Origin: Chthonomonadales bacterium
GTDB taxonomy: Bacteria > Armatimonadota > Chthonomonadetes > Chthonomonadales > Chthonomonadaceae
Direction of reading: 5' to 3'
NCBI GenBank assembly: GCA_038217285.1
Contig: JBBQPO010000043.1
Location: 1 to 28,976, forward strand
DNA: 28,976 nt
The position numbers and the translations under genes are program-made. Below are positions 1 through 28,976 of the stretch, piece by piece (position 1 is the first letter of the stretch; each line of letters begins with the position of its first letter). The notes under the pieces are model-generated. The model did no database searches. It was given only the letters and a program-made list of their open reading frames with translations, and was not told where the DNA came from.

Positions 1-2
1 AC

Positions 3-830
3 GGCATCCTCGAAGCGGAACAGGTCACGCATGTCGTTAACTTCGCCGCCGAATCGCACAACGACCGCAGCATTCTCGATCCCGGCAGCTTCCTTCAGAC
101 CGACGTGTATGGTGTCTATGTGTTACTGGACGCCGCGCGCCGACATCGTCTGGAGCGCATCGTGCATATCTCCACGGACGAGGTTTATGGCACCATCGAC
201 ACTGGGCAGTTCACCGAACGCAGCCCGCTCGAACCCAACACTCCCTACTCCGCAAGCAAGGCGGGGGGCGAGCTTCAGTGCCGCGCCCATTGGACCACCT
301 ACTCGACGCCGGTCATTGTGACACGATGTTCCAATAACTTCGGACCGTTTCAGTATCCGGAAAAGCTCCTTCCTTTCTTCGTTTCTCGGCTGATCGATCA
401 TCGTCCGGTGCCGATATACGGAGCCGGTGAGCAGGTACGGGACTGGATCTATGTGGAGGACCACTGCTCGGGCATCGACTTTGCCCTGCACCACGGTGCG
501 CCGGGCGAAGTCTACAATATTGGCTCCGACGGAGAGCAGACGAATATAGCGATCACCCACCGTCTGCTGCAGTTGCTGGACCGACCGGCGTCCCTCATTC
601 GGCATATCCATGATCCACGCGGTGGGGCGCACGACCGACGCTATAGCGTCGATGCTTCGAAGCTCGGCGCGCTGGGCTGGCGACCGGAACACGGTTTTGA
701 CGCTGCATTGGCAGGCACGGTAAGATGGTACCAGGAGAACCAGGACTGGTGGCGCACTATCGTGGCGCGCTCCGACTACCAGGCGTTCCTCCAACGTTTC
801 TATGGCCCCTATCTCGGCGCGGAGCTATGA
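3..830 (+). CDS. rfbB: dTDP-glucose 4,6-dehydratase (5' truncated by window edge)
   Basis: Frame is open from position 3 (…VVNFAAESHNDRS…). Motifs HISTDEVYG, YSASK, RCSNNFGP.Q.PEK, RDWIYVEDH, HDRRY. Confidence 0.93.
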   Translation, partial: GILEAEQVTHVVNFAAESHNDRSILDPGSFLQTDVYGVYVLLDAARRHRLERIVHISTDEVYGTIDTGQFTERSPLEPNTPYSASKAGGELQCRAHWTTYSTPVIVTRCSNNFGPFQYPEKLLPFFVSRLIDHRPVPIYGAGEQVRDWIYVEDHCSGIDFALHHGAPGEVYNIGSDGEQTNIAITHRLLQLLDRPASLIRHIHDPRGGAHDRRYSVDASKLGALGWRPEHGFDAALAGTVRWYQENQDWWRTIVARSDYQAFLQRFYGPYLGAEL

Positions 831-845
831 GGGCAGGAGTCAACC

Positions 846-1334
846 ATGGGTGAATTTGTGCCCTCTTGGGACACACTTGCGAGAGAACTTGCCGACAGAC
901 GCGCGACAGGTGCGCGAATCGTCTCGACCAATGGGGTGTTCGATCTCCTTCATGTAGGCCACCTGCGGTACCTGCAGGCGGCCAGAAGGTGCGGAGATCT
1001 CCTGGTGGTGGGAGTCAACTCCGATGCCTGTACCCGCCTGCTGAAAGGCCCGTCCCGTCCGTTTGTACCGGAAGACGAGCGGGCAGAGCTTCTGGCCGCA
1101 TTGAACTGCGTGGACTACGTCACCCTTTTCGACGACCTGACGCCTGTGCGACTTCTGGAGAAAATTCGTCCTGATCTGCACGTCAAGGGCGGCGACTATC
1201 AGATAGATCTGATGCCCGAAACAGCCGTTGTACGACAGTATGGTGGCGACGTCATCACCGTCGATTTCGTTCCGGAGCGCTCCTCAACGGGGATAATAGA
1301 GCGGATAGCCGCGGCATACCGGGGTATGCCTTGA
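846..1334 (+). CDS. rfaE2: Stand-alone RfaE/HldE domain II cytidylyltransferase-family protein (D-glycero-beta-D-manno-heptose 1-phosphate adenylyltransferase-like)
   Basis: TNGVFDLLHVGH (HxGH), VGVNSD, LKGPSRP, VKGGDY, SST motifs. SD aggag upstream. Confidence 0.85.
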   Translation: MGEFVPSWDTLARELADRRATGARIVSTNGVFDLLHVGHLRYLQAARRCGDLLVVGVNSDACTRLLKGPSRPFVPEDERAELLAALNCVDYVTLFDDLTPVRLLEKIRPDLHVKGGDYQIDLMPETAVVRQYGGDVITVDFVPERSSTGIIERIAAAYRGMP

Positions 1335-2290
1335 AACCCGAACCACCGATCCCTCCCACCGGGGCTGCCGAGACGCCACCCCTCCGCCCGGAATCCACTG
1401 GCAGGCAAAACAGTGTCGTGGTGGCCCTCCTGAAGGCGGTGCGCCCCAGGCAGGCGACAAAGAACCTGTTCGTCTACACGGCCCTGGTCTTCGCGGGCCA
1501 ACTGTTTCTGCCGGGGCAGTTCCTGCGCGCCACGTTCGGGTTTCTCCTGTTCACCGCCGTTGCCGGCAGCATCTACCTCCTGAACGATCTGCTGGACGTG
1601 GAGCAGGACAGACTGCATCCCAAAAAGCGCCTGCGGCCGATAGCGTCGGGCAGCCTCCCAGCCCCGCTGGCATGGGTGGCGTTCGGCGTTTTGGGCCTCT
1701 GCGGAACCGCCGCCGGTTTCTTACTCTCCCTCTTCTTTGGCCTGACGCTCCTGGCCTATTTCGTCCTCCAGATCGCCTACTGCTTCCGGCTCAAGCATAT
1801 CGTCTTGCTCGATGTCTTCACTGTCGCCGCCGGATTCGTCTTGCGCACAGCCTCGGGCGGGTTCGCTATTCATGTCCATATCTCGCCCTGGCTGATGCTT
1901 TTCTCCCTGCAACTCGCTCTTTTTCTGGGATTCGGAAAACGGAGGCAGGAACTTGTGCTCCAGGGAGAGAATGCCGGGAAAACACGCGCCATCCTGAACG
2001 AGTATAGTCTGCCGTTTCTCGATCCGATGATCGTCATCGTAAGCGCGATAACGATCGTCTGCTACTCGGTCTATAGCGTCGACTCACCGACCGCTGTGCT
2101 GCACCCACACCTCTGGGTCACGGTGCCGTTTATCATCTATGGCGTCTGTCGCTACCTTTACCTGGTCTATCAGAAGGGATGGGGAGGCGCTCCGGACGAA
2201 GTGCTGCTGAAGGATCGGGAGCTGCTGATCTCGGTCCTGCTCTGGTTCGTTACTGTGCTTCTGGTGTTCAAATTCGACGGGACGCGTTGA
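1331..2290 (+). CDS. UbiA-family decaprenyl-phosphate phosphoribosyltransferase-like membrane protein
   Basis: RPRQATKN, YLLNDLLDVEQDRLHPKKRLRPIASG, LKHIVLLD, GKRRQE, multiple TM helices. TTG start overlaps the upstream stop; exact start uncertain. Confidence 0.85.
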   Translation: MKPEPPIPPTGAAETPPLRPESTGRQNSVVVALLKAVRPRQATKNLFVYTALVFAGQLFLPGQFLRATFGFLLFTAVAGSIYLLNDLLDVEQDRLHPKKRLRPIASGSLPAPLAWVAFGVLGLCGTAAGFLLSLFFGLTLLAYFVLQIAYCFRLKHIVLLDVFTVAAGFVLRTASGGFAIHVHISPWLMLFSLQLALFLGFGKRRQELVLQGENAGKTRAILNEYSLPFLDPMIVIVSAITIVCYSVYSVDSPTAVLHPHLWVTVPFIIYGVCRYLYLVYQKGWGGAPDEVLLKDRELLISVLLWFVTVLLVFKFDGTR

Positions 2291-2316
2291 TCGATTTTCG
2301 ATTCGGGAGGGTTGCA

Positions 2317-3204
2317 ATGAAGGTGCTGGTAACAGGCGCGAACGGGATGCTTGGGATCGATCTGTGCGCGGAGTTGGAGACAGCAGGCCATGTGGTCGTT
2401 CGCGCAGACGCCACGGTACGCGACGGGCTCACCGTTCCGGCCTGGGTACACGTCGATGTGACGCATACGCGAGAGATCGAGGAGTGCATTCTCTACCATC
2501 AACCGGATGCTGTCATTCACGCCGCCGCCTACACGGATGTCGACGCCTGCGAACGCAATCCCGACATGGCGCACCGGGTCAATGCTCTCGGCACGTGGAA
2601 CGTCGCAGCGGTATGCGGAGCGCACCGGATCACGCTCGCCTACATCAGCACGGACTTTGTGTTCGACGGCTCGAAGCAAGCGCCTTACACGGAGTTCGAC
2701 ACTCCCAATCCGCTCAGTCACTACGGGGCTTCGAAACTGGCCGGGGAGCGCTTCGTCGCCTCACTCTGCCATCGCCATTTCATCGTGCGCTCCTCGTGGA
2801 TGTTCGGCGTTCACGGCAAGAACTTTCCCGATACCATCCTGCGCAAAGCCGCTTCGCAGCGCGAAATCGGGGTGGTCTGCGACCAGTTCGGGAGTCCGAC
2901 CTACGCCCCGGATCTCTCCCGAGCGCTTATCTCCCTTCTCGAATCGCCGCTCTACGGAACCTACCATATCACGAACTCCGGGCACTGCTGTTGGTACGAG
3001 TTCGCCAAAAAAGCCGTAGAACTGGCCGGTATCAAAAATGTCGAGGTGAAGCCGATGCCCGCCGAGCTCTGGCCCTCCCCGACCAAACGTCCGGCATACT
3101 CCGTGCTTCGCCACTATGCACTGGAACTGCAGGGCAAAGACAATCTCCCGCCATGGTCCCAGGCCCTCGCCCATTTCATTGCCGCAGGAGGCTACGGGAA
3201 GTAG
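2317..3204 (+). CDS. rfbD: dTDP-4-dehydrorhamnose reductase
   Basis: VTGANGMLG, AAYTDVD, ISTDFVFDG, YGASKLAGE, DQFGSPT, RPAYSVL. Start reassigned to ATG 2317 after SD gggagg. Confidence 0.95.
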   Translation: MKVLVTGANGMLGIDLCAELETAGHVVVRADATVRDGLTVPAWVHVDVTHTREIEECILYHQPDAVIHAAAYTDVDACERNPDMAHRVNALGTWNVAAVCGAHRITLAYISTDFVFDGSKQAPYTEFDTPNPLSHYGASKLAGERFVASLCHRHFIVRSSWMFGVHGKNFPDTILRKAASQREIGVVCDQFGSPTYAPDLSRALISLLESPLYGTYHITNSGHCCWYEFAKKAVELAGIKNVEVKPMPAELWPSPTKRPAYSVLRHYALELQGKDNLPPWSQALAHFIAAGGYGK

Positions 3205-3392
3205 CGGTCGAAAAAGAAGGTGTCGTAAAGAAGCTTTCCGAGGGAGACGACAAAGGCGAAAGCGACGACCGCATTTTTGTAGTGCAGGACCTCCCCGGTG
3301 CCAGGGTCCGGGATGGCGATCAGAACGCCTGTAACGACGCTCAGGGTTCCCAGTCGCTTCACGAACCGTCCCAACTGTTTGCGGAGAGTCAC
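3192..3392 (-). CDS. Small two-TM membrane protein (66 aa), last gene of the ABC exporter cluster
   Basis: SD-like aggggat before GTG, 17 nt after the ATPase stop. Two hydrophobic segments, ends GKLLYDTFFFDRYFP. Confidence 0.6.
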   Translation of the reverse strand: MTLRKQLGRFVKRLGTLSVVTGVLIAIPDPGTGEVLHYKNAVVAFAFVVSLGKLLYDTFFFDRYFP

Positions 3393-3409
3393 GATCCCCT
3401 CGCTTTCCT

Positions 3410-4153
3410 TTACACCATGTCTTCGACAGGTGTTCCGAGATTTGCCAACATTTCGACGGCGTCTCGGGGCTTCTCGACCGCCTGATCCGAAATGACCCTG
3501 CCGTCCTTGAACCGGATAATTCGACTGGCGTGTTCCGCGATCTCCTGTTCATGGGTTACGATGACGACGGTCTTTCCGTTCCGGTTCAGCCCCTGAAAGA
3601 TCTCCATGATCTCTTCGCCGGTGCGGGTGTCGAGGTTGCCTGTTGGTTCATCGCCGAAGATGATGGGCGGATCGTTTACCAGGGCGCGGGCGATCGCCAC
3701 ACGCTGCTGCTGTCCGCCGGAGAGCTCATTCGGCTTATGGTCCAGCCGATCTCCGAGCCCGACTTTTTCCAGACAGAGTTTTGCGATCTGCTCACGGTTT
3801 TTGGCGTTACTGTAGAGCATAGGCAGTTCGACGTTGCGGATCGCGCTGGTACGCGCCAGCAGATTGAAGGTTTGAAAGACGAAACCGATTTTCCGGTTGC
3901 GAATCTCCGCGAGCTGATTGTCGGTGAGCCGTGCGACCTCGATGCCATCCAACTGGTAGGAACCCTTGGAAGGCTTGTCTAGGCAGCCGATAAGGTTCAT
4001 GAACGTCGATTTACCAGACCCCGAGGGCCCCATGATAGCGACGAACTCGCCGCGATTGATGGTTAGGGAGACGCCGCGCAAAGCCCGGACTTCCATCTTC
4101 CCCATCTTATAGATTTTATGTACGTCCGTCGTTACGATCATCGCTTCTGCCAT
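3410..4153 (-). CDS. MacB/LolD-family ABC transporter ATP-binding protein
   Basis: Walker [20 protein letters not shown], signature LSGGQQQR, Walker [10 protein letters not shown]-loop VTHE. Start reassigned to ATG 4153. Confidence 0.95.
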
Positions 4154-4179
4154 ACCCCACCCTTTTTTCCATTCGAAAC

Positions 4180-4209
4180 CGGCTATGGTGGCGCCTGCCA
4201 CCATAGCCG
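4180..4209. other. Perfect 13-bp stem-loop inside the operon (terminator or mRNA-stabilising hairpin)
   Basis: cggctatggtggc-gcct-gccaccatagccg, followed by only a weak U tract on the minus strand. Confidence 0.6.
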
Positions 4210-4234
4210 AACGTTCATAATAGACGAACACAAC

Positions 4235-4838
4235 CTACTTGGATTTTGCCTGTAGTTCCGCCGTGAATTCGTCCATGCTCTTTTTGGCCGCTGGACGCAT
4301 CTGCTCGAACGGCAGCGTGTCCGGGTTCAGCGGATTGTATCCACCCTTGGGCGGATCCGGGAACTTGAACCCGCCGGCCCCCCCCCCCGCCGGGACGACC
4401 TCCGCCGCCGCCAGCCCCGCCGGGACGACCGCCGCCGCCACCACCGCCCTGTCGAGCCCAGGGCGCCTGAATCGTCGTCATTTTTTTGACCTGCTTGTCG
4501 GTCAGCATCCCGGTCACCGATTTCATCATACTTTTGGCCTGATCGTCGCTCATTTCGGGCTTAGTCCGCCAGGGCTTCATGATGCCCAGGAGCTTGCCCG
4601 ACTGCACCTTGTTCAGCTCGTACCCTTTTTCCTTGTCCATCTGCTCGACCTGATAGAAGAGCGTCTGAACATTGCTGATCCCTTTGTGCGCGTCCCTCCA
4701 CTTCCCCCAGGCCTTGATTTTCGCCGCGATTTCCGGCGGCATCCCCCCGCCCGGCCCCTGCGCTCTTACGCCTGGGACGCTGACTAGGCAACAAACGCTG
4801 GCTAGACCGAGCGTCGATATCGTAGTTTTCCAACTCAT
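4235..4838 (-). pseudogene. Secreted helical protein with Gly-rich linker, frameshifted in a G11 run (pseudogene, phase-variable gene or sequencing error)
   Basis: SD aaggag, signal peptide ending VRA|Q. N-terminal frame 4838→4389 joins the 4235..4444 frame (AGGFKFPDPPKGGYNPLNPDTLPFEQ…) if the run is G10 or G13. Confidence 0.7.
4381..4440 (-). repeat. Two imperfect 30-bp tandem units encoding GGGGRPGG
   Basis: ccccgccgggacgacc(t/g)ccgccgcc occurs at 4385 and 4415. Confidence 0.7.
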
Positions 4839-4933
4839 TTTGCAATACTCCTTCCGTAGTATGGGCTATACGTCTTGCTTAGAGCGATGCAGGTTGCCCG
4901 CGTCCCACACCCCTCGTTGTCTGCACCGCAGGC

Positions 4934-6145
4934 CTATTCGTAACGCAGAGCGTCGATAGGATTTAGTTTCGAGGCTTTCAAGGCGGGATAGTAGCCGAAA
5001 AAGATTCCGACCAGCGCCGAAAACCCGAAGGCAACCACCGTGGGAGCAACAGAGAGACTCGTCTCCCATTGAGGTTTGAGATACGGCAGTCCATAGAGCG
5101 TGAAGCAGACCCCGATCATAACCCCGATCACCCCTCCTGTCAGCGACAGAAAGAGGGCTTCCATCAGGAACTGCGTGAGAATGTCACGCCGCTTCGCCCC
5201 GATAGCCTTGCGCACTCCGATCTCGCGGGTGCGCTCCGTCACCGATACGAGCATGATATTCATGATCCCGATGCCGCCCACCACGAGCGCGACCGCCGCC
5301 AGACAGTTGATCAACTGTTCAAAGTCGGCCGCCTGTTCGTTACTGGTCTGTGACGCAGTCCCGGCGTTGAAGATAATGAAGTCGCTCGGCTTGCCCGAAC
5401 CGAGCTTATGCCGCTTTCGCAGCGCCTCCGTGGCCTCGTCCTGCGCCTTCTGCATCAGGGCTTCACTGCGCCCCTGCAGACTCATGCCGCCAATCACATT
5501 CTCCGACCCGAAGAGGCGGCGGAGCGCGGTATTGATCGGCACCAGGACACGATCGTCTTCGTTGATGAAGCCACCGCCGCCACGTTCTGCCACAACGCCC
5601 AGGATAGTGAAACTCTGCCCCTTGATATAGATACGATGACCGATGGCAGGGCCGCTGTCGAACAGGTCTTTGTACGCCTGCCATCCGAGAACGCAGACGA
5701 GCCGCTTGGCTTTCGTGTCCGCATCGGTAAAGAATCGCCCTTGCTTAAACTTGTAGTGCCGGATCACGGGGAAGTCCGCACCGCAGCCGTAGACCGTGGT
5801 GTTCGTGTTCCGGTTGCCGTTCTTCACCTGAAGAAAGTTTCCCTTTTCCGCCGAGACGCGCACAATGGACGGACAGTTGCGCAAAATCGCAGGCGCATCG
5901 TCCAGTTTAAGAGTCGAGACTGCCCCGAAGCTGATGCCGCCCTTGCTCTGCCGGCCGGGGAAGACCGAGAGAGTGGTGGTTCCCAGATTCTGGAACCGTC
6001 GAATCGCCGCGTCTTTGGAACCCTGACCGAGCGCGACGGCAACGATCACCGCCGCGACGCCGAAGATTACTCCCAGCATGGTCAGGAATGAGCGGAGTTT
6101 GTTAGAAGTCAGCCCTCGAAAGGCCGATGTCAGCCCGACAAACAT
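4934..6145 (-). CDS. MacB/FtsX-family ABC transporter permease
   Basis: NKLRSFLTMLGVIFG, periplasmic core domain, VGGIGIMNIMLVSVTERTREIGVRKAIGA, C-terminal PIDALRYE. Confidence 0.95.
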   Translation of the reverse strand: MFVGLTSAFRGLTSNKLRSFLTMLGVIFGVAAVIVAVALGQGSKDAAIRRFQNLGTTTLSVFPGRQSKGGISFGAVSTLKLDDAPAILRNCPSIVRVSAEKGNFLQVKNGNRNTNTTVYGCGADFPVIRHYKFKQGRFFTDADTKAKRLVCVLGWQAYKDLFDSGPAIGHRIYIKGQSFTILGVVAERGGGGFINEDDRVLVPINTALRRLFGSENVIGGMSLQGRSEALMQKAQDEATEALRKRHKLGSGKPSDFIIFNAGTASQTSNEQAADFEQLINCLAAVALVVGGIGIMNIMLVSVTERTREIGVRKAIGAKRRDILTQFLMEALFLSLTGGVIGVMIGVCFTLYGLPYLKPQWETSLSVAPTVVAFGFSALVGIFFGYYPALKASKLNPIDALRYE

Positions 6146-6178
6146 AGTAGCCTCCTTACACCCTTCCTTCGCAAGCGG

Positions 6179-7999
6179 TTACTTTCGGCCCGGTCCTGGC
6201 CCGCCGCCACGTCCTGGGCCGGCTGCGGCTGCAGGCGCCGCTGTGCTGGACTCGATGGTCTGGGTAACGATGGTGTCGCCCTCTTTCACGCCCGTCTTGA
6301 TCTCCGTCGAATCGTTGCCCTCCAGTCCAATCTCTACCGGTACTTTCGTCACCCGGACACCTACAAACAGAGTGGGATCCGCAGGCGAGTCTTTTTCCGG
6401 GGGTGCGGGGGTGCCGCCTGCCGCCGTTTCCACGTAGCGACTGCCATCCGTTTCCGATTTCAGCGCTTCGTTCGGCACACTCACGACGTCTTCCTTACGG
6501 TCGATGATAAACTCACAAGTGGAGTTCATACCCGGCTTAAGAAGGCGAAACTTCGTGTCTGTATTATCCACTTCGACGCGCACATGGACTGTCGTGACGT
6601 TCTGGTCGATGACGGCCTGAGGCTGCACCTTGATGACCTTGCCTTCGAATGGCACCGTCGGGTAGGCGTCAAAAGTGACATCTACCTTCTGGTCGGTATC
6701 GACGTTCGCCACATCGGTTTCATCTACCGTCACGTCCACGTACATGCGAGAGATATTCCCTAGCTGTACGATGCTGGTACCGGTCGAGTTGAAAGAGATA
6801 CCAGACGTGATCAGAGTGCCCTGTTCGACATACTTTTTGAGAATAATGCCGTCCGCAGGCGCCTTCACCTGGGTTTCGTTCAACTGGACACGGGCATTGA
6901 CGAGTTTGGCCATCGAGGAGGCCCCGGAGGCTTTCGCCTGCGCGATCTGCGTCTGACGAATCGCGTCGTTCAGTCGATCATCCTTCGCCTGACTGAGCTT
7001 AATTTCGGAGTTCTTCACGTCCGCCAACGACTGCTGCCACTGCGCGAACGCGACGGCGGCATCCTGCTCTCGAAGCGGCACCTGGACCCGGTTGGCCTGG
7101 GAGCTCCTCAACGCCGCCCGGAACTGAGCGACCCGCGCCTGTTCGGATTTCAGGTCGGCGTCTATCTCCGCATCCATCGTTTCGGTCTTCGTGCGCGCAC
7201 TGTTGACCTGGGAGACGGAGACGTCGTAGTTGGCCTGTGCCTGATCCACCTGCGCCTGCGCGACGAAGCCCTTCCCCAGGAGTGTCTTCTGCCGGGTGAG
7301 TTGAGCCTCGGCGTTGGCAGAAGTCGCCTGCGCCTGTTTGAGGGCCGCCGCCGCATTGGCGCGGTCCTGCGGGTGGGTCGCCGTCTGCATCTGCTGCAGT
7401 TTCTGTACCTCCGCCTCATAGGTCGCCTGGGCCGTGTCTACCGCTGTCGAGGAAAGATCCTTCTGTGCGTTTGCCTGCGCCTTGGCCGCTTCATAGCGGG
7501 CACGGGCGGCACGCTCGGCCGCTCGAACGGACGTCAGGCTCGACTCCGCAGTCGAGATAGAGTGGATGCTCTGGCTCTTCTGTAGATTCAAGACCGCCTG
7601 CGTCTCCTGGACCCGCGCATGATTTGCCGAGATGTCCGCCTGTGCAGAATCGAACGTCTGGCGGGTATCTGTCTGATCGATCTGCACGATCAACTGGCCC
7701 TTTTTGACCCGGCTGCCCTCTTCCAACGGAACATGTCGTTTCTTCGGGTCGTCGTTGTTCAGGTCAGGACCGTAGTCCAGAACGCGACCGCCGGCCCGAC
7801 TTTTGATGTCTACAACCGTCCACGGAGTCAGCGTTCCGGTGGCTGAAACTGTCTTCTTCACCAGTCCGGTCGCAACCTTGGCGGTTCGATACTGGCTCTG
7901 CCCTGAGGAAGCCGTGGATTTCAGGCTTTTGGAGATCATCAGCCCTCCGGCCACGAGGACAGCGATTACGATAACGGAGATAAAAACACGTTTTATCAT
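6179..7999 (-). CDS. MacA/HlyD-family periplasmic adaptor with very long coiled coil (606 aa)
   Basis: N-terminal TM, lipoyl halves (VDIKSRAGGRV…; VKAPADGII), VDETDV, LKPGM, GLEG. SD aggaa before ATG 7999. Confidence 0.92.
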   Translation of the reverse strand: MIKRVFISVIVIAVLVAGGLMISKSLKSTASSGQSQYRTAKVATGLVKKTVSATGTLTPWTVVDIKSRAGGRVLDYGPDLNNDDPKKRHVPLEEGSRVKKGQLIVQIDQTDTRQTFDSAQADISANHARVQETQAVLNLQKSQSIHSISTAESSLTSVRAAERAARARYEAAKAQANAQKDLSSTAVDTAQATYEAEVQKLQQMQTATHPQDRANAAAALKQAQATSANAEAQLTRQKTLLGKGFVAQAQVDQAQANYDVSVSQVNSARTKTETMDAEIDADLKSEQARVAQFRAALRSSQANRVQVPLREQDAAVAFAQWQQSLADVKNSEIKLSQAKDDRLNDAIRQTQIAQAKASGASSMAKLVNARVQLNETQVKAPADGIILKKYVEQGTLITSGISFNSTGTSIVQLGNISRMYVDVTVDETDVANVDTDQKVDVTFDAYPTVPFEGKVIKVQPQAVIDQNVTTVHVRVEVDNTDTKFRLLKPGMNSTCEFIIDRKEDVVSVPNEALKSETDGSRYVETAAGGTPAPPEKDSPADPTLFVGVRVTKVPVEIGLEGNDSTEIKTGVKEGDTIVTQTIESSTAAPAAAAGPGRGGGPGPGRK

Positions 8000-8112
8000 C
8001 GCGAATTCCTTCCGCCCGCCGATGCGGGACACGGCTTTCAGCCGAGCGACACCACAAAGTGAGGTGCGGGCAGGCGTCCGCTCACCGAAGGGAGGGCCTG
8101 CCCATGAGTCTG

Positions 8113-9666
8113 TCAGCGTGGTTGCAGGACCGGTGGCTTCGCGCCCGGAACCTTCGGCAGGAATACCGGATCGTTGACGCCGGTAGCCCGCTTCAACTGG
8201 GCATCCGCGATGTAGAAATCGTAAACGGCCTGGACGAGCGCCACCCGCGCGTTCACCAGTTGGTTCTCCGCCAGAGTGACTTCCGGAATGTTGACGAGTT
8301 GGTTCTTCTGTTTCTCCAGGGCGACTTCGTAACTCTGTTGTGCGGCCTGCACGGCGAGCAGCGAGGCGGTAATGCGCTGCCGCGCCTGTTCGCGGCTTAC
8401 ATAGGACTGTTCCACGCTAAAGCGAATGTTCTGTTCCAGAGCGTCCAGCGATCGATGATCCTGTTCCAGTGCGGCCTTGTTCTCCCTTATCGCAGCGCGT
8501 GTATTGCCGCCGTCAAAGAGCGGATAGGAGAGCGAAAGGAGGAAAGAGTGCTCCTCGCCCGCATGCGGGTCGAAGGCATAGCCTTCCGTGATCTGGGAAT
8601 CCACGGTGAGCCCGGCGTTGATCTTTGCGATCCGCACATTGTAGCCCTGCGCGTTGATCTGCTCCTGCTGCTGCTTCACGTCCAGGCGGTTACTATAGGC
8701 GAGGCGAACATAAGGCTCCAGGCCCACCGTATCCGCAGTCGTATTCGGCGTTGGCACGATGTCATCCGGCAGGACGACCGGCTGCGCGGTGACGATTCCC
8801 ATCGAGTTTTTGAGCGCTGCCTGGGAGACGCCATAGTTGGCCTGGGCGACGAAAACCTGCACACGAGCGTTTGCATAGTCGGCTTCGGCCTGGAGTACGT
8901 CGGATTTGGCGGCGCTGCCGACATCGGCCTGGGCCTGGATAACGTCCCGCGTGATCTTGGCACGGTCCGCGTTACCCTGCTGCTCTTTCACGAGCTCACG
9001 GTCCCGCAACAAATTGTAGTAGTCCTGTGTGACCGCGAGAACGACCGACTGCCGCTGATTGGCCAGTCCGTACTCGGAGCCAAAAGCGTTGCGTCGGGCC
9101 AACCCCACACCGGCTTCGCGCTTCCCGGAATCGTACAGCAACTGCCTGGCGACGACAAGATTGGAGAGGCCATCGGAGTTGAAACTGCCGGTATTTGACG
9201 TGCCGTTGCTCTGATTGAATCGGACGCCGGGCGTAAGATTGCTCTGGTACTGAAACGTAGGCGTCACCTGCGGATAGTAGGTAGAACGGGCCTGAATCAC
9301 GCGCGCATTGGCCGAGTCTATCTGGCTCTGCGCGATAGCAATGGTGTCCTGACGCGCCAGACCGATGCGGACGGCCCTGTCGAGTGTCAGAGGTTTACTC
9401 AAGTCGGTGTCCACCGGCCCGCCGAGAGTCGGGTTTCGGGGGAGACCATAGCGGCGTGCCGCAGGATTGAGGTCCGCCACCGCAGCAGGGGTCTGAGGAG
9501 CCTGCACTTGCGCGGGTTGCGCCTGCTGACCGGGGACCGGCATCGGCCGAGGAGCGGACGGCGCACTTACAGGCGATGGCTGCTGCGCTCCCATTGAGGT
9601 TCCGACCAGAGCGAGTGTTACCAGCGGAAGAAGAGTCGAGGCAGATCGGCAAAGCGGTCGTATCAT
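8113..9666 (-). CDS. TolC-family outer membrane efflux protein
   Basis: Signal peptide and Pro/Gln linker, LTLDRAV, two OEP repeats (LLYDSG; YPLFDGG), C-terminal LKRATG. SD aagga before ATG 9666. Confidence 0.9.
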   Translation of the reverse strand: MIRPLCRSASTLLPLVTLALVGTSMGAQQPSPVSAPSAPRPMPVPGQQAQPAQVQAPQTPAAVADLNPAARRYGLPRNPTLGGPVDTDLSKPLTLDRAVRIGLARQDTIAIAQSQIDSANARVIQARSTYYPQVTPTFQYQSNLTPGVRFNQSNGTSNTGSFNSDGLSNLVVARQLLYDSGKREAGVGLARRNAFGSEYGLANQRQSVVLAVTQDYYNLLRDRELVKEQQGNADRAKITRDVIQAQADVGSAAKSDVLQAEADYANARVQVFVAQANYGVSQAALKNSMGIVTAQPVVLPDDIVPTPNTTADTVGLEPYVRLAYSNRLDVKQQQEQINAQGYNVRIAKINAGLTVDSQITEGYAFDPHAGEEHSFLLSLSYPLFDGGNTRAAIRENKAALEQDHRSLDALEQNIRFSVEQSYVSREQARQRITASLLAVQAAQQSYEVALEKQKNQLVNIPEVTLAENQLVNARVALVQAVYDFYIADAQLKRATGVNDPVFLPKVPGAKPPVLQPR

Positions 9667-9767
9667 AGAGTTGGTTCCTTTCAGCATCGAAAAATCGTGT
9701 ACAGCGCTGAGGATGTCGTATCCTCTCGTCACCACGGAGGATGCAGCGCCGTGACGCGATCTTAATA

Positions 9768-10400
9768 TCAGCGACCCCGCACACGGCGGGTCATGAGATC
9801 GACCGGTTTGGTCTGCGGTTCATCGTTCGGAACTTGATTGTCGTCCGGGCACGAGTCGGGGAACGGCAGCACAGGGCGGCCCTCCTGGGCCCGGATCTTC
9901 TCCCCCGCCATTCCTAGCAGATCCAGCGCCTGCTCCACCAGCTTTTGCTCCGCAGGAAGGAGGGCGGACCAGACTTTTCGATGCATGGCTTTGCGGGTGG
10001 CATCGCTCTGTCCGATGAGTTCCTGGCCATGCGCGCTGGTATGCAGGCGAATCACCCGTCGATCGTTGGCATCCAAGAGGCGAACAACCATTCCACGTTT
10101 CACGAGGCGCTAGGCAAGTTGCGTTACCGTCGACTGAGAGACATTGAGCCGTTCGCTGAAATCCTTCATGGTCGAATTGGGGCCGTAGTAGACCGACATC
10201 AATAGACGCAGTTGGGCGAGAGGCAGGGCATCGAGTTCAGGGACCGGCTTGTCGTCAAAAACCAGCGTTCGCATCACCCGAAAGAGTGCATGCCCCAGAG
10301 GCGGCTCCGGCGGGGGGAGGATTGCCTCCGTGTGGGAACCTTCTGCTTTTGGGGAAATGTGGCGACCTGATTCAGTTTGTTTATCCTGATTATTCGGCAT
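9768..10400 (-). pseudogene. MarR-family transcriptional regulator interrupted by an in-frame TAG at 10110-10112
   Basis: The ORFs 10110..10436 and 9768..10103 share one frame: LAQLRLL…TMKDFSERLNVSQSTVTQLA*RLVKRGMVVR…DRRVIRLHTS..G. Confidence 0.88.
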
Positions 10401-10407
10401 AGCACAT

Positions 10408-10436
10408 AGTTTACACAAACGAAATGTTTTTGTCAA
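10408..10436 (-). promoter_or_regulatory. Sigma70-type promoter of the marR-efflux cluster with overlapping inverted repeat (candidate MarR operator)
   Basis: TTGACA (10436-10431), 17-nt spacer, TAAACT (10413-10408). Palindrome TTGACAAAAAC-atttc-GTTTGTGTAAA. Confidence 0.75.
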
Positions 10437-10559
10437 GAGGAGACAAGGGATTTTTGTGTGTCAATGCTCAGACGAAACAGAAGAGGCGAGGTATTCACGA
10501 ATTTGCAGGCTTGGCGCCGACAAACCCGAAACGGGAGAGGAGATCGGGTCGGGAGGAGA

Positions 10560-10592
10560 CGCTTACCCGTCCTGAAATAGAACGGGCAAGCG
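10560..10592 (-). terminator. 14-bp RNA hairpin after the SGNH hydrolase gene (likely transcript 3' end)
   Basis: cgcttgcccgttct-atttc-aggacgggtaagcg pairs fully with two G-U pairs only on the minus strand. No U tract. Confidence 0.5.
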
Positions 10593-10606
10593 GTCACTAT
10601 GCAAAA

Positions 10607-11935
10607 TCAGGAGGAGGCGATGAGTTCCACCGTATGAGGCTTGGGGGCGTCTGCTCTGGGTATGTCCTTTAAAACACCCAATTCCTGTTGGTCCAGATCG
10701 TTCATTTTGGTCTGTATTTCCGGCGTAATCTGCTTTCCGCCCGTGGAGTTAGGCACCTGCAGTACCCGCCACTTCTGGAAATGCAGGTCGTTGTGACGGC
10801 GGATCATCGCGAGCAAGGCCTTCGCCTGCTGATTTGGCCCCAGCGCGAGAATTCCCGCCAGATCGACTCCGCTCTGCAGTTGTTCCCGCGATACCGTGCC
10901 CATGTCCGCCCCGTCTACTTTCAGTGCGTAGCTCGCAGCAGGAAGGTTTGTCAGCTTTAGCTGATATCGGTTCAGAGCCTGTTCGGTATCGGTCACACCG
11001 AGCATGAGCAGCGTATCCTTGTTCTTGTCGGGATCCCGATCCATTGGCCACGGCAACGCACCGTCGGTATGCGTAAAGGCGATTCGCTTCGGCGTGACGC
11101 TCAGCCCGCTGATTTTGCTGCCAAGGCTCTTCACGACGTTGCCGGTCACTCCATCGATCTCGATATCGGCAACGGTATCAGGCGCATTCCAGGCTTTCAG
11201 AACGGCGGCGGCCATAAGCACATGGCCACCCGGCCCGGGATGAACCCGGTCGCGAATGACCTGGGTCGAGAGATCGGCGTCTACCGAATGCGCACGAGCC
11301 AGCGCGGCGACGAGCGGAACATTCGTGTCGGCAACCGTCAGACCGTACTCTTTGCCCAGTTCCCGCACCGCCTCGCCGTAGGCCGTCAGGGTAGAGTTAT
11401 ATCCGCCCAGGAAACCAGCAGGCCGAGTGACATCGTCGTAGGCCGAAGCGGTCAGCAGCGTGATGCGCACCCCTGGCAGCTCTTTTACCAGCCTGTCGAG
11501 AATATGGCGATATCCACGAACATAGGTGTCGAATATACCCTGGTCGAAGGCCCGATAGCTCCCATCGTTCATGCCCAGACAGATCGTGACGACATTCGGC
11601 TTGTAGACGAAGACATCGCGGTCGAGGCGCAGATCGATGGGGCCTCCTCCGCCGCCGCCGACGCGATCCCCACCCCATCCTGAGTGGATGAAGGTAAAGT
11701 GCTTTTTCGGGAACCGGCTCACGCAGTACGACTCGATGTAGGTCGTGTAGAGCCGCTGATCCGTGATGCTGTCACCATAGAATACGACTCGGTCATTGTT
11801 ATGGAGATAGAATCCCTTGGATGCATTGGTCGTATGCGCCCTCTTGCCTTGGGCACGTATCGCAGACGGAGTTGTGCCGAATAGCAGGCCGACCGCCAGC
11901 AGGCCCAGAAGCGCGGCCCTTCTCGTTGATCTCAT
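10607..11935 (-). CDS. Secreted SGNH/GDSL hydrolase (esterase) with C-terminal extension
   Basis: Block I GDSIT, block II G (SGWGG), block III GMND, block V DRVHP. Signal peptide. SD aaggag before ATG 11935. Confidence 0.88.
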   Translation of the reverse strand: MRSTRRAALLGLLAVGLLFGTTPSAIRAQGKRAHTTNASKGFYLHNNDRVVFYGDSITDQRLYTTYIESYCVSRFPKKHFTFIHSGWGGDRVGGGGGGPIDLRLDRDVFVYKPNVVTICLGMNDGSYRAFDQGIFDTYVRGYRHILDRLVKELPGVRITLLTASAYDDVTRPAGFLGGYNSTLTAYGEAVRELGKEYGLTVADTNVPLVAALARAHSVDADLSTQVIRDRVHPGPGGHVLMAAAVLKAWNAPDTVADIEIDGVTGNVVKSLGSKISGLSVTPKRIAFTHTDGALPWPMDRDPDKNKDTLLMLGVTDTEQALNRYQLKLTNLPAASYALKVDGADMGTVSREQLQSGVDLAGILALGPNQQAKALLAMIRRHNDLHFQKWRVLQVPNSTGGKQITPEIQTKMNDLDQQELGVLKDIPRADAPKPHTVELIASS

Positions 11936-11966
11936 TGTGTGCTCTCCTTCGATGCGTAACTTATGC

Positions 11967-13337
11967 CTAAACGACTCGGGGGTCTTCCCCGGTCTCTCCA
12001 TCGAGAATACGGCGCTGGATAAAGTCGGTGGTTACCTCGCCACGCCGGAAAAAAGCATTGGCGAGAATACGGCGCTGGAAACCGATATTGGTTTTGATCC
12101 CCGTGACCTCCATCTCTGAGAGCGCACGCTGCATGCGGGCGATGGCTCCGGCCCGCGTCTTGTCCCACGCGATGACCTTCGCCAGCAGAGAATCGTAGTA
12201 CGAGGGAACTTCGTAGCCGGGATAGATGTGTGTATCGACTCGAACGCCATATCCGCCTGGCAAAATGACTCGATCGATGCGACCGGCATTGGGCGAGAAA
12301 TTACGATCCGGGTCTTCGGCGTTGATCCGACACTCGATCGCGTGCCCTTCCCATCGCACCTCTTTCTGACTGAAGGGGAGTTTCTCACCCGCTGCCACCC
12401 GAATCTGCAACTTCACCAGGTCTATATCCGTTATGGCTTCGGTAATGCAGTGTTCCACCTGCAGGCGTTTATTCATCTCCAGGAAGAAGAAGTCGCCGCG
12501 TTTGTCCACCAGGAACTCGACGGTCCCCGCGTTGGTATAGTTGACGGCCTGCGCGGCGCGCACCGCCGCGTCGCCGATAGCGCGCCGTTGCGCCGCTGTC
12601 AGAATCGCGGCAGGGGCCTCTTCCAAGACTTTCTGATGCCGTCTCTGCACCGAGCAGTCGCGCTCCCCGAGGTGAACCACATGGCCATGCTCGTCGGCGA
12701 TTATCTGGACCTCGATATGGCGAGGCTCTTCTACGAATTTTTCGATATAGACATCGGGGTTGCCGAAGGAGGCCGCTGCTTCTGCCTTGGCCATATCAAG
12801 CTGCCTGGGCAGCTCCTCGTCGTTCTGCACGAGACGTATGCCGCGCCCGCCGCCACCGTTCGAGGCCTTGATCAAGAGCGGATAACCGGTCTTCTGCGCG
12901 AACTGAAGGGCCTCCTGAACGCTCTGCACTGCCGTTGTTCCGGGAACGACCGGCACGCGCGCCGCGCGCATGGTCTCGCGGGCTGCGGCCTTGTCGCCCA
13001 TTTTGTCCATAGAGGCCGCCGACGGCCCGATAAACTTCAGGCCGCAGGCTTCGACCGCCATGGCAAAACTGGCGCGTTCCGACAGAAAGCCGATGCCGGG
13101 ATGAATGGCATCGGCTCCGGTGATCTCAGCGGCGCTTATAATGTTGGGCGCATGGAGGTAGCTATCGCGGGGAGGCGGTGGCCCGATACAGACCGCTTCG
13201 TCCGCCCACTGCACAGCCTGAGAATCGGCATCGGCAGTGGAGTGTACGACGACAGTCTTGATACGGAGTTCTTTGCAGGCACGAATAATACGCACAGCGA
13301 TTTCGCCGCGATTGGCGATCAGGATCTTATTGAACAT
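11967..13337 (-). CDS. accC: Biotin carboxylase (acetyl-CoA carboxylase BC subunit), divergent at some conserved sites
   Basis: KILIANRGEIA, MGDK, GGGGRG, ERDCSVQRRHQK, EMNKRLQVEH, RINAED, YYDS. Confidence 0.93.
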   Translation of the reverse strand: MFNKILIANRGEIAVRIIRACKELRIKTVVVHSTADADSQAVQWADEAVCIGPPPPRDSYLHAPNIISAAEITGADAIHPGIGFLSERASFAMAVEACGLKFIGPSAASMDKMGDKAAARETMRAARVPVVPGTTAVQSVQEALQFAQKTGYPLLIKASNGGGGRGIRLVQNDEELPRQLDMAKAEAAASFGNPDVYIEKFVEEPRHIEVQIIADEHGHVVHLGERDCSVQRRHQKVLEEAPAAILTAAQRRAIGDAAVRAAQAVNYTNAGTVEFLVDKRGDFFFLEMNKRLQVEHCITEAITDIDLVKLQIRVAAGEKLPFSQKEVRWEGHAIECRINAEDPDRNFSPNAGRIDRVILPGGYGVRVDTHIYPGYEVPSYYDSLLAKVIAWDKTRAGAIARMQRALSEMEVTGIKTNIGFQRRILANAFFRRGEVTTDFIQRRILDGETGEDPRVV

Positions 13338-13349
13338 TCACCGTTCCAT

Positions 13350-13736
13350 CTATTGAAATTTTTCGTGCCCTGGGTAGGGACAGTGGACCTCGCCGGTGAT
13401 CAGATCATAGACATAAGGCTGATGTCCGACCGGACAAGAGAGCATTTCTGAAGGCAGTTTCAGCTCTTGCAGCGAGGCAGGAAACTTTGTGTCGGTATCG
13501 CCGGCCTGGGCCGCCAGAATGGCCAAGTGTACCTGATGAACGTTGTTGATGCACTCGGTATCGTGCGCCCGCTCTATCGGATTATGGGCCTTGCCGGGAG
13601 GAGCGTTCTTACTGTGCCCGAACAACACATTGTAAGAAACGGCGCTCAAAATGACGATAATGACCATCACAACGAGGATCTCGATCAGCGAAAAGGCACG
13701 GTGGGCGCCTGCGTGGCGGCTGGAATCAACGTTCAT
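13350..13736 (-). CDS. Prepilin-type (class III signal peptide) pilin/pseudopilin with three Cys and a terminal His
   Basis: Short basic leader, A|FSLIEILVVMVIIVIL with E5. ECINN, SCPVG, VHCPYPGH. SD aggggag. Confidence 0.85.
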   Translation of the reverse strand: MNVDSSRHAGAHRAFSLIEILVVMVIIVILSAVSYNVLFGHSKNAPPGKAHNPIERAHDTECINNVHQVHLAILAAQAGDTDTKFPASLQELKLPSEMLSCPVGHQPYVYDLITGEVHCPYPGHEKFQ

Positions 13737-13754
13737 GGCACTCCCCTTTCAGCC

Positions 13755-14192
13755 CTACTCTGTGGCAGGCCTTATCGTGAAGAGGGTATGACCGTATTCG
13801 ACGGGATGACCATCTTCGATGAACACATCCACCACGACCCCGTTCGTCGGCGACGTCAGATCCGTCAGCAGGCTGACTGCCTGGATCGTCCCGATCTTCT
13901 GTCCTTCCTTGACTTTCGCGCCCAGGCCGACCATCGGCTTGATATGGCGAAAGACGCCGACCAGAGGAGCGATGACGGTAATATCCTCCAGAGGGCCAGG
14001 CGCGGACGGTTCCGACATCTCTACGTCGGTCATATACTCGCCACCGGACGAATCGTAGGCCACCAGCGCCGTCGATTTCGGCACCCGATTTCGGCGAAGG
14101 GTTACTCTGGCATCCCCCTCGCGCAGGGTCAATTCGCTGATCCTCGCGTTCTGCATCAGCGCGATCAGACGCTCCAATTCGGAGACATCCAT
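13755..14192 (-). CDS. accB: Biotin carboxyl carrier protein-like protein lacking the biotinyl-lysine motif
   Basis: AccB N-terminus (MDVSELERLIALM…ISELTL), APLVGVF, SPTNGVV…EDGHPVEYGHTLFTI. IQAVSL in place of IEAMKM. Confidence 0.8.
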   Translation of the reverse strand: MDVSELERLIALMQNARISELTLREGDARVTLRRNRVPKSTALVAYDSSGGEYMTDVEMSEPSAPGPLEDITVIAPLVGVFRHIKPMVGLGAKVKEGQKIGTIQAVSLLTDLTSPTNGVVVDVFIEDGHPVEYGHTLFTIRPATE

Positions 14193-14265
14193 ATTGCTCG
14201 CCGCAAACGCCGACCTGCCCCACCCTTTGGCAGCAAGACCCAGGTCGCCTCGATGTTTGCGCCTT

Positions 14266-15480
14266 TCAGATTTTGATTTTGAACATCGTATATTCGAGCA
14301 GGCGCTGTGCCCATGTCATCAGCACCAGCGTGAGGCAGACGATGAAAATGACTTCGATGGGCATGCTGCCGGCGATCTCTTTCGTCATGTCCACCGAGGA
14401 AGCGCCGTTGAACGTCACCAGACCCACAAGGCGGTTCAGGACCATCAGGGCGGAGCCGATCAGTTGGCGCAAGTTCTCGAACTCGAAGATGACCAGAAGC
14501 GGCACGAACAACGTGACCGGCGCCGAGAGAAACTGGTACTTCTGACGCTGGTGCTCATTATAGATCACGCAGTTGTTGCAGCGCTGCCGTTTCTGCTGTG
14601 CGGATAAGTGCGGATTGGTCGGTATTCGTACACCGCGCGGCCCAACACGGGTCGGAATAGAGACTTTTTGCTCTTCCGCATGTTTGCTCAAGATATCGCC
14701 GATGGGAACGAATCCCGACTGCTTATTGAGCGGCTGCGTCTTTTCCGGATCGTCGGGACCGGCACCGCCCATCGCGAGCAGAATGATATTCTCTTCGCAC
14801 ATGCAGCCGACCCGCTCTTTCCAGCACTTTGTTTTGGCATGGAAGATGGGACATCGAACTCGAACGCTTTCCCGGCAGAACGGAAGCTCCCAACACTTCG
14901 CCAGTGCTCCGATCACCGGCAGCTTCCGCTCGGTCCGCGCGGCGTCTTTGCCGAAATTCAGATTGGCGATGTCGCGATGCCTGCTGTTGAAGATCTTGCC
15001 GTAAAGCGTTTTGACCGCCAGCAGAACGCCGGGTACCCCGATGATGTAGGCCATCATCTGGATCTCTTTCAGCGACGCCTTCGACGCGTCGCCGCTCATC
15101 AACTTCGCCGACTCGGCGCTGAACAGAGCCCCGATAATGAACTGCAGGCCGAACGCCAGAAACGCGGCGACCAGAAGGTAGATCACCCCGAGCGCTTCCA
15201 CCTGCATAAAAATCAATCCGCCGGTCACCACCGTCACTAGCAGGCTGATATTCAACCATTGAGACAGGGTTGTGATGGTCTGCAAGGCCGCCGCATGATC
15301 GGCGGCGGACATACCGGCGACGTCCACGAGTTTGCCGGAGAAGAGCCCCCACAAAAGCCATACTGTCAGCAGAATCGTTGGGATGAGCGACAGTTGAAAC
15401 ACCTTGCTGAGGATGTCCACCGCTTTGTCGCTCAGAAAACTGTCGGAGCTAAGGTCCACCTTAGGACGGTTGATGCGCAC
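14266..15480 (-). CDS. Polytopic membrane protein with Cys-rich (two-CW-like) soluble domain
   Basis: About 4 N-terminal TM helices, CWELPFC…CP…CW…CMC…CNNC, about 2 C-terminal TM helices. Confidence 0.75.
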   Translation of the reverse strand: MRINRPKVDLSSDSFLSDKAVDILSKVFQLSLIPTILLTVWLLWGLFSGKLVDVAGMSAADHAAALQTITTLSQWLNISLLVTVVTGGLIFMQVEALGVIYLLVAAFLAFGLQFIIGALFSAESAKLMSGDASKASLKEIQMMAYIIGVPGVLLAVKTLYGKIFNSRHRDIANLNFGKDAARTERKLPVIGALAKCWELPFCRESVRVRCPIFHAKTKCWKERVGCMCEENIILLAMGGAGPDDPEKTQPLNKQSGFVPIGDILSKHAEEQKVSIPTRVGPRGVRIPTNPHLSAQQKRQRCNNCVIYNEHQRQKYQFLSAPVTLFVPLLVIFEFENLRQLIGSALMVLNRLVGLVTFNGASSVDMTKEIAGSMPIEVIFIVCLTLVLMTWAQRLLEYTMFKIKI

Positions 15481-15575
15481 TTTAATTACCCCACTTCTTA
15501 ATCGGCGTAAGGAGACTTCCTTGCAAGCCAGTCCGTGTGGAAGTCAGAACGGGGGCAATTCGCAAAGAGTCGGGC

Positions 15576-16142
15576 CTACTTCACGCGCTCAAGGTATCCA
15601 TCGGTTCGGGTGTCTACTTTTACCTTGTCTCCGATGTTGACAAAAAAGGGAACGTTGATCATCGCACCGGTTTCGAGTTTCGCAGGCTTGGAGCCGCCGG
15701 AGGCGGTATCGCCCTTGACACCCGGATCCGTATCGATTACTTCGAGTTCTACGAAGATTGGGACTTCTGCACCGAGGATCTTCTCGTTGTACTCCACGAC
15801 CTGCACTTCCATGCCGTCTTTGAGATACTTGATGGTGTCCCCGAAGGTGGACGCAGGAACCCCGACCTGATCGAATGTCTGTGGATCCATCAGGAAGTAT
15901 TCTCCATCCTGGTGGTACAGAAACTGCATAGGATGACGATCAAGAATCGCCTGCTCGACCTTTTCACCGGCATTGAAGGTCTTATCCACCACCCCGCCCG
16001 TGCGCAGGTTTCTCAGTTTGGTGCGCATCACTGCTCCACCCTTACCGGGCTTGTGATGCTGGAACCAGACGATGGTGAATATTTCGGTATCAAGCAGGAT
16101 CGAAACCCCGTTCTTGAAATCCGAAGTGTCTATTTTCGGCAC
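15576..16142 (-). CDS. efp: Translation elongation factor P
   Basis: HHKPGKGGA loop, TDPGVKGDT, KPAKLETG, VDTRTDGYLER. SD aggagg before GTG. Confidence 0.97.
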   Translation of the reverse strand: MPKIDTSDFKNGVSILLDTEIFTIVWFQHHKPGKGGAVMRTKLRNLRTGGVVDKTFNAGEKVEQAILDRHPMQFLYHQDGEYFLMDPQTFDQVGVPASTFGDTIKYLKDGMEVQVVEYNEKILGAEVPIFVELEVIDTDPGVKGDTASGGSKPAKLETGAMINVPFFVNIGDKVKVDTRTDGYLERVK

Positions 16143-16220
16143 AGTACAAACCTCCTGCGTGGGAAGGCATCCATCGATAACCTCCCTCGTGCACTATAAT
16201 GAGAGTCGAAAAACTGGCAC

Positions 16221-16250
16221 ATTATAGCACAGACGCAAGATCAGGCGCAA
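16221..16250 (-). promoter_or_regulatory. Promoter of the efp cluster (extended -10)
   Basis: TTGCGC, 18 nt, TATAAT, preceded by TG-c (TGcTATAAT). Confidence 0.6.
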
Positions 16251-16447
16251 CCGACCACTTTGCCGCAGGGGCCGACCATACCCTGTCTACAGCATTAGAC
16301 GCAAACGGAGCGAAACAGTTTCAAAGGTGTCCCTCGTTCCACAGATCTGCAGTGACACGCTCCGAGCGGACCACCTACAGGAACGGGCTTCGCACAACGT
16401 CGCATCGACGCCTTCCTCTGGGAAAGCCAGTGACCATCTTCCTACGG

Positions 16448-16453
16448 TATAAT
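16448..16453 (+). promoter_or_regulatory. -10 element TATAAT directly upstream of the rqcH start
   Basis: TATAAT-gaggc-ATG(16459). Confidence 0.5.
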
Positions 16454-16458
16454 GAGGC

Positions 16459-18252
16459 ATGTCATCTCCTAAAGGTTCACCAGAGCTTCGCGTTCCATTC
16501 GACAGCCTCACGCTTTTCGCCGTAGTCGCGGAGCTGCGTCTACTCCTCATCGGCGGTCAAATCCAGGACATCCGGCAGCCGGAGCCTCACGAGTTGTTGA
16601 TGGCCATTCGCAGCCAGGGCCGCAGCCTCACGCTCTTACTCTCGTGCGAGGCCCGATTCGCTCGTGTTCATCTCACCTCCGAGCGCAAACCGAACTCCGC
16701 AACGCCCCCCTCATTCTGTACAGCCCTGCGCCGCCACCTGGATAACGGCCGAATTCTCGACGTTCGACAGCGCGACCTCGACCGCATCTTTGAACTGGAC
16801 GTTCAGAGTACCACCGAGGATGGAATCTCTGCGACCGTGACACTTGTCGCGGAGCTGATGGGCAAACATAGCAACCTGATCCTGATCAACGAGCGCGGGA
16901 TCGTCGTCGAGGCGGCAAAACGGATTTCACACCGTATCAACCGCTTTCGCGAAACCCTGCCAGGTAAGCCGTATCTACCGCCTCCGATTCAGGCAGGCCG
17001 GCTTGACCCACTCGGCGCCGACACGGCTCTGTTCCTGAACACCTTACCACTGGAAACTATGAATGTCGAATCCCTTGCCCGCACGCTGGCGGCAAGCATT
17101 GCCGTGATGTCGCCCTTTTTGGCACAGGAGATCGCGTTTCGCACCTTCCGAAATCCCTCCCCCAAGCCTGACGATCTGGCTGCAGCCGTAGAGAACACGA
17201 TGGGCGCCGTCTTCAGCGGAATTAACAATCCCTGTTTGCTTGAGAAGCAGACCAGCAGAGGCGCTTACCCCATACCAGTGCAGCATCTAGCGGTCGGATG
17301 CGCGGCAGGCGACAGGACACTGAATGCTCTCCTGGACCTTGCCTTCCGGGTGCAGGTAGAACGCGCCGGACTCGACATTGCATTTCACGAGTTGGACGGC
17401 AAATTGGACCGAGAACGCCGCAAACTGGAGAAGCAGCGGCACGATGCAGAACGCACTTTACAAGAAGGCGGACGCGCCGATGACTACCAACAGCAGGGGG
17501 ATCTACTGCTCTCACACCTCTGGAAAATAGAGATCGGCGCCGCCGACGTGACGGTTCAAGATTTCTATTCTCCGAACCAAGCGGAGCGCACCATCACGCT
17601 CGATCCCAAACTGAATCCGCAAGAGAACGCCCACGCCTTTTTTCGCCGCGCTCACAAGGCCCGAGACGCGCAGACACAGGCCATAACACAGGTCGCTGGC
17701 ATCCAGATTCGATCCAAGACTCTCGACGAGGCCATCCAGGAACACCAACGCAACCAAGAAAATCTGGACTTCACCGCAGCAGACGCGTTCGCCTTCCAGC
17801 AGCGGTTGATCAAGGCAGGCGTCCTCCGTGAAGAGCAGGCGGCAGCGGGAGCGCAGACGTCCGGCCCCGATTTTCAGGGCTACAAAATACGCCGTTACAC
17901 CACGCCGGAAGGGTATGAGATCTACTGCGGCGAGTCGGCGACAGCCAACGACTTCCTCACCACCCGAATCGCCTCGCCCAACGACCTGTGGCTGCATGTA
18001 CGCGCCTCTGCCGGTTCGCACGTCGTGATTCGCACCAAAGGGCAGCCAGACAAGGTCCCGCCATCGGTTCTGTACCGCGCCGCGACTATCGCCGCTCTGC
18101 ATAGCAACCAGAAGCACTCCGGGCTGGTCCCCGTCGACTACACCCTGAAGAAACATGTGCGCAAGCCGCGCGGAGCCGCCGCAGGAAGCGTCGAAGTCCA
18201 GCGCGAGAAAACCCTGCACGTCGCGCCGCACGATGAGCCCGAGGGAAGTTGA
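16459..18252 (+). CDS. rqcH: Ribosome quality control protein RqcH (Rqc2/FbpA, NFACT family)
   Basis: NFACT-N (FDSL, PPSFC..LRRHL, ELMGKHSNLIL), coiled coil, NFACT-R (ND.LT, DLWLH, GSHVVI, VDYT..KHVRKP.G). Confidence 0.92.
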   Translation: MSSPKGSPELRVPFDSLTLFAVVAELRLLLIGGQIQDIRQPEPHELLMAIRSQGRSLTLLLSCEARFARVHLTSERKPNSATPPSFCTALRRHLDNGRILDVRQRDLDRIFELDVQSTTEDGISATVTLVAELMGKHSNLILINERGIVVEAAKRISHRINRFRETLPGKPYLPPPIQAGRLDPLGADTALFLNTLPLETMNVESLARTLAASIAVMSPFLAQEIAFRTFRNPSPKPDDLAAAVENTMGAVFSGINNPCLLEKQTSRGAYPIPVQHLAVGCAAGDRTLNALLDLAFRVQVERAGLDIAFHELDGKLDRERRKLEKQRHDAERTLQEGGRADDYQQQGDLLLSHLWKIEIGAADVTVQDFYSPNQAERTITLDPKLNPQENAHAFFRRAHKARDAQTQAITQVAGIQIRSKTLDEAIQEHQRNQENLDFTAADAFAFQQRLIKAGVLREEQAAAGAQTSGPDFQGYKIRRYTTPEGYEIYCGESATANDFLTTRIASPNDLWLHVRASAGSHVVIRTKGQPDKVPPSVLYRAATIAALHSNQKHSGLVPVDYTLKKHVRKPRGAAAGSVEVQREKTLHVAPHDEPEGS

Positions 18253-18415
18253 GCAGGAGAGGCGGTCGGCGCAGCGTCAGGATGCGTCCCGAAACCGCCC
18301 GACACAGTTCCTGCTCATGTCCAGCATACATCCCCGGCTGCAATCGTGTCAAGGTTCCCAGGCATATCGAGCCGGGTGCCCGCAATAGAAATCTATAACC
18401 CCAACCTGCAATTTC

Positions 18416-18424
18416 TGGTATACT
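18416..18424 (+). promoter_or_regulatory. Extended -10 promoter upstream of hemC
   Basis: TGgTATACT 30 nt upstream of the GTG start, with SD aggag in between. Confidence 0.5.
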
Positions 18425-18453
18425 CTGGTCGTAAATGGGATAGGAGATGTGCC

Positions 18454-19377
18454 GTGAGCGAACTAAGAAAACGACTGCGAATCGGCACACGGGGCAGTCT
18501 GCTGGCGCGTACACAGACGGGAATGGTCGTGGAGCAGTTGCGGGCCGCAAACCCCCTCGTGGAGATCGAAACTCTTATTATTCAGACGACAGGGGACGTG
18601 CAGCACGACGTCCCTTTTGCACAAGTAGGCACAAAAGGTATGTTCGTCAAGGAGATCGAGCAGGCGCTGCTCGACGGCGTGATCGATGTGGGCATTCACA
18701 GCCTCAAAGACATGCCTTCCGAACTGCCGGGGGGACTGGAGATTGCCTGCACCCCCGTGCGCGAAGACGCCCTAGACGCGCTTCTCTCGCGCGGCAATCT
18801 GACCTTCTCCCAGTTGCCTCCCAACGCAACGGTCGGCACAAGCAGCCTGAGGCGTCAGGCCCAAATCCGCGCCCTGCGCCCGGATTTGAGGCTGCAAGAG
18901 TTACGCGGCAATCTCGACACGCGGCTGCGCAAGCTGGATGCGGGCGAGTACGATGCGATCCTCCTGGCCTGCGCTGGCCTGAATCGACTGGGTCTGGGAC
19001 TGCGGATTACGGAGCGTCTTGCGCCGGATGTCTGCGTTCCTGCCGCCGGGCAGGGCGCACTGGCCCTGGAGACACGGTGCGGTGATGCGGCAACGCTTGC
19101 GCTGTTGCACGAGATCCATGATCCGGACACGGCGGCGGCGGTGACGGCAGAGCGGGCATTTCTGGCGGCGCTCGGGGGAGGCTGTTCCGTTCCCGCAGGA
19201 GCTCTGGCAACCGTTCATGGCGCTCGCCTGCATCTTGTGGGCCTTATCGCAGCGCCAAATGGCGCCTGTGTGTTGCGTGCCGAGCGCGAGGGAGATCTCT
19301 CTGCGGCGGCGCAAATCGGGGCGGAACTGAGCGCGACGCTGCTGGCACAGGGCGGACGCGATCTCTTGAAAGGCTGA
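18454..19377 (+). CDS. hemC: Hydroxymethylbilane synthase (porphobilinogen deaminase)
   Basis: IGTRGSLLA, GD…KGMFVKEIE, HSLKD, GTSSLRR, RGNLDTRL, GGGCSVP. Start reassigned to GTG 18454. Confidence 0.97.
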   Translation: MSELRKRLRIGTRGSLLARTQTGMVVEQLRAANPLVEIETLIIQTTGDVQHDVPFAQVGTKGMFVKEIEQALLDGVIDVGIHSLKDMPSELPGGLEIACTPVREDALDALLSRGNLTFSQLPPNATVGTSSLRRQAQIRALRPDLRLQELRGNLDTRLRKLDAGEYDAILLACAGLNRLGLGLRITERLAPDVCVPAAGQGALALETRCGDAATLALLHEIHDPDTAAAVTAERAFLAALGGGCSVPAGALATVHGARLHLVGLIAAPNGACVLRAEREGDLSAAAQIGAELSATLLAQGGRDLLKG

Positions 19378-19386
19378 AGCGTTTCC

Positions 19387-20964
19387 ATGAGTGTCGAGGT
19401 AGACTTTCTCGTGATCGGCAGCGGACTGGCGGGGCTTACCTACGCCCTCACCGTGGCCGAGTTCGGTTCGGTCGCGCTGTTGACCAAAAAGAATCGGACG
19501 GATGCCAATAGTAGTTGGGCACAGGGCGGCATCGCGGGCGTACTCGCCGAAAACGATTCGTTCGCACTGCACAAACAGGACACCCTTGTCGCCGGAGCGG
19601 GGCTCTGCCATGAGGATGCCGTGGATGTCCTGGTCCACGAGGGTCCGGAGCGCATCCGCCACCTGATGACGCTGGGCGCGCAGTTCAATACGGAAACCAA
19701 CACGGATGGCCTGGAAGTTCTCTCTCTGGGCCGCGAGGGCGGCCATTCGCGCAACCGCATCGTCCATACCGCCGACTATACCGGCTGGGAGTGCGAACGG
19801 ACCCTTCTGGAAGCGGTCAAAGCGGAATCCAACATCCAGGTATACGAGCATCTTTTCGTGACGGATCTCTTGATTCTGGAGACCCCCGAAGGCCGGGTAT
19901 GCGCGGGAGCCTGCGCCCTCGATGGCGAAACAGGCAACCGCAGTACCTTCCGCGCCCGGGCAACATTGCTGGCGACCGGCGGCTGTGGGCAGGTCTATCT
20001 GCATACCACCAATCCCATTATCGCGACAGGCGACGGCGTGGCAATGGCATGGAGGGCCGGCGCAAAGGTCGCGAATATGGAGTTTATTCAGTTCCATCCG
20101 ACAACGCTTTATCATCCCAAGGCGCGCGCGTTTCTCATTACAGAGGCCCTGCGCGGCGAGGGCGGAATCCTGAAACACGAGGACGGTGAGACGTTCATGG
20201 AGCGTTATCATCCGCTCGGCGCTCTGGCTCCGCGCGACATTGTGGCGCGTGCCATCGTCAGCGAGATGAAACGGCGGGATGTGCCGTGTGTCTATCTCGA
20301 CGCCACCCATATCGATCCCGACTTTCTGCGGGAGCACTTCCCCACCGTCTATGAACGCTGTATGAGCGTGGGCATCGACATTACCAAACAGCCTATCCCT
20401 ATCGTTCCCGCGCAGCACTACCAGTGTGGCGGCGTAGTCACCGATCTGGAAGGCTGCACCAACATCCCGCGTCTCTATGCAGCGGGTGAAGTCGCCTGCA
20501 CGGGGGTTCATGGCGCGAATCGTCTCGCCTCCAACTCCCTCCTCGAAGCCATGGTCTACGGGTATCGCGCGGCGCTCCATACGCTGGAGTTCCAGACCGA
20601 CAGTCCGCCCGACGGAGCCCCCTGCCGCTGCGACGACCCTGTCTCTCTGCCCGATACTGTCATCGATCCGCTCTGGAAAAGCATTCGCCGGCTCATGCAG
20701 CGGAATGTCGGCATTGTCCGGACGACAGCGGATCTCGAAAACACCAGGCGCGAGTTGGCGCGGATCCGCACGTCCCTTCAAAAGGAGCCGGACACGGTCG
20801 CCGCGTGGGAGACGAAAAACATTGCCACGGTCGGAAGTCTGATCGTCGAATCCGCCCTGCGTCGTCACGAAAGTCGCGGCCTTCACTTTACGCTCGACTA
20901 CCCGGATCTCGTAGAAACCGAACGCCACGATACGATCCTCGATCCGGACACCGTCACTCTGTAG
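19387..20964 (+). CDS. nadB: L-aspartate oxidase
   Basis: GSGLAG, SSWAQGGIA, EGGHSRNRIVH, QFHPT, LITEALRGEG, HGANRLASNSLLE, ESRGLHF. Confidence 0.95.
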   Translation: MSVEVDFLVIGSGLAGLTYALTVAEFGSVALLTKKNRTDANSSWAQGGIAGVLAENDSFALHKQDTLVAGAGLCHEDAVDVLVHEGPERIRHLMTLGAQFNTETNTDGLEVLSLGREGGHSRNRIVHTADYTGWECERTLLEAVKAESNIQVYEHLFVTDLLILETPEGRVCAGACALDGETGNRSTFRARATLLATGGCGQVYLHTTNPIIATGDGVAMAWRAGAKVANMEFIQFHPTTLYHPKARAFLITEALRGEGGILKHEDGETFMERYHPLGALAPRDIVARAIVSEMKRRDVPCVYLDATHIDPDFLREHFPTVYERCMSVGIDITKQPIPIVPAQHYQCGGVVTDLEGCTNIPRLYAAGEVACTGVHGANRLASNSLLEAMVYGYRAALHTLEFQTDSPPDGAPCRCDDPVSLPDTVIDPLWKSIRRLMQRNVGIVRTTADLENTRRELARIRTSLQKEPDTVAAWETKNIATVGSLIVESALRRHESRGLHFTLDYPDLVETERHDTILDPDTVTL

Positions 20965-21044
20965 GTGTTTCAAGTCCCAATGTCCAATGCTGAGTGACCC
21001 GTTGACTGAAAATTTGAGCCGATGCGACGGCCACGGAGATTGAG

Positions 21045-21716
21045 ATGAACATTCCCGAGAGCTGGCAGCCTTATCTCGAAGCAGAGACGGCACAGCCCTA
21101 TTTCTCGAAACTGCGCGAATTTGTCGCTGAGGAGCGCGAAAAAGTCAACGTCTTTCCGCCGGATGGCGACGTGTTCAACGCTCTGAAATTGACACCTTAC
21201 GAGCGAGCGAATATCGTCCTTCTGGGGCAGGATCCGTACCACGATGTCGGGCAGGCGCATGGGCTCTGTTTCTCGGTGCGGCCCGGCGTCACTACGCCGC
21301 CTTCGCTCGTCAATATCTTCAAAGAGCTGAAGACGGACCTGGACTGTAGGATACCGAATAACGGCACTCTCGTCCCCTGGGCGGCGCAGGGCGTCCTGAT
21401 GCTGAACGCAGTGCTGACGGTTCGCGCCCACACGGCAAATTCCCATAAGGGCAAGGGCTGGGAGACGTTTACAGACGCGGTCCTGCGCATTGTGAACGCG
21501 AAGGAGACTCCGGTCGTTTTCGTGCTCTGGGGCGGTTACGCGCAGAAGAAACTGCCGCTGATCGACACGACGCGGCATATCGTTATTCAGTCGGCGCATC
21601 CCTCCCCGCTCTCGGCCCACAACGGTTTCTTAGGCAGCAAGCCGTTCTCGAAGATCAACGCCGCCCTCATCGCGGCAGGCAAACCACCGATCGATTGGCA
21701 GATACCCGACCTATGA
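21045..21716 (+). CDS. ung: Uracil-DNA glycosylase (family 1)
   Basis: GQDPYH, AHGLCFSV, PPSLVNIFKEL, LNAVLTV, HPSPLS. Confidence 0.97.
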   Translation: MNIPESWQPYLEAETAQPYFSKLREFVAEEREKVNVFPPDGDVFNALKLTPYERANIVLLGQDPYHDVGQAHGLCFSVRPGVTTPPSLVNIFKELKTDLDCRIPNNGTLVPWAAQGVLMLNAVLTVRAHTANSHKGKGWETFTDAVLRIVNAKETPVVFVLWGGYAQKKLPLIDTTRHIVIQSAHPSPLSAHNGFLGSKPFSKINAALIAAGKPPIDWQIPDL

Positions 21717-23308
21717 CTTCACAGTTGACACCACCCACCGGCACGGTCTATCTTATCGGGGCTGGCCCCGGCGATCCCGGCCTGATCACCGTGCGCGGCA
21801 TGGAACTTCTGCGCACCGCCGATGTCGTCGTCTACGACCGCCTCGCGCATCCTTCTCTGCTCACCCATGTCCGACCCGATGCCGAACGAATCTATGTCGG
21901 CAAGGCCAGCGCCCAGCACGCCATGAAGCAGCCGGACATCAACGCGTTGCTCATCGCAAAGGCGAAAGAAGGCAAGTCGGTGGCGCGCCTGAAGGGCGGA
22001 GATCCGTTCGTTTTCGGACGCGGCGCTGAAGAGGCGGAAGAGTGTCGGGCGGCGGACGTCCCGTTTCAGATCGTACCCGGCGTCACCTCCGCCATCGCCG
22101 CGCCTGCCTATGCAGGCATTCCCGTCACGCACCGTGACGCAGCCTCCTCCTTCGCCGTGATCACCGGCCACGAACGTGACGACGCCCGCGAATCCGGTAC
22201 GCGCGCCCCCGGTGAGGCGGAGGGCCGACGGAACTGGGCGCATATCGCCTACGCGGCGGACACCCTCGTTTTTCTCATGGGAGTCGAAGCGCTGCCGGAG
22301 ATCGCAGCCCGCCTTCAGGAGCACGGCCGCTCGCCGGAGACGCCGGTCGCCCTCGTGCAGTGGGGAACCTGGGCCCAGCAGCGGGTCGTGACCGGCACCC
22401 TGGCTAACATTGTCGAAGAGGTGCGTCTGGCAGGGCTGACTCCACCCGCCGTCTGCATCGTCGGCGAGGTCGTGAAGTTGCGTCCTGCCTTGCGCTGGTT
22501 CGAGCCTTCTGCGGCCCGTCCTTTGCATGGCAAACGCATACTGGTTACGAGAGCACGGGAGCAGGCGAGCGGACTTTCTGATATGCTCCGAGCCCGAGGG
22601 GCTGAACCCATCGAGTTCCCTGTTATTCGCATCGCGCGCCTGGAGGATTACACGGCACTGGACGCCGCTCTTGGCAGCCTCACTCGCTACGACTGGGTGG
22701 TCTTTACCAGCATCAACGCCATTCCCATACTCGCAGAACGGTTGCATGCGCTGAATCTCGATGGCCGGGCGTTCCACCACACGAAGATCGCCGCCATGGG
22801 TCCGGCTACCGCCAACGCCCTGCGCGAACACCTCGGCCTGAGAGCAGATTTCGTACCTACGGAGGCCGTCGCAGAGGCTTTGCTCGCCCAGTGGCCCGAA
22901 CCCGATATGAAGGACAAGCGCGTACTTTTCCCAAGGGCGAAAGAGGCGCGGGAACTTTTGCCGGAGCAGTTGACGGCCCACGGAGCCGCCGTAGATATTG
23001 TGCCTGTTTATGAAACACAGTTCGACGGTGACAGTGCGGACGATGTCAGGCGCCTGCTGCAGGAGGGACGTATCGACGTCATCACCTTCACCTCTGCCTC
23101 GACAGTACAGAATTTCGTGCAGGCCATCGCCACCCTCACCCAAACGGCCACGGACATTGTCGGATCGACCCGTATCGTCGCCATTGGCCCCGTCACGGCG
23201 GAGGCGGCGTCCGAACTCAACCTGACGGTTCTTCGAATCGCGGACGAACATACTATTCCCGGCCTGATGACGACGCTGGAAAAACTATGGGGTGAAGATC
23301 ATGCGTAA
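21713..23308 (+). CDS. cobA: Fused uroporphyrinogen-III C-methyltransferase / uroporphyrinogen-III synthase (CobA/HemD)
   Basis: [30 protein letters not shown], then HemD domain ([27 protein letters not shown]). ATGA overlap with the ung stop. Confidence 0.95.
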
Positions 23309-24281
23309 TCTAATCCATAGGCCGCGGCGCCTGCGGCGAACGGAGACCCTTCGGCGTATGGTGCGCGAGAATCAGGTCACGGCGGACGATCTGCTCTACC
23401 CCATGTTCGTGACGATGGAGAGCGAAAGTCGCGAAATTTCGTCCATGCCGGGCGTGTTTCGCCACACGCTCGACGATCTCTGCCGGGCCGTCGAAAAAAT
23501 GCCGGCGCTGGGCCTGCCCGCCATCATGCTGTTCGGCATTCCTGCGGAGAAAGACGATGTCGGAAGCGGAGGCTATGCGGAGGACGGCATCGTGCCGCAA
23601 GCGATACGCGCGCTGCGCCGCGTCGTCGGTGATAGTATGTTGATCGTTCCGGATGTCTGCCTGTGCGAATATACGTCGCATGGACACTGCGGTGTGATCC
23701 ATGAGGGACATGTAGACAACGACCCGACGCTTGAACTTCTGTCGCGCGCTGCCGTCTGTTATGCGGAGGCCGGAGCCGACGTGATCGCACCGTCCGATAT
23801 GATGGACGGACGAATCGGAGCGATCCGGGAGAGCCTGGATACGGCCGGTTTCACTCATCTGCCGATCATGGCCTACAGTGCGAAGTACGCCAGCGGCTTC
23901 TATGGGCCGTTTCGCGAGGCGGCGGACAGCACACCGCAGTTTGGCGACCGCCGGGCCTACCAGATGGATCCGCCCAACCGGCGCGAGGCGATGCGCGAAA
24001 TGGAACTCGATGTCGCGGAAGGCGCCGATATTCTGATGGTGAAGCCAGGGCTGGCCTACCTCGATATTTTGCGCGATGCCCGCGAACGCTTCGATCTGCC
24101 GCTCGCCATCTATAACGTCTCCGGCGAGTATAGCATGGTGAAAGCCGCTGCGCGGAACGGCTGGATCGACGAAAAGCGTGTCGTCGGAGAGACGCTGACG
24201 GCCTTCAAGAGGGCCGGAGCGGATATCATTTTGACCTATCACGCGGTGGACTATCTGCACTGGCTGCATTCCGAAAGTTGA
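23301..24281 (+). CDS. hemB: Porphobilinogen synthase (Zn-type)
   Basis: [53 protein letters not shown]. Confidence 0.97.
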
Positions 24282-24341
24282 CCTGCGCCCGGTCGAATCG
24301 GAACCCGGTGTTCCACGCGCCGCTGAATCGACACGGGGCGC

Positions 24342-26417
24342 ATGAGGCAAAAGATGATCGGTACCAGAGTCGCAGACCGTTATGATATCGAAGCGCAGAT
24401 AGGGATCGGAGGCATGGGTATCGTCTACCGAGCCTACGATACTCGTCTGAGGCGTCATGTCGCGCTCAAGGTCATCGCCCCGCATCTCGTGCAGCAGGAA
24501 GCCGCGCGATCCCAGTTTCTGCGCGAAGCCCAGGCTCTGGCCGGACTGATGCACCCCAACATCGTCACAGTCTTCGATCTGTCGGAAGACGAATTGACCC
24601 AGACCGTCTTTATCGTCATGGAGTTGCTGCGCGGCAGTTCCCTGCGCCACTGTATGGCAGAGTCCGGGCGTCCCCTCTTCTCACAGGTAGCCCTGCCGCT
24701 CTGCCGTGCGTTGGAAGCCGCCCATGCCAGGGGCGTTCTGCACCGTGATATCAAACCGGAGAACGTCTTCGTTTGCGACGACGGCACGATCAAACTCATG
24801 GACTTCGGCCTCGCCCGTCTGCTTACGACGAACTCTCGAAGCCAGGCCAGCCTCCTCGCGGGAACCCTGGCCTATATGGCGCCTGAACAGTTGAAGGGTG
24901 AGCGGGCCGACTTTCGCGCCGACCTCTACTCGCTGGGAATCCTTTTCTATGAGTACCTTAGCGGCGCGACGCCGTTCGCAGCCGACAACCCGGGCGCGAT
25001 CCTGCTCAAAAATCTGACGGAAGCGGCCCCATCGCTCCAGAGTCGTATTCCCGACATCTCCGCAGAGCTGGACGCGGTGATTCTGCGCCTGCTGGAGAAA
25101 GATCCTGCCGGACGGTTCGACTCCGCGACCCTCCTGCGTGAGGCACTGGAGCATCCGACGGCAGAAGGCAATGTGGCCGTCGCCTATGCCGTCGACAGGA
25201 CGGTTCCCACGCCGCCAAGTCACTTCGCATCGACCGTTTTCGTCCCTCCAACCAACGAAACGCCAACGCCCGTACTGCTCACCCAACCGGTCCTCCAGCC
25301 GACTTCTCCCGTCGCCAACTACCCAAGGCGCAAAGTTCGGCCCACGTTTCTCGCGGGAGGCGTCGTCTGTTTCAGTGTTGCCGCGCTCCTTCTGTTCGGA
25401 CCGGTTCAACGCCATTTTGCCTCGGCGAACGGGAACGAAACCGTTTCCACCACAAAGCGGATCGCCACCCCTGTCGCTGCCTCCGGTTCATTGACGCAGC
25501 AGGCCAACGCCGTGCCGGTCCTACCGTCTGTCGCCGCGCAGTTGCCGAACTACCAGAAGAAGATCGAGACATCGCAGGCACATACAAGCGCAGAACTCGA
25601 CATCCTTATTAAGCAGCAGGAACAGACCCGATCAGAGGTCGAGCGTCTGGAAAAACTGTTGGCACGCGAAGCAGCGAAACGCCAGGTGGCGGAAACGCAG
25701 GCTGCTCTCGCTCGTCGGGCCGCCGCCGAGACGCCAGGCATAAAATCGGCCGCACCGCAGAAGCCTTTACTGAATCCGCTCCCGGCAGTCGTTCCCGATG
25801 CGTTGGTGAAGATTGCCGCTCTGCATCCCCACGACCCGTTCGAATTCCGAACGAAGCAAGTTACCCGAACAGCCGACGGAACCCTCGATGTCCAGGTACA
25901 CAACTCCCGGGCCTGTCACCTCTACCTCTATCAGTTGCAAGAAAACAACAACCAGGCTGTGCTGATTCCGAACGCGGAGCGCTCGCTTTCCGGAACTCCG
26001 CAGCATAATGTTTTCACGGAGATCGGACTGCGAGTAGAAGGCGCGATCGATAGTCAGACCAAGCTGCTGCTGCTGGCGTCCGGAAATCCGCTGGTTGGAC
26101 TGCCTTCCCGTTTTCCCCTGCCTTCCTTGCCGCGACACTCGGCCTCCGACGTATCGATCGACCGGCGTTTCGCACTGCTGCACGACTACCGCGATCAGAT
26201 CGTGACTACGATGCAGGCCTATCGTGTTCAGTCGGATGGCAAAAACGTTCAACAAGACGACATAATCGTGCGCTTCCTTCGCTATAGACCGACGCCGGAG
26301 AGTACGGCCCCCGTCGCTGAGCCGCCGGTTCACCGAAAATTTGGCATGAATGAGTCGCACCGATTCGGAACCAGAGCGACCCAGACCGCGTCATTACCTG
26401 TAGAACTGTTTCTCTAA
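24342..26417 (+). CDS. Hanks-type Ser/Thr protein kinase with TM helix, coiled coil and extracytoplasmic C-terminal (DUF4384-like) domain
   Basis: GIGGMGIVY, VALK, HRDIKPEN, DFG, GTLAYMAPE, TM FLAGGVVCFSVAALLLFG. Start may be 24354. The C-terminal domain call is tentative. Confidence 0.9.
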   Translation: MRQKMIGTRVADRYDIEAQIGIGGMGIVYRAYDTRLRRHVALKVIAPHLVQQEAARSQFLREAQALAGLMHPNIVTVFDLSEDELTQTVFIVMELLRGSSLRHCMAESGRPLFSQVALPLCRALEAAHARGVLHRDIKPENVFVCDDGTIKLMDFGLARLLTTNSRSQASLLAGTLAYMAPEQLKGERADFRADLYSLGILFYEYLSGATPFAADNPGAILLKNLTEAAPSLQSRIPDISAELDAVILRLLEKDPAGRFDSATLLREALEHPTAEGNVAVAYAVDRTVPTPPSHFASTVFVPPTNETPTPVLLTQPVLQPTSPVANYPRRKVRPTFLAGGVVCFSVAALLLFGPVQRHFASANGNETVSTTKRIATPVAASGSLTQQANAVPVLPSVAAQLPNYQKKIETSQAHTSAELDILIKQQEQTRSEVERLEKLLAREAAKRQVAETQAALARRAAAETPGIKSAAPQKPLLNPLPAVVPDALVKIAALHPHDPFEFRTKQVTRTADGTLDVQVHNSRACHLYLYQLQENNNQAVLIPNAERSLSGTPQHNVFTEIGLRVEGAIDSQTKLLLLASGNPLVGLPSRFPLPSLPRHSASDVSIDRRFALLHDYRDQIVTTMQAYRVQSDGKNVQQDDIIVRFLRYRPTPESTAPVAEPPVHRKFGMNESHRFGTRATQTASLPVELFL

Positions 26418-26428
26418 AGGACGCCTTT

Positions 26429-27793
26429 ATGACTATCACGGGTATGATCCCCTCAACATCCGAGCCACAGGACCATCTGGCGACGCTGCTTCAACTCGGT
26501 CAACTGCTGAATTCCAGCCTTGACCTGCATCATGTTCTGGAAACGGCGATAGAACAGGTCATCACCTTTGTCGGCGCGGAACGCGGCTTCATTCTGCTCG
26601 TGGAGATCGAAACCGGAAAGTTCGTCGGGGAAGCGGTTCGGAACATCGACCGCGAGGCTCTTGAAGCCACTCTGGCAGATCGCGACCAGGCCAATCGCGC
26701 GGAGATCAGCCGCACCATCGTCCAGAATGTGCTGACCACCCGACAGCCGGTCGTCTCGGTCAACGCGATGGACGACCCACGTTTCGCCGCTGCGGTGAGT
26801 GTTCAGTTCGCCAACCTGCGTTCGGTGCTCTGCGTTCCGCTGGTGGCACAGGGCCGACTGCTCGGCATCATCTACCTCGATAACCGCATTCGTACCGCCC
26901 TGTTCACGGAGCACCATCTCTCGATGCTTCTCGCCTTCGCGAATCAGGCTGCCGTCGCCATCGAAAACGCCCGACTTTACGACAATCTGCGGCGTTCGCT
27001 GGAGGAACGGCTTCATCTGCAGGATGCTCTCCACCGGCAGGAGACCCAACGGCTGGCCGTGGAAGAGGCGAGCCGCCTCAAATCGGACTTCATCGGCTTC
27101 GTGGCCCATGAGCTGCGAAATCCGCTCACGACGATCCGTGGGTATGTTCAGACCCTGATGCAGGATACCGAGGGAACTCTGGGCGACGACGTGCGCGACG
27201 AGTTTTACGAGGCCATCGAGGCCGACTCGGATCGCCTGCTCGACATGATCAACGAACTCCTGGATGTCTCCCGTCTGGAGGCCGGACGGCCGCTTTCCGT
27301 GTCCTACAGCGAGTTCGAACTTCGTCCTCTGCTCGAAAAACTCGTCCGACGCCACCGATTTTACAAGTTCTTCACACGCAATCACGTTCTGGACACGGAC
27401 ATCGCGCCGGATCTGCCGATCACTATCGAAGCGGACGAGGACAAGTTGAATCAGGTGTTTTCGAACCTGCTCAGCAACGCCATCAAATACTCTCCCAACG
27501 GCGGCGCCATCACCCTGACGGCTCGGCGCGATGGTGATCATCATGTCAAGATCCAGGTGAAAGACGCAGGCCTCGGCATGACGGAGGAACAGGCCGGTCG
27601 TCTGTTCCGCCAGTATGAGCGTGTGGAGCGAGACGACATTCGCAATATCCCCGGCACCGGGCTCGGCCTCTATCTGGTAAAGCATCTCGTCGAACTTCAT
27701 GGCGGCGAAGTCTCCTGCGAGAGCGCGCCGGGCAAAGGCAGCCTGTTTACGGTTCGCCTGCCCGTCCGCCGAGTACCGGCTGTCGTCCTATAA
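26429..27793 (+). CDS. Soluble GAF-domain sensor histidine kinase
   Basis: GAF (GAERG, ISRTIV, DDPRF, SVLCVPL, IYLDN), H-box HELRNPL, N-box NLLSNAIKYS, G1 DAGLG, G2 GTGLGL. Confidence 0.93.
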   Translation: MTITGMIPSTSEPQDHLATLLQLGQLLNSSLDLHHVLETAIEQVITFVGAERGFILLVEIETGKFVGEAVRNIDREALEATLADRDQANRAEISRTIVQNVLTTRQPVVSVNAMDDPRFAAAVSVQFANLRSVLCVPLVAQGRLLGIIYLDNRIRTALFTEHHLSMLLAFANQAAVAIENARLYDNLRRSLEERLHLQDALHRQETQRLAVEEASRLKSDFIGFVAHELRNPLTTIRGYVQTLMQDTEGTLGDDVRDEFYEAIEADSDRLLDMINELLDVSRLEAGRPLSVSYSEFELRPLLEKLVRRHRFYKFFTRNHVLDTDIAPDLPITIEADEDKLNQVFSNLLSNAIKYSPNGGAITLTARRDGDHHVKIQVKDAGLGMTEEQAGRLFRQYERVERDDIRNIPGTGLGLYLVKHLVELHGGEVSCESAPGKGSLFTVRLPVRRVPAVVL

Positions 27794-27880
27794 AAGCGGG
27801 CAGGTTTTTCCGTGGCATTGTCGAAATAGTCGAGGTGGAGCGCTCTGCTCCACCTCTTTCGTCATCGGAAGGAAGTCGCC

Positions 27881-28717
27881 GTGTCGGACACTGTAGCAGA
27901 AGCCCCCTCTCCTCCCCCGGAACAGACTTCGTCGCCCTCTGCCGCCCCGCGTCCTCTGTTGCCAGGCCCCCTCCGACAGTTGATGACGCGCATATCGGGC
28001 TGGGGCTTCTACCTGGCGACCACGCTGATCGTCGAGGCTTTTCTGTTTTTCGAGTGTACGCTGGATGTACGCATCTACGGGTTGGAGAAGTTGCGGGAGG
28101 TGAAGCGCAGCGGTCGAAATCCCCTGCTGGTGATCTGGCATGGGCAGGGAATGCTGCCCATGGCGACCTTTCGCAACGAACAGCTCTGTCTCTACGCCTC
28201 TCATGCCCGCGACCCAAACTATAAGAAATATCTTCAGGCGATTCGCTGGTGGACACTGCGGTTCATCGAGCGCATGGGGTACCGTGTGCTGGATGCTTCC
28301 CAGTTCAAGAGCGAATCGCGGGGCGTGATGAATTTCATAGACATACTTCGGAGCGGTACGGGCTCGGTGATCGCGGCGGACGGCCCGCAGGGACCGATCT
28401 ATCATGCCAAGGCCGGACCAACGTTTCTGGCGAAGAAGGCCGATGTCGTGCTGGTTCCGCTCGGCGTGGTGATCTCGGGCGGATTCGAGCTGGACCAGTG
28501 GGATCGCTTCGAGATTCCGTGGCCGTTCGCGCGCGGTGTCATCGTTATCGGGGAGCCAATCGTGGTTTCGGCAAAAGCGAGAGATGCCGAGCTTGAGGCC
28601 GCGCGGCGCGAGCTCGAAACGCGTATGAACGCCCTGACCGAAGAGGCTCGCATGCGCATCGGTTTCCCCATCGCGGTACGATCCGCACATAAACCGGACG
28701 AAACGCTGCAAACGTGA
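27881..28717 (+). CDS. DUF374 / lysophospholipid acyltransferase-family protein
   Basis: IWHG, SHARD, ADGPQGP, WDRFEIPWPF. GTG start after ggaagg. Confidence 0.75.
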   Translation: MSDTVAEAPSPPPEQTSSPSAAPRPLLPGPLRQLMTRISGWGFYLATTLIVEAFLFFECTLDVRIYGLEKLREVKRSGRNPLLVIWHGQGMLPMATFRNEQLCLYASHARDPNYKKYLQAIRWWTLRFIERMGYRVLDASQFKSESRGVMNFIDILRSGTGSVIAADGPQGPIYHAKAGPTFLAKKADVVLVPLGVVISGGFELDQWDRFEIPWPFARGVIVIGEPIVVSAKARDAELEAARRELETRMNALTEEARMRIGFPIAVRSAHKPDETLQT

Positions 28718-28726
28718 CCAATCGAT

Positions 28727-28960
28727 TTAGAGCCGGTGCAGCAGTTGCAAGGCGAGGACCAGCAGCGAGACGAGGGTGAGGCCGATCAGCAGAGGATAGA
28801 GCAGGAACAGCCAGGGGGAGCCCGCAAGACCGGTAACGAGAAACAGCCCACCGCCGCCGACCACGACGCCGCAAAGACTGAGGCCAACTAGGCGACCGCG
28901 AAAACGGACTTTATGGAGATGGGACCGGCGCTCTGTTCCGCGCTCTTCTTCGGCGCTCAT
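28727..28960 (-). CDS. Small two-TM membrane protein (77 aa)
   Basis: SD ggag, charged N-terminus, two hydrophobic helices, stop convergent with the neighbouring gene. Confidence 0.55.
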   Translation of the reverse strand: MSAEEERGTERRSHLHKVRFRGRLVGLSLCGVVVGGGGLFLVTGLAGSPWLFLLYPLLIGLTLVSLLVLALQLLHRL

Positions 28961-28976
28961 TCCGCTGTCTCCGCAT

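Follow-up and report, generated by a model that had tools for sequence, protein, structure and literature searches.

What does a homolog of the biotin carboxyl carrier protein (BCCP) do in the accB position if it lacks the biotinyl-lysine? The question is raised by one locus in a DNA stretch of 28,976 nucleotides (the window) from a soil or sediment bacterium of the Armatimonadota, family Chthonomonadaceae. The gene, here called pB, is on the minus strand at 13755–14192, and it encodes a 145-aa BCCP/AccB paralog without biotinyl-lysine and without thumb. To our knowledge, plant plastids are the only place where non-catalytic subunits resembling BCCP have been described, namely the BADC proteins, which regulate fatty-acid synthesis.

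The overall architecture was examined by profile searches and structure prediction. An AccB N-terminal segment and a biotinyl-domain scaffold had been recognized in the initial annotation, and both were confirmed. The BCCP profile TIGR00531 was covered end to end (pB residues 1–141 on profile positions 1–155 of 156), with a score of 71 bits that is under the equivalog cut-off of 115.2, and PF00364 (Biotin_lipoyl) matched with 39.8 bits, above its cut-off of 22.1. A profile of the pB family aligned over positions 1–144 with the E. coli BCCP chain 4hr7_B (E 3.7e-27). The N-terminal segment (residues 1–33; 14094–14192, minus strand) is homologous to that of E. coli BCCP and aligns with residues 21–53 of 4hr7_B; the AF2 model gives it a helix (3–15) and a beta-hairpin (strands 20–25 and 28–33), and its residues L9, E20, T22, R29, and T31 are at least 90% conserved among 30 relatives. 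The C-terminal biotinyl-type barrel-sandwich domain (residues 70–145; 13758–13985, minus strand) was assigned from AF2 pLDDT, which is above 90 over residues 71–140, and from Foldseek. The best Foldseek matches of this domain were Arabidopsis BCCP1 (9a87) and E. coli 1bdo, and the target-normalised TM-scores against BCCP domains were 0.81–0.92.

Both peculiarities of the domain that had been reported for this gene are real. The minus strand at 13880–13872 reads gca gtc agc, within Q104 A105 V106 S107 L108, where BCCPs have E-A-M-K-M; codon 107, the biotinyl-lysine position (13872–13874, minus strand), is AGC (Ser). As translated, pB cannot be biotinylated at the canonical hairpin, Ser107 replacing the Lys, and this speaks against its modification by BirA and against shuttling of carboxybiotin. 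The thumb after VGxF is missing as well. In the alignment with 4hr7_B the pB family has a 5-residue gap exactly at the thumb, between I84 and K85 (13938–13943, minus strand), so that VGVFRHIKPMV of pB is thumbless, and the same gap was found in 30 of 30 proteins of the order when compared with the genome's own canonical BCCP. A lipoyl carrier was also considered and rejected: GCV_H scored 15.8 bits against 22.2, the E2 models were far under their cut-offs, and the hairpin has no Lys.

It had been argued that the altered hairpin takes several substitutions and is unlikely to be a sequencing error. The second half of this argument holds. An error of sequencing or assembly can be rejected, since P0001, an independent 96%-identical protein from another assembly, also has QAVSL, and contigs of two other studies (metagenome runs X2 and X4) have AAC (Asn) at codon 107. 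The first half is true relative to the EAMKM consensus but does not hold for this lineage: codon 107 of four congeners is AAA or AAG (Lys) in a hairpin that already reads QAVKL, so the lineage-specific change is confined to the replacement of Lys by Ser, two bases from AAA/AAG to AGC. Comparison of these codons suggests a route of loss from Lys through Asn to Ser. The loss in the source species is young, as 19 of the 20 genus-level proteins fetched keep the Lys. Between pB and a 97%-identical relative, the domain has 6 synonymous and 2 non-synonymous differences.

The description of the locus as an accB position was borne out by the neighboring genes, all of which are on the minus strand. The efp gene (elongation factor P, with all three EF-P Pfam domains; 15576–16142) heads a conserved row. 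Between it and pB lies a gene for a 404-aa membrane protein with 8 conserved Cys and hydrophobic segments (14266–15480). Downstream of pB are a 128-aa ORF with a prepilin-type N-terminal methylation motif (13350–13736; PF07963, 28.1 bits, and TIGR02532) and accC, encoding biotin carboxylase (11967–13337; TIGR00514, 676.7 bits). The gaps are 18 nt from pB to the 128-aa ORF and 12 nt from there to accC, which begins 417 nt downstream of pB with only this ORF between them. The order efp, Cys-rich membrane protein, pB, prepilin-like ORF, accC is kept in Armatimonadota: accC was downstream of pB in 27 of 31 loci, and the prepilin-like ORF was placed between them by tblastn in 19 of the 31. The 404-aa protein had no match in Pfam or NCBIfam, and its matches in the protein atlas were Armatimonadota hypothetical proteins only; for pB they were restricted to Armatimonadota "BCCP family" and hypothetical clusters. 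A promoter and terminator scan gave counts no higher than in shuffles, and the operon structure is therefore read only from the gaps of 12–95 nt, from which pB is probably co-transcribed with accC.

A second, canonical accB, proposed earlier as an object of search, was found in the source genome (G000) on another contig than pB (C24:20206–20664; L001:1483–1989). Its product has a thumb (YRSGKPGDPP), the hairpin EAMKI, and LVQAG in place of PVEYG; it is 24% identical to pB and has a similar N-terminal segment. The gene is unlinked to accC and adjoins a homoserine dehydrogenase-like ORF. TIGR00531 scored 107.1 bits on this protein, just under 115.2, a cut-off that was exceeded in only 7 of 14 control genomes. 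The source genome has a single accC (one PF02785 match) and one accD-accA pair, and among the other long PF00364 matches four of five are lipoyl-type (DKA/DKD), the fifth ORF being read unreliably; one carboxylase and one biotinyl site were thus found. On the same gene counts, no second carboxylase that would use pB was found. The canonical BCCP presumably has AccC as its partner, the same as pB. A check of 21 Chthonomonadales genomes, among them the 12 whose pB is Lys-less, found a thumbed EAMK BCCP in each, and one was also found for 24 of 25 further loci elsewhere in the phylum; the Lys was kept in 45 of 45 canonical-clade copies read. A profile search of the 95%-complete G000 assembly gave no match to the BPL/LplA/LipB family. 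Loss of the Lys through a missing biotin ligase was nevertheless rejected. A biotin ligase family match was found in 25 of 25 relatives, with a BirA-type score for the copy tested, that of G015, and the source genome still encodes the canonical EAMK BCCP; an incomplete assembly is the likelier explanation.

Replacement of the biotinyl-lysine is widespread in the pB family. It was seen in 12 of 30 pB proteins of the order Chthonomonadales and in 39 of 80 across Armatimonadota, and parsimony on a tree of 103 sequences calls for no fewer than 12 changes between Lys and non-Lys. The Lys column ranks 34th of 131 in conservation. Judged from these alignments, the Lys is facultative in the pB family and has been lost many times. 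Other columns behave very differently. The PVEYG motif (residues 130–134; 13791–13805, minus strand) is nearly invariant in the family: E132 is invariant and P130, V131, Y133, and G134 are at least 90% conserved in the 30 relatives. Its columns have 1–13 parsimony changes versus a median of 29, and VG together with the E and G of PVEYG have 0–2 changes each on the 103-sequence tree. VG and PVEYG are nearly invariant in the Lys-less members too, and these most conserved residues of pB belong to the C-terminal domain, not to the N-terminal segment. About half of the family retains a well-conserved ESMKLM hairpin, a point against the reading favored below. It may be that these Lys-bearing proteins are simply additional working carriers and that the Lys-less ones do something else or nothing.

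Lys-less pB copies are under purifying selection, with dN/dS of about 0.05–0.17. For pB against its congeners the values were 0.05–0.15, and 0.11–0.19 for the canonical BCCP copy. Two wholly Lys-less clades had median dN/dS of 0.13 and 0.17, in comparisons with dS of 1.3–1.8, near saturation. Among individual pairs, dN/dS of pB was 0.15 between G000 and G003 and 0.11 between G000 and G001, and lower, 0.07, between G003 and G001; as the loss in the source species is recent, pairwise values of this kind cannot prove constraint after it. As to the earlier question whether relatives keep the Lys-less motif under purifying selection, the Lys-less copies are constrained, but the motif is not fixed in the genus. 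A BCCP tree from a quick search, which covered 155 columns and gave warnings of long branches, was not used to decide which paralog is ancestral.

Contact between pB and AccC was modeled. The complex had an ipSAE of 0.68 versus 0.00 for the best of three controls. Of 157 solved complexes 116 reached the mark of the tool, as did 2 of 215 mismatched pairs. Model runs share at least 75% of contacts, with partner pLDDT of at least 66. The predicted pB interface includes residues 130 and 132–134 of PVEYG; in the model, pB residues 77–80 and 130–134 face AccC residues 49–53 and 64–73. Of the 11 interface residues of pB, 6 are invariant or nearly so, compared with 21 of 145 in the whole protein (hypergeometric p 0.0013); the confident part of the interface excludes the conserved N-terminal segment. 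A similar complex, that of E. coli BC and BCCP (4HR7), has already been solved, so that the pass of the model may merely reproduce that structure and indicates likeness, not proof of binding. With this caveat, the complex model supports a contact between pB and AccC.

On balance we favor, by a little more than an even chance, the view that pB is a BADC-like partner of biotin carboxylase that works without biotin and has an independent, bacterial origin, its function being deduced from the above. The protein would be a non-catalytic BCCP paralog that has kept the AccB architecture of N-terminal segment, flexible linker, and biotinyl-type domain. The face of pB that would bind biotin carboxylase is made up of the hairpin together with the invariant motifs VG and PVEYG. 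Such a role would do without biotin and so leave the hairpin Lys free to be lost, and carboxyl transfer would be done by the unlinked, thumbed EAMK BCCP. By occupying BCCP sites on AccC, pB could scaffold the enzyme or promote its assembly, or could tune ACC by competition, in line with what is described for plant BADC proteins. We infer that pB binds AccC and in which sense it would affect the enzyme, and the same holds for the role of regulator or decoy toward biotin carboxylase put forward in the initial annotation.

Three other explanations were weighed. pB might be a redundant second BCCP in slow decay, that is, an ordinary thumbless carrier where the Lys is kept and a protein with neutral Lys loss where the canonical copy suffices, bound to become a pseudogene; the loss in the present species would be a recent case, with no new function. 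Two BCCP genes for one carboxylase are indeed redundant, the loss is young within the genus, and the ESMK hairpin is conserved in roughly half of the family. We consider this unlikely, however: no frameshift or stop was found in the 110 pB genes read, the Lys-less clades comprise many genomes and retain dN/dS of 0.13–0.17, VG and PVEYG persist in Lys-less members, and at the hairpin two successive replacements (Asn, then Ser) took place while the other changes in the domain were almost only synonymous. Somewhat more doubtful is recruitment of pB outside ACC, to work with EF-P, the Cys-rich membrane protein, and the prepilin-like protein, the barrel-sandwich serving as a protein-binding module only. 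The conserved order of efp, membrane protein gene, pB, and prepilin-like ORF across Armatimonadota would fit such a function, as would the phylum-restricted membrane protein with its unexplained 8-Cys motif and a Lys-less homologue in Ktedonobacteria that keeps efp, not accC, as its neighbor. But pB-type genes have efp upstream of them in many phyla, and linkage of efp, accB, and accC is widespread in phyla with an ordinary BCCP, so the efp neighborhood is inherited, not new. A prepilin-type protein would moreover be exported, whereas direct reading of the pB sequence revealed no signal sequence, and the complex model favors AccC, the sole partner modeled.

The N-terminal part of E. coli AccB autoregulates the accBC operon. 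By analogy, pB could be a regulator of gene expression that senses AccC or BCCP levels and controls transcription or translation of the row from efp to accC, a task for which no biotin is needed. The conserved N-terminal segment, alignable with that of 4hr7_B, points in this direction, and pB stayed with accC while the catalytic BCCP gene moved elsewhere. Against this, the strongest conservation is in the C-terminal VG and PVEYG motifs, Pfam and NCBIfam profile searches revealed no nucleic-acid-binding motif in pB, and the promoter and terminator scan was at chance level. Such a role, which we regard as very improbable, would also be compatible with AccC binding and not exclusive of it.

If pB is a biotin-independent partner of biotin carboxylase, the picture may extend beyond this genome. 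It is conceivable, although we would put it at somewhat less than an even chance, that Armatimonadota and probably Ktedonobacteria have an ACC with a catalytic BCCP plus an operon-encoded biotin carboxylase partner in which biotin is optional and has been repeatedly discarded, a convergent counterpart of BADC. Through the co-conserved Cys-rich and prepilin-like proteins, the subcomplex might be linked to the membrane or to redox or metal signaling. A phylum-wide protein that is encoded beside accC, retains the predicted AccC-contact residues, and has lost the biotinyl-lysine at least 12 times alongside a canonical BCCP offers a natural experiment on roles of the BCCP domain beyond biotin. If the proposed reading is true, a duplicated BCCP can undergo "BADC-isation" more than once in evolution. 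Since pB genes are now labelled "biotin carboxyl carrier protein," they would count as functional accB in metabolic reconstructions. Cultured relatives make the question testable (Chthonomonas; Thermogemmatispora and Ktedonobacter for the analogous protein).

A literature search, with most subscription journals outside its coverage, returned no report of a bacterial Lys-less BCCP paralog; a paper on Chloroflexus ACC and a preprint on mycobacterial LCC proved not to bear on the question. Several known or related systems can be compared with pB. With E. coli-type AccB/BCCP (TIGR00531; 1BDO, 4HR7) it shares the length, the three-part architecture, and the C-terminal fold; the N-terminal segment and the C-terminal PVE(Y/F) motif align, and in many phyla accB, like pB, is located between efp and accC. 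pB differs from the E. coli protein in having Ser for the biotinyl-Lys, Val for the preceding Met, and a deletion of 5 thumb residues, and its locus differs in the 128-aa ORF inserted before accC. Homologues in Ktedonobacteria and other Chloroflexota resemble pB in being PVEYGQ-type, Lys-less, and efp-adjacent. They have Asn or Gly at the Lys site and a second, AMK-bearing BCCP elsewhere in the genome. In contrast to pB, the Ktedonobacteria proteins keep a loop of thumb length and have no accC nearby, so the linkage to accC is not universal; the tree, built on a short alignment, does not settle how they are related to the Armatimonadota clade.

The closest functional parallel is with plant plastid BADC1–3, which are likewise BCCP homologues without biotinyl-lysine that coexist with true BCCPs and a single biotin carboxylase. 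BADCs are reported to regulate or mediate assembly of the BC-BCCP subcomplex (bioRxiv 10.1101/2024.11.04.621944; PMC11889953). The Lys losses of the pB family map inside Armatimonadota on the 103-sequence tree, which points to an origin probably independent of plant BADC. Unlike BADC, pB is bacterial, its family is thumbless and resides in the accB slot of an operon, and the Lys is facultative within the family, with at least 12 losses inside one phylum.

The gene at 13755-14192 (minus strand) encodes a 145-residue protein, here called pB, which the initial annotation correctly described as AccB-like, with a QAVSL hairpin and a missing thumb. Direct reading of codons 105-107 on the minus strand gives gca gtc agc at 13880-13872, so that the BCCP hairpin E-A-M-K-M is replaced by Q-A-V-S-L. 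The NCBIfam BCCP profile (TIGR00531) covers the full length of the protein (residues 1-141 against profile positions 1-155 of 156) at 71 bits, under the cut-off of 115.2, and the Pfam Biotin_lipoyl match scores 39.8 bits. A profile of pB and 29 relatives aligned end to end (E 3.7e-27) with the E. coli BCCP of the crystal structure with biotin carboxylase (BC, AccC; chain 4hr7_B), leaving a five-residue gap precisely at the "thumb" loop. The AlphaFold2 model (mean pLDDT 79) predicts an N-terminal helix (3-15), a hairpin (20-33), a linker disordered at 39-55, and a barrel-sandwich domain (70-145, pLDDT >90). The top structural matches of this domain were Arabidopsis BCCP1 (9a87) and E. coli BCCP (1bdo).

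The closest named records to pB are MAGs of Chthonomonadaceae and Chthonomonadales (Armatimonadota). A match was found in 40 of 41 genomes of the order, including the window's own, and most of these have two BCCP-like genes. When pB was aligned with the best match from each of 29 relatives, all 30 proteins showed the thumb gap; V78, G79, G118, E132, and L137 were invariant, and PVEYG was nearly so. The Lys is kept in 18 of the 30 and replaced by Arg (4), Asp (3), Ser (2), Asn (2), or Gly (1) in the others. The pB profile matches 200 of 201 Armatimonadota genomes, nearly all with two or more matches. In a ranked, not random, sample made of the pB-type match from the first 80 listed genomes outside the order, Lys is present in 41 proteins; the other 39 carry Gly (24), Arg (10), Thr (2), Ser (1), Asn (1), or Cys (1). 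Some of them have a loop of thumb length; the thumb deletion is thus general in the order, not phylum-wide. The best 150 representatives from a library of 1.84 billion proteins (135 at E <=1e-30) included 145 single-domain proteins, with Lys missing in 22; by a loop-length rule, 106 were thumbless (20 without Lys) and 39 thumbed (2 without Lys). The genome search flagged a single TAG within the pB match in two genomes of one genus (G167:C1:180064-180474 and G126:C10:60326-60736; L155 and L156). Both loci parse as intact, Lys-bearing ORFs, so the flagged codon is probably at the match edge.

Four congeners of the window's organism read QAVKL, with codon AAA or AAG. Among 20 genus-level proteins fetched, QAVKL was found in 19 and QAVSL in one, a 96% identical protein from another assembly (P0001). 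Codon 107 is AAC (Asn) in ~97% identical contigs of two other studies (sequencing runs X2 and X4; run X1 was left out of the count because it may be the window's own source). Within the domain, six synonymous and two non-synonymous changes separate the X2 contig from the window. Since QAVSL recurs in P0001 and Asn in the X2 and X4 contigs, assembly error was ruled out as the cause of the missing Lys. We infer the order of events from these codons: the simplest path would lead from Lys (AAA/AAG) through Asn (AAC) to Ser (AGC) in single-base steps. The Lys-less state would then have outlasted a further replacement at this codon, with the remainder of the domain conserved.

The initial annotation had also proposed looking for a second, canonical accB in the genome and for purifying selection on Lys-less relatives, and we found both. 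The second BCCP gene lies away from accC, on contig C24 of the window's assembly (G000; 459 contigs, 95% complete); its product has 168 residues, a TIGR00531 score of 106.6 bits, the thumb YRSGKPGDPP, and an EAMKI hairpin. One BC and one accD-accA pair were identified. Four of five other long Biotin_lipoyl-domain ORFs have lipoyl-type DKA/DKD hairpins, and the fifth was not reliably read. The genome thus appears to hold a single biotin-dependent carboxylase and one canonical carrier, plus pB. No gene of the BPL/LplA/LipB family (biotin ligase or lipoate ligase/transferase) was found in this 95%-complete assembly, probably because of an assembly gap; each of 25 relatives searched has at least one, and the one copy tested (from genome G015) scores as a BirA-type ligase. 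Canonical copies were fetched from 20 genomes of the order, including all 11 others with a Lys-less pB, and together with that of G000 all 21 are thumbed and carry EAMK. Sampling across the phylum added 25 further loci; thumbed AMK copies were seen in 24, among them 5/5 genomes of a genus with AMGLMN in its pB and 7/7 of a group with DALGV in its pB, and the remaining locus gave no match under the filter used. The Lys of the canonical paralog was unchanged in all 45 copies read.

In a working biotin carrier the Lys is expected to be the most conserved column. On a tree of 103 pB sequences, built with the Lys column excluded, the Lys/non-Lys state changed at least 12 times. The column itself underwent 19 residue changes and ranked 34th of 131 in conservation; the median column had 29 changes, V78 and G79 had none, E132 one, and G134 and L137 two each. 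Median dN/dS was low in two wholly Lys-less clades, 0.13 (11 genes, 54 pairs) and 0.17 (12 genes, 31 pairs), and was 0.33 in a mixed Lys-bearing set; the clade figures are rough because dS was 1.3-1.8. Between the window's pB and four congeners, Nei-Gojobori dN/dS was 0.05-0.15 (dS 0.6-4.0), and the canonical copy gave 0.11-0.19 in the same comparison. Pairwise values cannot single out the branch after Lys loss, and pairs involving G000 are somewhat higher (0.15 with G003, 0.11 with G001) than the G003-G001 pair (0.07).

The gene row around pB, all on the minus strand, is headed by efp (15576-16142), followed by a 404-residue membrane protein gene (14266-15480), pB, a 128-residue ORF with a prepilin-type N-terminal methylation motif (13350-13736), accC (11967-13337), and a GDSL-type hydrolase gene (10607-12001 in its longest reading). 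Gaps from efp through accC are 95, 73, 18, and 12 nt, respectively. A simple promoter and terminator scan gave a site count not above that of shuffled sequence, so co-transcription of the efp-to-accC row is suggested by spacing and conserved order. Named genomes supplied 31 Armatimonadota loci, of which 27 have accC downstream of pB and three lack it within 6 kb (one locus is incomplete); the prepilin-like ORF sits between the two genes in 19, and the membrane gene is usually upstream. Other phyla commonly have efp-accB-accC, or accB-accC, lacking both inserts, with a thumbed, AMK-bearing BCCP. The multi-pass membrane protein matches no Pfam or NCBIfam family, was found only in Armatimonadota, where it is conserved between efp and pB, and has eight conserved Cys (CW-x4-CR-x6-C-x8-CW-x4-GC-x-C, then RC-x2-C-IY-EHQRQKY). 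The prepilin-like ORF has a C-terminal Cys/His pattern, and its position is odd for an exported pilin-like protein. Read at its longest, the hydrolase ORF shares 35 nt with the end of accC. An internal Met (residue 22), with a signal-peptide-like stretch behind it, points to a true start downstream, at ~11938.

A two-chain model of AccC and pB (alignments of 18 and 30 rows) gave an ipSAE of 0.68, where the highest of three controls scored 0.00, although this pass may be recall because the E. coli BC-BCCP complex is already solved (4HR7). Of solved complexes, 116 of 157 reach the pass mark, as do 2 of 215 mismatched pairs. The runs had no fewer than 75% of contacts in common, with partner pLDDT of at least 66. 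The confident predicted interface joins pB residues 77-80, 105-106, 108, 130, and 132-134 to AccC residues 34, 49-53, 64-69, 71-73, and 98; six of the 11 pB residues are invariant or nearly so, compared with 21 of 145 overall (hypergeometric p 0.0013). The model shows that pB resembles a BC-binding BCCP, a likeness rather than demonstrated binding.

Given the single carboxylase found, with a canonical carrier encoded elsewhere, the linkage of pB to accC, the retained predicted AccC surface, and recurrent Lys loss under purifying selection, the best-supported interpretation is that the selected function of pB does not need biotin. The protein would act as a non-catalytic partner of BC, as a scaffold, assembly factor, or competitor, and Lys-bearing pB may additionally be biotinylated. 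That pB is instead a redundant carrier in slow decay seems unlikely: no stop or frameshift interrupts any of 110 pB genes read. Somewhat less probable is a role in which pB works with EF-P or its membrane neighbours. A purely gene-regulatory role is the least probable of the three. The N-terminal segment of E. coli BCCP has a proposed role in both BC binding and operon autoregulation; the conserved N-terminal segment of pB lies outside the confident predicted interface.

Lys-less homologues were also found in Ktedonobacteria (Thermogemmatispora, Ktedonobacter, Ktedonospora) and two other Chloroflexota MAGs, as an efp-adjacent, PVEYGQ-type BCCP homologue with Asn or Gly for Lys (L066:6001-6456, L075, L089, L092, L100, L109, L117). 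Unlike the thumbless pB, these bear a thumb; no accC is nearby, and xseA and xseB follow in Thermogemmatispora. A second BCCP, bearing AMK and in both cases of the AMK(V/S)FNE type, lies elsewhere in each of the two Ktedonobacteria genomes checked, those of Thermogemmatispora and Ktedonobacter. Cultured strains exist, making these Lys-less homologues a tractable system. Elusimicrobia BCCP homologues (L064, L067, L068, L073, L076, L078-L080, L082, L088, L098, L103) have an unusual VEVGKDFK hairpin, a short thumb, accC ~1.7 kb downstream, and a very long tree branch.

As to which paralog is ancestral, the signals point different ways: synteny and the PVE(Y/F) motif tie pB to ordinary accB, whereas in a quick tree (155 columns, with long-branch warnings) it is the canonical copies that group with thumbed BCCPs of other phyla. 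Close relatives of pB are named simply "biotin carboxyl carrier protein" in source databases, and the full-text literature searched, a scope outside which most subscription journals fall, gave no account of a Lys-less BCCP paralog in bacteria. The proposed mode of action of pB is like that of the plant plastid BADC proteins, without assignment of pB to that family. BADCs are described as homologous to BCCP but lacking the Lys; they were initially reported as negative regulators and are also credited with mediating BC-BCCP interaction (bioRxiv 10.1101/2024.11.04.621944; PMC11889953). Because the Lys losses map within Armatimonadota, the origin of pB is probably independent of BADC. The BCCP family and BADC-like logic are already known; what is new is their occurrence in bacteria, across a phylum and with a Lys that is facultative.
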